Sequence record: OR670491 | Length of the DNA stretch: 64,000 nucleotides | From: Escherichia phage vB_EcoM_JNE01 | Direction: 5' to 3' (one strand) | Shown: one piece after another, positions 1 to 64,000 of the stretch | Layout: every line of letters starts with the position of its first letter | How positions within the stretch are numbered: position 1 is the stretch's first letter | Program-made: the position numbers and the translations under genes | Notes under the pieces: generated by a model | Database searches by the model: none | Seen by the model: only the letters and a program-made list of their open reading frames with translations | Told to the model about the DNA's origin: nothing

Positions 1-888
1 AGTAATTTTTGTTATACATGTTGGGATTGTAAGTCTTCAGTACTGGAAACTAATATAGATAATTTTTCAACCCGCAAAAAATGTCAACACTGTGGTATTA
101 TGAAACAACAGCACGGTACTAGTGTTCCAAAAACTGAAAGTCAATATAGACATGAATGTTTAAAACGTATTAAGCAAGAGAAAAAACCGTGGGAATATAT
201 TAAAACCATTAGCTATAATGACAAGAAAAACTCTAGAGTGGAATTCCACTGTAAAAAGCATGAGCGTAATTTCATTGTTACATTTGATGATTTCTTGGGT
301 AACAAAAGTGGTTGCGTGGACTGTGGAATAGAACGCACTAGTGAGTCCAAAAGAAAAGACCTCAAAACAATGAAATCCCAGTTGATAGGAATTCATGGTG
401 AAAAGTACACCTATGATGATTTTCAATATGATGAAAGTTATGATTATCACAGTACTGAATGTGTATTTGGATGTCCCATACACAAAGACGTGAAGATTTA
501 TAAAACTGTACCAAACTTTAGAAAAACTGATAGAGAACATTGTCCTGTGTGCAACGAACGTGAAGGAACAATGCGTGAACCATCAACACTATACGTCCAA
601 CGTATAACACACCCAAGTAAAGGTGTATTTTATAAGTTAGGTGTAACTAACGATATAAGCCGTAGGATTAGTCAACAAAAACATTATGCAAACACTGAAC
701 ATGAAGTATTGTTGATTGAAGATTTTGAAACTCGTAGAGAAGCACAAGACTTAGAACAGAAAATAAAAGGTACTATAACTAACAAGGTAGTTGATAAAGA
801 AGATTTCCCTGATGGATACACTGAAACTTTCAATGAATCTGATTTAGACTTAGTACTATCCATGATTAAAGAATGGAAAGCTATGTAA
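1..888 (+). CDS. Cys-rich zinc-finger protein with C-terminal T5orf172 (GIY-YIG-like) domain; 5' partial, reading frame is open from base 1
   Basis: Frame of the 100..888 ORF has no stop back to position 1; several CxxC pairs (CYTCWDC, CQHCG, CVDCG, CPVCN); C-terminal block LYVQRITHPSKGVFYKLGVTND...EHEVLL...EAQDLEQKIK resembles T5orf172/MUG113. Confidence 0.55.
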   Translation, partial: SNFCYTCWDCKSSVLETNIDNFSTRKKCQHCGIMKQQHGTSVPKTESQYRHECLKRIKQEKKPWEYIKTISYNDKKNSRVEFHCKKHERNFIVTFDDFLGNKSGCVDCGIERTSESKRKDLKTMKSQLIGIHGEKYTYDDFQYDESYDYHSTECVFGCPIHKDVKIYKTVPNFRKTDREHCPVCNEREGTMREPSTLYVQRITHPSKGVFYKLGVTNDISRRISQQKHYANTEHEVLLIEDFETRREAQDLEQKIKGTITNKVVDKEDFPDGYTETFNESDLDLVLSMIKEWKAM

Positions 889-912
889 CTAAACTAAAAG
901 GAGTTGACAAGG

Positions 913-1263
913 ATGTTAACTGTATACTTATTTCGCAAAGAAGAGTACTTAATGAGTCAGTACTCAAACATTGAGATTAATGTTCCATACGGCACGTATG
1001 TTGCTTATGATGAAGAAAGTGAAACATTGCATTACTATGATGACAAATTAGATTATAGTACTGAAAAGTTTATTGAAGATGTACTAACCTGTAGTACTGA
1101 AGAAATGGTGTATGAAATCTATCTCCAGAAGTACAGAGAACGTATGTCCAAGGTACATGCAGACGCACCAGTACTGAACATTAACCAGACTCCCTCCGAA
1201 TTCCAACCTTCCAACCCATTCCAGCGTTTAATAGATGCTGGGGTAAATTTCCGAATTAGTTAG
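913..1263 (+). CDS. hypothetical protein
   Basis: ORF with AAGGAG-like RBS upstream of the ATG at 913; the track start at 904 is a TTG. Confidence 0.45.
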   Translation: MLTVYLFRKEEYLMSQYSNIEINVPYGTYVAYDEESETLHYYDDKLDYSTEKFIEDVLTCSTEEMVYEIYLQKYRERMSKVHADAPVLNINQTPSEFQPSNPFQRLIDAGVNFRIS

Positions 1264-1301
1264 ATGATAAATATCTTCATAATAAAATGGAGATATTTTC
1301 T

Positions 1302-1610
1302 ATGTCACAAATATGTTATGTAATAACTAATGCTGCTTGGCCTGAGTATGTAAAGATTGGATTTACATCCAAATCAGAGATGACAGAAAGATTACGAACA
1401 TACCAAACTGCGACCCCATTCCGTGATTTTGAAGTGTATCATGAGGTTAAGTTCCCTGATGCTAGGGTTGCAGAGAAAGAGATTCATAAAAGACTAAAGC
1501 AGATGAATGCGACACGTCAGCCTAATACTGAGTGGTTCAAGATGCCTAAGAAGCTGGCAGCTAATATAGTTGACTCTGTACTTGACGATATGGAGAACGA
1601 TTTACTTTAG
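1302..1610 (+). CDS. T5orf172 / MUG113 domain protein (GIY-YIG superfamily)
   Basis: CYVITN...YVKIGFTS...ERLRTYQT...EIHKRL...NTEWFKM matches the T5orf172 pattern; GGAG RBS precedes the ATG at 1302; TGATAAATA late-promoter-like motif at about 1265. Confidence 0.7.
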   Translation: MSQICYVITNAAWPEYVKIGFTSKSEMTERLRTYQTATPFRDFEVYHEVKFPDARVAEKEIHKRLKQMNATRQPNTEWFKMPKKLAANIVDSVLDDMENDLL

Positions 1611-1650
1611 TAATAAATATAGTATATATTAATCATAAAGGGATTTATAC

Positions 1651-3324
1651 ATGAGCATAAGTTTTAATAACCCATTAGATACTATGACCAGTACTGGTGG
1701 TAACGGGTCATTGGAACTAATAGTGCTTGGTGGTACACCAACTAACCCAAGACCTATCCGTTTCAATTCATCATCAGTCATCATTCCAGTACAGACTTTA
1801 CCAGCGGGTGAAGCGGGTGCATTAGTATTTGACCGAGCGGAAGCAGTACTGAAATATCATAACGGTACTAGCTGGATTGCAGTATATGACACTGATACAA
1901 TTCTTGAACCAATTCGTTTATCTTTAGAAGAAGTAAACAGAAAATTAAATTTAAAAGTAGAAACTGTTTCTTATAGTAGTGGTTCTGTGCCGACTGCAAG
2001 TATCAGTGGTACTAACCTGAATATCGTATTCCCACTTCCTTCATCTTCTGGTGGTACTGGTCCAACTGGTCTATACACTTCAATGAAGCCTGGGGCAATT
2101 ACACAATATTCCTTGACTTCTGGACAATCTGTTAGTAGTATACGTGAACAGATGTCGGGTACTAGCGGTGGACAGAGTGGTAGAAACGGTACACAGAGTT
2201 CACCTTGGAAAACTTCCGATGGTTGGTGTTTTGCTGACGGAATGTGGTGGACATGGGCTGGTGATAGTGGTACAGTAACCAAACAAGTACCGAACCTTAA
2301 CCAGAACGCTTACTTGAAAGGTATGACCACAAGTGGTGTAACCAAAACTGATTCAACTATCAGTGGTAGTGGTTCTATCAGCAGTACTACATTGTCTATT
2401 GCACAGATACCTGCGATGCAATTTAGTTTTAGTGGAACAACTGGTGGTGGTGGTCGTCACAGTCATAGTCAAGCACTAAAAGGTATGGATAGAAGCGGTC
2501 TGAACGCATTGACATCAAGTAATGATAATGGTATACCTACAGTCATTAGTAACATTAACGAAGCTCCTGACCACGTTCACAGCTTCAGTGGTGTGACAAA
2601 CTGGCAAGGTGGTGGTCAAGGCCATACTCATGGACTTTCAGGTGTTGACGTAGACCACTTTAATGTGGCATACTTATACAACATTGCAGAATCCAACGTA
2701 GCATTAAGTGAAACAGTAGCTAACACTCGTTATGTACTGAAAACTGGTGATACAATGTCTGGTGCGTTGTCTATTGCGAACAGTGTTACAGTTCGTTCTA
2801 ATGATACATCATTAGTGTTCTATTTTAGAAATACTTCTGGTGGGGAACGTGCCGCAATTTATCATAGTTCTTCAAACAACACACTACGTTTAAGAAGTGC
2901 AGGTGGTACAGAAGTTTCTATCAACACAAGTGGTGGTTTATCTGCATCATCTCTATCAGCATCTTCTGCTACTATTAGTGGAACAGCAACAGCTAACGCA
3001 GTTTCATCTGCATCATTAACTGTATCTGGTCAATCTGCTGTAGTCGGTGGTAAAAACGTTGTTCGTTCAATCAACAACACGACTGCTGATAGTAATGGTA
3101 ACGTTACATTGACACTAGGTTCTGTGCAGGGTTTCCGTTTGGGTGCTAGAGTACAAAGTGGTAAACTATCAGCATCATCATGGAACTATGCACCAGATGG
3201 ATCAGTATTAGATGGTATATGGTTATCAGGTAATGGTAGTACTGGTACACACGTGGACAACTTTAGTTATCGCCAAATGGAAGTTCTCGTTAATGGAGTT
3301 TGGAAAATGGTAGATGTACTATAA
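1651..3324 (+). CDS. tail fiber protein (receptor-binding type) with three HxH motifs
   Basis: Gly/Ser/Thr-rich beta repeats; LKTGDTMSGALS motif typical of phage fibers; HSHS, HVHSF and HTHGLSG motifs like the metal-binding HxH sites of T4 gp12/gp37 tips; size close to T4 gp12. Confidence 0.7.
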   Translation: MSISFNNPLDTMTSTGGNGSLELIVLGGTPTNPRPIRFNSSSVIIPVQTLPAGEAGALVFDRAEAVLKYHNGTSWIAVYDTDTILEPIRLSLEEVNRKLNLKVETVSYSSGSVPTASISGTNLNIVFPLPSSSGGTGPTGLYTSMKPGAITQYSLTSGQSVSSIREQMSGTSGGQSGRNGTQSSPWKTSDGWCFADGMWWTWAGDSGTVTKQVPNLNQNAYLKGMTTSGVTKTDSTISGSGSISSTTLSIAQIPAMQFSFSGTTGGGGRHSHSQALKGMDRSGLNALTSSNDNGIPTVISNINEAPDHVHSFSGVTNWQGGGQGHTHGLSGVDVDHFNVAYLYNIAESNVALSETVANTRYVLKTGDTMSGALSIANSVTVRSNDTSLVFYFRNTSGGERAAIYHSSSNNTLRLRSAGGTEVSINTSGGLSASSLSASSATISGTATANAVSSASLTVSGQSAVVGGKNVVRSINNTTADSNGNVTLTLGSVQGFRLGARVQSGKLSASSWNYAPDGSVLDGIWLSGNGSTGTHVDNFSYRQMEVLVNGVWKMVDVL

Positions 3325-3839
3325 TGATGAACTTAAAAAACTTTAAGAAGTATAAAAAGTACTCTGAGCCTGATGGGTTCTTATATTTGATATGTGATGA
3401 GGGCATCGATTGGTATGATGCCCGACCATTATTTCAGAAAGACAGTACTAAATTTATGTATGACTCGAAAACTGGTATTATTGTATCAGCGTCACGTGAC
3501 GTAAATGATATAACACCAATGAATTTCTGTGTTTCTGAAGTTGAATATAACGGTGACGTGAATAACTTGTATGGTATGGTTTTTGATGGAGTAAACATAT
3601 CTCCTTATATAGAAACTGAACAGGAACGTGTATCAAGAATAAAAAATGAGTTGACACATATCAAACGAAGTGTTATCATTGAAATGAATCATCTTAAAAT
3701 GACAATTGACTGTGGAGTTGCAACTGATGATGAAATTAAACAGTTTGAAAAATTTCAGAGTTATGTAGTCGAGTTGTCAAAAATCACTGATGATGAAATT
3801 TTGAATGAATCATTCGTGATTCCACATAAACCTGAATAA
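3324..3839 (+). CDS. putative tail fiber assembly chaperone
   Basis: Starts at a TAATG overlap with the fiber gene stop; small protein directly downstream of the fiber gene (positional inference). Confidence 0.35.
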   Translation: MMNLKNFKKYKKYSEPDGFLYLICDEGIDWYDARPLFQKDSTKFMYDSKTGIIVSASRDVNDITPMNFCVSEVEYNGDVNNLYGMVFDGVNISPYIETEQERVSRIKNELTHIKRSVIIEMNHLKMTIDCGVATDDEIKQFEKFQSYVVELSKITDDEILNESFVIPHKPE

Positions 3840-3874
3840 AACTTTGGAACAAACCTCAAAGCAGTGATACAATA

Positions 3875-3910
3875 AAGACAACCTCATAATAACGGGTTGT
3901 CTTATTTTTT
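3875..3910 (+). terminator. rho-independent terminator
   Basis: AAGACAACC / GGTTGTCTT 9-bp stem followed by ATTTTTT. Confidence 0.6.
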
Positions 3911-3937
3911 CTAAAAACAAAATGGAGATATACACAA

Positions 3938-4237
3938 ATGGCTAAAGCAAATAAAGAAGTTAAAGTTGAAATCCGTGACCTAAACGACGAACAACGTAAA
4001 CGTCTAGGTGATGCACTGTCTAACGCAGTAGTTCAACTTACTTACATTGATGATCTACGTGCATCATTCACTGATTTCATCAAATCAACTTCTGATGAAC
4101 TAGGCATTGACGCAGCAGATATCAAACAAGCTGCACAACGTATCTATAAAGGCGACTACTTCGATAAGCAAAACAAGCTAGACAATATCGAAACTATTCT
4201 AAGTGTAACCAACAACCTACCACAAGCTGACGATTAA
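3938..4237 (+). CDS. hypothetical protein
   Basis: ORF with GGAG RBS. Confidence 0.5.
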   Translation: MAKANKEVKVEIRDLNDEQRKRLGDALSNAVVQLTYIDDLRASFTDFIKSTSDELGIDAADIKQAAQRIYKGDYFDKQNKLDNIETILSVTNNLPQADD

Positions 4238-4260
4238 TAAGTACTACAAACTATTCTTTT

Positions 4261-4288
4261 AGCCTCCAATGACGGAGGCTTTATTTTT
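4261..4288 (+). terminator. rho-independent terminator
   Basis: AGCCTCC / GGAGGCT stem followed by TTATTTTT. Confidence 0.65.
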
Positions 4289-4318
4289 AACTTAATACAA
4301 TGTAAAGGAATACGAACG

Positions 4319-7300
4319 ATGTATATCGATGCTTATATGGAACGTAAACGTACTGGTGATATCTTACACGTAGCAGAGCGTAAGAAAGGCAAACGCATTC
4401 TGCGTGAGGTTGACCCAGTATATGAGTATTTTGTAGAGTCGCCACTAGGTACTCATAAAACCGTCTATGGTACAATGGCACAACAACTTGAGTTCAGTTC
4501 TCAATCGCAGATGAACAAGAGTGTTGAGCAGCATAAACTTGAAGGTCTACGTATCTTTGAGAGTGATTGTAACATTACGTTTAAAACCTTGGCTAAAGAG
4601 TACATGGGTAAAGAATCGCCAGAACTTAATATTATGTTCTTCGATATCGAGACGGATTTTCATAAGAAGTTTGGTTATGCACCTCCGTCTGACCCATTCA
4701 ACCGTGTAACTGCTATTTCTTTGTATCAATCATGGACTGGTAAGGATTATGTACTGACTCTACCACCTGCTGATATGGAATTAGTTGAAGCACAAGATAT
4801 TGTAACTCGTTTGAACCAAGAAACTGATGATCCAAACAGCATTGTAATTCTCTATACTGACGAGAAAGAAATGTTCATGGAATTCTTCAGTCTAATGGAT
4901 GATGCCGATGTAATCTCTGGCTGGAACAGTGAGTTCTTTGATATTCCATACATGATTAACCGTACTCGTAAAATCTTCAATGAAGCGATGACGGCTCGTT
5001 GGTGCTTGTGGAATAAGAAACCATCCCAGCGTGAAGCAGATAACTTTGGTAAAACTGTAATCACATATGATTTGGTTGGTCGTGTTCACCTTGACTATCT
5101 CGCACTGTACAAGAAACACGCAGGACAAGTTGAGCAATCTTACAAGCTAGATGATATTGCTGAAAAAGTAACTAAAGAGAAGAAAGTAGCATATGAAGGT
5201 TCATTGGATAAATTATATCGTGAAGACTACATTACTTTCTTACGTTATTCTAAACAGGATAGTATCTTACTTAAAAAGATTGATGCTAAACAGGACTATA
5301 TCAACCTTCATAACCGACTGGCCCACAAAGAGTGTGTACTGATTAGTACTACAATGGGTTCTGTAGCACTGATTGATACTGCTATTATCAACCTAGCACA
5401 CAGTCGTGGTGAAGTAGTTTTCAACAAAGCACCTAAAGAAGACTTTGAAGTAGATCCAGAAATGGAGTACTATGAAGATGAAGAAGACGAAGAAGGTGAT
5501 GAAAAGATTAGTGCAAAAGCTGCTGGTGCATGGGTACAAGATCCAGTACTGGGTATTGTGGATTGGTTAGGATGTACTGACTTTAACTCCCTATATCCAA
5601 CCGTATTGCGTACACTCGGCATGAGTACTGAATGTATTATCGGTCAGTTGCGTCAGGATTATACTGAAGCGTATTTGGCTGCTAAGGTACAAGAGCAGAA
5701 AGCAAAATCTAAATCTAAATCTTTTGAACCTGACTGGACGGCAGCATGGCATGGTCTATTTGCAGCAGTTGAGTTTACAATGGTGCATGAAAAATCCGAA
5801 GAAAACATTATTGTTGATTTGGAAGATGGTAGTTCGTTCAATGCTACTGGTAAAGAACTATATGACATTATCTTTGCAGAAGACAGTACTATTGTACTAA
5901 GTGCAAACGGAACACTATTTGATAAGACAAAGTATGGTGTAATTCCAGAAATTCTAACTCAATGGTATTCTGAACGTAAAGCACAGCAGAAAATGGTAAT
6001 CGATTATAAGCATATGTATACTGATGGTTGGGAACTTCCACAACCAGCGACAGTTGAAGAACTTCTAAAGAACTTCACTCCTGGAACTATGCATCGTACT
6101 AACCTACATGAAGATGATCCAATTTACCTATTACGTCTTGCAATTGTTGCGGAAGAATGGGATAATGTTGCGAAGCTTATTGTAGAGAATGGAATTGAAT
6201 TGAAAGATGGTCGTATCTTCTGTTCTAAAGGGGATAAATCATACTTCAAACAACAAAGTGCATTCTGGAAACAGAACCAGCAGATTCGTAAGATTCTTCT
6301 AAACAGTCTGTATGGTGCACTACTGAACAAAGGCTCACGTTTCTTTGATAAGCGTTTAGGTCAGTCTGTAACATTGACTGGTCGTTCCATGACTAAACAC
6401 ATGGCAAGCCGTATCAATGAAATCACAACTGGTGTTTACAATCACCAAGGTGGTGTGGTAATATATGGTGATACTGACTCCGTATATTTCAGTGTAGCTC
6501 ATTACTTCAAAGAACAAAACATTCCATTCGACTTGACTAAAGAAGAAGTCGTTGATATGTACGTTAAAATTGGTGATGAAGTTGGTGAATCATTCCCTGA
6601 GTTCATGGACGAGAAATTTAACACTGGTATTGAGAAAGGACGCATTGTTGGTGCAGACCTTGAGATGGTCGGTTCCCGTGGTCTATTCTTGAAGAAAAAG
6701 CGTTATGCTATTCTTAAGTACTGGGAAGATGGTTTCCGTAAAGACATTGATGGACAGCCTGGTGAGATTAAGGCGATGGGTCTTGAAATTAAACGTTCAG
6801 ACACACCAAAATACATCCAGAACTTCCTACAGGAGACGCTAATTGCGTTGCTGGTGGGTGAGGATGAAGTCCAGCTAAAACAGCGTGTACGTGACTTTAA
6901 GAGCGTATTTAAAGACATGCCAGTACACCTTAAGGGTTCACCGAGAACCGTTAAGAACTACACTAACCTAGAAGCAGAATATGCAACTACTGGTAAGTGT
7001 AAAGTTGGACACGTACTAGCGGGTATCCAATGGAACCGTCTACGTGATGCATTCGAAGACAAGTCTGTACCGGAAGTAACTGATGGTACGAAAGTTATCG
7101 TATGTAACTTGAAAGATAACCCAATGGGTATTAAAGCAGTTGGTTATCCAATCGATTGTGCTGAGTATCTTCCAGAATGGTTCTTAGAACTACCATTCGA
7201 TGAAGAGAAAATGGAAGAAATCGTTCTAACTAAAAAGTTAGATAACATTTTTGGCATTCTTGATATGGATATTGGTATTCACGAGAAGAGTACTGCTGCA

Positions 7301-7327
7301 TTGAACAACGGATTTTTCACATGGTAA
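4319..7327 (+). CDS. 43: DNA polymerase, family B (T4 gp43-like), with 3'-5' exonuclease domain
   Basis: Exo I FFDIETD; pol motif A DFNSLYP; motif B KILLNSLYG; motif C YGDTDS; 1002 aa. Confidence 0.95.
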   Translation: MYIDAYMERKRTGDILHVAERKKGKRILREVDPVYEYFVESPLGTHKTVYGTMAQQLEFSSQSQMNKSVEQHKLEGLRIFESDCNITFKTLAKEYMGKESPELNIMFFDIETDFHKKFGYAPPSDPFNRVTAISLYQSWTGKDYVLTLPPADMELVEAQDIVTRLNQETDDPNSIVILYTDEKEMFMEFFSLMDDADVISGWNSEFFDIPYMINRTRKIFNEAMTARWCLWNKKPSQREADNFGKTVITYDLVGRVHLDYLALYKKHAGQVEQSYKLDDIAEKVTKEKKVAYEGSLDKLYREDYITFLRYSKQDSILLKKIDAKQDYINLHNRLAHKECVLISTTMGSVALIDTAIINLAHSRGEVVFNKAPKEDFEVDPEMEYYEDEEDEEGDEKISAKAAGAWVQDPVLGIVDWLGCTDFNSLYPTVLRTLGMSTECIIGQLRQDYTEAYLAAKVQEQKAKSKSKSFEPDWTAAWHGLFAAVEFTMVHEKSEENIIVDLEDGSSFNATGKELYDIIFAEDSTIVLSANGTLFDKTKYGVIPEILTQWYSERKAQQKMVIDYKHMYTDGWELPQPATVEELLKNFTPGTMHRTNLHEDDPIYLLRLAIVAEEWDNVAKLIVENGIELKDGRIFCSKGDKSYFKQQSAFWKQNQQIRKILLNSLYGALLNKGSRFFDKRLGQSVTLTGRSMTKHMASRINEITTGVYNHQGGVVIYGDTDSVYFSVAHYFKEQNIPFDLTKEEVVDMYVKIGDEVGESFPEFMDEKFNTGIEKGRIVGADLEMVGSRGLFLKKKRYAILKYWEDGFRKDIDGQPGEIKAMGLEIKRSDTPKYIQNFLQETLIALLVGEDEVQLKQRVRDFKSVFKDMPVHLKGSPRTVKNYTNLEAEYATTGKCKVGHVLAGIQWNRLRDAFEDKSVPEVTDGTKVIVCNLKDNPMGIKAVGYPIDCAEYLPEWFLELPFDEEKMEEIVLTKKLDNIFGILDMDIGIHEKSTAALNNGFFTW

Positions 7328-7339
7328 GGAGTTGTACAG

Positions 7340-7483
7340 ATGGTAAATCACGATATTGAAATGATCTTAGATGAAGTAAACGATACATTCTTCAATGTAA
7401 CTTTAGAGTTCACAGAAGAGGGTTTAGAAGACGCTTGGGCTGCTTATGTTGAATATGCAGCAACATATGGGGACAACCAATGA
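7340..7483 (+). CDS. small hypothetical protein (47 aa)
   Basis: AAGGAG RBS 7 nt upstream of the ATG; stop overlaps the next start as ATGA; not in the ORF track because it is under 60 aa. Confidence 0.3.
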   Translation: MVNHDIEMILDEVNDTFFNVTLEFTEEGLEDAWAAYVEYAATYGDNQ

Positions 7484-7785
7484 AAAACATTTACACACGT
7501 ATTGGTGAAGTACTGGATAACATTTCAGTTGATTCAGTACTGGCATACAACAATGACGAAGAAGAAGTTCTAAAAGGTGCGGGTTTTACCCGTACTGGTT
7601 CAGTTACAATCGATGATGAAATCGTTGATGTGTACAAACGTATTGAAAAACGTAATATTGTCGTTATTGATGATAAAGGCTGGACATTAAAAGACCTAGA
7701 AAACTTCCGAATTGAGCATCATATTGGTTTAGGTTCCGGTGATGATAACTTTGCTTATCTTGAAAAATGGAACACTAAATTCTAA
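7480..7785 (+). CDS. hypothetical protein
   Basis: ORF with translational coupling to the upstream small ORF. Confidence 0.5.
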   Translation: MKNIYTRIGEVLDNISVDSVLAYNNDEEEVLKGAGFTRTGSVTIDDEIVDVYKRIEKRNIVVIDDKGWTLKDLENFRIEHHIGLGSGDDNFAYLEKWNTKF

Positions 7786-7793
7786 AAAAATGA

Positions 7794-7829
7794 GACAAGC
7801 ACCAACAACCTGATATAATGGTGCTTGTC
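7794..7829 (+). promoter_or_regulatory. stem-loop enclosing an extended -10 promoter (TGATATAAT at 7811..7819)
   Basis: Perfect 10-bp inverted repeat GACAAGCACC / GGTGCTTGTC whose loop contains TGATATAAT; lies between the 7785 stop and the 7882 ATG. Confidence 0.55.
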
Positions 7830-7881
7830 GTTATCTGACACAGAAACAAATCTTTCAAAAACAAATAATGGAGAATATATA

Positions 7882-8613
7882 ATGGATCTACGCAATGTAC
7901 TACGTGACCTCGTAAACACTACTAGCGGCATCGACTTTACCTGTATCGCAATGAGTAGTGAAGACCGTGGTGATGGACAGCGTGTTTACATGGAATCATA
8001 CACTGAAGACCGTACCTTAGTTATGCGTGCATACACTAAAGAGAATGCTCCTGAAGTTCAAGGTCGTTTTGGTCTTGGTAACTTAGGTCTTCTACAGGGT
8101 CTAATGTCTCTAAAAACTTACAGTACTGAAAGCACCACTATCACACCTAATGTTAAAGACGGCGTTATCAAAAGTCTTGTATTTAAGTCTGATGATGCAA
8201 ACACTACCTTTATGGTACAAGCTGAAAAACTAATCCCAGCCCAGCCACGTTTCCATGAACAACCATATGACGTACAGGTTACACCTAGTGCAGCAAAGGT
8301 TCAGGAACTAAAAAGCTTCTCTGGTGTGTTTAAATCTTTCAGTTCACTAGTTACTCCTTACACTGAAGGTGATACACTTTACTTCCACGTTGGTGAGAAA
8401 AACAAAAGCAACCACGTTGGTGCTCTAGCATTCTCTAAAACTGACGGTGAGCTTGGTCTAGGGTTTGGTTATAGTATTGACCGTGTTCTACAAGCACTAG
8501 CCCGTGTTGCTAACTCCGAATCTGTATCTCTTGGTATTACCAAAACTGGTATGCTAAATGTACAAATTGACACTGGTATCGCAGTGTACAAATTCTACGT
8601 AAATGGTTGCTAA
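7882..8613 (+). CDS. 45: putative sliding clamp (T4 gp45-like)
   Basis: 243 aa from the ATG at 7882 (GGAG RBS); FGLGNLGLLQGLMSL and AKVQELKSFS regions align by eye with T4/RB69 gp45 (DLNGFLGILSL, EDLQQLLRVS). Confidence 0.5.
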   Translation: MDLRNVLRDLVNTTSGIDFTCIAMSSEDRGDGQRVYMESYTEDRTLVMRAYTKENAPEVQGRFGLGNLGLLQGLMSLKTYSTESTTITPNVKDGVIKSLVFKSDDANTTFMVQAEKLIPAQPRFHEQPYDVQVTPSAAKVQELKSFSGVFKSFSSLVTPYTEGDTLYFHVGEKNKSNHVGALAFSKTDGELGLGFGYSIDRVLQALARVANSESVSLGITKTGMLNVQIDTGIAVYKFYVNGC

Positions 8614-8621
8614 TATAAATA
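8614..8621 (+). promoter_or_regulatory. T4-type late promoter TATAAATA
   Basis: Exact TATAAATA match upstream of 8677. Confidence 0.5.
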
Positions 8622-8623
8622 AC

Positions 8624-8652
8624 GGGGAACATGGAGTTCCCCATAATTTTTT
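8624..8652 (+). terminator. rho-independent terminator (GGGGAAC...GTTCCCC family)
   Basis: GGGGAAC / GTTCCCC stem followed by a T-run; near-identical hairpins at 19030 and 60820. Confidence 0.65.
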
Positions 8653-8676
8653 GAATAATAAGTAAAGGAAGACAAA

Positions 8677-8883
8677 ATGCCACTATATACATATCGTTGT
8701 GAAAAAGAAGAATGCAAACATAGCATGGAAAAAATTGTGAAAATTGCCAATCGTGAGACACCGCATGATTGTCCAAAATGTAGTGGTGAACAAACAATGA
8801 AACTTGAAGTCTTTACACCAGGTGATAAAGGTGCTAACTTATATTTCCGTGGTAAATGGTTTGCAAACACTGGAGGTTACTGA
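8677..8883 (+). CDS. FmdB-family zinc-ribbon protein
   Basis: MPLYTYRCEKEEC...CPKCSG matches the MPxYxYRC...CPxCG zinc-ribbon pattern. Confidence 0.6.
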   Translation: MPLYTYRCEKEECKHSMEKIVKIANRETPHDCPKCSGEQTMKLEVFTPGDKGANLYFRGKWFANTGGY

Positions 8884-8884
8884 T

Positions 8885-9184
8885 ATGAAAATTAAAATGC
8901 AGAATGATTATGTACTGGTTCGTCAGATTGAAGCACAGAACAAAAGTAATGGCGGTATTATCCTCGGTAACGTTGAACCACCTTGTGTTGGTATGGTAAT
9001 CTCCGTTGGGCCAGGTAAAGTACTACCAAATGGTCAAATTGCAGAACACAACATTAACGTTGGTGACATGATTGTTTTTGGTCGTTCATCTCTAAATACT
9101 CCGATCACCGAAGATTTAGGTGGTGGTGAAGATACGTATTACGTAATGAAAATTGAAGAGATTTTTGGTAAGAAACATGGCTAA
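8885..9184 (+). CDS. GroES/Cpn10-type co-chaperonin
   Basis: YVLVRQ...NGGIILGN...GMVISVGPGKVL...VGDMIVFG...YYVMKIEEIFG follows the Cpn10 fold pattern; GGAGG RBS; start overlaps the upstream stop. Confidence 0.7.
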   Translation: MKIKMQNDYVLVRQIEAQNKSNGGIILGNVEPPCVGMVISVGPGKVLPNGQIAEHNINVGDMIVFGRSSLNTPITEDLGGGEDTYYVMKIEEIFGKKHG

Positions 9185-9902
9185 AAAAAGATACTTGCCT
9201 TTCTGTCTAGTCCCTGCTCATTGGGGACTTTCAGGGAAAGCAAAAGAGATTGCAAAAGCATACTATTACAACGATGATTATGAAGCAGATATTATAGTTG
9301 CAGAACTTACATATCTTACTCCATATGAAGTTGAAAAGGCTCAATTAGATATCAAGAAGAAGTATGGAGTTATCTCCGATGAACTTGAGTATCTAATTGC
9401 ACTTGCTGATTTAGATTTAAAATACTCAAAGATTACTCGTGATGAATATAATGTAAAGATACTTGATGCAAAATTAAGTACTGAAGCAATCACTAAACAA
9501 GAGTATGATCTTGAGATTATAGAACTAATGCCCGATAGTGATGATAAGTTATTAAAAACTATTGAGTACGCATATAGTTATGGTGAAATTACTCAACAAG
9601 AGTATTCTAAGGAAATCTTTACTTTACGTAAAGAACCTTGGATTGATTTGGATGTAATTCTAAACGATTCAAATGAAGTAGAATTTATATTTGATTATAA
9701 TGAATACTTCGTTAAGAAACTAAAAGATGAAGGTCATCCAGGAAATGATGAAGAAGAACTAATTGATAACTTCATTCGTGACTTGGGTCGCAAATTAGCA
9801 ACTGACGAGTTTAGTGATAACTATGACGTAAAGCTAGTAGCCGAGAACGAGGGGATCGAGAACCTACCTGGTTTACCTGACGGCTTTAAAAGATACAAAT
9901 AA
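9177..9902 (+). CDS. hypothetical protein with ITxxEY repeats
   Basis: ORF from the ATG at 9177; three ITRDEY / ITKQEY / ITQQEY repeats. Confidence 0.5.
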   Translation: MAKKRYLPFCLVPAHWGLSGKAKEIAKAYYYNDDYEADIIVAELTYLTPYEVEKAQLDIKKKYGVISDELEYLIALADLDLKYSKITRDEYNVKILDAKLSTEAITKQEYDLEIIELMPDSDDKLLKTIEYAYSYGEITQQEYSKEIFTLRKEPWIDLDVILNDSNEVEFIFDYNEYFVKKLKDEGHPGNDEEELIDNFIRDLGRKLATDEFSDNYDVKLVAENEGIENLPGLPDGFKRYK

Positions 9903-9908
9903 AAAAAA

Positions 9909-9933
9909 GGAGAGCAAAAATGCTCTCCTTTTC
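9909..9933. terminator. bidirectional rho-independent terminator between convergent genes
   Basis: GGAGAGCA / TGCTCTCC stem flanked by an A-run on the 5' side and a T-run on the 3' side. Confidence 0.65.
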
Positions 9934-9947
9934 TTGTATATAAATTA

Positions 9948-10625
9948 TTAAACCATAGGTGGGATAAATTTGAATAGTTTGATACCGAAATCACCAGCAG
10001 CATCAGCAGCTTTGGAATTCAGAACAACTTCAGTTACGCCATCTTTAGCTAGTAGTGGAACCATAGTTAGATCGTCAATTAGTAGACGGCCTTCTTCGAT
10101 ATCAGTACTTGGAACGCCTTGGAAAGATTGAATATCTTTATCAAACACGTTAGCACGTTCAACTAGGAAAGTAACTACGGAAGCACTAGGAATTGAAACA
10201 GCACCAACATTCATCACACCATCAGCAGCGTTGGTAAAATCAGTAACTGCTAGGTCTGCACCGATTTGGGAAGTAGCAATGATTACAGCACGTTGTTGAA
10301 CAACATCAACGATACGTTTAACGTTGGTTTGTGCAGCATAAGAAGCATTATAATCAGCTTCTAGGGTTGCAACTTCAAATGGAGTACCATCGATACGGAT
10401 GATACCTTTTTCGTTTAGGTAAACAACGATATCTTCAGCGATATCAGAGTTTAGGAAACGTTGTAGCCCAGCGAAAGAAGCAACTGCACCAGTAACTAGT
10501 ACGTTAACATCACCTAGTTTACTAACAGCGATGGATGCTAGGGCGTTTTTACCACAGAAGTAACCTAGAACGCTTTCATAGGAAAAACCATTGATACGTT
10601 CAAAAGTAGTATTAGTATTAGACAT
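9948..10625 (-). CDS. putative late/structural protein, paralog B of a tandem pair
   Basis: Shares QQRAV(I/L)..TS and ERxxVFDK blocks with the adjacent ORF; Val/Thr/Ala-rich beta-type composition. Confidence 0.55.
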   Translation of the reverse strand: MSNTNTTFERINGFSYESVLGYFCGKNALASIAVSKLGDVNVLVTGAVASFAGLQRFLNSDIAEDIVVYLNEKGIIRIDGTPFEVATLEADYNASYAAQTNVKRIVDVVQQRAVIIATSQIGADLAVTDFTNAADGVMNVGAVSIPSASVVTFLVERANVFDKDIQSFQGVPSTDIEEGRLLIDDLTMVPLLAKDGVTEVVLNSKAADAAGDFGIKLFKFIPPMV

Positions 10626-10640
10626 AGTAATGTTCTCCTA

Positions 10641-11240
10641 TTATAGTTGTACTGGAAGTGCAGCACGTACTTTAATAGCAACAGCAGTAGAAGCAGCCGC
10701 ATCACCAACACCATCAGTACCAACTGCTTGGTAAGTTTTGGTACGGAAGAATTTAGCTTGAGCAATAGACTTAGCTAGTTCTACGGTTGGGTCAACTGGA
10801 ACAGAGTAAGCAGCACCAGGACGAACTTCTTGCTTGTCAAATACGTCTTGACGTTCACAAATGAAGGTTAGAGCAACAGAGTTAGCACCACCAGTAACAT
10901 CAGCACCACTAGTACCGAATGCGATTACGTTACCACCAACGGTTTTGAAATCACTAGGAATAACAACTTCAGTATCTAGAGCTAGAACAGAAGTGGTAAC
11001 TAGAACAGCACGTTGTTGTAGTAGTTGGGTGATCATGAATTGGTTGTATTGAGCATTACTGATTGCAGTTTGTAGTGCTTCGTCTTGAACATCAGAACCA
11101 TCGGAAGTAACTTTAGTAGTACCAACTTCAACGTCAGTTGGAAGATTTACAACGATAGTTACGAAACCGTTGTTACCACCCCAGTACTCACGACCAGTAG
11201 CAGACATACCATAGTTACGGTTAAAAGAATTAAGACTCAT
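10641..11240 (-). CDS. putative late/structural protein, paralog A of a tandem pair
   Basis: Paralog of 9948..10625; AAGGAGA RBS on the minus strand before the ATG; late-promoter-like GATAAATA motifs upstream. Confidence 0.55.
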   Translation of the reverse strand: MSLNSFNRNYGMSATGREYWGGNNGFVTIVVNLPTDVEVGTTKVTSDGSDVQDEALQTAISNAQYNQFMITQLLQQRAVLVTTSVLALDTEVVIPSDFKTVGGNVIAFGTSGADVTGGANSVALTFICERQDVFDKQEVRPGAAYSVPVDPTVELAKSIAQAKFFRTKTYQAVGTDGVGDAAASTAVAIKVRAALPVQL

Positions 11241-11280
11241 AAAAATCTCCTTGTCAAATTTTGTGCAGGATTCTCCTGCT

Positions 11281-11358
11281 TGATATTATTTATCAAAAAT
11301 TATCCAGTGGCATTTAAAAATAACTGAATTACCCTTGACTCTATGATATTATTTATCA
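11281..11358 (-). promoter_or_regulatory. two direct copies of TGATATTATTTATCA (minus strand reads TGATAAATAATATCA), late-promoter-like
   Basis: Copies at 11281..11295 and 11344..11358; reverse complement contains GATAAATA, one mismatch from T4 late TATAAATA; upstream of the minus-strand gene pair. Confidence 0.4.
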
Positions 11359-11465
11359 TTTCTGGGACAGCAGCTAAAGATGTGCTACAATTATTAACGA
11401 AATACAAAGAAAACGGAGATTTCATATGCATTACCATTAAACATAAATGGCGACCTGAATGGTAA

Positions 11466-17683
<6,218 letters not shown>

Positions 17684-17687
17684 GTAG

Positions 17688-17723
17688 TTTGTCGGAGGAA
17701 TAAAAACCCTCCGACAAATTTTC
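17688..17723 (+). terminator. stem-loop / terminator-like hairpin
   Basis: TTTGTCGGAGG / CCTCCGACAAA 11-bp stem followed by TTTTCG. Confidence 0.5.
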
Positions 17724-17735
17724 GAAAAAATATTT

Positions 17736-17764
17736 TGGAACGCTTTAAAAACCAATGATATAAT
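17736..17764 (+). promoter_or_regulatory. early-type promoter P2 (extended -10 TGATATAAT)
   Basis: TGATATAAT at 17756..17764, with downstream GAAGTTTGT shared with P1 and P3. Confidence 0.55.
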
Positions 17765-17809
17765 GAAGTTTGTAAGACGATACATGGTGTTGAATCTTAC
17801 GAAAAAAAT

Positions 17810-17839
17810 CCTGAACGAATCAAGTTCAGGTGATATAAT
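17810..17839 (+). promoter_or_regulatory. hairpin plus early-type promoter P3 (extended -10 TGATATAAT)
   Basis: CCTGAAC / GTTCAGG hairpin immediately followed by TGATATAAT at 17831..17839. Confidence 0.55.
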
Positions 17840-17936
17840 GAAGTATGTGATTGTATGATTGCATAAGTCATGGAAGATAATCTAACAAAGAAGCTCAATA
17901 ACTTTTTGACAAAGAAACTATAAAGGAATATATAAT

Positions 17937-19004
17937 ATGCAAACTCTAGCTGAAATTCGTGCAAAACTAAAAGCGGAACAAGAAAAAGCAGAAGCTCAAA
18001 AGAATGGTACTTTTACTGGTGAACGTAAAGCCGATTCTTTCCTAGCTTTCTGGAACGTTCCTTATAACGAACCACTAAACCTACGTTTTCTTCCAGATGC
18101 AGATGAAAGCAACCCTTTCTTCTGGCGTGAACGTGATATGATTAACCTGACTTTCCAAGGTGTAGTAGGTCTTCACACTGATAAAGTTACCGTACAAGTA
18201 CCTTGTAACGAAATGTGGGTTCCTAAATCATGTCCAGTACTGAAAGAAGTTCGTCAATGGTTCCAAAGTGCGAATGAATCTGGTGATGAAGAACTGAAAG
18301 CTATGGCTGGTCGTTACTGGAAAAAGAAAACCTATCTAATGCAATGTTTCATCGCTCCTGATAGTGTTGCAGTAAAAGATGACATGGCTCCAGAAAACCC
18401 AATTCGTCGTATTCTAGCTAACAAAGATATTTTCGATAAAGTAAAATCTATTCTACTGAATCCTGGTATCAAAGAACTACCAACTCACTACACTCATGGT
18501 CGTGACTTCGGTATTGTTAAGACTAAGAACGGCGGCGGTTACAACAGCTACGATATGTCTCAATTCTCCATGTCCGAGCGTGAACTAAACGCAGACGAAA
18601 TGGCAGCTATTGAAAAATATGGTCTATACAATCTAAATGATTTTATGCCTAAACAACCAACTCCAGAAGAACTAACAGCAATCGCTGAAATGTTCGAAGC
18701 TTCTGTAAATGGTGAAGCATATGATCCAGCACGTTGGGCTTTCGCATACCGTCCAGCAGGTGTTCAAAAACCTGTAACTGGTGGTTCTGCTCCAGCAGCA
18801 CAACCTGCTCCACAAGCTCCAGCAACACCACAACCTGCTCCACAGGCAGCGGTACAGGAATCTACTCCTGTTACTCCAACTGCTCCTGTTACCCCAGCAG
18901 CACAACCTGCTCCAACTGCTCCAGCATCAACTGGTACTGAAGCACCAAAAGAACAACTATCTGCATCTGCTCTAGTTGCTCGTTTGAAGCAACAAAGCAA
19001 GTAA
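17937..19004 (+). CDS. 32: single-stranded DNA-binding protein (T4 gp32-like) with Pro/Ala/Gln-rich C-terminal tail
   Basis: RFLPDADESNPFF...VQVPCNEMWVPKSCP core resembles gp32; C-terminus is a PAQ-rich low-complexity repeat. Confidence 0.8.
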   Translation: MQTLAEIRAKLKAEQEKAEAQKNGTFTGERKADSFLAFWNVPYNEPLNLRFLPDADESNPFFWRERDMINLTFQGVVGLHTDKVTVQVPCNEMWVPKSCPVLKEVRQWFQSANESGDEELKAMAGRYWKKKTYLMQCFIAPDSVAVKDDMAPENPIRRILANKDIFDKVKSILLNPGIKELPTHYTHGRDFGIVKTKNGGGYNSYDMSQFSMSERELNADEMAAIEKYGLYNLNDFMPKQPTPEELTAIAEMFEASVNGEAYDPARWAFAYRPAGVQKPVTGGSAPAAQPAPQAPATPQPAPQAAVQESTPVTPTAPVTPAAQPAPTAPASTGTEAPKEQLSASALVARLKQQSK

Positions 19005-19029
19005 TAATTTAGATACAAAAAAAGATATA

Positions 19030-19057
19030 GGGGCAACGGAGTTGCCCCATTTTATTT
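19030..19057 (+). terminator. rho-independent terminator (GGGGCAAC...GTTGCCCC)
   Basis: 8-bp GC-rich stem followed by ATTTTATTT. Confidence 0.65.
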
Positions 19058-19079
19058 CATAAAATTCAAGGAGTGAATT

Positions 19080-20192
19080 ATGAAAATGACAAGTGGTTTT
19101 GCAAACATTCTAAAAAATAGTACTGGCAGCGTTAAGAAAAATACTGGTGTTAGCGTAGGTTTTCATGATCCTGATACTTGGATTAGTACTGGTAACTTTG
19201 CTTTGAACTACCGTATTAGTGGTTACTTTGACCGTGGTATTCCACTTGGTAAAGTAACAATGTTTGCTGGTGAATCCGGTTCTGGTAAATCCTTTATCGT
19301 GTCTGGTAACATTGCACGTGAAGCACAACAGCAAGGAATCTTTGTTGTGATGATTGACTCCGAGAACGCATTGGATTCAGATTGGTTGCAAGCTCTAGGT
19401 GTGGATACATCTGAAGAGAAACTACTTAAAGTTAACATGGGTATGATTGGTGACGTAGCTAAATTTACTTATGAGTTCATCGAAGGTTATCGTAAAGAAT
19501 ACGAAAACACCCCGAAAGAAGAACGTCAGAAAGTACTATTCATCATCGACTCAATTGGTATGCTTAATACTGAAGTTGCTAATGACCAGATGAAAGCTGG
19601 TAACCTAAAAGGTGACATGGGTCATAAACCTAAGCAACTTAAAGCGTACATTACTAACTGTGTAAACTCCATTGGTTCTTTGAACATTGGTATGGTTTGT
19701 GTAAACCACAGTTATGAATCTCAAGACATGTTCAACCCTGATCCTAAAGTATCTGGTGGTAGCGGTCTGATTTATGCATCATCTATGGTGATTGCAATGG
19801 GTAAACTAAAACTTAAAGAAGATGAAGATGGTAATAAAACATCTGATGTAAGTGGTATCCGTTCAAAATGTAAAGTGATGAAAACTCGTTACAACAAACC
19901 ATTTGAAGATGTAGAGATTAAAATTCCTTGGGATAAAGGTATGGACCCACGCAGTGGCCTACTTGATATGTTCGAGAAATATGAACTAATCACCAAATCT
20001 GGTAACCGTCTAATGTATGTTGACATTGATACTGGTGAACAAATTCTGAAATATCGTAAAGAATGGATGCGTAATGAAGATTCTTGCTTAGACTTAGTAA
20101 TGAATCAATTCAAACGTCACCCAATGATTGAAGATGTTAAAGAAGAAGAGAAAGGTGATGAATCATTTGGTACTGACATTAGTGAGGAATAA
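19080..20192 (+). CDS. uvsX: UvsX RecA-like recombinase
   Basis: Walker A GESGSGKS; GLLDM and surrounding region align with T4 UvsX. Confidence 0.9.
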   Translation: MKMTSGFANILKNSTGSVKKNTGVSVGFHDPDTWISTGNFALNYRISGYFDRGIPLGKVTMFAGESGSGKSFIVSGNIAREAQQQGIFVVMIDSENALDSDWLQALGVDTSEEKLLKVNMGMIGDVAKFTYEFIEGYRKEYENTPKEERQKVLFIIDSIGMLNTEVANDQMKAGNLKGDMGHKPKQLKAYITNCVNSIGSLNIGMVCVNHSYESQDMFNPDPKVSGGSGLIYASSMVIAMGKLKLKEDEDGNKTSDVSGIRSKCKVMKTRYNKPFEDVEIKIPWDKGMDPRSGLLDMFEKYELITKSGNRLMYVDIDTGEQILKYRKEWMRNEDSCLDLVMNQFKRHPMIEDVKEEEKGDESFGTDISEE

Positions 20193-20653
20193 TGAAACCT
20201 TGGCATTGGATTATCAAAGATGACAAATCTAAACTTCTTGAAATGATTGAATTTTTCGATAAAGAAATCGAAGAAGCACGTAAAGAAGTTAAAAAGATAG
20301 GTATCATTGAAAAGATTGCTCAAGAGATTCCAGGCTGGCATGAGACACGTCTTAGCCAGCTTCAAGAACTCGAAGCAGTACTTGAGATGTTAGAAATAGA
20401 AATGCGTCAGCTTCAAGGTGAGAAGTTCCAGTACTACCTAGAAGCGTACCGTCGTGCGTTATCATCGTCTGACTGTAAAAAGTATGTAGAAGGTGATAAA
20501 GAGGTATGTGAATTATATGAACTTATTAATGAAGTATCATATATTCGAAATACATTTACAAGCATTGTTAAATCCTTAGAGATGAAAGCTTTTCAGTTAA
20601 ACAATATTGTAAGACTACGTGCTGCTGGTATTGAAGATGCTCGTTTAGAATAA
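20192..20653 (+). CDS. putative UvsY-like recombination mediator
   Basis: Immediately downstream of uvsX with ATGA overlap; C-terminal RLRAAGIE resembles the UvsY RAFEAGK end; weak. Confidence 0.35.
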   Translation: MKPWHWIIKDDKSKLLEMIEFFDKEIEEARKEVKKIGIIEKIAQEIPGWHETRLSQLQELEAVLEMLEIEMRQLQGEKFQYYLEAYRRALSSSDCKKYVEGDKEVCELYELINEVSYIRNTFTSIVKSLEMKAFQLNNIVRLRAAGIEDARLE

Positions 20654-20663
20654 ACTAATAATA

Positions 20664-20688
20664 AGGACGCACTTCGCGTCCTTTTTCT
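20664..20688 (+). terminator. rho-independent terminator
   Basis: AGGACGC / GCGTCCT stem followed by TTTTT. Confidence 0.65.
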
Positions 20689-20700
20689 ATGTAGGTACAT

Positions 20701-21519
20701 ATGTCAAATAAATTAGATTTCGTTAAAAAGATTTCAGTACTGGATACTGAAACCACTGGTGTTGAAAGTGATGATGATATTATTGAATTTAGTATTTCAT
20801 TTCCATGTAAAGTAACAGAAGATATTGATGGAATTGATAACTACACTTTACGTTACAAACCATTAAAAGATATTCCACCTGAAGCATCGGCAGTGCACTT
20901 TATCAGTACTGAAGATGTAGCAAACTGCCTGAACTACAGCGATGATTTGGAGAATATTGATGCTCTAATGGGTTGTCGTGATTATTTCGTTGGTCATAAT
21001 GTTCAGTTTGACCGTCGAATGATGGTAGATAACGAATATAAATATCGTAACTCTGTATCACAGTATCTATTGGATGAAGAACGTTGGATTTGTACTCTAC
21101 GTTTTGCCAAGAAGATGTTTGCAGAAGATGTTGAATTCAAGAACTTGACACTGAGTTATTTGTGGTATAAATTTGGATGTTACCGTGAAGTACATCGTCA
21201 TGTAAATGCTCACGCAGCAAAAGATGATGTATTCATGTGTTATCAAGTACTAATGAAGTTGATTGATATTGCCATTGAGCGTGGACACATTGACGAGTCC
21301 GGTGATATTGGAGCACAAATCGTAGACTTCTGTAACAAACCTATGCTTTATTCTTGTATGCCATTTGGTAAACACAAAGGTATGAAGATGAGTGAAGTAC
21401 CACTTAACTACATTGAGTGGATGATTACGAATAGTGATATTCTGGATACAAGTAATCCAAACTGTGATAAAGATTTAGTATATACATTCGAGTACGAGTA
21501 TAGTAGTCGTACTAACTAA
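20701..21519 (+). CDS. DnaQ-like 3'-5' exonuclease (DEDDh) with C-terminal DUF3820-like module
   Basis: Exo I LDTETTG; Exo II HNVQFD; Exo III HAAKDD; C-terminal FGKHKGMKMSEVPLNYIEWMI motif. Confidence 0.75.
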   Translation: MSNKLDFVKKISVLDTETTGVESDDDIIEFSISFPCKVTEDIDGIDNYTLRYKPLKDIPPEASAVHFISTEDVANCLNYSDDLENIDALMGCRDYFVGHNVQFDRRMMVDNEYKYRNSVSQYLLDEERWICTLRFAKKMFAEDVEFKNLTLSYLWYKFGCYREVHRHVNAHAAKDDVFMCYQVLMKLIDIAIERGHIDESGDIGAQIVDFCNKPMLYSCMPFGKHKGMKMSEVPLNYIEWMITNSDILDTSNPNCDKDLVYTFEYEYSSRTN

Positions 21520-21536
21520 GAAAAAGGCATTCATGG

Positions 21537-23021
21537 ATGAAAACTTGTAAACTAACCTTACTGGACGAGGTTAACTGTAAATTTGAGGGTCTTGAACCCT
21601 CTATTCGTCAAAAGATGATTCGTGCAACTGAATATGTTTTACCATATGCAAAGTTCACACCAGCAGGTCGTATTGGTCGTTGGGATGGTAAAGTTCAGTT
21701 CATGAATCTTGGTGGCTCAACTTATTATCATATGTTGGATAAGTTGCTTCCTATTCTTGATGAAGCGAAAATTGATATTGAATTAGAAGATCACCGAGTA
21801 AATTATGGTTTCGATTTCGAACCAATTGATGAGAATATCTTTGCTGATGTAGTCTTTGGTGCAGGACACCACATGGAAGGTAAATCAATTAAACTCCGTG
21901 AGCATCAGGTAGAAGCTGTAAACGCGTGTCTGGCTAATCAACATGGTTTACTATTGGCAGCAACAGGTGCAGGTAAAACACTCATCACAGCAGCATTATC
22001 CAAGAAGGTAGAGCAGTATGGTCGCTCTGTTATCATCGTTCCTAGTACTGATTTAGTACAACAAACGTATGATGACTATGTGATGTGTGGTTTAGACACT
22101 GGTATGTTCTATGGTGCACAGAAAGACTTTGGTCATCAGCATACAATCACCACATGGCAATCCTTCAATTCTTTGTGGAAGAAAACAAAGAAAGGTGAAA
22201 TTGAACTAACTGAACAAGACGTTCATGACTTTATTGACGGTGTTGTTTGTGTTATAGTTGATGAGTGTCAAGGTGCTGGTGGTGATGCACTTGTACAAGT
22301 ACTATCTAAAGTAATGAACAACGTCCCGCTTCGTTGGGGTTTGACTGGTACTATTCCTAAAGATAAAGTGGTAGCAGCAAAGATTCGTTGTAACATTGGC
22401 GATGTGATATTCAAAATCACTGCTAAAGAATTACAAGATAAACAAATTCTAAGTACATGTAACGTGAACTGTATTAAACTTAAAAGTAATATGAAATTTG
22501 CATCATATGCTGAAGAGTTGAAGTACTTAGTTACTGACCGTGACCGAATGGCTTACATTGCGTCATTGATTGGTGCGTTGTCTGAATCGGGAAATACATT
22601 AGTACTGGTGGACCGACTGGAGGCAGGAGAACTTCTATGTGAGTATCTCGGTATTCCTAAGTCCGAATTTGTTCGTGGTGAAACTAAGAAGAAAGACCGT
22701 GAATCATCTTATGGTGAGATCCGTTGGGCTGATAACAAAATCTTGATTGCAACCTACGGTGTTGCGAGTACTGGTATCAGTATTTCACGTTTATACAATG
22801 TTGTTCTTCTTGAGCCAGGCAAAAGCTTTGTGCGTACAATTCAGTCCATTGGTCGTGGATTGCGTCGTGCCGAAGACAAAGACCACGTTGAAATCTATGA
22901 TATCAGTGGTTCAAACAAATACAGTGCAAAACACTTACGCGAGCGTATTGCATTCTATAAAGAAGCACAGTATCCACACAGTATCATTGATGTAAAAGAT
23001 TGGGAAAACACAGCGGGATAA
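21537..23021 (+). CDS. uvsW: UvsW SF2 DNA helicase
   Basis: Walker A LAATGAGKT; DExH box IVDECQ; overall layout matches T4 UvsW (502 aa). Confidence 0.9.
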   Translation: MKTCKLTLLDEVNCKFEGLEPSIRQKMIRATEYVLPYAKFTPAGRIGRWDGKVQFMNLGGSTYYHMLDKLLPILDEAKIDIELEDHRVNYGFDFEPIDENIFADVVFGAGHHMEGKSIKLREHQVEAVNACLANQHGLLLAATGAGKTLITAALSKKVEQYGRSVIIVPSTDLVQQTYDDYVMCGLDTGMFYGAQKDFGHQHTITTWQSFNSLWKKTKKGEIELTEQDVHDFIDGVVCVIVDECQGAGGDALVQVLSKVMNNVPLRWGLTGTIPKDKVVAAKIRCNIGDVIFKITAKELQDKQILSTCNVNCIKLKSNMKFASYAEELKYLVTDRDRMAYIASLIGALSESGNTLVLVDRLEAGELLCEYLGIPKSEFVRGETKKKDRESSYGEIRWADNKILIATYGVASTGISISRLYNVVLLEPGKSFVRTIQSIGRGLRRAEDKDHVEIYDISGSNKYSAKHLRERIAFYKEAQYPHSIIDVKDWENTAG

Positions 23022-23042
23022 CCCCGCTGTTCGTGATATAAT
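23010..23042 (+). promoter_or_regulatory. hairpin plus early-type promoter (TGATATAAT at 23034..23042)
   Basis: CAGCGGG / CCCGCTG hairpin overlapping the uvsW stop, then CGTGATATAAT. Confidence 0.55.
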
Positions 23043-23093
23043 GGGTTGTATGTGAATACAACGACAAAAATAATACAAGGAAGTATAATAAAA

Positions 23094-23534
23094 ATGGAAC
23101 TAAGATCTAGTATTGCATTTATCTGTGACCAAGAAACATTGGATATTATTGATGTGTTTTTGAATGATGATGGTATTATGGATGACATGGTATCTTCACT
23201 TGATTACATTGCCGAATTAGAAACTGATGATACTAATGTATGGCGTTGTAATATTGATAGTGATTCATGGATTAATATCTATGAACTTCAAACACGCATT
23301 GATGATAAGAAAATAGATAAAAAACTAACATATGATATTATCTATGCAAGTACTGATTCTAAAACATTCATTGATGTGGTTAGTCTAAGTGGTAATTTTG
23401 ATTCATATCTAGACACTGACGTTGATAAGATTCAAGAACTATGTGAAACCTACGGTCTTGAGTTCTATGGAACTAATGATGAAGATGATGATATTGATGA
23501 TGAAGATTACAACAACGAAGAATCATATTACTAA
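23094..23534 (+). CDS. highly acidic early protein (candidate DNA mimic)
   Basis: 146 aa from the ATG at 23094 (AAGGAAG RBS); Asp/Glu-rich throughout; C-terminus NDEDDDIDDEDYNNEESYY; first gene after an early promoter. Confidence 0.5.
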   Translation: MELRSSIAFICDQETLDIIDVFLNDDGIMDDMVSSLDYIAELETDDTNVWRCNIDSDSWINIYELQTRIDDKKIDKKLTYDIIYASTDSKTFIDVVSLSGNFDSYLDTDVDKIQELCETYGLEFYGTNDEDDDIDDEDYNNEESYY

Positions 23535-23546
23535 AGGTGAAAAACA

Positions 23547-24044
23547 ATGAATGTATTAACCCCTGAAAACATCACATTTGACATGGACTTAGTTACTGAA
23601 CACATCCCTGAAGAGATGTATTGTGTTCTAGACTTAAGCCCAACTGGTGAATCCGATTTCTACTTCAGACATATTCTAAACACTGTATCCTTTAACAGTA
23701 TTAGTGCTGACCTTCAAATCGGTGAAAAGATCATTCAAGTCCCACTTGGATGGCAAATTATGCTTGGTGATGAAGAGACTGGTATGGTTGAGATGTGCAC
23801 TATCGAAAACATCTTGAATATGAAAGAACCAAAAGCTTTTGTTTACAATCCAATCCGTTCAATGTATCCTAAGTTTGAACCAGTAAAAGTACTGCGAGTA
23901 TTCGCATTAACTACTAAGTGGCAAATCCCAATGCTACCGAAGAAAAACTTATTGTGTGTTCCATTGGCAAATGGTGACAATCCACCATGTGTGTACTTTG
24001 CCGATGAGAATGAGAAAATCCAAGATCTGTACTTAGGAGTATAA
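23547..24044 (+). CDS. hypothetical protein
   Basis: ORF in the early-gene block. Confidence 0.5.
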   Translation: MNVLTPENITFDMDLVTEHIPEEMYCVLDLSPTGESDFYFRHILNTVSFNSISADLQIGEKIIQVPLGWQIMLGDEETGMVEMCTIENILNMKEPKAFVYNPIRSMYPKFEPVKVLRVFALTTKWQIPMLPKKNLLCVPLANGDNPPCVYFADENEKIQDLYLGV

Positions 24045-24046
24045 TA

Positions 24047-24892
24047 GTGTTTGATTTCAGTAATGTTAAAAATAAATCAGTTGAAGACGAAAGTAAACCA
24101 ACACAACATTCTTTTGGTATTACTGATATTCTTCAACAGATTGACCGAGCCAACTACAACTATTACAATGAAATGACTGAGAAAGAGCGTAAAGACTTTA
24201 CGCCTTATACTGTTCTACGCTGGGTAAGTTCCTTAGATGATTCTCTACAGGTAACTTATCCAAGTTCTAAAGTGGAAAGTGTATTTGGTAAATGGAAAAA
24301 TGGTGGCAAAGAAGCACTATCTGAACTCGTTGAAGAGATGAAGAAATCTGGTATCAATGTATCATCAGTTACAAAGTACTGTCATGGTGATTACGATTGG
24401 CGTATCAAATTCGCAGTTCAAGGTCAAGGTGATGCTGCAACTCTAATCAGCAACATGACTGAATTTAACATTACTGGATCACAAATCATTTCCTTAGTGG
24501 ACAGTGATGTGGTAAAATACCAACTAATCATGCTGAATGATATGGTGAACGATGGGTTTTGGGATATGAAAGACCACCCTGAGCTTGTATACCAATTGAT
24601 GTGTTCAGTGCATGATATGCTTGGTGGTAAAGAACTACAAAGAAACTGGTTGAACTTCTCTAAAAGTTTCAAACATTCTAATAACGAATTGTTTGCTTTA
24701 CTAAAGAGTACTCAACCAGATAGCATTTCAGCACAAATGAATGAAGACGAATACAAGATTGTTCTCATGCAGTATGATAAGAAATCTTTTGAGGTATTAC
24801 TAAACAGTATGGGATACCAAGACAAAGATGCTAAATCCATGATGAAACTATTCAAAGAAGAATGTAAAAAATATGGCAAAGAAATCAAGTAG
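24047..24892 (+). CDS. hypothetical protein
   Basis: ORF in the early-gene block. Confidence 0.5.
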   Translation: MFDFSNVKNKSVEDESKPTQHSFGITDILQQIDRANYNYYNEMTEKERKDFTPYTVLRWVSSLDDSLQVTYPSSKVESVFGKWKNGGKEALSELVEEMKKSGINVSSVTKYCHGDYDWRIKFAVQGQGDAATLISNMTEFNITGSQIISLVDSDVVKYQLIMLNDMVNDGFWDMKDHPELVYQLMCSVHDMLGGKELQRNWLNFSKSFKHSNNELFALLKSTQPDSISAQMNEDEYKIVLMQYDKKSFEVLLNSMGYQDKDAKSMMKLFKEECKKYGKEIK

Positions 24893-25583
24893 TCCAGTTT
24901 TTCAATGCAAATTTTGTGATCGTGAATTCAAACGTGAAGATACCGTAAACACTCATAAATGTGTTAAGCGTGATCGTTACGACGACAGAGAGAGCCGCCC
25001 GATGAGGGAGGCTTTTCGTCTTTATATGCAATTCATGGAAATCAATAAGTTTCCTTTCAAGAAAGGAGTGGAACCTTTCATTGGTTTCATTAAGTCAAAG
25101 TACTTTAATGATTTCTATGACTTCGCAACATACTATTTAAATAATCGTGATATTTTACGTATTGATGAATTCACAGAACATTTAATGCGTACTGGTACTC
25201 CAATTACAATGTGGAGTACATACAAAGAGAAAGACAGTTGGGTACTGAGTTGTATCCGTTCAGAACTGCCAAGAGATGGTGTAGTTCGAAGCATCAACGC
25301 ATTAGTTGAGTGGGGAGAAACCGTACACAAAGAATGGAATACTTTCTTCCAGAACGTGAGTTCAGCCCGTGCAATCTCGTGGATTGAGAGTGGTAAGATC
25401 TCACCTTGGATTCTATGGTTATCTCCAAGAGAAAGTGTTAACAATTTCATGTCAAACTTCTCACATTCAGAATTAGAATATATACTTAAATACATTGACT
25501 ATAGTTACTTTGAGATTAAAACAATCAAGTACCGTAGTGATTGTGATAATATACGAGCTATGCTCAAGGAAGCAGGATTATGA
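24873..25583 (+). CDS. hypothetical protein with N-terminal C2HC-type zinc-finger-like motif
   Basis: CKFCDREFKREDTVNTHKC near the N-terminus. Confidence 0.5.
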   Translation: MAKKSSSPVFQCKFCDREFKREDTVNTHKCVKRDRYDDRESRPMREAFRLYMQFMEINKFPFKKGVEPFIGFIKSKYFNDFYDFATYYLNNRDILRIDEFTEHLMRTGTPITMWSTYKEKDSWVLSCIRSELPRDGVVRSINALVEWGETVHKEWNTFFQNVSSARAISWIESGKISPWILWLSPRESVNNFMSNFSHSELEYILKYIDYSYFEIKTIKYRSDCDNIRAMLKEAGL

Positions 25584-25909
25584 ATAATAAAAGTATATAC
25601 AATAAAATACCTGAAGGGTATGTGCCAACCCCAAAGGTTGACAAGAGTAGAGAGATTAGTTTATTAAGGCAGGGTTCTATTACTGAGATTACACTTGATG
25701 GGTCAACCTTTCAAGTATCTGATCCAGTACGAATTGAAAAGATAATTAAACTTGTTGAAAGACACGATGAACGATTGTATAATATGAATCAGGAATTATT
25801 ACAATACAAGCGTGCTTGTGCACAGTTGGAACAGAAAGTCAACAAACTTTCCATAACTGTGAATAAATTACAGGAGCAGATTAAGAATGCAGGACTCGAC
25901 AGGTTCTAA
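25580..25909 (+). CDS. hypothetical coiled-coil protein
   Basis: ATGA start overlap; heptad-like C-terminus. Confidence 0.45.
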   Translation: MNNKSIYNKIPEGYVPTPKVDKSREISLLRQGSITEITLDGSTFQVSDPVRIEKIIKLVERHDERLYNMNQELLQYKRACAQLEQKVNKLSITVNKLQEQIKNAGLDRF

Positions 25910-26525
25910 TCATTACAGAAAAGCAAGGACTGATATTGACATTGACTTCAAAGATAGTAAGTCAGTGATTGCAATGTTACCTTGCATTAGAAGTACTGAA
26001 AAAATTACCGAAGATGGATTGATTGCACACAATAGTGGTGTTCATTTTGATAACATCCCAGTTGACCCAATCTCCGGTCTAGCAAGCATTCAATACAAAG
26101 AAGCCGAAAGATTGGGATACCAAAAGGTTGATATCCTGTCACAATCGGCTTATATGTACGTGCGTGACAGAAAACATCTAAAGGAACTTATGAATCGTGA
26201 ACCAGATTGGAGTCACTTATTAGTACCGGAAATTGTTGACAATCTATCACAAATTAAAAAACACATAACGTTACTTAACGTTTGGAAACCGCAAACTATC
26301 GACCAACTAGCTATGTTTATCGCTATGATTCGACCGGGTAAACGCGAATGCCAAAGTATGAACACATGGTCTGAAGTTGAGGCTGTTATTTGGGATTACA
26401 GCACTATCGGTACAGATCAGAGTGGGAACAAGCTACGTTACTTCAAAAAGCCACATGCTTATGCATATAGCTTAATGATTGTCGTGCAACTTAATGCACT
26501 GGTTGAACATCTTACTTCTTCTTAA
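25887..26525 (+). CDS. hypothetical protein
   Basis: ORF; no motif recognised with confidence. Confidence 0.5.
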   Translation: MQDSTGSNHYRKARTDIDIDFKDSKSVIAMLPCIRSTEKITEDGLIAHNSGVHFDNIPVDPISGLASIQYKEAERLGYQKVDILSQSAYMYVRDRKHLKELMNREPDWSHLLVPEIVDNLSQIKKHITLLNVWKPQTIDQLAMFIAMIRPGKRECQSMNTWSEVEAVIWDYSTIGTDQSGNKLRYFKKPHAYAYSLMIVVQLNALVEHLTSS

Positions 26526-26925
26526 GTGCCACGTTGCGACGTTTAATACGCTTCTGTGGCAAATCACTTAAAGACACAGTTGGGCCACATACGAAATTCA
26601 CCGCTGGGGTATCGAATCTCTGTGTGTAAGGCTCAAATTTTTCCATTTCTTCTTGAAAAAATAAACATACTGGGATGTTTCTGTTGCTTTGCCACCACCA
26701 GTCATGTGCTATGCTAAGTAATTCGTCTTGCATTGGCTCATTCATATCATCAAAGGAGTAAAGAGTAGTGTACTGTTTACTTTTGATTTTGATAATACCA
26801 ATGTAAGTTTTGCCATCACACTGCACAACAGTAATGAATGGTGGAATAGTATTATATTGATTCATATGAGTTCCATAAATATTAGTATAAATGTTATACC
26901 TATTATTTATGGAAGGAAAAATCAT
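26512..26925 (-). CDS. hypothetical protein, isolated minus-strand gene (true start may be the internal Met at 26865)
   Basis: Only minus-strand ORF in the 23-36 kb block; basic C-terminal tail KRIKRRNVALKKK; convergent overlap with 25887..26525. Confidence 0.4.
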   Translation of the reverse strand: MIFPSINNRYNIYTNIYGTHMNQYNTIPPFITVVQCDGKTYIGIIKIKSKQYTTLYSFDDMNEPMQDELLSIAHDWWWQSNRNIPVCLFFQEEMEKFEPYTQRFDTPAVNFVCGPTVSLSDLPQKRIKRRNVALKKK

Positions 26926-27901
26926 GGCTCATCACGGTGTCTTTATGTACCCTTATAATCAGGAAGTCTCGTTGGGCAATTTTAATATGCCATATAGCAA
27001 CGAGAAGCTTACTATATATCGAGGTGCAAATAATACTTTATCTTTTACAGTACATAATGCTGATGGAAAATATACTCTTTTAAAAGATAATGAATATCTT
27101 ACTTTTATGATATTCGATGCACGTAATAATACTAAACTAATTGATATAGTACTTGAAAAAGTTAAACCAAGTTGGCTATCAGAAAGTGGTCAAGCACGTC
27201 AAACACTTGGTAATAGTAAGAAAGTTTACTATGGATGTATAGTTCCAGCAGGTGTTATCCAAGATACAAGTCCTGGTTCTAAGTATCGCTGGAGTATTAC
27301 AAAAGTTACAATGGACGGTTCTCTAATTGAACCTACGCAGTACTTGTATACGGGTCATGACTATGAAGCATGTGGTGATTTGATTATATCTGATCAAGCT
27401 GCTCCTGTATTTGTACCAAGTGTTGAAGTGTCAAGAAATAAGAATCCAGCATGGACTTCTATTATGCGTTTGTATCATGAACCGATTGCAATGGGAATGA
27501 CTGGTGAATTTGATATTCTTGCTTCTTCCCCTCTACCTGCACAGATGCAGTACGGATTGGTAGATGGTTTGAGTACTCTCGCTATGTATTTTGATAACTT
27601 CATTGGACGTATCCAATTACAAGGGTGTTTATGTAACAACGTACCTACAGATAATGAAAACTATAAATGGTTTATCATTAAATTGGATGGTAAAGATTAT
27701 ATAGAAAATGGTATTGATGCTAATGGTTTTGCTAAACCACTAGACGACATACAAGCTTTTAACTTTAAAGGTAACTATATGTGGTTGCGTTTGGTTGTAT
27801 GTATACATCCAAAGGTTGAACCTGTCCCTTATGACTATGCAGCAGTTAGAAAGATCTACGATCCTCTATTAACTGTTCCAAAAATTTTGATTCGCAGATG
27901 A
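26924..27901 (+). CDS. hypothetical protein
   Basis: ORF from the ATG at 26924 (GGAAGGA RBS); TATAAATG late-like motif upstream. Confidence 0.5.
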   Translation: MAHHGVFMYPYNQEVSLGNFNMPYSNEKLTIYRGANNTLSFTVHNADGKYTLLKDNEYLTFMIFDARNNTKLIDIVLEKVKPSWLSESGQARQTLGNSKKVYYGCIVPAGVIQDTSPGSKYRWSITKVTMDGSLIEPTQYLYTGHDYEACGDLIISDQAAPVFVPSVEVSRNKNPAWTSIMRLYHEPIAMGMTGEFDILASSPLPAQMQYGLVDGLSTLAMYFDNFIGRIQLQGCLCNNVPTDNENYKWFIIKLDGKDYIENGIDANGFAKPLDDIQAFNFKGNYMWLRLVVCIHPKVEPVPYDYAAVRKIYDPLLTVPKILIRR

Positions 27902-27918
27902 GACAACACTGATGTTCG

Positions 27919-27927
27919 TGATATAAT
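27919..27927 (+). promoter_or_regulatory. early-type promoter (TGATATAAT)
   Basis: GTTCGTGATATAAT upstream of the primase gene. Confidence 0.5.
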
Positions 27928-27956
27928 CGTTTGTGAATAAGAATGAGGAATATATC

Positions 27957-29006
27957 ATGAACGCAGTACAAAACATAATGGCACAAATCATGAATGACCC
28001 AGTGCCAGGTATTGGTATGTGGACACATCACAATTGTCCAGTGTGTGTGTTCCGTGGTCATTCCCGTCCCGACACAAAGGGTCGTGGTAATCATATGTTC
28101 AACGCTGATGGTTCAGTGTCGTACAACTGCTTCAACTGTAGTTTAAAAACTGGTTGGCAACCAGGAAAATATATGAGCAAAGATATGGAGTCTTTGCTCA
28201 TTTCTTTTGGAGCACAGGATAAAGAAATAGAATTAGCCAAATTCTATATTAAAGAAATGGTTGAAAGTGGTGAGTTTGGTGAAATCGAAACCACAGCAAC
28301 TAAGTTGTACCAAAGGGTAACTGTACGTGATCTTCCTCCAACTGCTAAGAAATTAACAGAGTGGGTCGCAGAAGATAATATCCCAAATGAGTTTTATAGT
28401 GTTCTAAACCATATCAACGAACGTAATCCATATTTGTTAGATTTGGATTTGTATTGGAGTCCTTCAAAGGAACATAAGATGTATGATCGTTTTATCATCC
28501 CTTATGTTATGAATGGTAAAATTGTCGGTTACACAGCTAGACATAAGTTGAAAGACCCAGGAGCAACATATCGTTTTATCAATCAGGTCAGTACTAATAT
28601 TTTATATAACTATGATTTATTACAAGATGACAGAATAAAGACAATTCTAGTTTGTGAAGGTCCATTAGATGCAGCATTAATGGGTGGAGTATCAGCAAAC
28701 AACTTTAAACTATCATCAGTACAGATTGATGTACTCAAAGCTGCACAGGCTAAGGGTAAGAAGATAGTAGTAGTTCCAGACCGTGATAAGGATGGATTGG
28801 TAACAATCGAGCAAGCCCTTGAGAATGAATTTTCAGTATCATTTCCAGATTTTGGAACAGTAAGGGAAGGTAGCAATATCCGTCATATTAAAGATTTCGA
28901 AGAAGCGTGTGCTCGTTTTGGTAGATTATTTTGTTTACAACTGATACATGAAAGTACAGTTGACGAACCTTTCTATATTAAAGCACAAACGGATAAGTGG
29001 ATGTAA
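27957..29006 (+). CDS. 61: DNA primase (T4 gp61-like)
   Basis: N-terminal zinc-binding CPVC...C..C; Toprim motifs CEGPLDA and VVPDRDKDG. Confidence 0.85.
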   Translation: MNAVQNIMAQIMNDPVPGIGMWTHHNCPVCVFRGHSRPDTKGRGNHMFNADGSVSYNCFNCSLKTGWQPGKYMSKDMESLLISFGAQDKEIELAKFYIKEMVESGEFGEIETTATKLYQRVTVRDLPPTAKKLTEWVAEDNIPNEFYSVLNHINERNPYLLDLDLYWSPSKEHKMYDRFIIPYVMNGKIVGYTARHKLKDPGATYRFINQVSTNILYNYDLLQDDRIKTILVCEGPLDAALMGGVSANNFKLSSVQIDVLKAAQAKGKKIVVVPDRDKDGLVTIEQALENEFSVSFPDFGTVREGSNIRHIKDFEEACARFGRLFCLQLIHESTVDEPFYIKAQTDKWM

Positions 29007-29027
29007 AATGTAAATGAGGGAACATAA

Positions 29028-30545
29028 ATGAACCAAAACACAGTGGACGTGAAACAATATGGGATTAACGCACAACAGTACCTATTGTCGCAGGTTTTCA
29101 GCAATCCAGATTTGTATGTTCGTTGTAAGAACATTCTAAAGCCAGAATACTTTGATAATACATTCCGTGAAAGTATTAAGTTTGTTCACGATTATAGTGC
29201 AAAGTATAGTGCATCACCTACACTAAAAGATATTGAAGTGAAAGGTGGTTATCAGTATGATGTATATGAAGTAACAGAACTTCACAAGCAATCAGTACTG
29301 GATACATGCAGTGAATTTTGCCGTCACAAAGCACTTGCATTAGCAGTTGAAAAAGGTATGGAATTAGTACACCAGAAAAAATATGGTGGTATTGAAGAAC
29401 TAATTCGTGAAGCGATGTTGGTATCAGTACAGAACGAGTTAGGTCTGGATGTATTTGAAAATCCAGAAGATACCATTCGTTCATTGAGTACTATGCAAGG
29501 TTCCTTTAAGAGTGGTTGGGAAACTCTTGATTATAAATTATTTGGTGGTTTTGGTCGTCGTGAACTTGAAATTTTCGCTGCTGCTTCCGGTGGTGGTAAG
29601 TCAGTTGTTCTACAAAACCTAGCAGTAAACTTTGCTAAAGCTGGTTTGAATGGAGCATACATTTCACTAGAACTAGCAGAAGAGTTGGTTGCAGTACGTA
29701 TCTATGGTATGATGACTGAATCTAAACTAAGTAACGTAAAACAAGATGCAACTAACATTGGGTTGCAAGTGCAGGTTGAAGGTAAAAACAGTGGTGTACT
29801 ACGTATCAAGCGTTTACCAGAATCTGTTACAACTACCGATGATATTGAAAGCTATCTTCGTGAACTACAAATTAAGCTTGAGATTAAGCTTGACTATGTT
29901 TGCGTGGACTACCTTGACTTGTTAACATCAAACCGTTTGGGTTCAAATGACCAATCGAACGCATTCGTAAAAGATAAGTTTGTATCTGAAGAATTACGTG
30001 CACTTGCAACTAAACTTGACCTAACTGTATTCACTGCATCACAGTTTAACCGTGGTGGTATTAGTGAAGATAAGAAAAGTCAAAGTCAGATTGCTGGTGG
30101 TATTTCTAAGATCTATACCGCAGATAACGTAATTTACATTGAAGCACGTAAAGAACTAGGTGAGATGTGGTTTGACTTCCAGAAAACACGTAACAGTAGT
30201 GCAGTAGGTTCTCGTTTGCGTATGTCTTATGATATGGACTCACTACGAGTTCTAGATCATGCAACTACAGTACAGCAAATGGAAATGGAAGGAAGCGGCT
30301 TTAAACACAGCGGTAACTGCCGTGTTGGTGGTGGGATGGTGTCACCCCCTAATGCTATGCAAACATTGCGTCATCAGCTTTCTAATGCGTCTAATACTAC
30401 ATCAGAAACTATTCCTGCAACCACAACACTAAATAGTGTTAGTGAGCAAGTTTCCACCAATGTGTCGGAAACTGTGAAACCACAAGAACACTCAGGTAAT
30501 GACCGTGTTAATGCTATGAAGCAATGGTTGAATCAAAGGAAATAA
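29028..30545 (+). CDS. 41: DnaB-like replicative helicase (T4 gp41-like)
   Basis: Walker A AAASGGGKS; RecA-like core with DnaB-family layout; directly follows primase. Confidence 0.9.
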   Translation: MNQNTVDVKQYGINAQQYLLSQVFSNPDLYVRCKNILKPEYFDNTFRESIKFVHDYSAKYSASPTLKDIEVKGGYQYDVYEVTELHKQSVLDTCSEFCRHKALALAVEKGMELVHQKKYGGIEELIREAMLVSVQNELGLDVFENPEDTIRSLSTMQGSFKSGWETLDYKLFGGFGRRELEIFAAASGGGKSVVLQNLAVNFAKAGLNGAYISLELAEELVAVRIYGMMTESKLSNVKQDATNIGLQVQVEGKNSGVLRIKRLPESVTTTDDIESYLRELQIKLEIKLDYVCVDYLDLLTSNRLGSNDQSNAFVKDKFVSEELRALATKLDLTVFTASQFNRGGISEDKKSQSQIAGGISKIYTADNVIYIEARKELGEMWFDFQKTRNSSAVGSRLRMSYDMDSLRVLDHATTVQQMEMEGSGFKHSGNCRVGGGMVSPPNAMQTLRHQLSNASNTTSETIPATTTLNSVSEQVSTNVSETVKPQEHSGNDRVNAMKQWLNQRK

Positions 30546-30820
30546 TGATGGCGAATGAATCCAGTAAAAATAATCTACTTGATAGTATAGTAAACTATAC
30601 ACCAGAGAAGAATACATTACAGAGTTTTGGCAATCGTGCAGATCATGCCATTAACTCTGTCATTCATTTATTGGAAAGTATAGAAAATGAGTTCAACAAT
30701 GCAGATGCCGAAGATCTCAAGAAGCGTTTGTTTCTTAGTATTAAGAATCGTGATTACAAGAAGTTTCAAAAGGGTTTAGAAAACATTGCTCTTGATGAAA
30801 AACGTAATAAAGGTAATTGA
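30545..30820 (+). CDS. hypothetical protein
   Basis: TAATG start overlap with the helicase stop. Confidence 0.45.
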   Translation: MMANESSKNNLLDSIVNYTPEKNTLQSFGNRADHAINSVIHLLESIENEFNNADAEDLKKRLFLSIKNRDYKKFQKGLENIALDEKRNKGN

Positions 30821-30821
30821 T

Positions 30822-30986
30822 ATGAAAAAGAAAATTAAAGAGAACGCTTCTGCCGGAGCTACATCTGCTGGTGCTGTTGCATCAGTAAGCACTGGACTTA
30901 ATTATCCATTACTTCGCAGAATGCCACCAACCAACTTCTTTGGATATAAAGAATACAAAGTCAAAAATCAGAAAGGTGATGAATGA
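30822..30986 (+). CDS. small hypothetical protein
   Basis: Short ORF starting just after the upstream stop; weak. Confidence 0.3.
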   Translation: MKKKIKENASAGATSAGAVASVSTGLNYPLLRRMPPTNFFGYKEYKVKNQKGDE

Positions 30987-31375
30987 AACCATACACGTTC
31001 TACACAATTAATACAGTTGTAGATATTGGTGATGGTAGCACTCCAACAATCATTGATTCTAAGTTCACTGGAGCTATGAATCTATCAAGGTTGTTGGAGT
31101 GTGTTATGGAGTATGATTATCCTATGATGGTAAGTGTAGTAAAGACTGAAGTGAATCTGTGTGATGAAAACAATTCTTCTTTCTATAACTTACCTTCTAC
31201 ATGGGGAAAATGTATAGTCAGTACTTTTAAATTTGCTATCCCAATGGATGTAGAATTACGTATTAATGGAATACCATTAGTACTTCCAACTGTAGTTAAT
31301 AATAATCGAATTACAAAATTCGCAATTACAGGTAAAGAATCAAATATAAGCATCAGCAAACAGACCTTTTCTTAA
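30983..31375 (+). CDS. hypothetical protein
   Basis: ORF with ATGA overlap. Confidence 0.45.
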   Translation: MKPYTFYTINTVVDIGDGSTPTIIDSKFTGAMNLSRLLECVMEYDYPMMVSVVKTEVNLCDENNSSFYNLPSTWGKCIVSTFKFAIPMDVELRINGIPLVLPTVVNNNRITKFAITGKESNISISKQTFS

Positions 31376-31431
31376 TTGTGATAAATATCATAAAGCAAGA
31401 CAAAGGTCTTTTTATTTTATTTGGAGAAAAC

Positions 31432-32367
31432 ATGAACATTGACCAAACAGCAAGCGAACTTCAGAAATTCGCTGATGCACATAATCTAAATATGGATGTT
31501 TCCGTAGTATTGGATAACATGGATGCAGGTGACTTCATTACACTAAACGCAGCTATTGATAATTCAGATAATCGTGAAATCTTCCAATTGCTTCAGAAAT
31601 ACAAAGCACAAATGAGTGAAAGCTACAAACTATTCAGTACTCGTAACATTTCTCGTCATATCAATGAAAGCAGCGAAACTGTAGCTAAAGTTGAAAACAT
31701 GACAGCTAAAGAATTAAATGAAGCATATGCTAAACAATATACTTATGCCGATACTACTAAACTTAGCCTACAAGAACTAAAAACTATTGTATATGAAGAT
31801 ATTACTCAAATGCAATCTAATCAACTTGCTAAGATGAATGTATCCCAACAACAGCAACAAGTTAACCCACAAACCCAAGCGAAACTTAAACAAGCAGAAC
31901 TTCAACGTAATGCTAATAACATGAAAGTAAGTGTTCCTGGGAATCAAAGCGGTACAGATGCTATTGAACCAGTTGTTGGTGTAGACCCAGGCCAGAACCC
32001 ACAACAATCATTAGTTATTACTAAGAGTTCTTCTAAACCTAATGAACTAAACGTTTTCCCAATTGATGACGTAAATCCTGTAGATTCACAGAATCAAGGT
32101 ACTATTCGTGAAGATATTTCTCCACAAGAACAGAATAGTGAAATCATGGGTGATGAAGGTATGGAAACTGCTGGTGATCCAGATTGCCGTTCTCCACTTA
32201 GTGATGTACAGCCTGGTATGGGTGAGTTAATCCAATCTATTTCTCATATTGAAAAAGAAGATGATCTTTATGGTGATGATAGTGTAATGGGTAACAAGGC
32301 ACAAAAAGAAAATGAAGACATGGTAGATCAAATTATTGACTTCTGTAATCGTATGCGAGGCCGTTGA
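31432..32367 (+). CDS. hypothetical protein (Gln/Asn-rich middle region)
   Basis: ORF from the ATG at 31432. Confidence 0.5.
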   Translation: MNIDQTASELQKFADAHNLNMDVSVVLDNMDAGDFITLNAAIDNSDNREIFQLLQKYKAQMSESYKLFSTRNISRHINESSETVAKVENMTAKELNEAYAKQYTYADTTKLSLQELKTIVYEDITQMQSNQLAKMNVSQQQQQVNPQTQAKLKQAELQRNANNMKVSVPGNQSGTDAIEPVVGVDPGQNPQQSLVITKSSSKPNELNVFPIDDVNPVDSQNQGTIREDISPQEQNSEIMGDEGMETAGDPDCRSPLSDVQPGMGELIQSISHIEKEDDLYGDDSVMGNKAQKENEDMVDQIIDFCNRMRGR

Positions 32368-32585
32368 TGAGAACCGTTCAAAATGTACATGGTCACAACA
32401 CTATGGTATCCAATGAAGAGTACTCCGTATATTTGAAAATCAAAGCAAGTGGTTCCGTTCAGGCCGAACGTCTAAACGAATACTATCAGGAAATGGCTGA
32501 TAAAATGGTATCTCGTGGAGTTCTAAATAAAGAAGAGAAAGATGACGGTACTGAAGTGTATACAACAGTTAGGAGTACTAAATGA
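32364..32585 (+). CDS. hypothetical protein
   Basis: ORF with ATGA overlap. Confidence 0.4.
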   Translation: MMRTVQNVHGHNTMVSNEEYSVYLKIKASGSVQAERLNEYYQEMADKMVSRGVLNKEEKDDGTEVYTTVRSTK

Positions 32586-33256
32586 ATTACGAACATGATC
32601 CCAAAACAGTTAATATGATGGCTGACTTGTTGAGTGGTCTAAATGATATTGAAAGTGGTGAAGAAGTTACCATTAATGGTGTACCTCAACGTCCTGGTGG
32701 TGATGTGGGTGCAATGCATGATATACTGTCTTCATTGAACGAAGCTGGTATGGCGTATGGCGAACCACTACCATCAGTACAACAACCTGTACAACAGATG
32801 ACTAGTTACAATTCACCATACCAAACCACTCCACAACAAGCACCAGTGCCACAACGACAAGTAAAACCAAAAACTAATTGGAGTTTAGTTGAAGAAGTAG
32901 TTGCTGGAACTAAATCCACAAAAGTATATAGTGTAAAATGTAATTACAGTTCACAGGTAATTATGAACAACATTATGATGTACGAAGCTGCATTAACATT
33001 AGTAAACTTACTAAATGAAGGACGTATGTTGACTGATGCTAAAGTTCTTGGTATTATAAGTTCCGGCTTACAGTTCACTGCTGTCATGACTGAAGCGTTA
33101 AAAGCTGCACAGAAACGACACAAGGTACTGAATGAATCTCGATATGATGATGCAAAAGAACTTGACATTATCATTGCTGAGAAGAAGGCAGAGGCATACA
33201 AACTCAAGGAACGAGTACTAAACTTTCTAAAGTCAGAAGGTTATATAAGTAAATAA
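32582..33256 (+). CDS. hypothetical protein
   Basis: ORF with ATGA overlap. Confidence 0.5.
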   Translation: MNYEHDPKTVNMMADLLSGLNDIESGEEVTINGVPQRPGGDVGAMHDILSSLNEAGMAYGEPLPSVQQPVQQMTSYNSPYQTTPQQAPVPQRQVKPKTNWSLVEEVVAGTKSTKVYSVKCNYSSQVIMNNIMMYEAALTLVNLLNEGRMLTDAKVLGIISSGLQFTAVMTEALKAAQKRHKVLNESRYDDAKELDIIIAEKKAEAYKLKERVLNFLKSEGYISK

Positions 33257-33285
33257 ATTTAGTGATATTTTATAAGGAAATACAA

Positions 33286-33918
33286 ATGTCTAAATACAAG
33301 AAACTAATGGAATCCGCTTCTCGTGCAGAAGCAATGAAATTCATTCAATTGAATGAATCCAACATCGAAAAAGCTGAAATCGTTCTTTCCGTTAAAGGTG
33401 AGATTGTTGACAAGCTACAACGTCAATCCGAAGTAATCAACAACATGGGTGTTGACGTACTAGGTCCACTACTTGACCGTATCAAAGCGGAACAAGGTCT
33501 TGACGCAGCACAAAATTTCAGTGATAATGTTCGTCACCTATTACAACACGCTGTACAAACTCTAATGGATGTTAAAGACAAAATCAGTACTGAAACTCTA
33601 AAACTAACTGGTGACATTACTGATGCTCCAGCAGTTTCTGATATCGGTAGTGAAGATGTTGATATTGACATTGCAGCAGACACACCAACTTTCGACATGG
33701 ACGCTGATGCGGATTTTGAAGAAGATATTATTTCTGAACCAATCCCAACTGAGCGTGAAATGAAAGAATCCGTTAAACCAACTAAAATTGGTGTAACAAT
33801 GGAAAGTGTTAAGGGTACAGTCGGTACTAAATATTTCAGCAGCAAAAAAGAAATGTCACAATGGCTAACCGAAAACGAGAAGAAAGTTAAACGTGTTTTG
33901 GGATACACCAAAAAATAA
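33286..33918 (+). CDS. hypothetical acidic helical protein
   Basis: ORF from the ATG at 33286; acidic segment DVDIDIAADTPTFDMDADADFEEDII. Confidence 0.5.
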   Translation: MSKYKKLMESASRAEAMKFIQLNESNIEKAEIVLSVKGEIVDKLQRQSEVINNMGVDVLGPLLDRIKAEQGLDAAQNFSDNVRHLLQHAVQTLMDVKDKISTETLKLTGDITDAPAVSDIGSEDVDIDIAADTPTFDMDADADFEEDIISEPIPTEREMKESVKPTKIGVTMESVKGTVGTKYFSSKKEMSQWLTENEKKVKRVLGYTKK

Positions 33919-33930
33919 GGATATAATGGA

Positions 33931-34263
33931 ATGAGATTCAGTGATTTAACTGAAGAAGCTCCAGGAAAAGACATACGCAATATGATTACTACTATTGCGT
34001 TGTCTTTAGTATCTTCGGGTAGAGAAGAAGTTAACGTTCAGTCTTTAGTTTCTGAAATTAAAAAGAGAACCAACATTGACGTTCCTTACAACGTTTTGAT
34101 GGATATCTTAAACTCTCTACCATTTGTTCAGGATGCAAATTCTGATGTTGTTACCTTCGCAGGTAATGACTCACAGACTTCCGGTGATATGGAACAAAAT
34201 TCCGATGAACAAGTTGAAGACTGGGCTACTAAAGCTGCTGTGTCAGCTAACAAGCAAAAATAA
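33931..34263 (+). CDS. hypothetical protein
   Basis: ORF. Confidence 0.45.
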   Translation: MRFSDLTEEAPGKDIRNMITTIALSLVSSGREEVNVQSLVSEIKKRTNIDVPYNVLMDILNSLPFVQDANSDVVTFAGNDSQTSGDMEQNSDEQVEDWATKAAVSANKQK

Positions 34264-34306
34264 TTTAGACAAACGAAAATACGATGCTATAATTAGGAGT
34301 ACATGG

Positions 34307-35026
34307 ATGTACATACCACCAATTGTTAGCAGATATACATATTTGGATTACAAGCGAATTGAAGGCGGCCCAGAAGGTCGCCTTTATTCAACTCCAACTG
34401 GGAATCTGCCGTCAGTAACAACAATCTTGAGTGCGACCTCTGATAACGAGGGTCTTAAAAAATGGCGAGAGTTTGTTGGAGAAGAGAAAGCTAATGAAAT
34501 AACATTAGAAGCATGTACTGTTGGAACATTCATGCATGAAAACTTAGAATTCCGTTTAGACGGTAAACCAGACCACCAAGGTGGAATGCCGATACGTGTA
34601 CTGGCTCGACGAATGGCAGATAAGATTCAGGAAGAAGCATGGCCTAAAATCAATGAAGTGTGGGGACAAGAAGTACCACTATTTTATGAAGGTTTGTGGG
34701 CTGGGACAACAGACTTAGTGGGGGTACATGACGGTATACCAACTATCATGGACTATAAGAATTCCCGTAAAATGAAAACATGGGAACATATTGAAAATTA
34801 TCGAATGCAGATTGCAGCTTATGCTCTTTCTCATAACCAAATGTTCGGGACTAATATCGAACGTGGTGTGATTTTCATCTGTGTAAGGAACGATCCTGCT
34901 AACCTTAAATATCAAGAGTTCGTTATTGAAGGACAAGACTTCAAAGACGCAGTTGATATGTGGATTGGTAGAGTTGAACAATATTATATTTTACGTGGAG
35001 AGATTGAATCAAATGGAACAGCATAA
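34307..35026 (+). CDS. putative PD-(D/E)xK family nuclease
   Basis: GTTDLVGVHDGIPTIMDYKNS matches the D...(D/E)xK nuclease core; AGGAG RBS before the ATG at 34307. Confidence 0.5.
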   Translation: MYIPPIVSRYTYLDYKRIEGGPEGRLYSTPTGNLPSVTTILSATSDNEGLKKWREFVGEEKANEITLEACTVGTFMHENLEFRLDGKPDHQGGMPIRVLARRMADKIQEEAWPKINEVWGQEVPLFYEGLWAGTTDLVGVHDGIPTIMDYKNSRKMKTWEHIENYRMQIAAYALSHNQMFGTNIERGVIFICVRNDPANLKYQEFVIEGQDFKDAVDMWIGRVEQYYILRGEIESNGTA

Positions 35027-35570
35027 AGAAATGAAACAAGACCTATATACAATTCGTGCACTAGAAAGCAAAGGCTACAAACTTGATGACGTAGTAAACC
35101 TAACTGATGAACAAATCGATGGTTTACAACTATCTCAAAAACTAATCACTAATATCAAATCCTATAAACAACGTGGTGCTAAACCTGTTGAAGCAATTAA
35201 AGTTCAGATTGCTGATGATATTAGTATTGATGAAGAATCCCGTAATGTTGCACCAGAAGTTATTGAAACCTACGTAGAAAATACACCAGAACATATCGAA
35301 GTTGCTAAAGAAGTAGAACGTGTAGCTGAAGAACTAGCACCGACTATCGAAGAAGAAGACGTAGTTGTAGTTGAACACGTTGAAGCGGCGAAAGAAGATC
35401 TAGATATTATTACCGCAGCACTTCAAGAAAAAGAACTTAAAACTGTAGCAAACTACATCAAACATCTCAAATCTTCCGTACCAGAAGCAATTCTTGTATC
35501 TGTTGAGAGTTCTGTTGTATCTCGTCTAATCAACGAGCGTATTGCTGAAGTTAAAGAAAACGCTAAATAA
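35013..35570 (+). CDS. hypothetical acidic protein
   Basis: ORF from the ATG at 35013. Confidence 0.45.
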   Translation: MEQHKEMKQDLYTIRALESKGYKLDDVVNLTDEQIDGLQLSQKLITNIKSYKQRGAKPVEAIKVQIADDISIDEESRNVAPEVIETYVENTPEHIEVAKEVERVAEELAPTIEEEDVVVVEHVEAAKEDLDIITAALQEKELKTVANYIKHLKSSVPEAILVSVESSVVSRLINERIAEVKENAK

Positions 35571-35598
35571 TCCTATAATACTATAGGAGTGAGTTATT

Positions 35599-36180
35599 AT
35601 GGCACAACAACAAGTCGCGTTACAGCAAGTACGCACAGGAAAGCAACGTGATTTACCAGATGCCTTAGAAAAAGGACAAATCGGATTCAGTACTGATGTA
35701 GGTCGTGTATTCATAGGTTTACCGTCTACATCAGACCCAGCAAGTTTAGTTGCTGGGCGTACTTGGGTAACTAATCCAAATTCTGGTAAAGAAAACGTAG
35801 AAATTATTACAGAATTTTCACCGTGGCAAACAGTATCAGGGATTGTAAACAGACCATTCGCAGTAGAATTACTTCAGGGTCAACAATCTATTGATGTATT
35901 CATTGATAGTCAGAGTCGAGTATTCTTAGACTACATTGCATATAATACCAATGGCACAGTGTTAGAATCAGGTACAGTACAAATGGTAGCAGTTGGTACT
36001 AATACCTTGATTTCACAATTTAACAACACGAGCCGAAGTGATGCAGTACTTTCAATACTATTTTCTAATCCAGTTTATAATACATCAACTGGAAGTATGC
36101 AATTTAGTATAGAGAATACTGATTACGTTAACTCCGGTTATAACATAGAATTTGTATATCGTGGGTGGGACAAACCTTAA
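35599..36180 (+). CDS. hypothetical protein
   Basis: ORF; AGGAG RBS; palindromic CCTATAATACTATAGG upstream. Confidence 0.5.
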   Translation: MAQQQVALQQVRTGKQRDLPDALEKGQIGFSTDVGRVFIGLPSTSDPASLVAGRTWVTNPNSGKENVEIITEFSPWQTVSGIVNRPFAVELLQGQQSIDVFIDSQSRVFLDYIAYNTNGTVLESGTVQMVAVGTNTLISQFNNTSRSDAVLSILFSNPVYNTSTGSMQFSIENTDYVNSGYNIEFVYRGWDKP

Positions 36181-36198
36181 AGGCGTCCCGCCTTTTTC
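36180..36198 (+). terminator. terminator-like hairpin
   Basis: AAGGCG / CGCCTT stem followed by TTTC. Confidence 0.45.
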
Positions 36199-36245
36199 TT
36201 CCACTAAATTTAACGAAATTAAAAAACATAAGAAAAGGATGACAC

Positions 36246-38564
36246 ATGATCAACGTAACCAAGCGTAATGGAACAAAAGAACCATTAGATTTGGATAAAA
36301 TCCATCAGATTTTATTTTTTGCTGCTGAAGGTCTTAGCGGTATTTCTGTATCAGAAATTGAAATTCGTGCACAGCTTCAATTCTACGAAGGAATCGAAAC
36401 TAAAGAAATCCATGACATTTTGATTAAATCAGCTTCTGAGCTAATTACTGAGGAAACTCCAAACTACCAATATGTTGCTGGTCGCCTGTTGAACTATAGC
36501 ATCCGTAAGCAAGTGTATGGTGATTACGAGCCAATCAAATATTCAGCACATGTTCAGGAAATGGTTGACATTGAAATCTATGATGCTGAGATTCTAGAAA
36601 AGTATACTCTTCAAGAAATTGAAGAACTTGGTAAGTACATCAAACATAAGCGTGATGATAAATTCACTTATGTTGCAATGCGTCAATGGGAAGGGAAATA
36701 CCTTTACAAAAACCGTGTAACCAAAAAAATCTACGAAACTCCACAGATGGCATATATGACTATTGCAGCAATCATCTTTATGGAGTATGATCGTTCAATT
36801 CGTATGTCTTACGTTAAGAAGTTCTATGATGCAGTAAGTAACTTTGACCTAAGCCTACCAACTCCAATCATGGCAGGACTACGCACAAATACGCGTCAGT
36901 TTAGCTCATGTGTAGTACTGAACGTTGGTGATAGCCTAGACAGCATTGGTTCCTCTAACCATGCCATTCTTCGTTATATCTCCCGTAAAGCAGGTCTAGG
37001 TGTCAACATGGGTCGTATCCGTGCACTTGACTCTGAGATCCGTGGTGGTGATGCAGTGCATACTGGTTTGATTCCATTCATTGCTGGTGTTGCTAAAACA
37101 GTTAAAAGCTGTTCACAAGGTGGTGTTCGTGGTGGTGCAGCAACTGTACACTTCCCGTTATGGCATCTTGAATTTGATAGCCTAATTGTACTGAAGAACA
37201 ACAAAGGTACTGAGTTCAACCGTGTGCGTCAATTGGACTATTGTTTCCAAGTGAATAAAACACTATATCAACGTTTAGTTGATGGTAAGAACATCACCTT
37301 CTTTAGTCCTAATGAAGTTCCAGGGCTATATGAAGCATTCTGTTCTAACCAAAAAGAATTCGAACGTCTATACAAAAAATACGAAGCTGACCCAGCAATT
37401 CGTAAAATCAGTAAACCAGCAGTTGAAGTGTTCTCTACACTAATGACTGAACGTTCTGAAACTGGTCGCATTTATATTCAAAACATCGATCATGCAAACA
37501 CTCACTCAACATTCGATGAGAGTATTGCACCAATCGAACAATCCAACCTTTGTCAAGAAATCGCATTGCCATCTGTGCCATTCGATGACATTAACACTGG
37601 TGACGGACTGATTAGCCTATGTACACTAAGTGCAATTAACTGGGGTAACTTTGATAAGCCAGAAGATATGGAAACTGCATGTGATCTATCCATCCGTGCT
37701 CTTGACTCCTTGTTGGATTACCAAGACTATCCAGTAGTACATGCTGACCGTGCTACCAATCTATATCGCCCACTAGGTGTAGGTATCATTAACTTCGCAT
37801 ACTTCCTAGCTAAACGTGGATTGAAGTACAATGAGCAAGCACTTGAAACTGTAAACACTTGGGCTGAAGCATGGTCTTATTACTTGCTTAAATCCTCTGT
37901 TCAGTTAGCAAAAGAAAAAGGTCGTTGTGAAGGGTTTGAAAACCTAAAATATGCTAAAGGTATTCTACCAATCGATACATATAAATCAGATATTGATGAA
38001 CTAGTAGGTACTGAATTAAAACAAGATTGGGAATCTCTACGTGCTGATATCAAAACTTACGGTATCCGTAACGCTACAACTATGGCACTAATGCCAGCAG
38101 AAACCAGTGCACAGATTAGTAACAGTACTAACGGTATTGAGAAACCTCGTTCACTAGTATCTACTAAACTATCTAAAGATGGTATCTTGCGTCAAGTAGT
38201 TCCAGAGATTCATAAGTTGAAAAACAAATATGATTTACTATGGGATCAAAAAGATAACATTGGTTATCTACAAATTTGTGGTGTACTACAAAAATACATT
38301 GACCAAAGTATTAGTGTGAATACCAGCTACAACCCAGCACATAGTCCTGATGGTAAAATCTCTATGACTACACTTCTAACTGAAGTCATGTATGCATATA
38401 AAGTTGGTTTGAAAAACTTGTATTATCACAATACAAATGATGGTTCAGATGAAATTGATGTTGATAAAGCACTAAAAGATGCATCAACTAAAGAGAACAA
38501 CGGTCTAGTACTTCCTGACCTATCAGGTGAAGACCTAGATGGTTGTGATAGCTGCAAGATCTAA
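36246..38564 (+). CDS. nrdA: ribonucleotide reductase class Ia large subunit NrdA
   Basis: N-terminal ATP-cone; catalytic-core blocks; C-terminal CxxC tail (CDSCKI); 772 aa. Confidence 0.95.
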   Translation: MINVTKRNGTKEPLDLDKIHQILFFAAEGLSGISVSEIEIRAQLQFYEGIETKEIHDILIKSASELITEETPNYQYVAGRLLNYSIRKQVYGDYEPIKYSAHVQEMVDIEIYDAEILEKYTLQEIEELGKYIKHKRDDKFTYVAMRQWEGKYLYKNRVTKKIYETPQMAYMTIAAIIFMEYDRSIRMSYVKKFYDAVSNFDLSLPTPIMAGLRTNTRQFSSCVVLNVGDSLDSIGSSNHAILRYISRKAGLGVNMGRIRALDSEIRGGDAVHTGLIPFIAGVAKTVKSCSQGGVRGGAATVHFPLWHLEFDSLIVLKNNKGTEFNRVRQLDYCFQVNKTLYQRLVDGKNITFFSPNEVPGLYEAFCSNQKEFERLYKKYEADPAIRKISKPAVEVFSTLMTERSETGRIYIQNIDHANTHSTFDESIAPIEQSNLCQEIALPSVPFDDINTGDGLISLCTLSAINWGNFDKPEDMETACDLSIRALDSLLDYQDYPVVHADRATNLYRPLGVGIINFAYFLAKRGLKYNEQALETVNTWAEAWSYYLLKSSVQLAKEKGRCEGFENLKYAKGILPIDTYKSDIDELVGTELKQDWESLRADIKTYGIRNATTMALMPAETSAQISNSTNGIEKPRSLVSTKLSKDGILRQVVPEIHKLKNKYDLLWDQKDNIGYLQICGVLQKYIDQSISVNTSYNPAHSPDGKISMTTLLTEVMYAYKVGLKNLYYHNTNDGSDEIDVDKALKDASTKENNGLVLPDLSGEDLDGCDSCKI

Positions 38565-38576
38565 TAATTATAATTA

Positions 38577-38600
38577 ATCCCACTTCGGTGGGATTTTTCT
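38577..38600 (+). terminator. rho-independent terminator
   Basis: ATCCCAC / GTGGGAT stem with TTCG loop, followed by TTTTT. Confidence 0.6.
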
Positions 38601-38615
38601 TAAAGTGGAGATATA

Positions 38616-39389
38616 ATGAAAATTGATTATCACAATCCAATCCCATTAGATTTCATTGAGGAATTTTGGGACGAGCTTGACATAGATCTTATTGCAAGGT
38701 ATCAAAAATTACCGGAAGATTTCATAAAGAAACATTTTGATAAAATGAATCCTAATATGTTAGTTCGATATCAAACAATGACTACCGATTTTATTAAAGA
38801 AAAATGGGAATGGTTTGATAAAAACGTAATTGCAACGTATGTGGTTATGCCATTGGAATTGATAATGGAAAAGTGGGATGATTTTAAAGGTAATTTTCTT
38901 GATACCGTTGCGAAATATCAAACAATGACTGTGGATTTCATTAAAGAAAAATGGAATGACCTTACTGAATTTTCCGATGGTGTAATGTCAGAAATATCCA
39001 GATATCAAAAATTAACTCTTGACTTCATACAAGAAAAATGGGATTATATTGATAAAAATTATATCTCTTATTATCAAACACTAACAGTTGATTTTATAAA
39101 AGAAAATTTAGCTGCATTAAATGTCGCTGCCGTATCCGCATTCCAAATTATGGAAGACGATGTTCGAGCTATGCTAGGATTAAATTCACCTGCTGAAACG
39201 ATCACAGGAAAACAAATTCTTGCTTTTGATCCGTGTGCTGATGGGATGGCACGATATCATGCACATACGCCAGATGACAACACTGTACTGACGTGGAATG
39301 AACTTTTAGAAAAACATTTAGGTACACAAGCTGGCATCAGTGACATTCACTGGTTGTCGTATAAATTGGGTCATAAAATTAATACATAA
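38616..39389 (+). CDS. tandem-repeat protein (7 copies of a ~24-aa DFIKEKW...YQTL unit) between nrdA and nrdB
   Basis: Repeats: LDFIEEFWDELD..ARYQKL, EDFIKKHFDKMN..VRYQTM, TDFIKEKWEWFDKN..TY, LELIMEKWDDF..KYQTM, VDFIKEKWNDL..RYQKL, LDFIQEKWDYIDKN..YYQTL, VDFIKENL; distinct C-terminal ~75 aa. Confidence 0.6.
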   Translation: MKIDYHNPIPLDFIEEFWDELDIDLIARYQKLPEDFIKKHFDKMNPNMLVRYQTMTTDFIKEKWEWFDKNVIATYVVMPLELIMEKWDDFKGNFLDTVAKYQTMTVDFIKEKWNDLTEFSDGVMSEISRYQKLTLDFIQEKWDYIDKNYISYYQTLTVDFIKENLAALNVAAVSAFQIMEDDVRAMLGLNSPAETITGKQILAFDPCADGMARYHAHTPDDNTVLTWNELLEKHLGTQAGISDIHWLSYKLGHKINT

Positions 39390-39398
39390 GGAAATGTA

Positions 39399-40523
39399 AT
39401 GTCCGTATTTAAAATTAACGAAAAATCGCATCTAGAAAAAAATATGTTCTTTGATGAAAGTGTTGACATTCAACGCTTTGAGAGTGTAAAGTACTCTGCA
39501 CTTGAAAAACTCACTGAGCAACAGAAAAGCTTTTTCTGGACTCCAGGTGAAGTAGACGTTTCGAAAGATAAGATTGACTTTGCATCTCTTTCTGTAGCTG
39601 AGAAGCATATCTTTACATCTAACCTAAAACGTCAAATCCTTCTAGATTCAGTACAAGGACGTGGCCCGAATCTAATGCTACTTCCATATGCGTCACTGCC
39701 TGAACTAGAAAACTTTATTGAGACTTGGGCTTTCTTTGAAGGTGCAATTCACAGTAAATCATATACACATATTATTCGTAACATCTATCCTAATCCTTCT
39801 GAAGTATTTGATACTATGTTGGACATTCCAGAGATTACTTCATGTGCTGCTGATGTATCTAAGTATTATGATTCTCTAGATGAACTAGGAACTCTATACA
39901 AATTGTTAGGTGAAGGTACACATACTATCAATGGTAAAGAAGTTATTGTTGATATGTACGAACTTAAAAAGCGTATGTGGTTGTGCCTGAACAGTATCAA
40001 CATCCTTGAGGGTGTACGATTCTATGCGAGCTTTGCATGTTCATGGGCGTTTGCTGAAAATAAACTAATGGAAGGTAATGCTAAAATCATCCGTCTAATC
40101 TGTCGTGATGAGAACCTTCACTTAGCAGCAACACAAATGATCTTGCGTTTGCTCAAGAAAGAAGATCCAGATTTTGCTAAACTTGCAGAAGAATGTGCAG
40201 ATGAAGTTCAAGACATGTTTATGCAAGCAATCAAACAAGAAGAAGAGTGGGCTGACTTCCTATTCAAAGATGGCTCCATTATCGGTTTGAACGCAGAAAT
40301 CCTTAAACAGTATGTACGTTATATCGGTGCTAAACGTATGAATGCGTTAGGTATTAAACCTCCATTCACTGTATCTAAACATAACCCTATCCCTTGGACT
40401 GAACACTGGGTTAGTGGTGGTTCTGTACAGGTAGCTCCACAAGAAACTGAAATCAGTTCTTACATCATCGGTGGTATTGTGAATGATGTAACTGAAGGTG
40501 CATTTGCACCATTCAAACTATAA
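39399..40523 (+). CDS. nrdB: ribonucleotide reductase class Ia small subunit NrdB
   Basis: Di-iron/tyrosyl-radical core including FFEGAIHSKSY; 374 aa. Confidence 0.9.
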   Translation: MSVFKINEKSHLEKNMFFDESVDIQRFESVKYSALEKLTEQQKSFFWTPGEVDVSKDKIDFASLSVAEKHIFTSNLKRQILLDSVQGRGPNLMLLPYASLPELENFIETWAFFEGAIHSKSYTHIIRNIYPNPSEVFDTMLDIPEITSCAADVSKYYDSLDELGTLYKLLGEGTHTINGKEVIVDMYELKKRMWLCLNSINILEGVRFYASFACSWAFAENKLMEGNAKIIRLICRDENLHLAATQMILRLLKKEDPDFAKLAEECADEVQDMFMQAIKQEEEWADFLFKDGSIIGLNAEILKQYVRYIGAKRMNALGIKPPFTVSKHNPIPWTEHWVSGGSVQVAPQETEISSYIIGGIVNDVTEGAFAPFKL

Positions 40524-40533
40524 GATTAAACGA

Positions 40534-40555
40534 GGGATTCACATGAATCCCTTTA
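40534..40555 (+). terminator. terminator-like hairpin
   Basis: GGGATTC / GAATCCC stem followed by TTT. Confidence 0.45.
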
Positions 40556-40570
40556 CTATGGATTAAGAAT

Positions 40571-40756
40571 ATGAAAGATATTTTCACGATAGATCCTGGC
40601 GTTGTCTATGACTTCTATCTCGTTGGTGGACTTAAGGTTTCTGGTCCAGTTATCCAAGCTGCCCCAAATGGTCTAGTACTGATTGATGGCACACACATTG
40701 TTCAAGAGCACATCATTATGTTTAAACCGCAATATGATGAAAATTCTGGACAATAA
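40571..40756 (+). CDS. small hypothetical beta-rich protein
   Basis: 61-aa ORF downstream of nrdB. Confidence 0.4.
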   Translation: MKDIFTIDPGVVYDFYLVGGLKVSGPVIQAAPNGLVLIDGTHIVQEHIIMFKPQYDENSGQ

Positions 40757-40765
40757 CAAGCACTG

Positions 40766-40774
40766 TGATATAAT
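40766..40774 (+). promoter_or_regulatory. early-type promoter (TGATATAAT)
   Basis: CTGTGATATAAT upstream of 40803. Confidence 0.5.
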
Positions 40775-40784
40775 TATTTTGTAA

Positions 40785-41036
<252 letters not shown>

Positions 41037-41048
41037 GAGGATATAATA

Positions 41049-42172
<1,124 letters not shown>

Positions 42173-42173
42173 T

Positions 42174-42206
42174 AAAAAAAGGGAGCAACATAAGTTTGCT
42201 CCCTTT
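42174..42206. terminator. bidirectional rho-independent terminator between convergent genes
   Basis: A-run, GGGAGCAA / TTGCTCCC stem, T-run. Confidence 0.65.
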
Positions 42207-42211
42207 ATAGT

Positions 42212-42883
<672 letters not shown>

Positions 42884-42890
42884 TTATTAA

Positions 42891-43562
<672 letters not shown>

Positions 43563-43564
43563 TT

Positions 43565-43615
<51 letters not shown>

Positions 43616-43703
43616 TTGTTAATCTCCAATCTTATTGTTATTTTTATAAAGTATTTACCTAAATTTATTAAATTTTGATAGTTAATAGGAGGCGAAGTAT
43701 TAT

Positions 43704-45022
<1,319 letters not shown>

Positions 45023-45044
45023 CACATAATCAGTTGAGGGAACA

Positions 45045-46385
45045 ATGACTAAACTTAAGCTTACGGATAAGCAACAATCAATTTTTGATCACTTTATAGA
45101 TCGTGTACACAACTTCCCAGGAAAAACCGAAGCAGTACTAGCTGCTCCAGCAGGGACAGGTAAAACGTTCACGACTGCGGAGATTGTTAAGGCTTTATGT
45201 AAGAATTACAATATCGCTGTAACATCTCCAACACATAAAGCCAACGCTGTAATTAGAGAAATGCTAATTAACAATGCTGGTCTAACCAAAGAAGATGCAC
45301 AGGTCAGTACTATTCACTCTTTTCTAGGATTGAAACTAGTCTATGAAAAGAACCGTCAAGTACTGAAACATGACCCACAAAGTAAAGTAAGTAATACTAA
45401 CGTTGATATTCTAATTGTTGACGAATGTAGTATGATTTCTGAAGAACTATTTCAGCATATCAAAGATCAGTTGTGGCGTGTTCGTAGGGCTGTTTTGTTC
45501 ATTGGGGATAGATGCCAGTTGCCACCAGTTGAAGCTGAGGGTACGCTAGGAGAAACAAAACTATCACCGTCCTTTGATGTTAGTACACAATACGAATTGA
45601 CAGAAGTTCTTCGTCAAGCATTGGATAACCCGATTCTTGCAATTGCTACTTCTATTCGTGAATGCATCGGAACTTCTAAGAACCCGTTTGATATTATGCA
45701 TCAAACCTACGGTCTTAGTACTATCACTCCAATTGAAGATGAAGACTTATTTCTTGAAGTCTATCGTGAATTCATTATGGAGAACAAAGGTTCTGCGAAG
45801 AAAATCTTTGAGTTCGTGAATGATAACAAAATCTTGGCATACACTAACTACAGAGTAAACCTTGCTAATATCTTCATTCGCAGCCAACTATTTGAAGTAC
45901 CAGAAGAATTCACCAAAGGTGAACCGATTGTATTTGAGAGTATTACAGAGAACAGTCCATACGTTGTCCAGCAGATCATTCAATGTCCTGAAGTGAAGCC
46001 TGAGAGTTTTATGGGTATTGAATGCTGGCAATTCAGACTCCCTAATGGTAGTTACATTTTGGGTGTTGGACCAGAGACACGTATTGCAATGGAAGCAAAA
46101 CTTGATGAGTTAGTGAAAAACATCGAGAAGAAAGAAAAAAATCCATTGACGCAGAAACCATACATGTGGCAAGATTACTATGTAATTAAAAACAAATTAC
46201 ATATTATCAACTATCCATATGCAACAACTGTTCATAAGTCTCAAGGAAGTACGTTTGATAACATTTGGTTTGATCCTGACTTCATTGAACGTATTGGAAG
46301 TAATGACACTAAGTGTCGTATCCTTTACACTGCAATGACCAGACCACGTTACAACGTTATGCTAAGACAAAACGCTAGATTCTAA
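45045..46385 (+). CDS. dda: Dda-like SF1 DNA helicase
   Basis: Walker A AAPAGTGKTF; Walker B IVDECSM; C-terminal TVHKSQGSTFD; 446 aa versus 439 aa for T4 Dda. Confidence 0.85.
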   Translation: MTKLKLTDKQQSIFDHFIDRVHNFPGKTEAVLAAPAGTGKTFTTAEIVKALCKNYNIAVTSPTHKANAVIREMLINNAGLTKEDAQVSTIHSFLGLKLVYEKNRQVLKHDPQSKVSNTNVDILIVDECSMISEELFQHIKDQLWRVRRAVLFIGDRCQLPPVEAEGTLGETKLSPSFDVSTQYELTEVLRQALDNPILAIATSIRECIGTSKNPFDIMHQTYGLSTITPIEDEDLFLEVYREFIMENKGSAKKIFEFVNDNKILAYTNYRVNLANIFIRSQLFEVPEEFTKGEPIVFESITENSPYVVQQIIQCPEVKPESFMGIECWQFRLPNGSYILGVGPETRIAMEAKLDELVKNIEKKEKNPLTQKPYMWQDYYVIKNKLHIINYPYATTVHKSQGSTFDNIWFDPDFIERIGSNDTKCRILYTAMTRPRYNVMLRQNARF

Positions 46386-46466
46386 TCACACAATTTATAT
46401 ACACAAATAAATTTGATTTTTAATAATAAATAATCAAAAGTGTTTTGTATTATGGAGAAATATACA

Positions 46467-47033
46467 ATGAACAATTTACTACACATGTTCCAGATTGACG
46501 TAGCAGGTACGAACCTAGACAACATCCCTTACTACAAGTATGAGGACTATGATTCATCTTCCCCTACTACTGCACCAACCGACCAACAAACTATTGATAA
46601 GTCCGTGGCACTACTACGTTACTTACAAGTAACACGTTTGCTATCCACCTATTCTGTACCAGTTTACTACACAATTGAGTTTGCAACCCCAGGAACTGCA
46701 AAGACAATTCCTACTGGTGCAACCCTAAAAGTTGGTTACATTAGCTATGAGCCATTCCTAAGCACTCTAAGTGAAGAAGAATTAGATGCTCTAAACACCG
46801 AAGATCTTAAAACTGCAAAAGCAGCCGAGATCATCAAGGAACTAATCAACAATTCACTAAAAGGTGACGGTACTAATTCTATTGAGAATGAACAAATCAC
46901 TGTACAAAAAACCATCCAACGTGTTAACAACGCACTGGATCGTACCAATGTTGATTTCATTGAACTAGAAAACGTGTACCTAAACGTACCTTCTGTTGCT
47001 GATGCAAGTACTGTAGCTTACATCAAACTATAA
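46467..47033 (+). CDS. hypothetical protein
   Basis: ORF from the ATG at 46467 with GGAG RBS. Confidence 0.5.
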   Translation: MNNLLHMFQIDVAGTNLDNIPYYKYEDYDSSSPTTAPTDQQTIDKSVALLRYLQVTRLLSTYSVPVYYTIEFATPGTAKTIPTGATLKVGYISYEPFLSTLSEEELDALNTEDLKTAKAAEIIKELINNSLKGDGTNSIENEQITVQKTIQRVNNALDRTNVDFIELENVYLNVPSVADASTVAYIKL

Positions 47034-47055
47034 TTTTTTACATGGAGTTCTTGAC

Positions 47056-47250
47056 ATGACTGACAAAACCTTTTATGATCGTATTATTGAAGACAAGGGT
47101 GTGTTTGATAAAGTAATCTATGATTTGGAACTAATGATCAAAGATTCCCCTAACCCACGAATGCGTACACAGGCTGAGTTTGCAAAAACTTACTTAGTTC
47201 AAGTTCAAGCAATTTGTGAAGCGATTAAAAAACATAACGATGGTGCTTGA
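47056..47250 (+). CDS. small hypothetical protein
   Basis: 64-aa ORF; its 3' end overlaps the promoter of the IF3-like gene. Confidence 0.4.
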   Translation: MTDKTFYDRIIEDKGVFDKVIYDLELMIKDSPNPRMRTQAEFAKTYLVQVQAICEAIKKHNDGA

Positions 47251-47275
47251 CATTACCACCATCAAAATATATAAT
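47247..47275 (+). promoter_or_regulatory. consensus sigma70 promoter (TTGACA, 17-bp spacer, TATAAT) with -35 inside a hairpin loop
   Basis: TTGACA at 47247..47252; TATAAT at 47270..47275; GATGGTG / CACCATC inverted repeat flanks the -35. Confidence 0.6.
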
Positions 47276-47319
47276 TATTACCGTAACGAACATTATAAAA
47301 CATTGGAGCTTTTTATTAC

Positions 47320-48379
<1,060 letters not shown>

Positions 48380-48395
48380 AAAATAATTTACTAAA

Positions 48396-50559
<2,164 letters not shown>

Positions 50560-50560
<1 letters not shown>

Positions 50561-51348
50561 TGCCAAGTAAGAGCAAAAGTCAAGCTAAATTCATGGCGGC
50601 GGCCGCCCACAATCCTGAGTTTGCAAAGAAAGCTGGGATTTCCCAGGATGCAGCAAAGGAGTGGAACAATGCTGACGAGAAAGAAGGTAATTTGAAGAAA
50701 GGTTCCAAGTTGCCTAACAAGGTAAAAGAATCCAGTATGCGTGGTTTGGTTGATATCATTCAAGATGCAGAAATTTCTCAAGACATTGAAGAAACATGTG
50801 ATACAATGGTTGAACCTGAAGATAAAGAAACACTAGAAGAAATGCCACAACGTTTTGATAGTTTCCAAGGACAAGACCGTGATGAGTTCGTTGATAAAAC
50901 TGCTGAACTCACTGGTAAACACAACATGGTTCCATTTGCAAAGCATAAAGATTTTGATGTTATGATGAGTAAAAACGGAACGGGCTTTATTGCTTATGAT
51001 AAGAAAGGTAAGCAGTTGGGTATTGTCAGTGGTCATCTATCTAATGATGCAGTGGTTGGTGTTCGACAAGTGTTTGAGATTGCAGCAACAGCATCTAAAA
51101 CAGGAACAAAAGGTATCATCTACAATATCTTTATGGATATGGTAGCAAATGGTATCGCAGTACTAAGCGACAGCTTACATACTGATGACGCAATTAAATT
51201 CTGGACACGACTAATCGGGTCACATCAGGTTTATATTGTGGGTGGTGGCGAAGTTCTCGCCAAAGCAACTCCAGAGAAAGTACACAAGTACTGGAGTGAT
51301 GATGAAAACAGCCCAAGTGCTGAACTACAATTACTATTAGTAAAATAA
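50560..51348 (+). CDS. hypothetical protein
   Basis: ORF with ATGA overlap; N-terminal SKSQAKFMAAAAHNPEFAKKAG block. Confidence 0.5.
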
Positions 51349-51353
51349 ATTAT

Positions 51354-51385
51354 ATCGGGGCATTATATGCCTCGATATTTTTTTG
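51354..51385 (+). terminator. rho-independent terminator
   Basis: ATCGGGGCA / TGCCTCGAT stem with one G-U pair, followed by TTTTTTT. Confidence 0.6.
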
Positions 51386-51403
51386 GAACAACAAAAACGT
51401 CAA

Positions 51404-51412
51404 TGATATAAT
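51404..51412 (+). promoter_or_regulatory. early-type promoter (TGATATAAT)
   Basis: CAATGATATAAT upstream of the topoisomerase gene. Confidence 0.5.
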
Positions 51413-51449
51413 TTGATGAGACAAAGAGACATTGAAAAAAGGAATTATA

Positions 51450-53414
51450 ATGGCTAAGAAAGAAAGTGCAGTTCTTCAAGAACATGACGTACAACGATTG
51501 AATGACTACCAACATGCTCGACTACGTACAGAGATGTATCTTGGCTCTCGCTCTATCCACGAAAGTCAAGTACTGATTTTTGGTGAAAACGGATATGCTG
51601 TTAAAAATGTAGAATGGGTTCCGGCTATTCTTACTGCAACCCGTGAAATCATTGATAATAGCCTTGACGAATTCAAGAAAGCTGGTACTAAAGAACCAGT
51701 TCTTCGTGTCGAGTTTGATGAAGAAAACCTGTCATTCGAAATTAGTGATAATGGTCGTGGTATTCCTATTGACTACGTTCCTGAGTATCAGAAAAACCTT
51801 TGCACAATGGTAATGACTGAAACTAAAACTGGTCGTAACTTTGACGATTCTAAACGTGATGAAACTATCGGACAGAACGGTCTAGGTGGTTCAGTAGCGA
51901 TGATTGTTAGTTCTAAAGCTGAACTGGAAATTCATCGTCAGGGTCGCCCTTATAAAACACAGACCAGCAATGACCAATATGATGGTTTCTATAAGTACAA
52001 CCAGAAGTTTGAAGAAGGAACTATTATGTTCCCTGAGCTTCATGTACATGAACCAACCATTCGTAAGGTACAAACTGACAAAACTGGTACTACTATTCGA
52101 TTCACTCTAAGTACTGAAGTATTCCCGAATCGTGTATTACCAACAGAATTACTTTTTAGTATTCTAAAAGAAATGGCAGCAGCGAACCCTACGTACAAGA
52201 TTTTCCTTAATGGTAAACGTATGACTATCAAGGGTAGTACTGAAAAAGCACTGTTCAATGCATCTAAGCTGATGACCCTTAATGTTAAGGATGAGTCATT
52301 CAACTTTAACAGTACTTTCTACATTGTACCGAATGCTGTTTCCGACATGAACACAAACTTCCATATGCATGGTCTTGTGAACAACGCCCCTGCATTTGAT
52401 GGTGGTACACATCTTGACACGTTCAAGAAGTTCTTCTCGTTGGGTGTTGGTTCTGCTCTGGAGAAAGAAGCCAAGAAGCGTCGTATGAAGCCTAACCGTT
52501 CTGACATTGAAGAAGGTTTGCTAATCTATAACGTAACAACAATGAAAGCACCATCATTCAACTCACAGATTAAATCTAAACTAACAAACGAAAACGTTAT
52601 TCGTCCAATTCAACAAGCGATGAGTACTGAATGGTTTGATGAATTAGTTAAGAAGAACAAAGAATGGGTTGATGAAATCTTTGAACGTTGTGCAGCACGT
52701 ACCAACAAGAAAGATGCAGAAGAAGATCGCCGTCTTGCCAAAAAACTACTAAAAGGTAAAGTTGCAAAACTACTGGATAGTACTGGTGTTGACCGTAGTA
52801 ACTGTATTCTGTTGATTGCTGAGGGTGATTCTGCTATTTCAAACATGGCAAGTGCTCGTGATCCTAAAGTTCATGGTATTCTACCTTTACGTGGTAAAAT
52901 CATGAACGTAAGTGGTTCTGAGAAAACAAAAGAACTTATGGATTCTATGGCATTGCATGATATAATGGCGAGCATCAACTTGATCCCTGGTGTGAAAGCT
53001 GAACGTGCAGACCTTAACTACGGTAAGCTTTATATCTGTGCGGACGAAGATGAGGATGGTAAAAACATTGGTGCATTGGTTTGTAACTTCCTATACAAGT
53101 TCTGGCCTGAACTGTTCCAAGATCCAGAGAACCCATTTGTTTATGTGTTCAAAACACCATTCATCATTCTAGAGAAAGGTAAAGAATCCAAGTACTTCTA
53201 TGGTCATGATGTTGACCAGTACAATCCAGATGACTGGAAAGGCTGGAAAGCAACGCGTGCGAAAGGTCTTGGTACACTAGAGAAAGCAAACTTCCGTGAT
53301 GCTTTCACAAACAGTGTTGCAGTAGCAATCACCGATGATGGACGCTTAGGTGAAACACTGGATTTGATTTTCAACAAGAAACGTGCAGACGACCGCAAAG
53401 CTTGGATGGAATAA
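51450..53414 (+). CDS. 39: DNA topoisomerase II large subunit (T4 gp39-like, GyrB-type ATPase plus Toprim)
   Basis: GHKL motifs EIIDNSLDE and GLGGSVAM; Toprim EGDSA and ICADEDEDGKNIG. Confidence 0.9.
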   Translation: MAKKESAVLQEHDVQRLNDYQHARLRTEMYLGSRSIHESQVLIFGENGYAVKNVEWVPAILTATREIIDNSLDEFKKAGTKEPVLRVEFDEENLSFEISDNGRGIPIDYVPEYQKNLCTMVMTETKTGRNFDDSKRDETIGQNGLGGSVAMIVSSKAELEIHRQGRPYKTQTSNDQYDGFYKYNQKFEEGTIMFPELHVHEPTIRKVQTDKTGTTIRFTLSTEVFPNRVLPTELLFSILKEMAAANPTYKIFLNGKRMTIKGSTEKALFNASKLMTLNVKDESFNFNSTFYIVPNAVSDMNTNFHMHGLVNNAPAFDGGTHLDTFKKFFSLGVGSALEKEAKKRRMKPNRSDIEEGLLIYNVTTMKAPSFNSQIKSKLTNENVIRPIQQAMSTEWFDELVKKNKEWVDEIFERCAARTNKKDAEEDRRLAKKLLKGKVAKLLDSTGVDRSNCILLIAEGDSAISNMASARDPKVHGILPLRGKIMNVSGSEKTKELMDSMALHDIMASINLIPGVKAERADLNYGKLYICADEDEDGKNIGALVCNFLYKFWPELFQDPENPFVYVFKTPFIILEKGKESKYFYGHDVDQYNPDDWKGWKATRAKGLGTLEKANFRDAFTNSVAVAITDDGRLGETLDLIFNKKRADDRKAWME

Positions 53415-53467
53415 TATAGATTTTAGGGAGTGCAGGGTGTACTCCCTCATTACAAAGAGACAATGGA

Positions 53468-54880
53468 ATGGCTAAAAGTAAAAAGACAGACGATCAACAA
53501 ATTGTAAACACTAATCTAACACTACTAGACTATAATAGTTCAGACTATGTAAACACTACATCTCTTGAGTACTCAATGTACACATTAGACCGTGCAATCC
53601 CTGGTATTGATGGCCTTAAAAGTTCTCAACGTAAAGCAATCTTTACTTTATCTAAGGTCAGTGGTGAAATCAAAACCGTATCTTGTGCTGGTAAGATGAT
53701 TAGTGATGGTATCTATCTACATGGTGATATGTCCGCATCTGGTACATTACAGAACCTAGCATCACCTGTAGCAAACAACTACCCTCTCATTGGTAAACGT
53801 GGTGGCTTCGGTACTCAAGTTAACAGTACTCCAGCATCTGCTCGTTATACCTATGTGAAAAAGAATAAAAGTACTGAAATGCTTGTTCTCCGTGATATGG
53901 ATATTATTCCTATGAAAGAGAACTATGACGGTACAACAATGGAACCTATGTATTTCCTACCAATCATCCCACTATCTTTATTTGGTAACGATAGTATGTC
54001 AGTAGGTTATAAGAGTACAATTATGCCTCATAAGATTGAGGATGTAATTGATAACTGTATCCGTGCTATTGAGAAGAAGAAACTTAAAGAGATGACTCCT
54101 TATTATGTTTCTTGCGGAGCAAGTGATATCGTAACTAAGCTAGATGAGAACAAATATGAGTTCTACGGGAAAGCTGAAATCATTGATGCAAGCACTGTAA
54201 AAGTAACAGGTCTACCACCAAACTACGGAATTGAGAAGTTCATTGAGAAACTAATCAAGATGAGCGATGATGGTGATATCCGTGATTATGACAATGACAG
54301 TACTGATGTTATTGACATTACAATCAAGCTACCTCGTGGTACATCACAGAAGTGGGTTGAAAAGGATGCTATTGAGTATTTCGGCTTGCACAAGAAACTA
54401 ACCCAGCACTTAACCGTACTAGGTGAAAATGGTAAAGTTAAGGTGTATGATGATACATTGGAGTTGATTAAAGACTTCGTAAACTTCCGTTTCCAGTACT
54501 ACATTAAGCGTTATGAACGTAAACTACAGGAATGTGATGCTGAAGTTCGTTATAAAATCCTTATCAAAGAGTGTTTTGATAATGATATGATTGGTAAAGT
54601 TAAATCCTTTGCTAACCGCACCGAGATGGTAAACTTTGTTACATCAATGAATGGTGAAATTGAAGCAACTCCTGAAAACATTCAGAGTATTGTGAACTTC
54701 CCATCATATCGTTGGACACAGGACAACTACGCAGCAGTACTGGATGATATCCAAACCAATCTAGATCTCATGGATAAGTACAATGCTCTATTGGCTAACC
54801 ATGATTCAATATGGGATATCTATAAAGAAGAGTTAAAAGAACTACGTAAAGTCGATTTCACTCCTAAATCAGACGGTTAA
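53468..54880 (+). CDS. 52: DNA topoisomerase II medium subunit (T4 gp52-like, GyrA-type cleavage domain)
   Basis: Directly follows gp39-like gene; N-terminal winged-helix and tower layout of a type IIA cleavage core; 470 aa. Confidence 0.85.
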   Translation: MAKSKKTDDQQIVNTNLTLLDYNSSDYVNTTSLEYSMYTLDRAIPGIDGLKSSQRKAIFTLSKVSGEIKTVSCAGKMISDGIYLHGDMSASGTLQNLASPVANNYPLIGKRGGFGTQVNSTPASARYTYVKKNKSTEMLVLRDMDIIPMKENYDGTTMEPMYFLPIIPLSLFGNDSMSVGYKSTIMPHKIEDVIDNCIRAIEKKKLKEMTPYYVSCGASDIVTKLDENKYEFYGKAEIIDASTVKVTGLPPNYGIEKFIEKLIKMSDDGDIRDYDNDSTDVIDITIKLPRGTSQKWVEKDAIEYFGLHKKLTQHLTVLGENGKVKVYDDTLELIKDFVNFRFQYYIKRYERKLQECDAEVRYKILIKECFDNDMIGKVKSFANRTEMVNFVTSMNGEIEATPENIQSIVNFPSYRWTQDNYAAVLDDIQTNLDLMDKYNALLANHDSIWDIYKEELKELRKVDFTPKSDG

Positions 54881-54892
54881 CATATAATAGCG

Positions 54893-54922
54893 AGAAGACC
54901 TTATGGGTCTTCTTGTTTCTTT
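54893..54922 (+). terminator. rho-independent terminator
   Basis: AGAAGACC / GGTCTTCT stem followed by TGTTTCTTT. Confidence 0.6.
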
Positions 54923-54923
54923 A

Positions 54924-54931
54924 TATAAATA
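54924..54931 (+). promoter_or_regulatory. T4-type late promoter TATAAATA
   Basis: Exact TATAAATA about 40 nt upstream of the 54969 ATG. Confidence 0.5.
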
Positions 54932-54968
54932 ATCTATAGATAATCGTAGCGAGCTATGGAGAAATGAA

Positions 54969-57362
54969 ATGGCAATTTTTACCCCTCAATGGGATATAAA
55001 AGCTGATGCACGATACATACAAGAAGGACAGGATATTCTTGTACGCCTAAGTATCAATAAAGAAAGCACAACTAATGATAGCTATACTCTAAATGCTGAT
55101 GAATACTTAGAAATGATTCTGAATATTCAATGCTTAGATAGTTCAGGTGCAGTATTTTCAGCGGAATCACATTATACTATTAATGTTGGTGATGATTTAA
55201 ACAATTTACAACCTTTATCAACTGGTATCACAGGGAACAAACTAATCAATGGTAAACATAAATGTAAGATTACCAAGACTAGTTTTGAACTATCCAGTAC
55301 AGAACAATCACAAGACGTATATTACATAAAACTACACTGTATTGATGATGGTACATTTAACAGTACTGAACAAATAAACTTCTTTTTACAAGCAGTGAAT
55401 GTAATGTATTTTGGTAATATTTCACCTAGTGGTGAATTGCGTAATACTGAAGTGACAGTTACATATGATAGTCAAGAAGTATGGGTAACACCAGGTGTAG
55501 AGATTGGTGATGACAAGCAGCTATATTGCATTGGGGATGTTGAATACGGCTCTAACAGTACTTTATTCGTTCAGGGCTTTGGTCGCCGCAGACCGTTTAT
55601 TATCGGAACTGACACCAGTGATGACATTACCCCTAGAGTATTTTTTCCTGCATATCGTTTATTGGATATGGATATTTCTGAAGTGCCATCAAGACACATC
55701 ACTAATGATTATGCTATACTGCGACCATTGCCTGCCACATGGCCTTTGAATGGTATCAATAAAGAAGTTAAAGTTAATATCGAAGACAAGCAACGTAATG
55801 TTACAAACACTGGGCTGGTCTTTAACCCGAATGGTCAATTCCTGCAAACTTTCTTGTATGAATCTGATGCATGTGACTTGTACTTTAAAGTTGAAATAGT
55901 AGATATTCTTTCTATGTACACTGATGATAGTGAACGATTTGCAATTAACCAACGTTATAAAGCCTATCAGATGTGGGTATGTCCAGAAGACATTGATGGT
56001 ATATATGCAACTTCTGATAAACCATTACCGAATCATTTGTATCAATTAAAAGATAACGTAGTTTATCCATACGTAATCGTCGGTGAATATGACCTTGGTG
56101 AAACTAAACCAGTCTTTAATAGTTCCGACTGGAATGACTTAGGGTACTATGATGCAACGTTAGGTGAAAATATTATTGGTGAAACCAAAATGTTCAGAGT
56201 ACTAATGAACGCAGAAGAAGGAAGTACGATTAACTTCATTACTGATAGTGATTTAGGTACAGTTCACGTTGGCGAATACTTCGGTCATACAAACGTTGCA
56301 CAAATTCAAACTAACAGTACTAATCAGGTGTCTTATGTACTTGATGGTGGTGATAGTATTCAGAAGTATGGATTATATCTAACTCCTGATGGTTATATCG
56401 CAGGTACAGCTTATGCTAAAAGTATGGATTTTAGTGCAAATGATGATATAAAATTAGAATTCAAAGTGAAAGCATATGACACCACTGGTGCATCAGCTAC
56501 ACAAACATTCAAGCTGTCAATCGTTCGTGGATTTGGTCAGAACTATATAAGTGCACATATTGTTCCTTCAGTATCTTTGGAACGAGATTGGTTTAAATGT
56601 ATCAGTACTGCATCGTTTACTAACCAAGCATACCATCGTCAATCGGATGATAGATATGGATTACAGAAAGTTCCTCGTATGCTATTGAAAGAAAACTTCT
56701 TAAACCAGAACTATATCTATACAACACTAGGTAATCTGAAGAAAGTTCTAAGAGATAATATTGTAAATCCTGATGGTTCAACTATCCCTGATGGGAAGTT
56801 CAAGATGGTTTTAGGTAACTACAAAATCATGTCAGCACTTGACAACCAAGGTAACTTACAGTATGATTTATTATATCGTGAAGTGTTACCAGAAGGTTCA
56901 TTAGTTTCTGTGTCTAGAAAGCCACGCACCTACACCGATATACCTAACGGTTCCTTGGGTGAGTTGTTTGGATTGAGACAGAACATATATGATGTTATTG
57001 GTGAAGATACTACAAACTTACTGAAAGACCCAACGGATCTCCAAAACCGTGGTTTGTATGTAGATGCTATATCTGGGTTAAGTGAAGAAATGCTGGATAC
57101 TGTTCCAAGATTCATGAACCACCCATACCAAGAAGATGGTATTGTTAAACGCTTTATGCCTATAATTCCGGTTGCGTACTGTGCACCTGGGAAGGCAGAA
57201 GCATTCTTTAACACTTTACTTATGAACAATGAACATGCTAACATGGTCGGTGTGGAATTTGAAATTACCTCTGTTGAGTTCGGATACTGGACTAATGACG
57301 ACAATAATTATCTACATGATACATTCTTGATATCATTACAAAACAACAACTTAGGAGGATAA
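54969..57362 (+). CDS. large late protein, probable virion structural component
   Basis: 797-aa ORF preceded by a late promoter; beta-rich; no enzymatic motif recognised. Confidence 0.5.
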   Translation: MAIFTPQWDIKADARYIQEGQDILVRLSINKESTTNDSYTLNADEYLEMILNIQCLDSSGAVFSAESHYTINVGDDLNNLQPLSTGITGNKLINGKHKCKITKTSFELSSTEQSQDVYYIKLHCIDDGTFNSTEQINFFLQAVNVMYFGNISPSGELRNTEVTVTYDSQEVWVTPGVEIGDDKQLYCIGDVEYGSNSTLFVQGFGRRRPFIIGTDTSDDITPRVFFPAYRLLDMDISEVPSRHITNDYAILRPLPATWPLNGINKEVKVNIEDKQRNVTNTGLVFNPNGQFLQTFLYESDACDLYFKVEIVDILSMYTDDSERFAINQRYKAYQMWVCPEDIDGIYATSDKPLPNHLYQLKDNVVYPYVIVGEYDLGETKPVFNSSDWNDLGYYDATLGENIIGETKMFRVLMNAEEGSTINFITDSDLGTVHVGEYFGHTNVAQIQTNSTNQVSYVLDGGDSIQKYGLYLTPDGYIAGTAYAKSMDFSANDDIKLEFKVKAYDTTGASATQTFKLSIVRGFGQNYISAHIVPSVSLERDWFKCISTASFTNQAYHRQSDDRYGLQKVPRMLLKENFLNQNYIYTTLGNLKKVLRDNIVNPDGSTIPDGKFKMVLGNYKIMSALDNQGNLQYDLLYREVLPEGSLVSVSRKPRTYTDIPNGSLGELFGLRQNIYDVIGEDTTNLLKDPTDLQNRGLYVDAISGLSEEMLDTVPRFMNHPYQEDGIVKRFMPIIPVAYCAPGKAEAFFNTLLMNNEHANMVGVEFEITSVEFGYWTNDDNNYLHDTFLISLQNNNLGG

Positions 57363-57363
57363 T

Positions 57364-57675
57364 ATGTTCAATCCATTTTTTGACCCATCAACCTTTACTG
57401 ACAAAGAACTTCAGTTGAAGATTAACGAACAATCTATGCGTATTGCATCAGCCAGAGCAGCAGGGATGGGTGATGCTATTGTATCTAACATGCAAGTAGT
57501 ACTAAATCAGTGCTATGATGAAATTGAACTACGTCAAGGTACTAAAGAGAAAAGTACCTATGATGACGCAGATCCTTGTGTGTTTGATATGGAATCGTAC
57601 TTAACTGATAACGATGAGGATAGTAAGAAGAAAAATGAAAGTTCAAGGAAACAGATTTATAAGTCCCAATGGTGA
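57364..57675 (+). CDS. hypothetical protein
   Basis: ORF starting 2 nt after the upstream stop. Confidence 0.4.
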   Translation: MFNPFFDPSTFTDKELQLKINEQSMRIASARAAGMGDAIVSNMQVVLNQCYDEIELRQGTKEKSTYDDADPCVFDMESYLTDNDEDSKKKNESSRKQIYKSQW

Positions 57676-58153
57676 TGTAAAATGTAACCTGAACTCTGTT
57701 GTGTATGCAATCAACTGTGGTGCTGATATTCAGTACTTGCAGTTGGTTGACATTGATGAACCAGAACGACAGAAATTCAATGATAACTGTAGAAAATTCG
57801 GGTTAGAGCAGCGTATGCTGGATTACGAAATTGAGCATGATAAAAATCATGAACTTTGGCGTTATGATGCGGTATACGATAAGATTAACCTACGTGATTT
57901 TTTCCTGGAAAAATGTACATCTGACGCAGCACGTGAACGTGTTATGTATGAAATTGATTTATTCGAACACTACAATATGACCAAATTATTGCGTTGTATG
58001 ATTTGGCTAGTGGACTACATGGAAGACCATGAAATCTTCTGGGGCTTAGGTCGTGGTAGTTCAGTAGCTTCATATTGTTTGTTCCTGATTGATTTGCACA
58101 TGGTTGACTCACTGAAGTATAACCTAGATGTGAATGAATTTTTGAAATGGTAG
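57635..58153 (+). CDS. hypothetical protein
   Basis: ORF in the +1 frame overlapping the previous ORF by about 41 nt. Confidence 0.45.
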   Translation: MKVQGNRFISPNGDVKCNLNSVVYAINCGADIQYLQLVDIDEPERQKFNDNCRKFGLEQRMLDYEIEHDKNHELWRYDAVYDKINLRDFFLEKCTSDAARERVMYEIDLFEHYNMTKLLRCMIWLVDYMEDHEIFWGLGRGSSVASYCLFLIDLHMVDSLKYNLDVNEFLKW

Positions 58154-58162
58154 AGAAACACG

Positions 58163-58171
58163 TGATATAAT
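58163..58171 (+). promoter_or_regulatory. early-type promoter (TGATATAAT)
   Basis: ACACGTGATATAAT upstream of 58213. Confidence 0.5.
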
Positions 58172-58212
58172 GTTCGATGTGATGTTATATCTCAATTAAA
58201 AAGGATTTTTAT

Positions 58213-58557
58213 ATGTCTAAACATACAACTTATCGCGGTACTATTATTGATATGGATATGCTTAAGTATCAGAACCAACATCAAGTTGCATTAGGTAATG
58301 CAAACCTAAATGCTCGCGGTGATAAAATCGGTTCCGGTGGTACTGTGATTAAAACACGTGAAGAACTCATTCAAGAGAAAGAACGTGAAATGCAAATTCC
58401 TGACTTTGTTCCTGAGCACCAACTTCACAGTACTGAAATCGGTACAGACGATGGTTGGGATGATTCTAGCTTTGAAGTAGAACCATTCGAACAGGTAGAA
58501 CAAGTTTCTGAAGAGAAAAAAGCACCACGTCGTGCAAAAACTAAAGATCAGGAGTAA
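58213..58557 (+). CDS. hypothetical protein
   Basis: ORF; acidic C-terminal half. Confidence 0.45.
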   Translation: MSKHTTYRGTIIDMDMLKYQNQHQVALGNANLNARGDKIGSGGTVIKTREELIQEKEREMQIPDFVPEHQLHSTEIGTDDGWDDSSFEVEPFEQVEQVSEEKKAPRRAKTKDQE

Positions 58558-58560
58558 TCA

Positions 58561-58887
58561 ATGGCTGATAAAGTTATGGTAGCATGTAAAGGTAAAGTAC
58601 TGGTTACTGAGCTTGAGCATGGTGAACGTAAAACTGCTGGTGGCATTGTACTAACCAGTGATGATGGTAAAATTCGTGGCATTCGTTGTCGTTGGGCGAA
58701 AGTCTATTCTGTTGGTGAAGACATTACTGACATTAAAGAAGGTCAATGGATTCTAATTGACCACGGTCGTTGGTCACGTACAATTGAGATTGATGGTATT
58801 CAACTAAACCTAGTTGATTATCCCGCAGCAGTAAGCCTGGTATCTGATGAAGACCCACGTATCAAAGCACAAACCTTTGGTCGTTAA
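58561..58887 (+). CDS. 31: putative T4 gp31-type co-chaperonin (GroES fold)
   Basis: KTAGGIVLTSDDGKIRGIRCRWAKVYSVGEDITDIKEG resembles T4 gp31 [29 protein letters not shown]; 108 aa versus 111 aa. Confidence 0.5.
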   Translation: MADKVMVACKGKVLVTELEHGERKTAGGIVLTSDDGKIRGIRCRWAKVYSVGEDITDIKEGQWILIDHGRWSRTIEIDGIQLNLVDYPAAVSLVSDEDPRIKAQTFGR

Positions 58888-58901
58888 TACAATATAAAGA
58901 T

Positions 58902-58932
58902 AGCTCTGAACTATGTTCAGGGCTTTTTATTT
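58902..58932 (+). terminator. rho-independent terminator
   Basis: AGCTCTGAAC / GTTCAGGGCT stem with one G-U pair, followed by TTTTT. Confidence 0.6.
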
Positions 58933-58943
58933 GAGGTGTAAAA

Positions 58944-59213
58944 ATGATAACAGATGATGATAAATTCAGTTTCTGTGATGTGCAGTTAGTATCCAAAACT
59001 GGGCGATTTATGTTCGAAGACCGAAAGAACAATAAGTATGTTTATGAAGTTTCGCATGATATGTTTCGTGCATTATTAGTGATTGCAGCAAATTCACAAG
59101 CTACTGGACACAAGACCAAATACAATTCGTTTGATTTTCTTTTTAATCAACTAGAAATAACTGAAGATTTGTTTACTGCCCTTCTTTATGACCATAAAGA
59201 TTGGGTTCAATAA
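58944..59213 (+). CDS. hypothetical protein
   Basis: ORF. Confidence 0.4.
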   Translation: MITDDDKFSFCDVQLVSKTGRFMFEDRKNNKYVYEVSHDMFRALLVIAANSQATGHKTKYNSFDFLFNQLEITEDLFTALLYDHKDWVQ

Positions 59214-59242
59214 CCTGTTTATATACAAAAAGGAAAAACACT

Positions 59243-60196
59243 ATGACTACATTATGGACTGAAAAATACCGCCCAGCTACAATGGAAGATTACGTATCCA
59301 AGAATGATGCTCTACGTCAAAAACTAGAAGAGTGGATTCGCACTGGTGATATTCCACACATTGGGTTCTTTGGTCCCGCTGGTACTGGTAAAACCTCTGC
59401 TATTAAGGTTCTACTAAATGGTCTAGAAGCAAATGGTCATCTTGATCCAAGTGACGTTACTATCCTGAACATGTCCGATGAAGGTATCGATGCAGTTCGT
59501 GATAAAATCGATGCAGCAGCAAAACTGTCATGTTTCGGTCGTTACCGTATCTTCGTATTAGAAGAAATGGAGCAGATGAACCACAAAGCACAAGGTAGCT
59601 TGAAACGTGTAATGGAAGATTATCATGAGAATGCTCGCTTTATTCTTACTTCCAATGAACCCCATAAAATTCAAAAACCTATCATTTCTCGTGTACAGGT
59701 AATTACCATTGAGAAACATGATATGGAACAGTTCATGACTCGTATCATCAATATTTTGCTTGCTGAAGGTGTTGACCTAAGTTCCGAAGAAAGTATTGAC
59801 CAAGTTCAACAGTACATCAACGCTTCATATCCAGACTTCCGTAAAACACTAAACGTATTGCAGAGTTCGGTAGTTGATGGTAAACTTGTAAAACTTGAAG
59901 ACAGTATTGAAAACTCTGCTGGTTATCGTACTGCAATTGTAGATGCACTAAAAGCTGGTAACATTCGTCAGATGCGTGAACAAATCGTTCAGAACATCCC
60001 TGATGATGATATGGATGCGTTTTTCTCTTATCTATATCGTAATGCAGAAATGTTCAGTACTGATGAAATTACCCTGATGAAAATCAAGGTTAAGATTCGT
60101 GATGCAGTAGTTAAGCAAGCAACCGTATCTGACCGTGAGATGAACCTTAGTGCATTGCTGTGTGAAATTGACCTAATCTGTTCAGGGAACATGTAA
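59243..60196 (+). CDS. 44: clamp loader large subunit (T4 gp44-like, RFC-type AAA+)
   Basis: N-terminal LWTEKYRP; Walker A GPAGTGKTS; SRC-like ISRVQVI; start taken at the ATG at 59243. Confidence 0.85.
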   Translation: MTTLWTEKYRPATMEDYVSKNDALRQKLEEWIRTGDIPHIGFFGPAGTGKTSAIKVLLNGLEANGHLDPSDVTILNMSDEGIDAVRDKIDAAAKLSCFGRYRIFVLEEMEQMNHKAQGSLKRVMEDYHENARFILTSNEPHKIQKPIISRVQVITIEKHDMEQFMTRIINILLAEGVDLSSEESIDQVQQYINASYPDFRKTLNVLQSSVVDGKLVKLEDSIENSAGYRTAIVDALKAGNIRQMREQIVQNIPDDDMDAFFSYLYRNAEMFSTDEITLMKIKVKIRDAVVKQATVSDREMNLSALLCEIDLICSGNM

Positions 60197-60813
60197 TGAA
60201 AAAGAAATGTGCCGTTTGGGATTGTGACGAAGTATTACTTGACCATATCGGTGGGTTGTATTGGTTTGTTAAAGACCATTATGATATTCACCCAACTTCA
60301 CAATATCCAGTGAGTTACGATTTGCGTGCGTGGTTAGGTGGTATTACCTCCGTTGAAGTACAAGAGATTATCAAACACTTCAATCAAAACTCATATGAGT
60401 TTGGACTGCTTGAACCGTTAGAGCACAATACGGTTCAAATTATGCAAGAATTACGTGATAAGTTTCCTGATGTTCATTTTGCAGTACTGACAAAATCGGG
60501 AACACGTGGTCATGGTGAGGTTCTCCGCAAAGTAAACCTAATGAATGCCTTTGGTAGTTTGTTTGATGATATTATCATCGTTGAAATGCAAGAATCCAAG
60601 AAAGCTGCTTTACAGAAACTACAGAACCAGTACGATGTAAAATTCTTTGTGGATGATTACATTAAGAATATTGAAACTGCGATGGATTTGGATATTCCTG
60701 CTGTTATGATGCGTTCAAGTCATAACTTGGATTATAAAAACAACCACGAAGGATTCAAATATTGCAATAACTGGGCTGACTTACGTCTAGAAATTTATTC
60801 AATGATGAAGTAA
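60196..60813 (+). CDS. HAD-superfamily 5'(3')-deoxyribonucleotidase-like hydrolase
   Basis: N-terminal AVWDCDEVLLD fits HAD motif I (DxDxV) as in NT5C-type nucleotidases; VDDY near the C-terminus. Confidence 0.6.
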   Translation: MKKKCAVWDCDEVLLDHIGGLYWFVKDHYDIHPTSQYPVSYDLRAWLGGITSVEVQEIIKHFNQNSYEFGLLEPLEHNTVQIMQELRDKFPDVHFAVLTKSGTRGHGEVLRKVNLMNAFGSLFDDIIIVEMQESKKAALQKLQNQYDVKFFVDDYIKNIETAMDLDIPAVMMRSSHNLDYKNNHEGFKYCNNWADLRLEIYSMMK

Positions 60814-60819
60814 AAATAA

Positions 60820-60850
60820 GGGGAACATAGTTCCCCTTTCATTGTTTTTT
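60820..60850 (+). terminator. rho-independent terminator (GGGGAAC...GTTCCCC family)
   Basis: GGGGAAC / GTTCCCC stem followed by a T-rich tail. Confidence 0.65.
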
Positions 60851-60900
60851 AAAGTAGTAAATAGTATTATATGTGCTAGTTTTTAAGGATAATATAAAAC

Positions 60901-61476
60901 ATGGATGATTTAAATTATACAGATAATGCAATCCAACAGCTATATGATAACAGTGGTATGTTAGATATACTATTGGCTGTAGAGAAATACTTTGATGATA
61001 ATGATTTGTATGCATATCATGGAATCATTGAAGGTGAATTAGTTGAGGGTCCAATTGTAAGTAAGTACTGGTGTACTGTTACTTTCAAATATTACAGAGA
61101 GAATTTCCCTGATCCAACAGCTTTCTCAATTTTGGAAAAGCACGGAACAAAAGTCTACGTTAAAGCAGACTATGAAATCACTCCTATTAAAGCACCCAAC
61201 CGTCAACAAGATATGGAAAGTGTACCTACACAATCTGGTAGTGTTCGTATTCCAAAGAACGAAAGAATTCCTGTACTATTAGTTCGTGTACAAATTCCAC
61301 GTAACCTAATAAATCCAGAAAGTTTTGATGAATATAAATTGATGGCTGCTGAATTCAATAGCAATCCAATGAATGCACCAGAGCCGGATGTTACTGCTGA
61401 TGGTGGTGAAGACATTGATTTAGATGTTGATGTACAAGAGCAGGAACAGCCAAATCAACAAGAGGGTAATATGTAA
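60901..61476 (+). CDS. hypothetical protein
   Basis: ORF. Confidence 0.5.
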   Translation: MDDLNYTDNAIQQLYDNSGMLDILLAVEKYFDDNDLYAYHGIIEGELVEGPIVSKYWCTVTFKYYRENFPDPTAFSILEKHGTKVYVKADYEITPIKAPNRQQDMESVPTQSGSVRIPKNERIPVLLVRVQIPRNLINPESFDEYKLMAAEFNSNPMNAPEPDVTADGGEDIDLDVDVQEQEQPNQQEGNM

Positions 61477-62156
61477 TGAAAAAGAAACTAAATGAACAGG
61501 GACTACGCCCTAAAGTACTTAAAGACTTAATTCATCCTATTATCAGTGTTGATGAGTATACACCTAAGATTGAAGATGCAAACATTGTTGTTATGTTTCA
61601 AGTACTGAATAACTTCGATGCTGCATATGATTTATCTTCCTTTATTGAGAAGTCACCAATCGACGCAGTGGATACTGAAGCTTCCGAAACTCCAAACCTT
61701 GATGGTCGTTATCAGGTGTTTGTTGAGATGGAACGCAGTGGTGAGTTTCCAGAAAAACTTCTAACATTAATTAAGACAATTGAAAACATTTGTCCAGACC
61801 CAGGCTGGAAGATTCAATTATACGGTGTGAACGATCCTATTGATGTAGACTTTGATGAAGTTCAGGAACGTATTGATTTGGGTATGCCCGAAAAGATTAG
61901 CGAGTTCTTAGACTTTGCTGGTGTATCAGTAATCAAAGAAGGTTCGATGATAACACTACAAACCGCGTATGGTGATTTACATTACAGTACTGGTAGTGGT
62001 TTCGTAAGTGAATCTTATGTACAATCAAAACTAGCTCAAGACACTAAAGTTGATACATCCCGTCTAAGTTCTATCTTAGGTGAAAGCTACAGTGTTCTTC
62101 GTAGCGGTAATCAATACATTGTTGGTAAAGAAGGGAAATACTTGGTGCTGCGATGA
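61476..62156 (+). CDS. hypothetical protein
   Basis: ORF with ATGA overlap. Confidence 0.5.
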   Translation: MKKKLNEQGLRPKVLKDLIHPIISVDEYTPKIEDANIVVMFQVLNNFDAAYDLSSFIEKSPIDAVDTEASETPNLDGRYQVFVEMERSGEFPEKLLTLIKTIENICPDPGWKIQLYGVNDPIDVDFDEVQERIDLGMPEKISEFLDFAGVSVIKEGSMITLQTAYGDLHYSTGSGFVSESYVQSKLAQDTKVDTSRLSSILGESYSVLRSGNQYIVGKEGKYLVLR

Positions 62157-62971
62157 GAATTTTAAACATGTTAAAATCTCTTCACGAAAGTACCAAACTT
62201 CACCAGGATGAGAAGTACAGAAGAAGTACTACAAAAGATTTAGCATGTAGGATGTATATGCGTAGATTTGAAATATCCAGAATTGGGAAGGGATGGGATG
62301 ACATAAAACGTGAAGACATAGATCCAGATGCCATATTCAAAGCTTATATGGCACGAAAGGTTTTCATAAACGAAAAGACATTTTATATTGACAGTGATAA
62401 AGAACTTGAGATAAAATTCACTAAAGGGCTATGGAAGATTTGGAGTTTGGAGACATTTGGGGAATTGCTCCCTGAACCACCAATCCCTGAAACTTACAGA
62501 GAACTGAAAAATATATTTGACAATGGGCACATTCATAGTACATACTCTCTATATGACACAGTTTCTGAAGCTGTGTTTCATGGAGAGTTGAATGGACATA
62601 ACCAGTACTTTAAGAGTATGGTTGAATTTGATTTGTTCTGTCACTTGCCAGGTATCTCTAGTTGGACTTCTGACCAGTACAGAGCCAGTAAAATAGACAA
62701 GCGTAAGTTCTCTGCACAGCGTTTTATGCAAGCTGCAATGGGTATGTACAAGCTAGACTATTTGGGCTGTAGTGAGCCATACAAGCACTTCTGGAAGGAA
62801 CGTGCACAACAGTGTTTGAACTATTGTATAGTACGACTCATGGATGCTTACATCCTTAAGTTCAGAAACGCAACAGTGTATGACATGTCTGAGCCACCAA
62901 AGAACGAAAAGTACCCTCCTGTGAAGAATTTCGCATGGTACAAGGAAAAGAGTAACAAAAGGACGCACTAA
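62153..62971 (+). CDS. hypothetical protein
   Basis: ORF with ATGA overlap. Confidence 0.5.
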   Translation: MRILNMLKSLHESTKLHQDEKYRRSTTKDLACRMYMRRFEISRIGKGWDDIKREDIDPDAIFKAYMARKVFINEKTFYIDSDKELEIKFTKGLWKIWSLETFGELLPEPPIPETYRELKNIFDNGHIHSTYSLYDTVSEAVFHGELNGHNQYFKSMVEFDLFCHLPGISSWTSDQYRASKIDKRKFSAQRFMQAAMGMYKLDYLGCSEPYKHFWKERAQQCLNYCIVRLMDAYILKFRNATVYDMSEPPKNEKYPPVKNFAWYKEKSNKRTH

Positions 62972-62988
62972 TGTGCGTCTTTTTTTTC
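62961..62988 (+). terminator. rho-independent terminator
   Basis: GACGCAC / GTGCGTC stem followed by TTTTTTTT. Confidence 0.65.
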
Positions 62989-62997
62989 ATTTCAGTG

Positions 62998-63026
62998 TTG
63001 ACAGACAAATGAGTAGTCTGTATACT
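62998..63026 (+). promoter_or_regulatory. sigma70-type promoter (TTGACA, 17-bp spacer, TATACT) with palindrome in the spacer
   Basis: TTGACA at 62998..63003; TATACT at 63021..63026; CAGAC...GTCTG inverted repeat in the spacer. Confidence 0.55.
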
Positions 63027-63067
63027 CTTTTATATCGCAAAACATTTAATCTATAAGAGGTCTGGTG

Positions 63068-64000
63068 ATGAAAGGTAAATTCTTCTTCATTGAAAATGGC
63101 AGAGAAATTGAGATTCAAGAGTTTGATTATGACTATGTTCTGAATAGCTTACTTGCAAATTACAAATGGTCAGGTACTAATACTTACACCTATAATGTAA
63201 TTGTAAGTCGTACCTATGATTCATTGGGTAATCCACATTATGATACAAGGAATCTCCCGTTAAATCAGATTTACTTTAACAATCGCAATCTATCTATTTT
63301 TGATATTATGCGAGATGAAATTCATTTCAAAAAACTTACAATTCGCAATCTCCCTTTACCGCCACTAGAGAAAGAATATCGTGAGTGGAAAGAAGGTCGT
63401 ATTGTAAGGAAAAAAGTTGATAACACTCAAGTGGCTGTACCTGCACCTGTAGTGTTACAGAAAAAGAAATTAGATCCTGCTGACCCACGCCTTGCGGATA
63501 TTGATTCTTGGATTAACTATCCAGATTCAGTGAAGCCGGATTCTACCAAAGTACTGGACTGGTTTGTAAACCTACCAGTGTGTGCACAAGAAGTTGGTAC
63601 AAAGATTCAAAAACTGTCAGAACGCCAGATGGATTTGAACTCTGCATTGCATCAGCACAGTGATTATATTCGTTTACTCATGAATAACCTCACTACTGCA
63701 CTGGAGAAGTTGTTCCCATTGAAGCCGTCTTTCACCCAAAAGCTTTTTGGTAAAACGGATATCAAAGTATCATCTGACGATCTACCAAAAGTTATGAAAG
63801 CACTAAACGAAGCAGTGAAGTACGATACTAATAAGTTTAGTGGTTTAGAAAAGCTGTTCGAAGAAATTAAAACTGAAGCAGCAAGTGTTAAAGAAGATCT
63901 TGAATATGGTAAACTCGGATGTGAGTATGCTTTGCGTCGTGTGGATGACCCATTCGAGTATGAATTAACACAAGAACGAATCATGAAGATGAGCATCATC
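63068..64000 (+). CDS. hypothetical protein, 3' partial (runs off the window end)
   Basis: ATG at 63068 with AAGAGG RBS; 311 codons without a stop to position 64000; absent from the ORF track because it has no stop. Confidence 0.5.
   Translation, partial: MKGKFFFIENGREIEIQEFDYDYVLNSLLANYKWSGTNTYTYNVIVSRTYDSLGNPHYDTRNLPLNQIYFNNRNLSIFDIMRDEIHFKKLTIRNLPLPPLEKEYREWKEGRIVRKKVDNTQVAVPAPVVLQKKKLDPADPRLADIDSWINYPDSVKPDSTKVLDWFVNLPVCAQEVGTKIQKLSERQMDLNSALHQHSDYIRLLMNNLTTALEKLFPLKPSFTQKLFGKTDIKVSSDDLPKVMKALNEAVKYDTNKFSGLEKLFEEIKTEAASVKEDLEYGKLGCEYALRRVDDPFEYELTQERIMKMSII

Follow-up and report, generated by a model that had tools for sequence, protein, structure and literature searches.

An exchangeable and a conserved T5orf172-family gene in an Asteriusvirus-like Escherichia coli jumbo phage

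Two genes near the start of a stretch of jumbo phage DNA probably represent two unrelated uses, side by side, of the T5orf172 branch of the GIY-YIG nuclease fold: ORF1 is of the homing-endonuclease type and ORF3 is a fixed, bare nuclease. Both belong to families that have already been described. In ORF1, three 'beads-on-a-string' zinc modules would read the DNA target and a C-terminal T5orf172 domain would cut it, the gene being carried on a ~1.1-kb cassette inserted directly downstream of the major capsid gene's terminator hairpin. The cassette would spread or be exchanged in co-infection, when genomes without this allele would be cut near the slot by ORF1 and would copy the cassette in by recombinational repair, and recombination among the repeated zinc modules may retune specificity. 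ORF3, a bare nuclease domain without a DNA-binding module, is fixed just upstream of a tail-fibre gene, and a late-type ATAAATA promoter of its own probably drives its transcription; it would be an active nuclease that processes phage DNA with no targeting to particular sequences, on substrates such as branched or recombination intermediates (cf. Iyer et al. 2021).

Gene layout and domain architecture

The window (the whole 64,000-nt stretch of Escherichia phage vB_EcoM_JNE01, record OR670491, that was analysed) comes from an Asteriusvirus-like E. coli jumbo phage (121Q/PBECO4 group), and ORF1 and ORF3 sit 414 bp apart in the late/structural region of its genome (Table 1). As a first-pass annotation of the same DNA had noted, ORF1 runs off the 5' edge: reading frame 1 stays open from the first base to a stop codon at 886–888 and, because close homologues are 332–341 amino acids (aa) long, about 37 N-terminal residues of a full length of ~332 aa are missing from the 295 aa present in the window. 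That annotation also described two adjacent T5orf172 genes. Both genes are borne out, while strict adjacency is not, since ORF2 intervenes. ORF2 is always found 5' of ORF3 in relatives and evolves fast, with 30% aa identity to its Eneladusvirus counterpart against 70% for ORF3 in the same comparison; it had no match in Pfam, NCBIfam or PADLOC. NCBIfam also returned no match for ORF1 or ORF3, and PADLOC none for ORF1. HMMs of both families detected no T5orf172 gene in the 64-kb window beyond these two.

Table 1. Coordinates of features at the locus (window positions; residues numbered from the first residue encoded in the window for ORF1 and from the initiator Met for ORF3)
Feature	Position	Strand	Description
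ORF1	1..888	+	Partial CDS; free-standing T5orf172-type homing-endonuclease-like gene, allele class A
ORF1 zinc module 1	10..93	+	C7/C10...C28/C31, with C4 just upstream
ORF1 recombination patch	199..540	+	Zinc modules 2–3, relative to the nearest relative
ORF1 zinc module 2	250..324	+	DUF723-like; C84-x2-H87...C105-x2-C108
ORF1 zinc module 3	460..552	+	C154/C158-x2-H161...C181-x2-C184
ORF1 nuclease domain	583..885	+	T5orf172 (GIY-YIG fold)
ORF1 key residues	592-594; 634-636; 640-642; 664-666; 754-756; 823-825		Y198; K212; G214; R222; E252; E275
Right cassette junction	886..892		At the ORF1 stop codon
ORF2	913..1263	+	116-aa acidic protein, phrog_15724, no assigned function
TGATAAATA	1265..1273	+	ATAAATA-containing element, 28 nt upstream of the ORF3 start
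ORF3	1302..1610	+	102-aa stand-alone T5orf172 domain
ORF3 key residues	1317-1319; 1353-1355; 1359-1361; 1389-1391; 1473-1475; 1530-1532		Y6; K18; G20; R30; E58; E77
TAATAAATA	1611..1619	+	Another copy of this element, preceding the tail-fibre gene by 31 nt
Tail-fibre gene	1651-3324		Next gene 3' of ORF3

The part of ORF1 held in the window contains 13 Cys, 12 of them within the first 184 aa. Five CxxC dyads (CYTC and CWDC, which overlap, CQHC, CVDC and CPVC) and two CxxH dyads (CKKH and CPIH) make up three four-ligand zinc sites; the 'at least six CxxC pairs' reported earlier were a slight over-count, and the fusion of a Cys-rich zinc-finger region to a T5orf172 domain is upheld. Among 72 family members, conservation is at least 90% for C7, C10 and C31 of module 1 and for C158, C181 and C184 of module 3. 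Residues 77–109 gave a weak, below-threshold match to DUF723 (E = 0.042); of the Pfam zinc-finger profiles CapR, DUF723 and DUF4379, none matched ORF1 at threshold and CapR did not match at all. CapR and DUF723 are present in relatives retrieved with the ORF1 profile, and CapR, DUF723 and DUF4379 occur in other alleles of the slot.

Profile searches gave matches well beyond chance for both genes. ORF1 ends, as proposed, in a T5orf172 domain: aa 198–292 match Pfam PF10544 with 26.5 bits (E = 9e-6; curated gathering cut-off, 20 bits), and the protein falls in phrog_681 'endonuclease' (PHROG, E = 2e-38). ORF3 had been read as a stand-alone T5orf172 domain, and it covers positions 2–99 of the 101-position profile (53.3 bits, E = 4e-14), with further matches to MUG113 (E = 7e-13) and phrog_15085 (PHROG, E = 4e-56). 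An ATG at 1287 was rejected as the ORF3 start in favour of the ATG at 1302: GGAG lies at 1289–1292 and homologues begin MSQICYV.

The catalytic Arg and Glu that the first-pass annotation had proposed to look for, suggesting that loss of all nuclease residues together with universal conservation in relatives would count against its reading, are present in ORF1 (R222/E252) and in ORF3 (R30/E58). The ORF1 domain retains the Tyr, the K-x-G, the Arg and both Glu; these residues are at least 90% conserved in the 72 relatives, and dN across the domain is 0.004 against a dS of 0.076. In ORF3 the catalytic-type residues are invariant in all 37 relatives (37/37). Models of both proteins have the GIY-YIG alpha/beta fold. 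That of ORF3 (AF2, pLDDT 81.8) had fold matches that included the GIY-YIG folds of Slx1, At-HIGLE and EF2693, as well as 111 viral T5orf172-type matches; fold comparison was needed here because a PDB sequence search with the ORF3 family profile gave a chance match to MarR alone (E = 0.75). Only the first of the two Tyr of canonical GIY-YIG enzymes (I-TevI/UvrC type) is present (Y198, Y6). In ORF1 the second motif is K-L-G and in ORF3 K-I-G: an invariant Lys replaces its Tyr, a substitution shared with Odn (I-K-V-G), and this Lys is typical of T5orf172 and not of canonical GIY-YIG.

Odn (ICP1 gp88) is the sole T5orf172 nuclease with a biochemical assay; its E180 is needed for cleavage in vitro and in vivo and has been equated with E75 of I-TevI (PMC8263062). 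On the basis of sequence and profile alignment to Odn and the published alignment of Barth et al. 2021, E180 aligns with ORF1 E252 and ORF3 E58, and the Arg (R222/R30), Tyr (Y198/Y6) and K-x-G align as well; the proteins also share an 'ETF'/'EWF' strand with Odn. The DNA-binding half of Odn differs, being a RepA_N domain acquired from the PLE satellite, and Odn serves in anti-satellite defence, whereas ORF1 has zinc modules and ORF3 has no such part. The earlier description of ORF1 and ORF3 as tandem modules of one kind was not supported: the two families are ~19% identical in a profile-profile alignment (hhalign probability 80.5%), neither family HMM retrieves the other gene in the window, and their mobility is opposite.

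Allele turnover in the ORF1 slot

In all relatives examined, the cassette slot of ORF1 lies directly 3' of a Gp23-type major capsid gene and its terminator. The capsid gene itself is just outside the window, as are the ORF1 promoter and the left cassette junction, which were read from relatives. There, the left junction falls just past a conserved terminator hairpin. DNA homology to phages with other alleles (Turkey5, 121Q, EC.P1, BF17 and phAPEC6) starts at the right junction. Phages SHEFM2K and 121Q are ~99% identical over 4.8 kb to the left of the slot and 8.0 kb to the right, and their inserts, of 1.06 kb and 1.17 kb, are unrelated; the same pattern, a clean swap in a ~99% identical background, separates a metagenome relative (L014) from Turkey5. 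The slot holds at least three allele classes, with 27–35% aa identity between classes, and in the relatives a different leader, with hexamers that look promoter-like by eye, precedes the gene in each class. The slot is empty in Eneladusviruses (Erwinia pEa_SNUABM_19 and Yersinia fHe-Yen9-03) and holds a 77-aa C-terminal remnant in GAP32. The presence/absence polymorphism suggested as a check for both genes is therefore found at the ORF1 slot but not for ORF3, which is conserved in place across three genera, and the proposal that the genes are mobile endonuclease-like suits the swappable ORF1 and not the fixed ORF3.

The zinc-finger region of ORF1 is itself a recombination patch. Compared with the nearest relative, the patch has 62–90% identity in 60-nt bins and the remainder of the gene 95–100%; over nt 199–600, dS rises to 1.01 from 0.09 and 0.08 in the sections on either side, with a dN/dS of 0.17. 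The ORF1 family has 1,947 cluster representatives, and relatives carry ORF1-type genes in several copies, at four places in TH47 and three in RaK2. No co-conversion gradient was seen beside the slot: the flanks of the swap pairs are uniformly ~99% identical, and plain homologous recombination in these conserved flanks could thus move the cassette with no cut needed. For ORF1, nuclease activity, homing and a target site are inferred.

Free-standing or intron-borne nuclease genes between essential phage genes are also known from T4, as the Seg proteins and I-TevI, and T4 segD, like the ORF1 slot, directly follows its capsid gene, gene 23. Domain order is reversed, with the nuclease at the N terminus in Seg proteins and I-TevI and at the C terminus in ORF1; the YIG Tyr of those enzymes is Lys in ORF1 and ORF3, and the similarity is detectable by fold comparison alone, with no PDB sequence match.

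Judged from its sequence and distribution, ORF1 behaves like the T5orf172 homing endonucleases that Barth et al. 2023 described. The genes for such enzymes (homing endonuclease genes, HEGs) carry repeated CapR/DUF723/DUF4379-type zinc fingers, undergo module shuffling and have capsid genes in 31% of their neighbourhoods (PMC10448857), and tcgA and tcgB of ICP1 flank the capsid module (PMC9040626). Like the T5orf172 HEGs of ICP1 and other phages (PMC10448857, PMC9040626), ORF1 combines a C-terminal T5orf172 domain with N-terminal repeated zinc modules, adjoins capsid genes, varies in presence, leaves decay remnants and recombines in its repeat modules; it also matches ICP1 tcgB by tblastn (24% identity over 93–94% of the query, E about 2e-12). 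Unlike the set of Barth et al. 2023, it resides in an E. coli jumbo myovirus, a group outside the lineages listed there as enriched. Its zinc modules are too diverged for the CapR, DUF723 and DUF4379 Pfam thresholds, and its slot goes beyond simple presence or absence in having at least three unrelated allele classes. In the cited literature, homing is itself inferred and not experimentally demonstrated for T5orf172 genes, and Odn alone has shown nuclease activity (PMC10448857, PMC8263062).

Conservation of ORF3 and its upstream element

ORF3 lies between ORF2 and the tail-fibre gene in every relative checked (Asteriusvirus, Mimasvirus, Eneladusvirus and SE_PL). Its aa identity is 100% to Turkey5, 89–91% to other Asteriusvirus loci, 81% to SE_PL and 69–72% to GAP32 and Eneladusvirus; dN is 0.07–0.23, and no dN/dS ratio is given because synonymous sites are saturated in all comparisons but that with Turkey5. 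These values point to strong purifying selection and, together with the constant position, to a gene that is fixed in three genera and not mobile in this clade. ORF3 is encoded in the phage core region and not in a defence island. Its match to the PADLOC candidate defence protein PDC-S57 (E = 9e-17) falls in the N-terminal domain (model positions 5–92 of 212), and an assignment to PDC-S57 was rejected: the match is not full length (model ~212–221 positions) and covers the shared T5orf172 domain alone.

The motif TGATAAATA that had been pointed out ahead of ORF3 is present, and a second copy of the element, TAATAAATA, precedes the tail-fibre gene. The ATAAATA core upstream of ORF3 is invariant in eight of eight aligned loci (the window, Turkey5, SHEFM2K, 121Q, EC.P1, GAP32, Erwinia pEa_SNUABM_19 and SE_PL). 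Ten plus-strand copies of ATAAATA occur in the window, seven of them in intergenic DNA, which makes up 6.6% of its length. As a 9-mer, TGATAAATA is weakly and not convincingly enriched (5 found against 1.66 expected), and the count of TNATAAATA in the window equals expectation, with no enrichment. What carries weight is the core, with its location between genes and its conservation across genera, and not the 9-mer counts. The T4 late promoter is TATAAATA, and by its likeness to this sequence the ATAAATA element is probably a late-type promoter of ORF3.

As a lone domain of ~100 aa, ORF3 resembles the bacterial UPF0213/YhbQ type (EF2693, PDB 1ywl) and the catalytic domain of Slx1. It has no sequence-level relation to solved structures, and Slx1 differs in requiring Slx4 and a RING domain. 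A recombination or HJR-like role has been proposed for the conserved T5orf172 proteins of group 2.2 jumbo phages, and the protein described there is a candidate ORF3 orthologue (Iyer et al. 2021, PMC7824862). Subgroup 2.2 phages also encode a T4 endo VII-like resolvase according to the same authors (PMC7824862), so an HJR role for ORF3 would be redundant. For ORF3 we infer nuclease activity, the timing of expression and the substrate. A bolder possibility, which we hold tentatively and think unlikely, is that ORF3 is a domesticated T5orf172 nuclease without a targeting domain, a core late gene of 121Q/GAP32/Eneladusvirus jumbo phages that may act together with ORF2 or under its control; it could serve to clear branched DNA before packaging of the 350-kb genome, or to attack competitor or satellite DNA. 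If true, the T5orf172 family would gain a stand-alone enzyme of GIY-YIG fold whose housekeeping or conflict role is new to it.

Competing explanations and significance

The first-pass annotation had also raised DNA-binding regulators, a less likely alternative for ORF1 and ORF3 because nuclease residues are conserved family-wide. In its specific form, ORF1 would be a domesticated regulator of capsid or late-gene transcription (CapR-like, or by I-TevI-type autorepression) and not a mobile nuclease. I-TevI reportedly doubles as a repressor, and in relatives ORF1 stands directly after the capsid gene. CapR, which represses the capsid operon of ICP1, originated from the zinc-finger part of T5orf172 HEGs, and its zinc-finger cysteines are required for DNA binding (PMC8096241). 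CapR lacks the nuclease domain, however, which ORF1 keeps with its residues conserved and dN far below dS, and one would not expect a regulator of an essential operon to be missing in Eneladusvirus, degraded in GAP32 or swapped for alleles of 27–35% identity between 99%-identical genomes; we therefore consider this improbable. About as improbable is a part for ORF3 in conflict, as an anti-competitor, anti-satellite or host-DNA nuclease that ORF2, acidic and fast-evolving, keeps in check or targets. In T4, host DNA is attacked by EndoII, itself a small GIY-YIG enzyme that stands alone; PDC-S57 has an N-terminal domain to which ORF3 shows a match; and ORF2 invariably precedes ORF3 and evolves much faster. 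Odn, moreover, is a T5orf172 nuclease used as an anti-satellite weapon (PMC8263062). Yet ORF3 has no targeting domain and ranks among the more conserved small genes of the locus, whereas conflict genes are usually variable; a late-type promoter fits poorly with early-infection degradation of host DNA, and adjacency is the sole tie between ORF2 and ORF3.

Far less probable is that ORF3 is what remains of a homing endonuclease after loss of its DNA-binding half, decaying and functionless. A real remnant of that kind does lie close by in GAP32, and viral T5orf172 proteins are mostly longer than ORF3 and have extra domains, but ORF3 is a complete domain with invariant catalytic-type residues, a conserved promoter-like element and a ribosome-binding site, and it has kept its position and 69–100% aa identity from Asteriusvirus to Eneladusvirus and SE_PL despite saturated synonymous sites, over the same span in which its neighbour ORF2 fell to 30% identity. 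We give equally little credence to ORF1 and ORF3 as a functional pair or tandem duplicates, with ORF3 as a second catalytic subunit for double-strand cuts by ORF1. The genes share a fold family and lie close together, and GIY-YIG enzymes have one active site, so that cutting two strands takes two cuts or two subunits. Tandem duplication was rejected on the ~19% identity of the families, at 80% hhalign probability, and the two genes are distributed independently: phages whose ORF1 slot is empty (Eneladusvirus) or occupied by an unrelated allele still have a conserved ORF3, and in T4-like, ICP1-like and Aeromonas phages ORF1-type genes were found with no connection to ORF3.

With ORF1 as a homing-endonuclease-type gene and ORF3 as a fixed bare nuclease, the locus would be of modest overall importance. 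It would offer a very clean natural case of homing-endonuclease cassette turnover, with three unrelated alleles, an empty site, a decayed remnant, slot junctions defined to a few bases in ~99% identical flanks and a recombination patch confined to the zinc-finger modules, and hence a convenient system for testing T5orf172 homing and the effects of module shuffling on target choice. ORF3 would give biochemists the T5orf172 domain in minimal form. In annotations, genes of the ORF1 type should be named T5orf172-family putative homing endonucleases, and ORF3 a conserved T5orf172/GIY-YIG-fold nuclease and not a mobile element.

The Cys-based zinc-finger module of CapR from the PLE satellite is homologous to those of T5orf172 HEGs (PMC8096241). 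CapR is a transcriptional repressor without a nuclease domain, whereas that of ORF1 is intact and ORF1 is not of the CapR type; two of its distant relatives, P0043 and P0106, do carry Pfam CapR domains.

Two T5orf172-domain genes between the capsid and tail-fibre genes

Window positions 1-4300 matched 36 phage records (megablast, phage genomes), every one from a jumbo phage that infects E. coli or Salmonella and belongs to the 121Q/PBECO4 group (Asteriusvirus), with top matches to Turkey5 (95% over 891-4300) and TH47/SHEFM2K (~79% from base 1). In every annotated relative, a T4 gp23-type major capsid gene lies immediately upstream of the ORF1 position. The first-pass annotation had described two adjacent T5orf172 genes, and this observation is real: both ORF1 (aa 198-292; 26.5 bits) and ORF3 (53.3 bits over nearly the entire protein) exceed the curated Pfam cut-off, although ORF2 separates them. 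ORF1 is also a member of a PHROG 'endonuclease' family (E=2e-38).

As first described, ORF1 runs off the 5' end of the window and has its T5orf172 domain at the C terminus. No stop codon interrupts reading frame 1 between base 1 and the one at 886-888, and since near homologues have 332-341 aa, the ~37 missing residues reflect the window edge rather than gene truncation. The earlier count of at least six CxxC pairs was too high, as the 295 in-window residues contain five (two overlapping, CYTCWDC) plus two CxxH dyads. The zinc modules of window ORF1 are too diverged to reach the Pfam thresholds of CapR, DUF723 or DUF4379; these domains are present in more distant relatives and in other alleles of the slot, the variable cassette site between the capsid gene and ORF2.

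Features of the window, with the capsid terminator of relatives
Feature	Position	Strand	Remarks
ORF1	1-888	+	first gene in local order
ORF1 zinc site 1	C7/C10...C28/C31		4-ligand
ORF1 zinc site 2	C84/H87...C105/C108		4-ligand
ORF1 zinc site 3	C158/H161...C181/C184		4-ligand
ORF2	913-1263	+	between ORF1 and ORF3
ORF3	1302-1610	+	after ORF2, before tail fibre
Tail fibre gene	1651-3324
Tail-fibre assembly protein gene	3321-3839		after tail fibre
Small phrog_12534 gene			after tail-fibre assembly gene
Family-B DNA polymerase gene			after phrog_12534 gene
ATAAATA heptamer	1267, 1613, 8615, 16327, 46426, 48417, 54925	+
ATAAATA heptamer	11287	-
Capsid terminator hairpin	L002 5795-5825; L003 (121Q) 4803-4833		relatives only, just beyond window 5' end

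Among T5orf172 proteins, only Odn of ICP1 has been characterised biochemically. Its E180A mutant neither cleaves in vitro nor functions in vivo, and the authors equated E180 with I-TevI E75 (PMC8263062). When Odn (from ICP1_2001_A) was aligned with the window proteins, E180 corresponded to ORF1 E252 and ORF3 E58, and all three shared an Arg (R222 in ORF1, R30 in ORF3), a first-motif Tyr (Y198, Y6) and a second motif of the form K-x-G, a register also found by profile-profile alignment of the ORF1 and ORF3 families. Together with strand motifs DGYTET and EWF, respectively, these residues reach a conservation of at least 90% across 72 diverse relatives of ORF1 and are invariant in 37 relatives of ORF3. 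Both proteins thus have the profile matches and catalytic residues that the first-pass annotation proposed as checks, so an objection from the lack of either does not arise. AlphaFold models built from family alignments had pLDDT values of 81.8 (ORF3) and 79.9 (ORF1), and fold comparison matched ORF3 to viral T5orf172 proteins (111 hits); a PDB search with the ORF3 family detected no relative by sequence alone. Tandem duplication was rejected as the origin of the pair because the nuclease domains share ~19% identity and neither family HMM detects the other within the window.

Both genes are of kinds already described and partly annotated: RefSeq labels 121Q gp604 'endonuclease' and gp606 'GIY-YIG nuclease family protein'. 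On sequence comparison, ORF1 appears endonuclease-gene-like and mobile and ORF3 a fixed nuclease gene, so that the earlier mobile-endonuclease reading of both modules is half right: it holds for ORF1, whose cassette is swappable, but not for ORF3, which is fixed across three genera.

Cassette turnover at the ORF1 slot

Slot proteins fall into three classes with mutual identity of just 27-35%: A (window, TH47, SHEFM2K and metagenome relatives), B (121Q, phAPEC6, BF17 and EC.P1) and C (Turkey5 and SE_PL). To the left and right of the slot, SHEFM2K (A) and 121Q (B) share 99% identity for 4.8 kb and 8.0 kb, respectively, whereas their slot contents (1,060 and 1,165 bp) have no detectable similarity; the same swap pattern separates metagenome contig L014 (A; ORF1 homologue P0038, 88% identical) from Turkey5 (C), with flanks 98-99% identical. 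The left cassette junction lies ~70 nt past the capsid stop codon, directly 3' of a conserved hairpin-plus-T-run terminator, and the right junction at the stop codon (window 886-892). The slot is empty in Erwinia phage pEa_SNUABM_19 and Yersinia phage fHe-Yen9-03. In GAP32, GAP32_251 (L008 4256-4489) is a 77-aa C-terminal piece of an ORF1-like endonuclease without the Tyr, K-x-G and Arg part and with no Pfam match; it is 47% identical to ORF1 aa 242-292, shares a 40-nt stretch with window 796-835 at 90% identity, and represents a decayed gene at this slot. The presence/absence polymorphism that the first-pass annotation had asked for is therefore found, the slot being filled, swapped, empty or holding a remnant depending on the relative, and ORF1 is best described as a swappable, putatively mobile cassette.

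The terminator hairpin (GGGACTC-TTCG-GAGTCCC, then a T-run) is found 3' of the major capsid gene in every relative, those with empty slots included, and the leader between it and the slot gene is distinct for each class, with sigma-70-like hexamers read by eye. In Salmonella phage SE_PL, the endonuclease gene is separated from the ORF2 homologue by an extra 207-aa gene (L011 3942-4565; no Pfam match) that the other relatives examined lack. The EC.P1 protein (300 aa; L005 3887-4789) aligns with 121Q gp604 (365 aa; L003 4904-6001) only from gp604 residue 73 (59%) and so lacks about one N-terminal zinc module, a case of repeat-number variation within class B.

Variation also occurs inside the gene. 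Window ORF1 and its nearest relative, in L014, are 95-100% identical at both ends, but identity falls to 62-90% over the stretch that codes for zinc modules 2 and 3 (nt 181-540); dS in this stretch is 1.01, compared with 0.08-0.09 elsewhere, and dN/dS is 0.17. Such a tenfold excess of synonymous divergence suggests that the stretch came from another allele by recombination, as opposed to arising by rapid point mutation.

ORF1-type genes occur at several places in some relatives (four in TH47, three in RaK2) and in T4-like, Aeromonas and ICP1 phages, the ICP1 copy being annotated tcgB, a putative homing endonuclease; an exhaustive HMMER scan with the ORF1 family gave 1947 cluster representatives at E <=0.001. 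Exactly this kind of gene was described by Barth et al. 2023 (PMC10448857): T5orf172 homing endonuclease genes in which the region outside the nuclease domain consists of repeated CapR/DUF723/DUF4379-type zinc fingers ('beads on a string'; DUF4379 is printed there as 'DUF4397'), which recombine within and between zinc repeats, have capsid genes in 31% of their neighbourhoods and are placed at boundaries of genetic exchange. In related work, the ICP1 capsid module is flanked by tcgA/tcgB (PMC9040626), and the four cysteines of a related CapR module are needed for DNA binding (PMC8096241). ORF1 would thus be a further member of that kind, and the locus is valuable as an unusually clear natural record of how cassettes are replaced and zinc modules reshuffled.

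ORF3 and its surroundings

Irrespective of slot state, ORF3 keeps its position, preceded by ORF2 and followed by the tail-fibre gene, in every Asteriusvirus relative examined, in GAP32 (Mimasvirus), in two Eneladusviruses and in SE_PL. Its amino acid identity to the window protein is 100% in Turkey5, 89-91% in other Asteriusvirus loci, 81% in SE_PL and 69-72% in GAP32/Eneladusvirus, a span over which ORF2 drops to 30%; dN values are 0.07-0.23, and synonymous sites have reached saturation. T5-like phages encode remoter homologues (36-43% identity) in their tRNA region. With a complete domain and an invariant active-site set, the 102-aa ORF3 product is under selection and is probably an active nuclease that has no targeting domain, and it offers a source of a minimal T5orf172 domain for biochemistry. 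Conserved URI/T5orf172 proteins of this jumbo-phage group have been suggested to act in recombination or like Holliday-junction resolvases (Iyer et al. 2021, PMC7824862); such a role is the most likely for ORF3, with low confidence. ORF3 also matches PDC-S57, a candidate defence protein in PADLOC, over its N-terminal ~90 positions (E=9e-17), probably through the shared T5orf172 domain only.

The motif TGATAAATA noted before ORF3 was located at 1265-1273. All eight aligned loci carry its ATAAATA core unchanged in the ORF2-ORF3 spacer, amid variable neighbouring bases, and another copy stands before the tail-fibre gene (at 1613). Seven of the ten plus-strand copies in the window are intergenic (6.6% of the DNA), six of these having a start codon 8-38 nt downstream. 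The T4 late promoter is TATAAATA; because ATAAATA resembles it, ORF3 probably has its own putative late-type promoter.

ORF2 (phrog_15724), which is acidic, always directly precedes ORF3 and evolves much faster (30% versus 70% amino acid identity to Eneladusvirus); its dN/dS is 0.14-0.25, and it has no match in Pfam, NCBIfam or PADLOC. Further downstream, Turkey5 and L014, the closest relatives, show no DNA match to window 2941-3838, which takes in the assembly gene and the C-terminal third of the fibre gene; they are 94-99% identical on either side and have a 572-aa fibre without an assembly gene; 121Q/SHEFM2K have ~69% identity to the window there. This difference looks like a host-range module swap.

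Follow-up and report, generated by a model that had tools for sequence, protein, structure and literature searches.

A GroES-Type and a Roofless, gp31-Like Cpn10-Fold Protein Encoded by a Rak2-Like Escherichia Phage

Introduction

The bacterial co-chaperonin GroES and its phage T4 counterpart gp31 dock on GroEL through a glycine and a hydrophobic tripeptide in their mobile loop; in chloroplasts, Cpn10 and Cpn20 polypeptides form a hetero-heptameric ring. The mobile loop of gp31 comprises 22 residues vs. 16 in GroES (PMC6318259), and this long loop, together with the absent roof, has been credited with the larger, more open cage of the GroEL-gp31 complex (PMC6318259; PMC5649160). Other virus-encoded co-chaperonins, among them CocO of phage RB49 and clusters from marine viromes, have lost the roof hairpin and kept the mobile-loop motif (PMC5649160). 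Two GroES-like ORFs were already reported in the phage CBB paper (2017), and the XacN1 paper names a GroES chaperonin among the clade-shared genes that are absent from T4.

Here, two co-chaperonin genes are compared with these systems; they were found in a 64,000-nucleotide stretch of Escherichia phage vB_EcoM_JNE01 (record OR670491), in the following termed the window. An initial annotation had placed two distinct GroES-fold proteins in this one phage, and both ORFs, ORF A at 8885..9184 and ORF B at 58561..58887, indeed encode single-domain proteins on the + strand for which the Cpn10 beta-barrel fold was found. A BLASTP comparison of ORF A with ORF B revealed no significant similarity between them.

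ORF A, a Conventional GroES-Type Protein

The 99-residue product of ORF A is matched nearly over its full length (residues 2-96) by the Pfam Cpn10 profile (PF00166), at 58.7 bits (cut-off, 21.1); it also matches phrog_3188, “co-chaperonin GroES” (E 3.4e-26), and solved GroES chains (E 5e-10 to 1e-8), and shares 36% identity with E. coli GroES over 67 residues. The AlphaFold2 model is of moderate quality (pLDDT 78.2) and was built from a shallow alignment; the solved structures that match it best are co-chaperonins, for the most part GroES, with TM scores of 0.62-0.73. Profile, PHROG and structural matches thus bear out the original description of this ORF as a canonical GroES type.

The mobile loop of ORF A (residues 18-33; 8936..8983, + strand) contains the sequence GGIIL and lies between the modeled strands 9-17 and 34-41; within it, the A family is invariant at G23, G24, I25, and L27. 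The roof hairpin (residues 43-59; 9011..9061, + strand) has the same span as in E. coli GroES and is modeled as a hairpin of residues 45-46 and 52-53. In comparison with bacterial GroES, the mobile loop is two residues shorter, and the A family has invariant residues of its own (P33, C34, H55, and an FGK motif); in all, 32 positions are invariant, and they are kept across a divergence that extends down to 40-55% identity. ORF A is of the bacterial type: a conventional GroES that has its roof and a slightly shortened mobile loop. A recent capture of a host groES gene was considered and rejected, since the identity of ORF A to E. coli and other cellular GroES is only ~27-36%.

ORF B, a Roofless Cpn10-Fold Protein

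By its sequence, the 108-residue product of ORF B is a marginal member of the Cpn10 family (PF00166); the Pfam match of 22.9 bits is just over the 21.1 cut-off, and it covers residues 10-64 only. The AlphaFold2 model is confident and all-beta (pLDDT 89.8, pTM 0.82), and its best matches among solved structures are GroES and gp31, with co-chaperonins ranking above dehydrogenases. Each of the two ORFs therefore has a Cpn10 profile match, and the predicted fold of each is that of Cpn10. The mobile loop of ORF B (residues 17-43; 58609..58689, + strand) carries the sequence GGIVL between the modeled strands 12-16 and 44-51; in the B family, G28 is invariant and I29 nearly so, with variants of the form xGI(I/V)(I/L). 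A roof hairpin was sought in ORF B, and none is present in the model; at its position, a short link (residues 53-60; 58717..58740, + strand) is indicated by the model, by a span of 9 residues, and by a 9-residue gap in the hhalign alignment of the B family with the A family.

The comparison of mobile and roof loops that the initial annotation had proposed was carried out on three family alignments (B, gp31, and A) and on E. coli GroES, with spans measured between anchor columns: the mobile-loop span from the end of strand 1 to the glycine of the conserved V/I-G (“VG”) motif, and the roof span from this glycine to the G(D/Q) motif. In the B family, the mobile-loop span is 36-37 residues in all 108 sequences and the roof span 9 residues in 105 of 108; the corresponding values are 36 (30 of 31 sequences) and 11 (31 of 31) in the gp31 family, 30 (13 of 15) and 18 (15 of 15) in the A family, and 32 and 18 in E. 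coli GroES. The glycine and the hydrophobic tripeptide of the mobile loop are kept in all three families. ORF B differs from bacterial GroES in the absence of the roof hairpin, in a loop that is longer by 4-5 residues, and in its different C-terminal half. The clearest likeness of ORF B to T4 gp31 is one of architecture: both have lost the roof hairpin of GroES and have a mobile loop that exceeds that of GroES in length. ORF B also fits the description that Marine et al. (2017) gave of roofless co-chaperonins, namely RB49 CocO and GroES clusters from marine viromes.

A GroES-fold protein might also have been recruited for a task other than closing GroEL, for example within the replication module, where ORF B is located. 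We regard this as very improbable for ORF B: across the 108 aligned B sequences, the glycine and hydrophobic tripeptide occur in the long loop at the same position as in GroES and gp31, the top structural matches are all co-chaperonins and stand above the dehydrogenases, and the fusion of B-type domains to bona fide GroES-type domains in relatives (see below) points to the same machine.

The B family has a set of invariant or nearly invariant residues (R44, W45, W63, R70, W71, and R73) that are without counterpart in GroES or gp31. In the alignment, the invariant R70-W71 pair of ORF B falls at the position of GroES Tyr71, a residue that we take to face the cavity in the GroEL-GroES structure; since these positions correspond, ORF B may alter the chemistry of the cage ceiling as well.

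The relationship between ORF B and gp31 was further examined by profile comparisons, using as T4 gp31 query all 111 residues of PDB 1G31. The profile phrog_931, “head morphogenesis”, matches residues 1-78 of ORF B (profile positions 1-80 of 109; 68 bits, E 9.8e-19). T4 gp31 matches the same profile over its full length (E 3.7e-50), whereas E. coli GroES matches phrog_3188 (E 4e-31) and reaches just E 0.022 with phrog_931; phrog_931 is therefore the gp31 PHROG, and it is the one that ORF B prefers. As a caveat, this match is partly circular, and it was rejected as proof of gp31 membership: an HMM of 31 gp31 sequences alone scores ORF B at just 9.1 bits, and for this reason phrog_931 most likely itself contains B orthologs of the Rak2 type. 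Against ORF B, the A-family HMM yields 9.4 bits; conversely, the B-family HMM gives medians of 8.2 bits for gp31 members and 7.7 bits for A members, and 9.7 bits for E. coli GroES. A phmmer search of ORF B against the PDB found no match to gp31 (1G31), and the only sequence match among these structures was Chlamydomonas Cpn11, which is weak (E 0.2); on this search, direct sequence homology between ORF B and gp31 was rejected. In profile-profile comparison (hhalign), the B family is nearer to the gp31 family (94.6%, E 7e-8, 71 columns) than to the A family (76.5%, E 2e-5, 69 columns); the gp31 and A families match each other at 57.4% (E 1e-4, 46 columns).

The gp31 alignments end at residues 64-78 of ORF B (at residue 64 in hhalign), which indicates that the C-terminal third of ORF B is unrelated to gp31. 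The conserved C-terminal third of T4 gp31 (PDB 1G31, 2CGT; KKPKEIKQKFVTCHYK...CVYK) has no counterpart in ORF B, nor are the invariant gp31 residues K97, V99, H102, and Y110 matched in the B family; instead, ORF B has the R/W signature of its own. The initial likening of ORF B to gp31 is supported in part: in its favor are the absent roof, the longer loop and the profile-profile match, and against it the absent phmmer match, the low score of the gp31-only HMM and the C-terminal third. In our reading, ORF B represents a roofless Cpn10 lineage of its own that is built in the style of gp31, and is not an ortholog of gp31.

Gene Neighborhoods

ORF A is preceded by a Shine-Dalgarno sequence, GGAGG (8872..8876, + strand), 8 nt 5′ of its ATG, and forms the middle of a unit of three tight genes with a hairpin at either side. 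The upstream gene (8677..8883, + strand) encodes a 68-residue zinc-ribbon protein (Pfam Zn_ribbon_8, 39.2 bits; phrog_13665), and its stop at 8883 is one base ahead of the ATG of ORF A. The downstream gene (9177..9902, + strand) encodes a 241-residue “virion structural protein” (phrog_13349, E 8e-101) and overlaps ORF A by 8 nt, ATGGCTAA; the gene order is the same in relatives. The hairpins at both sides are consensus matches: a terminator-like hairpin after the sliding-clamp gene, upstream of the unit (8624..8642, + strand), and a two-way terminator-like hairpin that would end it (9905..9932, no strand assigned), with a stem of 12-15 bp and T-runs on both strands.

ORF B has a Shine-Dalgarno sequence, AGGAG (58550..58554, + strand), 6 nt 5′ of its ATG. 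It follows an ORF of 114 residues (58213..58557, + strand; phrog_14844, no Pfam match) with which it is probably co-transcribed. Ahead of this two-gene unit lies the best promoter-like site of the scanned region, a sigma-70-like consensus match with an extended -10 element (58142..58171, + strand; TTGAAA, 18 nt, TG-TATAAT; 11 of 12 positions). Past the ORF B stop, at a distance of 15 nt, a hairpin resembling an intrinsic terminator (58902..58924, + strand) consists of a 10-bp stem followed by TTTTATTT, likewise by consensus. The differing promoter contexts of ORF A and ORF B, judged from consensus matches, suggest that the two genes may be expressed at different times; in the PA5oct omics paper, which was checked for expression timing, chaperonins are nowhere mentioned.

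The gene order of the ORF B locus, with a DNA polymerase III alpha fragment, a small ORF, the B-type gene, and a clamp loader gene, recurs in the metagenomic contigs L004, L005, and L006, where a small ORF likewise precedes the B-type gene. In the window, DNA polymerase III alpha is represented only by short, separate ORFs; the one at 57614..58153 encodes 179 residues and matches positions 16-95 of the 260 of PF07733. A fragment is also found at 25074..25712 of L001, and fragments of 157-175 residues lie before the B-type gene in the metagenomic relatives. Since the fragment recurs in these relatives, the split of the polymerase gene looks ancient and not like a sequencing error.

Distribution of the Two Genes

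Both proteins have conserved counterparts in many phage genomes, with identities of 40-100%, and neither is therefore a chance ORF. Escherichia phage Turkey5 (PQ471516, 351 kb) is 98.7-99.0% identical in both regions, and the 121Q/PBECO4/phAPEC6 group of Rak2-like jumbo phages shows ~80-84% identity in both. In Turkey5, both ORF A and ORF B are annotated as “chaperonin”; elsewhere in GenBank, ORF A is labeled “co-chaperonin GroES”, and ORF B “chaperonin”, “co-chaperone GroES”, or “head morphogenesis”. By tblastn, ORF B was found in 88 phage records, comprising the enterobacterial Rak2-like phages, PA5oct-type Pseudomonas phages, Atu_ph07, SCTP-2, Phosso, and Xoo-sp13; ORF A was found in 73 phage records, all of them from enterobacterial Rak2-like phages and one Vibrio phage. 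The record counts of the two ORFs match closely for Escherichia (33/33), Salmonella (8/8), Erwinia (8/8), and Klebsiella (11/10), which indicates that about 70 sequenced Rak2-like genomes contain both genes. The pairing had been called unusual; its presence in ~70 Rak2-like phages, the existing GenBank annotations and the CBB report of 2017 speak against this. The pairing of a GroES type with a gp31-style protein is real, already known, and ordinary for the Rak2-like clade, and in this respect the window adds nothing beyond existing annotation.

A profile search of 1.84 billion representative proteins recovered 560 B-type representatives (clustered at 50% identity) at E <=1e-3, 279 of them at E <=1e-10; the B family is large, and far below the size to be expected if the profile had absorbed cellular GroES. 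For ORF A, a word-indexed homolog search found only 14 clusters.

This distribution bears on the question of whether the pair could be a redundant supply, in which ORF A raises the amount of GroES-type lid, or suits the GroEL of particular hosts, and serves the same clients as ORF B. The addition of ORF A in one branch only, with ORF B present clade-wide, is consistent with such a role, as is the observation that, with ordinary substrates, gp31 can largely stand in for GroES and vice versa (PMC6318259); the CBB paper also cites phage co-chaperonins as able to replace GroES. However, a dispensable spare would hardly be kept with 32 invariant positions at 40-55% identity, and the roof and loop geometry of the A family is constant, unlike that of B. 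Redundancy is for these reasons held to be fairly unlikely, and separate lids with separate tasks are preferred.

Other Features of the Window

Several further observations emerged from the comparison with Turkey5, to which the remaining window is ~98-99% identical. The large terminase gene (13670..16330) is a single ORF of 886 residues with an in-frame insertion of 340 residues at 13937..14956; the insertion (ALANN...PTHN, followed by T) splits a Walker-A-like motif, ARQMGK|T, and matches the Pfam families LAGLIDADG_3 (41.7 bits), Hom_end (23.5 bits), and, weakly, Intein_splicing. On account of these matches it is a putative intein, with alanine as its first residue. The Turkey5 terminase is without the insertion and is annotated as two overlapping CDS. 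Between the genes for the ribonucleotide reductase alpha and beta subunits, ~740 bp at 38616..39389 are absent from Turkey5; this insertion amounts to an ORF of 257 residues that has no Pfam match and contains approximately six “YQTMTVDFIKEKW”-like repeats. Two segments just 3′ of the major capsid gene, 1..890 and 2934..3838, show sequence divergence or a length difference relative to Turkey5.

Next to each other in the Turkey5 equivalent of the window (L002, 13571..14630) lie genes labeled as translation initiation factor IF-3, which was also noted in the phage CBB paper, and as the Clp protease adaptor ClpS. IF-3 and ClpS add to the two co-chaperonins as phage-carried genes for host proteostasis and translation.

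Tandem and Fused Cpn10 Proteins in Uncultured Relatives

Among the best 150 of the 560 B-type representatives, six proteins contain more than one Cpn10 domain. In P0201, a GroES-type domain (residues 4-91) is followed by a B-type domain (97-194), and in P0222 a B-type domain (5-105) is followed by a GroES-type domain (129-218); in P0306, the B-type domain comes after a weak GroES-type domain, in both P0190 and P0191 it comes after a diverged B-like one, and P0189 has three B-type domains. The last four proteins each occur in two assemblies or contigs; the other two, P0201 and P0222, are singletons from contigs of 2-3 kb, and both of their ORFs read through uninterrupted. Of the fused genes that were looked up, those with informative neighbors (P0201, P0190, and P0306) occupy a locus that is orthologous to that of ORF B. 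The tandem and fused loci are located at L004 922..1840, L003 1867..2532, L005 4001..4627, and L006 2094..2696; most of them follow a Pol III alpha fragment and small ORFs and, where the contig reaches that far, precede the clamp loader gene, and the neighborhood in L003 is unlike that of the ORF B locus. In L004, a single-domain Cpn10 gene of 99 codons lies directly 5′ of the two-domain gene that fuses a GroES-type with a B-type domain. A literature search for tandem phage co-chaperonins returned only papers on plastids.

A described parallel is the chloroplast system (Cpn11, Cpn20, and Cpn23), where several Cpn10-type subunits serve one system, as they may in a Rak2-like phage; the tandem two-domain forms of the chloroplast system are mirrored by the fused B-type proteins of the uncultured relatives, whereas ORF A and ORF B each encode one domain and lie 49 kb from each other. 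The fused forms hint, weakly, at mixed rings of GroES-type and B-type subunits. In its full extent, this idea would make the B type, with its 560 representatives, a third large phage co-chaperonin lineage, distinct from GroES and gp31, that routinely forms mixed rings with GroES-type domains and, in the phage studied here, contributes with ORF A to one hetero-heptameric lid, which seems doubtful to us.

The co-assembly of ORF A and ORF B into a single hetero-heptameric ring on GroEL, considered for itself, draws on the single polypeptides that join GroES-type and B-type domains in either order (P0201 and P0222), on the same-locus orthologs with two or three tandem domains (P0190, P0191, P0306, and P0189), and on the single-domain Cpn10 gene that adjoins the two-domain gene in L004; three two-domain chains and one single-domain chain would supply seven domains, and the only PDB sequence match of ORF B is a chloroplast protein, Chlamydomonas Cpn11. 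However, P0201 and P0222 are singletons on short contigs, where the junction may be an assembly or read error, and ORF A and ORF B belong to separate transcription units 49 kb apart. ORF B also occurs without ORF A in PA5oct-like and Atu_ph07-like phages and therefore must work alone there. Taking these points together, we consider a mixed lid improbable and favor two separate ones. If true, the fused and tandem forms of uncultured jumbo phages would be a viral parallel to chloroplast Cpn20; if real, they deserve a short separate study.

Two Putative Lids for the Host GroEL

Using E. coli GroEL as a tblastn query, 252 phage records were found, from phages of Vibrio, Flavobacterium, Staphylococcus, and others; Escherichia, with its 33 Rak2-like records, is absent among the organisms listed, of which the smallest has a count of 7. 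The annotation of the Turkey5 counterpart of the window likewise lists no GroEL. Since no phage GroEL was detected in these comparisons, the GroEL of the host is the likely partner of both ORF A and ORF B.

The reading that we favor, and consider probable, is that the phage encodes two separate putative lids for the host GroEL that differ in cage geometry, with ORF B as a functional analog of gp31 and ORF A as a conventional GroES. Both proteins would act as co-chaperonin lids. In this reading, ORF B, present throughout the wider clade, is the older gene, and ORF A is restricted to the enterobacterial and Vibrio branch. The two loop changes in ORF B are the ones that enlarge and open the GroEL-gp31 cage. 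Its gene lies in the replication module, in a two-gene unit after the sigma-70-like promoter match, and its place between Pol III alpha fragment and clamp loader genes is kept even by distant uncultured relatives. Each protein would form its own heptamer, and the two lids would give GroEL cages of unlike geometry, perhaps at different times; cages that differ in geometry or timing would in turn serve different sets of phage proteins, in keeping with the different client specificities that the initial annotation had suggested.

The T4 system suggests a major capsid protein as a client, and here the comparison shows a difference: the capsid protein gp23, the client of T4 gp31, has 56 kDa (PMC6318259), whereas the likely capsid client in a Rak2-like phage, judged by the major capsid protein of phAPEC6, a close relative, has 42 kDa. 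A capsid protein of 42 kDa should therefore fit under an ordinary GroES, and the logic of a bigger cage for a big capsid protein is weaker for a Rak2-like phage than for T4. The lid pair would constitute a natural experiment, in which one GroEL is served by two lids with unlike cage geometry in one infected cell. It could reveal how lid architecture selects clients and, with a likely capsid client of only 42 kDa, it could show whether the roofless design has reasons other than client size.

Follow-up and report, generated by a model that had tools for sequence, protein, structure and literature searches.

Two adjacent genes of Escherichia phage vB_EcoM_JNE01 (sequence record OR670491), termed A and B in this work, are the sole minus-strand genes within ~15 kb on either side. 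The locus raises the question of what the two genes encode, how they are expressed and where their products reside in the virion. The window, that is, the whole stretch of DNA that was analyzed, is 64,000 nucleotides long. With a probability that we place at about 0.8, A and B constitute a two-gene late operon of a RaK2/121Q-type jumbo phage, which encodes paralogous, abundant virion proteins and is preceded by predicted tandem late promoters.

The gene pair and its surroundings

A nucleotide comparison of a 2.1-kb region of the locus yielded 99.5% identity to Escherichia phage Turkey5 and 81–86% identity to phages fEgEco12, 121Q, PBECO4 and phAPEC6. On sequence grounds, the source phage is classed as an Asteriusvirus-like jumbo myovirus of the RaK2/121Q ("Rak2-like") group. 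The genes and the terminator of the locus are as follows.

9177–9902, plus strand: gene of a 241-aa virion protein, convergent with gene A across the terminator
9902–9935, both strands: bidirectional intrinsic terminator with a 15-bp stem, a 4-nt loop and T-runs on both strands
9948–10625, minus strand: gene A (225 aa, 23.9 kDa, pI 4.4)
10626–10640, minus strand: 15-nt intercistronic spacer between B and A, which holds the Shine-Dalgarno sequence AGGAG of gene A
10641–11240, minus strand: gene B (199 aa, 21.0 kDa, pI 4.7)

The sequence-only reading of this DNA had described two adjacent minus-strand genes of 225 and 199 aa flanked by a bidirectional terminator, and all three elements were recovered at the positions listed. 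It had also placed the island inside a plus-strand replication module. The surroundings are indeed plus-strand; however, the polymerase, clamp, exonuclease, SSB and UvsX genes are mixed with GroES, terminase and other virion-protein genes. Because the 15-nt spacer, as read from the sequence, contains the Shine-Dalgarno sequence of gene A, B and A are predicted to be co-transcribed.

The window contains a second isolated minus-strand gene pair at 42212–43553, encoding proteins of 219 and 220 aa and associated with a hairpin terminator at about 42166–42205. This pair belongs to a different family and cross-matches phrog_14938 'membrane protein' and phrog_21209 'virion structural protein', together with a weak holin match. 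The sequences are probably those of another paralogous pair.

Paralogy, family and presence in virions

An origin of the pair by duplication had been proposed on the basis of shared QQRAV and ERxxVFDK blocks. Both blocks are found in each protein, as VVQQRAVIIATS and FLVERANVFDKD in A and as LLQQRAVLVTTS and FICERQDVFDKQ in B. BLASTP comparison of A and B resulted in 37% identity over 83 aa with an E value of 2e-7. Comparison of the two ortholog-family profiles with hhalign, using ortholog alignments of 34 sequences (A1) and 24 sequences (A2), aligned 177 columns with a probability of 99% and an E value of 3.7e-18. The profile alignment spans the N-terminal F-x-R-x-x-G ... G-x-N arm and reveals an insertion of ~30 residues in A relative to B after the first strand. 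Thus, the comparison bears out the duplication, and the two genes are, as judged from their profiles, full-length paralogs.

Gene A follows directly after gene B with a short gap in 27 of the 27 B-bearing loci that were fetched. A metagenomic relative with 37% identity has the same neighbors and the same B-then-A pair, and the most distant locus (L027) retains the same synteny, its gene neighborhood being no more informative. Vibrio phage 2.275.O._10N.286.54.E11 carries three tandem family members instead of two (L010, 1135–1818); the extra 227-aa gene is located upstream of the B-like gene and matches the family profile with an hhalign probability of 97.8%. The invariable linkage, the 37%-identical relative with the same neighbors and the third paralog of the Vibrio phage indicate that the duplication is old on sequence evidence, and the pair looks obligate. 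Since A and B always occur together and in the order B then A, their products may co-assemble in the virion.

Both proteins match the full length of the profile phrog_9326 'virion structural protein', A with an E value of 1.2e-76 (residues 4–224) and B with an E value of 3e-84 (residues 1–199). The orthologs of A are RaK2 gp106w (ORF106w), CBB_270, GAP32_264, phAPEC6 gp211, 121Q gp617 and fEgEco12 g363; those of B are RaK2 gp107w (ORF107w), CBB_271, GAP32_265, phAPEC6 gp210, 121Q gp618 and fEgEco12 g364. Sequence identity to the RaK2, CBB, GAP32, phAPEC6 and 121Q proteins ranges between 54 and 92%. The syntenic relatives keep the pair between the GroES and 241-aa virion-protein genes on one side and the RNase H-like exonuclease gene on the other. 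The RaK2 gp106w/gp107w family shares with the present locus the gene order, strand, neighbors, terminator and promoter motifs. In phAPEC6, the RNase H-like exonuclease gp209c is labeled 'DNA polymerase', and its annotated start is ~140 nt downstream of that in the other phages. The label 'hemagglutinin repeat-containing protein' attached to phAPEC6 gp211 (L004, MK817115) is supported by no profile and was rejected.

Searches of Pfam and NCBIfam with A and B identified no family, the single match being spurious (21 bits against a cutoff of 350), and a PDB sequence search returned noise only; hence none of the three resources revealed homology to a non-structural enzyme family. An HMM search of 1.84 billion representative proteins delineated a small family of 42 clusters, among which there is no annotated distant member and none with a Pfam domain, the longer members included. 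Three divergent metagenomic members of 290–300 aa (P0153, P0155 and P0156) contain, close to the C-terminus, an additional segment of ~80 residues in which GGxGY and Val/Thr-rich motifs recur; this segment has no Pfam match and may form a surface-exposed add-on domain.

AlphaFold models of the two proteins are of moderate confidence and are based on shallow alignments of 24–34 sequences (pLDDT 78.5 and pTM 0.75 for A; pLDDT 81.8 and pTM 0.77 for B). In both models the core is ordered as β – long α – β – β – β – α – β, which corresponds to a ferredoxin-like α/β sandwich as modeled; A combines this B-like topology with a two-helix insertion. The N-terminal 21–24 residues are predicted to be disordered in both proteins, yet conservation within the family is highest there. 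In B, where residues 1–21 are disordered, the residues of the N-terminal arm region that are invariant in the family are R8, N9, Y10, G11, E18, W20, G21, G22, N24 and G25. Comparison of the modeled folds with the PDB identified no specific neighbor, nor was structural similarity to a solved capsid decoration or cement protein found.

The orthologs are prominent in purified virions. RaK2 gp106w and gp107w are among the few proteins labeled on the virion SDS gel, and the 2013 paper already termed them "two distantly related proteins" (PMC3622015). Their migration at the predicted size indicates that they are unprocessed (PMC3622015). In the mass spectrometry of phAPEC6, gp210 and gp211 reached 69.8% and 69.9% coverage, compared with 74.9% for the major capsid protein (PMC7247149), and CBB_270 and CBB_271 were covered to 91% and 56%, respectively (PMC5259590). 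The CBB supplement further records the CBB_270/271 family in virions of CBB, GAP32 and RaK2 (PMC5259590). The earlier guess that the pair encodes virion proteins is therefore upheld by the phrog_9326 match and by the mass-spectrometric detection of orthologs in purified RaK2, CBB, GAP32 and phAPEC6 virions. By analogy with these relatives, the A and B products are expected to be among the most abundant virion proteins. Among the window genes of at least 100 aa, A and B exhibit the strongest codon bias (Nc 28.9 and 30.8, respectively, against a median of 41.6). Both proteins are acidic, rather hydrophobic and rich in Val, Ala, Thr and Gly.

The control region and the predicted late promoters

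Upstream of B, the sequence-only reading had recognized a regulatory region with two direct repeat copies and a motif resembling T4 late promoters. The region is present, but its size is 258 bp rather than 235 bp when the ATG start used by the relatives (11499) is taken for the exonuclease gene. Its elements are as follows.

11247–11252, minus strand: Shine-Dalgarno sequence AAGGAG of gene B, read from the sequence and conserved in 8 phages
11265–11279, minus strand: 5'-UTR hairpin GCAGGA-GAA-UCCUGC, directly 3' of the proximal promoter motif
11281–11295, minus strand: proximal 15-mer, predicted late promoter P1, with the ATAAATA core at 11287–11293, 53 nt 5' of the B ATG
11344–11358, minus strand: distal 15-mer, predicted late promoter P2, with the ATAAATA core at 11350–11356, 116 nt 5' of the B ATG
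11364–11391, plus strand: predicted divergent sigma-70-like promoter of the exonuclease gene, with GGGACA, a 16-nt spacer and the extended −10 TGcTACAAT (11383–11391)

The 15-mer TGATATTATTTATCA occurs as exact copies only at 11281–11295 and 11344–11358, 63 bp apart, so that the two direct copies are confirmed. When up to 2 mismatches are allowed, the window contains 4 matches against 0.79 expected, a count reached in none of 100 shuffles. The sole other near-copy, CGATAAATAATATTA, has 2 mismatches and is located at 16325–16339 (a minus-strand match whose motif reads on the plus strand), inside the last codons of the large terminase gene. Its ATAAATA at 16327 lies 36 nt upstream of the gene for a 431-aa virion structural protein (16363–17658).

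Read on the gene strand, the 15-mer is TGATAAATAATATCA, which contains GATAAATA. The late promoters of phage T4, TATAAATA, are read by gp55 together with gp33 and the sliding clamp. In both copies GATAAATA matches 7 of the 8 positions of this consensus, the first base being G instead of T. The putative late elements further resemble T4 late promoters in that an A/T-rich −10-type (G/T)ATAAATA, without a −35 element, is positioned 16–116 nt upstream of virion-protein genes. To our knowledge, tandem duplication of the late element before one operon is not typical of T4. As in T4, the clade encodes a gp55-like sigma factor, reported in CBB as CBB_244, whereas no gp33 homolog was reported (PMC5259590). 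The gp55-like gene falls outside the present window. ATAAATA had also been put forward independently, in the CBB paper, as the putative late promoter that serves structural genes of CBB and GAP32. Porf_271, ATAAATAACATTAA, a site given in Table S7 of that paper, is orthologous to the proximal copy (PMC5259590). The late-promoter-like motif noticed earlier thus coincides with the motif predicted for the clade.

The region upstream of B was aligned for 8 phages, representing Asteriusvirus, Alcyoneusvirus, Mimasvirus and Eneladusvirus together with Salmonella phage 7t3. At the proximal site TTGATAAATAA is invariant in all 8, as is the ATAAATA core at the distal site. The two exact 15-nt copies distinguish the present locus from the RaK2 gp106w/gp107w family, in which only the cores are conserved. 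The consensus stem of the 5'-UTR hairpin (GCAGG/CCUGC) is kept in the 8 phages; RaK2 preserves it through two compensatory changes. A plus-strand 'terminator-like' call at 11265–11279 was rejected in favor of the minus-strand 5'-UTR hairpin, because no plus-strand gene ends there. The extended −10 of the exonuclease gene, read on the opposite strand, is also conserved in the 8 phages, and this promoter resembles the 'divergent RpoD-like' TGAAAC/TATA class of CBB and GAP32 (PMC5259590). Taken as predicted from sequence, the intergenic region is a compact divergent control region, with one sigma-70-like promoter directed to the right and two late-type promoters directed to the left.

An alternative interpretation of the repeats is that they serve as operator sites for a dimeric regulator of the divergent promoters. 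Each copy is a perfect 5+5 palindrome, TGATA-N5-TATCA, the 63-bp spacing amounts to six helical turns, and the rightward promoter has its −35 element immediately next to the distal copy. However, only the ATAAATA(A/T) core, and TTG at the proximal site, are conserved across genera; in place of the right half-site TATCA, CBB, GAP32, Serratia phage BF, RaK2 and 7t3 have CATTA, CTTTA or TTGCA. Moreover, many other structural genes have the ATAAATA core upstream with no palindrome around it. Since the right half of the palindrome is not conserved in the 8-phage alignment, the operator hypothesis was rejected as very unlikely, and the promoter reading is preferred.

The distribution of ATAAATA across the window is consistent with the promoter reading. 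The heptamer occurs 13 times, 10 of them in the 7.5% of the DNA that is non-coding, and each of these 10 is co-oriented with the next gene and located 16–116 nt upstream of it. The enrichment and the orientation bias are modest; dinucleotide shuffles of the non-coding DNA contain 4.4 ± 2.0 occurrences, and 8 of 500 shuffles reach 10. Ten distinct genes lie directly downstream of an ATAAATA (nine non-coding sites and the site at the 3' end of the terminase gene), six of which belong to structural PHROGs, namely a tail-fiber gene and five virion-structural genes including B.

Two further sites carry related motifs. At 8615–8883 on the plus strand, a perfect TATAAATA and then a GGGGAAC...GTTCCCC hairpin precede an ORF for a 68-aa CxxC zinc-ribbon protein (phrog_13665, FmdB-like), whose Nc of 27.9, the lowest in the window, suggests a very highly expressed late product. 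At 26871–26914, a perfect inverted repeat of 11 bp, TTCCATAAATA ... TATTTATGGAA, whose arms are 22 nt apart and which places an ATAAATA on each strand, spans the nominal start of the virion-protein gene 26891–27901. The PHROG match of this gene begins at residue 12, so its true start may be downstream of the nominal one.

Under the proposed operon model, both predicted late promoters, with their ATAAATA cores 53 and 116 nt upstream of B, would drive leftward transcription through B into A. The conserved stem-loop would form the 5' end of transcripts initiated at the proximal promoter and would be read through by those from the distal one, and transcription would end at the bidirectional terminator at 9902–9935. 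Late timing of the operon is likewise a predicted step: the literature search found no transcriptome of a RaK2/121Q-clade phage, so that 'late' is used here as a prediction.

Location in the virion

In 2013, the authors of the RaK2 study suggested that one or both of the proteins form the tail tube, as they are abundant, 21–24 kDa in size and β-rich, and the RaK2 tube protein was then unrecognized (PMC3622015). Three genes that follow the RaK2 sheath gene (ORF042–044) are now annotated as tail tube, with PHROG matches to phrog_4542 and weakly to phrog_45, and these tube homologs are located ~73 kb away. In addition, the hhalign probability between the A/B profile and RaK2 ORF042 is 0.1%, and the A and B models do not exhibit the β-sandwich fold of T4 gp19/Hcp-like tail-tube proteins. 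The tail-tube assignment was therefore rejected on fold, profile and gene position, and we consider it exceedingly improbable.

Capsid, head interior and tail surface have to be weighed against one another, and abundance does not separate them, as an inner-body or tail-surface location would account for it equally well. As an internal head component, the proteins could belong to the 'inner body' described in phAPEC6, a rod of 91 x 18 nm, or to other packaged mass. By our own estimate such a rod would take hundreds of 20-kDa copies, which the abundance of A and B fits, but both are acidic (pI 4.4–4.7) and rather hydrophobic. Internal proteins of T4 and inner-body proteins of φKZ are proteolytically processed. 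The RaK2 orthologs, however, are not cleaved by the prohead protease (PMC3622015), and the phAPEC6 authors prefer RCC1-like proteins for DNA organization, all of which makes the internal location unlikely. A place on the tail surface, for example as a sheath anchor or decoration layer that bears the 'hairy' whiskers, would agree with the unusual fibers and extra densities along the sheath of CBB, phAPEC6 and 121Q and with the confinement of the family to the RaK2/121Q clade. The mapped tail decorations are few, comprising 12 elongated proteins at two levels and three fiber rings (PMC7247149), and therefore fit poorly with a mass-spectrometric coverage comparable to that of the major capsid protein; the A and B sequences also contain no coiled-coil or fiber-like features. 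The tail surface is accordingly a rather doubtful assignment.

The most likely single location, which we propose tentatively, is an accessory capsid layer of cement or decoration type, to which A and B would dock via the N-terminal arm. This assignment is preferred because the proteins are abundant, unprocessed, acidic, equipped with flexible conserved N-terminal arms and always paired. Like λ gpD, T4 Soc and Hoc and the φKZ minor capsid proteins, A and B are small, abundant accessory virion proteins with predicted late synthesis. Cement and decoration proteins commonly dock by means of a flexible, conserved N-terminal arm. As in such systems, the capsids of close relatives have a decoration layer: cryo-EM of phAPEC6 (10 Å) and 121Q revealed T=28 capsids with unattributed accessory density, although the published maps of relatives are at 10 Å or worse and the major capsid protein itself could account for this density through an additional domain. 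One possible arrangement, suggested with corresponding reserve, is an A/B heterodimer that forms the second layer of the T=28 Asteriusvirus capsid, spans the local two-fold axes and docks through the N-terminal arms.

The sequence-only reading holds up in its observations and, in essence, in its interpretation. For the orthologs, the same was already in the literature: paralogy and abundance were reported in 2013, the late motif and Porf_271 followed in 2017, and 2020 brought further mass-spectrometric data. The present analysis adds the full-length paralogy, the invariable linkage of the pair, a predicted fold without a specific solved relative, the finding that the tail-tube assignment is untenable and, from sequence alignment, the conservation across genera of tandem late-type elements together with a 5'-UTR hairpin. 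In practical terms, the locus of this Asteriusvirus-like jumbo phage can be annotated as a predicted late operon encoding two major virion proteins, and both the RaK2 tail-tube suggestion and the phAPEC6 'hemagglutinin repeat' label should be dropped. The literature search found no high-resolution structure for the RaK2/121Q clade. Abundant throughout this clade of 350-kb phages, without a structural relative in the PDB, and with a capsid layer present in close relatives, A and B are obvious targets for a high-resolution map of a RaK2-like virion. If the heterodimer layer proves true, it would establish a structurally novel type of capsid cement protein, confined to the RaK2-like jumbo phages.

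Follow-up and report, generated by a model that had tools for sequence, protein, structure and literature searches.

The tails of E. coli SSB (tip DDDIPF), of T7 gp2.5 and gp4 (both ending in Phe) and of T4 gp32 (the A-domain) are acidic and carry a hydrophobic tip, and they dock on the basic DNA-binding surfaces of partner proteins in competition with DNA. Ocr (T7 gp0.3) is an all-helical dimer mimicking bent B-DNA, expressed immediate-early from the end of the genome that is first to enter the cell, and ArdA is an elongated protein of three domains. The RecBCD inhibitors lambda Gam and T7 gp5.9 are encoded among recombination or replication genes: gam belongs to the red operon of recombination genes, and T7 carries gene 5.9 between its genes for polymerase and exonuclease. 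In T4, a small trihelical protein encoded directly 3′ of uvsW, UvsW.1, has been proposed as a UvsW partner (PMC7824862).

Here we compare these systems with a small protein, referred to as the acidic protein, of Escherichia phage vB_EcoM_JNE01. The whole stretch of DNA analysed, referred to as the window, covers 64,000 nucleotides (sequence record OR670491). It is 99% identical to Escherichia phage Turkey5 and, judged by its sequence, is that of a RaK2/121Q-like jumbo phage. The features on which the comparison draws are as follows.

17937-19004: gp32-like SSB (Pfam gp32), a gene separate from the acidic gene
19080-20192: RecA/UvsX
20192-20653: UvsY
20701-21519: RNase T-type exonuclease
21537..23021, plus strand: UvsW-like SF2 helicase, 494 aa (Pfam ResIII 5.5e-17, DEAD, Helicase_C)
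23010-23030, plus strand: 8-bp G+C hairpin (RNA fold -15.6 kcal/mol, z -2.65), whose loop contains the helicase stop codon
23034-23042, plus strand: extended -10 promoter-like box TGATATAAT, a motif match conserved in 121Q, CBB and RaK2
23077-23083, plus strand: ribosome-binding site AAGGAAG, 10 nt 5′ of the ATG, read directly from the sequence
23094-23534, plus strand: acidic gene, with ATG at 23094 and stop codon at 23532-23534, 146 aa
23094..23471, plus strand: predicted acidic globular domain, ferredoxin-like alpha/beta (AlphaFold model), residues 1 to ~125/126, net -21
23472..23534 including the stop codon, plus strand: predicted disordered acidic tail ending Tyr-Tyr, residues ~127/128-146, net -11
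23547..24044, plus strand: free-standing Hint (intein/hedgehog)-fold protein, 165 aa, without splicing residues
26512-26925, minus strand: gene within the 23.5-27.9 kb run of unannotated ORFs

The initial annotation described an ORF of ~146 aa dominated by Asp and Glu, which we find at 23094-23534 on the plus strand with the C-terminus as quoted there (...NDEDDDIDDEDYNNEESYY). Its start codon at 23094 is confirmed by the N-terminus MELRSSIAF, conserved in 28 homologues. The protein contains 29 Asp and 12 Glu versus 6 Lys and 3 Arg (41 D/E vs 9 K/R), giving a net charge of -32; D/E makes up 28% of the protein, counted from the composition, and this feature is common to the family. The pI and charge calculation proposed in that annotation gives a pI of ~3.4 in our own calculation (Biopython returns 4.05, the floor value of its routine), with net charges of -21 in the core and -11 in the tail. 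Of the window's ORFs, 75 reach 100 aa or more; among these the acidic protein is the most acidic at -0.22 charge per residue, compared with -0.105 for the runner-up. The charge persists in relatives as distant as 21-22% identity (27 relatives; core net -14 to -24, tail net -4 to -16), and therefore the acidity is not chance composition. The acidic protein is among the most acidic that phages make.

In the AlphaFold model, the core is predicted to be folded and the pLDDT is below 50 across residues 128-146. Across the tails of 83 relatives, D/E accounts for 57% of the last 20 residues, aromatics for 20% and K/R for less than 0.3%. The terminal residue is F, W or Y in 65 of the 83 (78%); an aromatic residue occurs within the last three in 80 (96%) and within the last five in 82. 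The tail charge and the C-terminal aromatic are thus conserved across relatives, whereas the tail sequence itself is not. A disordered Asp/Glu run with an aromatic end, encoded in a replication/recombination module, resembles the SSB-type tails. In contrast to SSBs, the body is a strongly acidic domain (net -21) predicted as ferredoxin-like, with no DNA-binding OB fold, and for this reason the acidic protein is no SSB. The separate gp32-like SSB of the phage, unlike T4 gp32, has no acidic tail. Meanwhile, five positions of the family are strictly conserved (D81, D88, D94, S97 and D103), which might point to a site for a metal or ligand instead of a mimic surface.

Searches of Pfam and NCBIfam, and of PDB by phmmer/hmmsearch with a profile of 27 sequences, revealed no named relatives, and PHROGs returned only the protein's own family, PHROG 16541, which carries no assigned function. 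An exhaustive HMM search across 1.84 billion representative proteins returned 23 matches, two of which are spurious repeat proteins. Except for one 52-aa fragment, the others measure ~130-156 aa and share the same architecture, and no fusion to another domain occurs among the matches. A profile search for related loci also yielded two loci of a distant clade. The searches revealed no relation, in sequence or in fold, to Ocr, ArdA or another solved DNA mimic, and neither the acidic protein nor any of the 27 relatives matches ArdA in Pfam, even at E up to 1. Sequence and fold comparisons likewise gave no homology to lambda Gam or T7 gp5.9. The acidic protein had no match in a PDB profile search, the library of which we take to include T4 UvsW.1. 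The ferredoxin-like domain of Api92/YubB (Pfam DUF1281; PDB 2ijr) matches with only 6% identity, and the DUF1281 model is matched by no member of the acidic protein's family; since Api92/YubB is in addition a family without known function, this match is functionally uninformative. Literature searches on DUF1281/Api92/YubB and on jumbo-phage DNA mimics turned up nothing on the PHROG 16541 family.

Compared with T4-like and cyanophage UvsW, the helicase encoded upstream is 25-31% identical along more than 90% of its length, and its counterpart is annotated uvsW in RaK2 and 121Q. The module runs in the order gp32-like SSB, RecA/UvsX, UvsY, RNase T-type exonuclease, UvsW-like helicase and acidic gene, with primase and DnaB-like helicase further on; the Hint-fold gene comes next after the acidic gene and is probably co-transcribed with it. 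A family-B polymerase also counts among the module proteins. In 12 of 12 genomic contexts, which include marine and other metagenomic relatives of 22-27% identity as well as Vibrio phage 2.275.O, the acidic gene directly follows RecA/UvsX, UvsY, the RNase T-type exonuclease and the UvsW-like helicase. A position like that of Ocr or ArdA, as proposed initially, is not borne out by this placement inside the replication/recombination module. Phage records with a helicase at least 60% identical number 72, and records with the acidic protein, in one copy each, also number 72, an agreement at the level of totals. Identity to RaK2 and CBB is 56-61% for the acidic protein, 50-60% for the exonuclease and 51-56% for the 281-aa and 236-aa neighbours, so by these values its divergence rate is ordinary for its module. 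On gene order and copy number, the acidic gene belongs, in a constant place and as a single copy, to the replication/recombination module of giant RaK2-like phages.

In three of the contexts, the acidic gene begins within the final nucleotides of the ORF before it, with overlaps of 4 nt in locus L002, 13 nt in L003 and 4 nt in L018, and therefore no promoter is possible between the two there. The overlapped ORF of L002 and L003 has ~495 aa and occupies the helicase position; that of L018 is a 58-aa fragment at a contig end, with no domain assignment. The overlap with an ORF in the helicase position in two distant relatives suggests translational coupling. Against this argument, phage operons often contain overlapping ORFs, irrespective of what the genes do.

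Downstream, the initial annotation saw a block of uncharacterised early ORFs at 23.0-27.9 kb. The unannotated ORFs (23.5-27.9 kb) and the lone minus-strand gene at 26512-26925 are present as described. The block is not one of host takeover: it consists of conserved replisome-linked genes, among them those for a Pol III alpha finger-like protein and for the Hint-fold protein. PDB profile searches with the 165-aa, 281-aa and 212-aa neighbours gave no significant match, and the Turkey5 label ‘sliding-clamp-loader small subunit’ for the 281-aa protein found no support in the PDB profile search.

The same annotation placed an early promoter in front of the acidic gene. The TGATATAAT box is real as sequence and lies 5′ of the gene. 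Motif TGNTATAAT occurs 14 times in the window, all on the plus strand, versus 5.9 +/- 2.4 expected, and 0 of 100 shuffles reached this count. Most of these sites lie directly 5′ of genes and have a -35 box of the GAGACA/GGAACA type. The site of the acidic gene differs from most of them, in that the hairpin at 23010-23030 fills the -35 position. This hairpin is kept in 121Q and absent from CBB and RaK2; we do not call it a terminator because no T-run follows it. The term ‘early’ is unsupported, since the predicted early region of CBB lies elsewhere and the promoter class of the TGATATAAT type marks its DNA-synthesis region (PMC5259590), and since the replication genes of PA5oct, the sole relative with RNA-seq, are expressed middle/late (PMC7318152). 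A literature search for an Asteriusvirus or Alcyoneusvirus transcriptome found none.

The acidic protein was not detected in PA5oct and Atu_ph07. PA5oct keeps the module (helicase 47% identical), but the slot holds an 83-aa non-acidic ORF, and thus the acidic protein is dispensable or replaceable in such replisomes. This ORF, gp268, was considered as a truncated homologue and rejected as unsupported (hhalign probability 0.6%, E 0.097). In the clade's gp32-like SSB, the Pro/Ala/Gln/Thr linker is nearly uncharged (net 0 to -2) and the C-terminal tip is basic, unlike T4 gp32; the clade's SSB thus lacks the acidic hub tail that is usual in such proteins. The SSB linkers of PA5oct and Atu_ph07 are acidic (net -6 and -5, 20-21% D/E), that of PA5oct containing EDDNDDLPWED, in a comparison of 7 phages vs 2 that are not phylogenetically independent. 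One might imagine that the acidic hub tail, which normally stands in cis on gp32-type and bacterial SSBs, has moved to a separate 146-aa protein, an idea we regard as quite unlikely and for which the acidic linkers of these two phages give the sole comparative hint. The protein would then give its acidic/aromatic tail in trans, recruiting or releasing the UvsW-like helicase and other partners. Co-occurrence of the basic SSB tip with the acidic protein was rejected, as the tip is also found in PA5oct and Atu_ph07; since both lack the acidic protein, a specific pairing of the two is unsupported.

Our findings suggest that the acidic gene encodes an accessory protein of the phage replication/recombination machinery that is conserved and probably non-enzymatic. 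In our leading, though still tentative, reading, it has no enzymatic activity but mimics nucleic acid or serves as an adaptor, and would act on replication/recombination proteins via its SSB-like acidic/aromatic tail. We speculate that the acidic protein occupies or bridges the DNA-binding surface of a module protein, and that this occupancy would control the partner's loading on, or release from, DNA. The likeliest partner would be the UvsW-like helicase, whose gene may be co-transcribed with the acidic gene. The analysis shows the gene, its charge and fold class, the character of its tail, the constant gene order and the lack of homology to known mimics; the identity of this partner and the mimicry are what we infer here. 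Because the extreme acidity is conserved over deep divergence, nucleic-acid-mimic or decoy action is still plausible. Counted against this explanation are the PA5oct module without the acidic protein, the five strictly conserved residues and the lack of precedent in UvsW.1. Like T4 UvsW.1, the acidic gene locates immediately after a UvsW-type helicase gene. However, UvsW.1 is a helical protein of ~75 aa with no detected sequence similarity to the acidic protein (146 aa, predicted alpha/beta, net -32, with a tail). UvsW.1 of the T4-like phage JC221 (75 aa) has a net charge of -2, and T4-like UvsW.1 was rejected as a charge analogue, being nearly neutral. As it is helical and nearly neutral, it gives no precedent by homology.

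According to the main rival reading, which we consider somewhat unlikely, the protein inhibits a DNA enzyme of the host, e.g. RecBCD or a restriction system. The most obvious form of this reading, a DNA mimic whose domain and tail plug the DNA-binding channel of a host DNA-processing enzyme such as RecBCD, is unlikely in our estimate. The extreme conserved negative charge of core and tail (net -32, pI ~3.4) and the small, compact alpha/beta fold predicted by the model, typical of many mimics, would fit such an inhibitor, and so would the loss in PA5oct, which is consistent with a host-directed accessory role. Like Gam and gp5.9, the acidic protein is a small acidic protein encoded among recombination and replication genes, and the sites of gam and gene 5.9 make a location in this module compatible with inhibition. 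Unlike those inhibitors, its gene is the fixed neighbour of a UvsW-like helicase in every context examined, and there is no similarity in sequence or fold to Gam, gp5.9 or another solved inhibitor. Moreover, counter-defence genes are usually patchy or mobile, whereas the acidic gene is fixed and single-copy in every clade member examined, from enterobacterial, Vibrio, Xanthomonas and metagenomic hosts, and diverges at the ordinary rate of its module. Very unlikely, in our view, is the initial proposal of an early anti-restriction protein like Ocr or ArdA, directed at type I R-M, BREX or similar systems. It draws on an acidity comparable to that of Ocr and ArdA and on the sigma70-type extended -10 box directly upstream in enterobacterial members, and the protein is, like both, small with a very low pI. 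Unlike Ocr and ArdA, it is modelled as a single alpha/beta ferredoxin-like domain with a tail, and its gene is fixed inside a core replication/recombination module rather than an immediate-early or leading region, with ‘early’ expression unsupported. A DNA-mimicking helper of DNA-handling proteins is more likely than an anti-restriction factor of this type, because the gene belongs to the replication/recombination set and always stands right after the UvsW-type helicase. Alternatively, the protein could act as a regulator that binds a ligand or metal, or as a small enzyme. In this case, the invariant Asp and Ser residues, clustered on a ferredoxin-like (palm/ACT-like) scaffold, would bind Mg2+, a nucleotide or a polyamine, and the acidity would be secondary; we judge this improbable.

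RaK2/121Q-like jumbo phages, which have a poorly defined replisome, are phage-therapy candidates for use against E. coli, Klebsiella and Salmonella. The acidic protein is an uncharacterised member of their replication/recombination module, retained across the clade members examined. In the CBB genome, homologues were reported for only five of the eight T4 replisome proteins (PMC5259590). The design of the acidic protein, a hyperacidic domain predicted to fold and an SSB-like tail, is unusual. Should the protein turn out to regulate the SSB or the UvsW-type helicase, replisome accessory factors would gain a new type. If its role is instead to block a host nuclease, we would be dealing with a DNA mimic of a new fold, hidden in a core rather than an accessory region. 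The Hint-fold and Pol III alpha finger-like neighbours suggest that the whole block merits biochemical attention.

The strongly acidic protein proposed in the initial annotation is encoded by a real, conserved gene, located by the ORF listing together with direct reading of the sequence; a short motif before the start codon was found by direct reading:

23094-23534, + strand: ORF of the acidic protein (ATG at 23094, stop at 23532-23534)
23077-23083, + strand: AAGGAAG before the ATG

The N-terminus is kept in 28 homologues, which confirms ATG 23094 as the start. The protein has 146 residues, ends in NDEDDDIDDEDYNNEESYY, and contains 29 Asp and 12 Glu versus 6 Lys and 3 Arg, giving a net charge of -32. 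The calculated pI is approximately 3.4; the Biopython value of 4.05 is the lower bound of that routine. Of the 75 window ORFs with 100 aa or more, it has the most negative charge per residue, about twice that of the next. The acidity extends across the family, since core (-14 to -24) and tail (-4 to -16) are both negative in all 27 aligned relatives.

The AlphaFold2 model, built on a 29-sequence alignment (mean pLDDT 78.9, pTM 0.72), predicts a beta-alpha-beta-beta-alpha-beta-beta-beta-alpha domain at residues 1-125, and residues 128-146 are predicted to be disordered (pLDDT <50). A BFVD search recovered the family to which the protein belongs and, as a weak hit, a protein carrying a YubB ferredoxin-like domain. 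The tail is constant in composition and variable in sequence. In a set of 83 relatives, the C-terminal 20 residues comprise 36% Asp, 21% Glu, 18% Tyr and less than 0.3% Lys/Arg; the C-terminal residue is aromatic in 78%, and an aromatic lies within the last three positions in 96%. Core positions D81, D94 and D103 carry an acidic residue in all aligned sequences, D88 and S97 hardly vary, and all five map to the predicted beta4-beta5 hairpin and the next loop.

With a 1.2-kb query around the acidic gene, identity was 99.3% to Escherichia phage Turkey5 (351 kb) and approximately 81% to 121Q, PBECO4 and other Asteriusvirus phages; RaK2-like phages of Klebsiella, Salmonella, Erwinia, Yersinia, Cronobacter and Xanthomonas matched less closely. 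Judged by these matches, the source of the window is a RaK2/121Q-like jumbo myovirus. In the annotations of Turkey5, RaK2, CBB and 121Q, the gene order runs through terminase, a virion protein, gp32-like SSB, RecA/UvsX, UvsY, a Pol III epsilon-type exonuclease and a UvsW-like helicase to the acidic gene, which is followed by five small unannotated genes, one minus-strand gene, a virion-associated protein, primase and a DnaB-like helicase. The exonuclease, helicase and SSB assignments are confirmed by Pfam (RNase_T; ResIII, DEAD and Helicase_C; and gp32, respectively). The acidic gene thus sits in a replication/recombination module, directly after the helicase, and not in an early accessory block.

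Among 1.84 billion representative proteins searched by HMM, only about 20 further clusters of relatives appeared; one 52-aa fragment excepted, they span 128-156 aa, are 21-42% identical to the window protein and share the acidic tail. We inspected the DNA context of six of them and of Vibrio phage 2.275.O. Where the contig is long enough, RecA, UvsY, exonuclease and helicase precede the acidic gene, and a Hint-fold gene (165 aa in the window) follows it. On one short contig (L018), only the 165-aa gene and an upstream ORF fragment lacking identification are visible beside the acidic gene. In L002 and L003, the acidic ORF overlaps, by 4 nt and 13 nt respectively, the end of a ~495-aa ORF that takes the helicase position, and in L018 it overlaps the upstream ORF by 4 nt, so that no promoter separates the two genes in these three relatives. 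At 8501-9205 of a distant metagenomic relative (L004), an inserted GIY-YIG/NUMOD3 homing endonuclease gene separates the acidic gene from the Hint-fold gene, leaving the acidic gene in place.

In isolated phages, a helicase with an identity of 60% or more is encoded in 72 records, and the number of records with the acidic protein, always in a single copy, is also 72. The acidic protein is 56-61% identical to its RaK2 and CBB counterparts, similar to the exonuclease and two neighbours, and diverges more than the helicase (77-79%). Its fixed context, overlaps, single copy and module-like divergence show that it behaves as a core module gene and not as a mobile counter-defence gene.

Other features of the region are as follows:

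13670-16330, + strand: large terminase ORF, 886 aa, with a LAGLIDADG intein (Pfam)
17937-19004, + strand: gp32-like SSB (Pfam gp32)
25887-26525, + strand: 212-aa protein, 'Pol III alpha' in the Turkey5 annotation, weak Pfam DNA_pol3_finger
26512-26925, - strand: minus-strand gene, 117 aa in the Turkey5 annotation, PHROG 11637

The lone minus-strand gene described downstream is indeed present. It overlaps the 3' end of the finger-like gene and occupies the same place in RaK2, CBB, 121Q, PA5oct, Vibrio phage 2.275.O and metagenomic relatives. DNA_pol3_finger matches weakly in 4 of 7 orthologues of the 212-aa protein (best E 8.6e-4), apparently a stand-alone Pol III alpha finger-like protein in a phage relying on a family-B polymerase. 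No confirmation was obtained for the clamp-loader-subunit identity of a 281-aa protein. The terminase intein (LAGLIDADG_3 1.4e-10, Hom_end 6e-5, weak Intein_splicing) is inserted before the Terminase_6N region; 121Q and CBB annotations give the terminase as two ORFs, unlike the single ORF here.

On the basis of mass spectrometry, the annotations of 121Q, CBB and PA5oct list several module proteins as virion-associated, among them the SSB (121Q and PA5oct), the UvsX-like recombinase (PA5oct) and the 109-aa and 336-aa proteins, which suggests that these jumbo phages package DNA-metabolism proteins in their virions. The acidic protein carries no such annotation.

Upstream of the acidic gene, where an early promoter had been placed, lie a promoter-like box and an adjacent hairpin:

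23034-23042, + strand: TGATATAAT box, one of 14 TGNTATAAT boxes in the window
23010-23030: 8-bp G+C hairpin in the -35 position (-15.6 kcal/mol, z -2.65), its loop containing the helicase stop codon

All 14 boxes lie on the + strand (expected 5.9 +/- 2.4), and in our own reading of the contexts approximately 10 directly precede genes, with a GAGACA/GGAACA-type -35 element 16-17 nt upstream. The box at 23034-23042 is also kept in 121Q, CBB and RaK2. Just upstream of the SSB gene are three tandem TGATATAAT boxes (17675-17839, + strand, ~80 nt spacing), each with a -35-like GAACA element.

The 'early' label, however, is unsupported. T4 replication genes belong to the delayed-early or middle class. 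Our literature search found no Asteriusvirus transcriptome. In CBB, the predicted early region (ORFs 390-546, RpoD-like promoters with UP elements) lies elsewhere, and a 'divergent RpoD-like' promoter class marks the DNA-synthesis region including the orthologue of the acidic gene (PMC5259590). In PA5oct, the only relative with RNA-seq, the terminal repeat gives early transcripts, and the genes for DNA metabolism and replication follow at the middle and late time points (PMC7318152). The acidic gene is more likely to be of a delayed-early or middle class.

PA5oct retains the module, but the slot of the acidic gene holds an 83-aa neutral ORF with no significant similarity to the acidic protein; that lineage can therefore dispense with the function or replace it. 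The acidic protein was not detected in PA5oct or Atu_ph07, whose SSB linkers are acidic (net -6, including EDDNDDLPWED, and net -5), whereas in all phages with the acidic protein the linker is long, rich in Pro/Ala/Gln/Thr and nearly uncharged (net 0 to -2). The SSB then ends in a conserved basic tip, DL[LIV]A[KRQ][LI][KRQ], with no acidic tail. The linker pattern, drawn from a phylogenetically non-independent set of seven phages versus two, fits an acidic tail that would be supplied in trans by the acidic protein. Conservation of the basic tip reaches PA5oct and Atu_ph07, and its presence does not track that of the acidic protein. The SSB N-terminus (LAEIRAKLKA) resembles this tip.

DNA mimicry, as initially suggested, is possible; the suggested resemblance to Ocr/ArdA is not borne out. 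An Ocr/ArdA-type anti-restriction protein is the least supported reading and seems very improbable. That the invariant Asp/Ser cluster binds a ligand or metal is scarcely more credible. A host-directed mimic, for example a RecBCD inhibitor like lambda Gam or T7 gp5.9, is unlikely but deserves more weight; the genes of both inhibitors are likewise located in recombination/replication clusters.

We tentatively favour a non-enzymatic nucleic-acid mimic or adaptor, because the fixed place after the helicase, the overlap with the helicase gene in two distant relatives, the hyperacidic fold and the disordered acidic/aromatic tail together most resemble the acidic tails of SSBs and T7 replisome proteins, which bind the basic DNA-binding surfaces of their partners. 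Such a mimic or adaptor may act on the phage replication and recombination proteins, and the UvsW-like helicase would be its first candidate partner.

Follow-up and report, generated by a model that had tools for sequence, protein, structure and literature searches.

Two overlapping open reading frames of Escherichia phage vB_EcoM_JNE01 (sequence record OR670491), ORF1 and ORF2 (Table 1), very probably represent an ordinary overlap of two genes that are translated independently and out of frame with one another, as judged from their conservation in related phages. The first-pass annotation of the window, the whole 64,000-nucleotide stretch of DNA that was analysed, had considered three explanations for this junction: ordinary overlap, a mis-called start, or a programmed frameshift producing a fusion protein. 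The overlap is real, conserved and previously annotated, and is not a new finding. Two genes overlapping by 41 nt are annotated in the phages Turkey5, 121Q, CBB and GAP32, where the second is named 'DNA polymerase III alpha subunit'.

The segment was 98.8% identical to Escherichia phage Turkey5 and 69-82% identical to 121Q, PBECO4, GAP32, CBB and other Rak2-like jumbo phages. The Rak2-like comparison set comprised 19 sequences, drawn from Asteriusvirus, Alcyoneusvirus RaK2, Mimasvirus, Eneladusvirus, Salmonella phage Munch, Xanthomonas phage XaC1 and four IMG/VR contigs; it includes XaC1 (56% protein identity in ORF2) beside at least four named genera. Elsewhere in the window, the large terminase carries an intein-like LAGLIDADG insert.

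Table 1. Features at the ORF1/ORF2 junction and the C-terminal polymerase gene, with positions in the window
Feature	Position	Strand	Description
PolIII alpha C-terminal half (predicted)	25887..26525	+	212 aa; catalytic motif DIDIDF (in TDIDIDF) near N-terminus; ~31 kb upstream of ORF2
Shine-Dalgarno AGGAGG of ORF1	57353..57358	+	within last codons of upstream 797-aa virion-protein gene (stop 57360-57362)
ORF1	57364..57675	+	103 aa; stop TGA 57673-57675
Non-conserved in-frame ATG	57614..57616	+	mechanical 179-aa ORF call with 62-nt overlap; rejected as start
ORF2	57635..58153	+	172 aa; stop 58151-58153; +1 frame relative to ORF1
Overlap, putatively dual-coding	57635..57675	+	41 nt; ORF1 tail NESSRKQIYKSQW followed by stop; ORF2 N-terminus MKVQGNRFISPNGD
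sigma70-like promoter (consensus match only)	58142..58171	+	TTGAAA-N18-TATAAT, extended TG; 11/12; straddles ORF2 end

The 41-nt overlap and the start of ORF2

The overlap had been described in the first-pass annotation as 41-62 nt long with the second ORF in the +1 frame, and this matches both the ORF list and the sequence. The ORF2 frame is open from 57605 to 58153 and contains in-frame ATGs at 57614 and 57635, which would give overlaps of 62 and 41 nt, respectively. An ATG equivalent to that at 57635 was present in all 19 Rak2-like genomes, the ORF1 stop always lay exactly 41 nt on, and both reading frames were kept throughout (19/19), a pattern that supports the ordinary-overlap explanation. 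The positions of in-frame ATGs further upstream varied among these relatives. Seven of the 19 sequences had no in-frame start codon at all 5′ of the conserved ATG, and in three (RaK2 and the two IMG/VR contigs UViG10 and UViG11) an in-frame stop preceded it by 3-9 nt. The N-termini of distant family members aligned with the MKVQGNR of ORF2, and profile positions 1-171 of the 171 in phrog_11127 matched ORF2 residues 1-171. Because the ATG is invariant, the N-termini align, the PHROG match runs from residue 1 and the family lengths fit, the start of ORF2 was assigned to 57635 on these comparative grounds; the 62-nt overlap results from mechanical ORF calling and is artefactual. The suspicion of a mis-called start was thus borne out for the 62-nt version, whose ATG at 57614 is not conserved, but not for the 41-nt version, whose invariant ATG at 57635 falls on the N-terminus of the family.

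The length of the overlap by itself is not improbable: the stop-triplet frequency of 0.068 in the window predicts that 13 codons would remain open by chance with P ~0.40. The non-random part is its conservation. Of the 17 same-strand overlaps in a 50-kb, 65-gene stretch of Turkey5, the one of 41 nt was the longest, followed by overlaps of 23, 20, 17 and 17 nt, and gene overlaps of more than 30 nt are uncommon (PMC12548453).

Pairwise synonymous differences in ORF2 amounted to 0.21 in codons 2-14, which lie in the overlap, against 0.46 in the remainder, and no other 13-codon window of ORF2 had a synonymous diversity below 0.32. The glycine codon that creates the ORF1 stop was GGT in 17 of the 17 non-redundant sequences compared, the stop itself being UAA in XaC1 and UGA in the other Rak2-like relatives. 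The codon before this glycine always ends in T, and ORF1 is therefore closed by an invariant tryptophan; no part of the protein is better conserved than its tail. The reduced synonymous variation indicates translation of both frames, i.e. apparent dual coding, although selection on the 5′ end or initiation region of ORF2 could also contribute.

The gene pair and its family

ORF2 matched the Pfam family PF07733 (DNA_pol3_alpha) with an E-value of 9.9e-9 and 35.6 bits, the curated cut-off being 23.9 bits. The alignment of its homologues contained the invariant motif G-GRGSSV-SY-L, with G137 and G139-R-G-S-S-V144 invariant, and its C-terminus (...NEFLKW) falls just ahead of where the catalytic aspartates (DxD) of DnaE sit. 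The AlphaFold model of ORF2 had a pLDDT of 82, and its best fold matches in the PDB were all C-family polymerases, at weak E-values of at least 0.16; a sequence search of the PDB with ORF2 returned no match. The protein stands alone at 172 aa, without PHP, beta-binding or OB domains. Homologues numbered 289, the best 120 of which were 95-187 aa long. At E<=1e-30, a profile search of a 1.84-billion-protein library recovered 482 cluster representatives; lengths among the best 150 of these 482 were 157-196 aa, and in nearly all of these 150 the profile match started within ~20 residues of the N-terminus.

In group 2.2 jumbo phages, a minimal PolIII alpha is described as split between two proteins encoded far apart, an N-terminal one that binds NTP and a C-terminal one that binds Mg and the template (Iyer et al. 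2021, Viruses 13:63, PMC7824862), and the rebuilding of an active polymerase from the two halves is presented in that account as a prediction. On the evidence of its sequence, ORF2 encodes the N-terminal, NTP-binding half of such a split minimal PolIII alpha, as predicted for this family. It resembles the described protein in its length of ~172 aa, its stand-alone organization, its PF07733 match, its GRGS motif and its termination before the catalytic aspartates. The resemblance continues in a C-terminal unit with DIDIDF that is encoded far off, at 25887..26525, and in the presence of a family B polymerase system in the present phage. Nothing essential differs from the split as described there; that description of the split does not mention the small conserved partner ORF1 or the overlap. 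The 172-aa protein appears as 'truncated' in the earlier CBB genome paper (PMC5259590). The product of the putative C-terminal-half gene matched phrog_11778 ('DNA polymerase', E 2e-102), and its Turkey5 counterpart carries the annotation PolIII alpha; this gene also shares 23 nt with the gene before it (25580..25909).

ORF1 encodes an acidic, helical protein assigned to phrog_15348 (function not assigned), whose 102-position profile it matched end to end. A Pfam search with ORF1 gave no significant match. Its AF2 model was a helical hairpin with a tail (residues 89-103) of pLDDT below 50, and the overlap encodes residues 91-103. The fold neighbours of this model were generic helical hairpins only (ribosomal proteins, nsp8; E above 0.7) and were set aside as uninformative. 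The ORF1 homologues (n = 19) were 58-103 aa long. For ORF1 the anti-SD duplex energy, -10.2 kcal/mol in the window, lay mostly between -6 and -12 kcal/mol among the relatives, with four weaker values, two of which were apparent mis-calls of the ORF1 start. Of 90 loci, 83 had an ORF1 homologue no more than 1.5 kb upstream of the ORF2 homologue, and a profile built from Rak2-like ORF1 proteins alone recognised one in 55 loci outside the Rak2-like group (E<1e-3). Because of this recurrent order and these profile matches the pair is conserved, and ORF1 is, by its genomic distribution, a conserved upstream partner of the PolIII N-half.

The junction between the two genes differed markedly among lineages. 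Among the 90 loci the -41 nt overlap was confined to the Rak2-like clade. Vibrio phage 2.275.O had an overlap of -83 nt (its database start being too late), and other lineages had overlaps of -14 or -4 nt or gaps of +1, +9 or +28 to +33 nt. In 43 loci a gap of ~520-930 nt contained an intervening ORF of ~180-260 aa between the ORF1 and ORF2 homologues; this gene, of ~210 aa in many relatives, matched no Pfam family and lacks a homologue in the window. Distant ORF1 homologues were 78-80 aa long and stopped 1-33 nt before the ORF2 start, ending with ...LINIG and a stop codon at the point equivalent to ...SYLTDN in the window. From this correspondence, the Rak2-like ORF1 would therefore have gained a tail of ~20 residues across the ORF2 start. 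In some other clades the upstream gene, whichever it was, again overlapped the ORF2 start, by 11-32 nt, and this renewed overlap by whatever gene lies upstream suggests that the arrangement is favoured.

Loci with a spacer of 9-33 nt showed a different organization. In 10 of 13 distinct loci of this kind the spacer was itself a sigma70 promoter scoring at least 10/12 immediately ahead of the ORF2 ATG (11 of 13 at a score of at least 9), against a background of 0.9% of ATGs at that score. The ORF2 homologue of these sister lineages is thus preceded by a promoter arrangement of the leaderless type. An internal ORF2 promoter like that of the distant relatives was absent from every Rak2-like locus.

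Frameshifting and other explanations of the junction

The first-pass annotation had proposed a search for a slippery heptamer and a downstream structure in the overlap. No X_XXY_YYZ heptamer occurred in the zero frame anywhere in ORF1; such a heptamer is a -1 signal and is irrelevant to an ORF2 in the +1 frame. A -1 frameshift is excluded because ORF2 lies in the +1 frame, and the -1 frame contains many stops across 57588-57700. RNAalifold analysis of 15 orthologues yielded -0.49 kcal/mol, three pairs and no covariation, hence no conserved hairpin or other RNA structure downstream, and an Rfam search returned no match, frameshift elements included. A hairpin at 57707-57749 (z = -3.4 for the window sequence alone) was not conserved and was rejected as a signal. 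Transcriptional slippage was likewise rejected: A-runs reach 5 nt at most in the window and vary among the relatives.

Known recoding sites provided two points of comparison. The +1 frameshift of the prfB (RF2) type takes place at CUU UGA C and is stimulated by an SD-like element upstream. The junction resembles prfB in that the zero frame ends in the stop UGA and the continuation lies in +1, but differs in lacking a slippery P-site codon (the codon is UGG), an SD-like element 3 nt upstream and, among the matches listed, fused orthologues, and in that ORF2 has its own conserved ATG and N-terminus. The -1 frameshift of dnaX, which gives tau and gamma of the Pol III holoenzyme, uses A AAA AAG plus a hairpin. 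Here the likeness consists of the relation of ORF2 to Pol III, for which recoding is a classical expectation, and an A-rich run near 57626-57634. ORF2, in contrast, lies in +1 with the -1 frame closed, no in-frame heptamer or conserved hairpin accompanies it, and an alpha fragment belongs to a family unrelated to the clamp-loader subunit.

A programmed +1 frameshift at AAA_AAT_G (57631) or UGG_UGA (57670-57675) would produce an ORF1-ORF2 fusion of ~262-275 aa, beside or in place of the separate proteins, and would be betrayed by junction peptides such as DSKKKMKVQGNR or QIYKSQWDVK. The position of ORF2 in the +1 frame without a conserved SD would accord with this, as would the invariant position of the ORF1 stop and its preceding Trp codon in an unusually conserved overlap, although a UGA or UAA that ends ORF1 in all relatives is no different from any gene end. 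The sole codon able to re-pair in +1 was AAA_A at 57631, where tRNA-Lys could shift with the ATG as next codon, but it was missing in ~6 of the 19 relatives (XbC2, UViG14, EJP2, pEa19/BF, XaC1). At the ORF1 stop, UGG_U permits almost no +1 re-pairing and lacks an SD-like element 3 nt upstream of the kind that stimulates prfB. A rare AGG codon in the ORF1 tail was rejected as a 'hungry' shift site; it is not conserved, being AGA, AAA, GGG or AAG in relatives. Neither ORF had a fusion-length homologue among the 269 matches listed out of the 289 and 482 found, the ATG and MKVQGNR N-terminus of ORF2 are conserved where a fusion at the stop codon would not need them, and in distant relatives the two ORFs are unfused and separated by a promoter or a whole gene. 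With neither a conserved +1 site nor a conserved structure, the frameshift fusion put forward in the first-pass annotation was judged very unlikely. The ortholog pattern that, according to that annotation, would speak against a fusion was a pair of independent genes in which an internal start and ribosome-binding site are conserved. The orthologues do carry two unfused genes and a conserved internal start, which argues against it; a conserved ribosome-binding site of ORF2 was not found.

Two further explanations concern the integrity of the ORFs. That ORF2 starts downstream of the ORF1 stop, e.g. at GTG 57701, so that no true overlap would exist, is hardly credible. The GenBank record of EJP2 does start 75 nt later and that of Vibrio phage 2.275.O annotates a truncated gene, but residues 1-22 (MKVQGNR.IS..GDV...LN) are conserved in all Rak2-like genomes and align with distant N-termini, the downstream start-codon candidates are not conserved, and the PHROG match begins at residue 1. 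A single gene broken by a frameshift mutation or sequencing error would look much like this, since an indel usually leaves two ORFs side by side on one strand in neighbouring frames. Against this explanation stand the same structure and identical overlap in 19 independently sequenced genomes, the lack of any single-ORF version among the matches listed, the separated genes of distant relatives and the full-length PHROG matches of both ORFs. The broken-gene explanation is refuted by these comparative data, its probability being practically nil.

Initiation of ORF2 and origin of the overlap

No conserved Shine-Dalgarno sequence for ORF2 was found in the 19 Rak2-like sequences. Its best anti-SD pairing was -0.3 to -1.9 kcal/mol in nine of the 19 (the Mimasvirus, Eneladusvirus and XaC1 lineages), and the GAGG of the coliphage ORF2 lies ~16 nt from the ATG, too distant. 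The region round the ATG (AAGAAGAAAAAUGAAAG) was unpaired in the predicted fold and was purine/A-rich in all relatives. A consensus scan of ORF1 found no internal promoter above chance able to drive ORF2, and no terminator-like site; the sole promoter match in ORF1 (57656-57683, 9/12) was at chance level and lies downstream of the ORF2 ATG. The promoter at the end of ORF2 (Table 1) probably drives the next gene, 58213..58557, and a -35/-10 pair is annotated at the equivalent place in Yersinia phage fHe-Yen9-03.

ORF1 and ORF2 are very probably separate genes and would share one transcript, with ORF1 translated from its own strong AGGAGG and ORF2 from the ATG inside ORF1 to give the stand-alone 172-aa protein. 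The case for separate initiation at 57635 comes from conservation. The start of ORF2 most likely depends on ribosomes translating ORF1, by analogy with known overlapping genes, and coupling could operate through unfolding or through termination-reinitiation. RNA phage MS2 has its L gene in the +1 frame with respect to coat. At the coat-lysis overlaps of fr (-38 nt) and MS2 (-50 nt), the downstream gene is described as activated by upstream translation or termination (PMC12548453; Berkhout et al. 1987, as cited in that review). As described there, these overlaps resemble the present one in that the downstream start lies tens of nucleotides before the upstream stop and has weak or no ribosome signals of its own, and 41 nt falls in their range. 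They differ from it in that ORF2 has no conserved inhibitory hairpin, belongs to a DNA phage, encodes an unrelated protein and has out-of-frame starts next to the upstream stop. These ATG and GTG codons at 57669-57677, which open a mini-ORF (MVM and a stop), would be met first, under strict scanning, by ribosomes terminating at 57675; they argue against simple back-scanning and could compete with the ATG at 57635.

ORF2 might instead start independently, by SD-independent (S1-dependent) binding to the A-rich leader, the overlap being a neutral by-product of loss of the ORF1 stop. This was regarded as a serious possibility, if not a probable one. It would fit the unpaired, A-rich surroundings of the ATG, the ease with which 13 codons stay open by chance (P ~0.4), the variety of junctions in other lineages (-83, -14, -4, +1, +9 and +31 nt), and the out-of-frame starts near the ORF1 stop that would compete under scanning. 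It fits less well with the invariance of the 41-nt geometry in 19/19 genomes, including the GGT at the glycine that creates TGA or TAA, and with the overlap of 11-32 nt that the upstream gene of other clades makes with the ORF2 start.

Whether coupled or not, the overlap may have arisen when the stop codon with which ORF1 first ended disappeared in the ancestor of the Rak2-like clade; the corresponding stop of distant relatives falls at the ORF2 start or ahead of it. ORF1 would then have been extended by ~20 residues, a disordered basic tail read over the start of ORF2, and purifying selection on both frames since then would have frozen the sequence.

Dropping the overlap as a recoding candidate avoids a false lead, and the correct start of the polymerase fragment is fixed at 57635; several database records mis-annotate the start of the N-half. 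For work on the split PolIII, the N-terminal half is accompanied by a small helical partner gene (83/90 loci), and its start, without a normal Shine-Dalgarno sequence, either falls inside an upstream gene or follows a promoter at a leaderless distance. Tentatively, and with considerable doubt, ORF1 might be a third component of the split PolIII alpha, as a cofactor or assembly partner, with the overlap coupling ORF1 to the N-half and with sister lineages using leaderless mRNA from a sigma70 promoter over the ORF1 stop. If so, the same gene pair would have evolved two different ways of starting ORF2 without a Shine-Dalgarno sequence.

Promoters at the ORF1–ORF2 junction outside the Rak2-like clade

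The sequence between the homologues of ORF1, which in the window encodes a 103-aa helical protein, and of ORF2, the N-terminal half (N-half) of the split minimal PolIII alpha, was compared among the 13 distinct loci from outside the Rak2-like clade in which the two homologues are separated by a spacer of 9-33 nt. A sigma70 promoter matching at least 10 of the 12 consensus positions filled the spacer in 10 of these loci, and in 11 at a threshold of at least 9. Among all ATGs in these loci, a score of 10 was reached by only 0.9%. The promoter takes the form TTGACA-N17-TAxAAT; in spacers of about 31 nt, its -35 box contains the ORF1 stop codon. The ATG of the ORF2 homologue lies exactly 6 nt, sometimes 8 nt, past the end of the -10 hexamer. 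With this geometry, the mRNA of the PolIII N-half is predicted to be leaderless in those non-Rak2-like phages.

Features of the window and of related loci (locus coordinates are internal to each locus)
Feature	Location	Remarks
Spacer promoter, ORF1–ORF2 homologue junction	L008 2955-3003	Just 5′ of ORF2 homologue
Same junction type	L047, L023, L043, L064, L087, L022, L036, L079, L007, L078	Just 5′ of ORF2 homologue
Strong sigma70-like promoter	window 58142..58171	TTGAAA-N18-TATAAT, extended TG, 11/12
Terminator-like hairpin	window 54889..54917	13 bp stem, then T-rich tail
Stable predicted hairpin inside ORF2	window 57707..57749	32 nt past ORF1 stop; region z-score -3.4
PolIII alpha C-terminal half	window 25887..26525	212 aa, DIDIDF motif
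Gene 5′ of C-terminal half	window 25580..25909	109 aa; matches phrog_14909 'virion structural protein'
Intervening gene	L032 663-1298
Intervening gene, PA5oct EST35_0287	L102 315-1022
ORF1 homologue / PolIII N-half	L101 645-983 / 901-1416	Vibrio phage 2.275.O, MG592671
Large terminase	window 13670..16330	Single 886-aa ORF
Phage IF-3-like protein	window about 47320..47820	Correspondence with Turkey5 annotation
ClpS-like adaptor	window about 47834 onward	Correspondence with Turkey5 annotation

Predicted transcription signals and RNA structure in the window

The strong sigma70-like promoter covers the final codons and stop of ORF2 and presumably serves the next gene, at 58213; -35/-10 signals are annotated at the matching position in the record of Yersinia phage fHe-Yen9-03. 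Upstream, the terminator-like hairpin follows the gene for a topoisomerase subunit and precedes that for the 797-aa virion protein, ORF1's upstream neighbor; it suggests that a transcription unit with the 797-aa gene, ORF1 and ORF2 starts past it. The predicted hairpin inside ORF2 was not conserved in relatives.

Neighbors and annotated starts of the split polymerase genes

A gene of ~180-260 aa separates the two homologues in Pseudomonas phage PA5oct and in many relatives of marine or environmental origin (about 40 loci besides the two tabulated), and it overlaps the ORF2 homologue start by 11-32 nt. It gave no Pfam match, many copies close with the C-terminal motif F.PKV(I/L).GG(K/R), and no homologue was found in the window. 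The C-terminal half of PolIII alpha is likewise overlapped by its upstream gene, by 23 nt, as ORF2 is.

Several database records misplace the start of the N-half. The deposited start in Vibrio phage 2.275.O (locus position 1048) is too late: ATG 901 opens the homologous N-terminus, so that the gene and the ORF1 homologue overlap by 83 nt in the +1 frame. The start is 75 nt late in the EJP2 record and 21 nt early in that of Serratia phage BF, and the phage A4 record omits ORF1 altogether.

Terminase insert and IF-3 homologue

Within the large terminase ORF, about 340 aa form an insert that includes a LAGLIDADG homing-endonuclease domain (Pfam LAGLIDADG_3, residues 290-345, E 1.4e-10); the insert's intein-like ends (...THN/T) make it a probable intein. 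At this position about 1019 nt are absent from the 98.8% identical Escherichia phage Turkey5, whose terminase is annotated as two CDS with a 17-nt overlap. The IF-3 homologue could bear on how non-canonical starts are selected in this genome.
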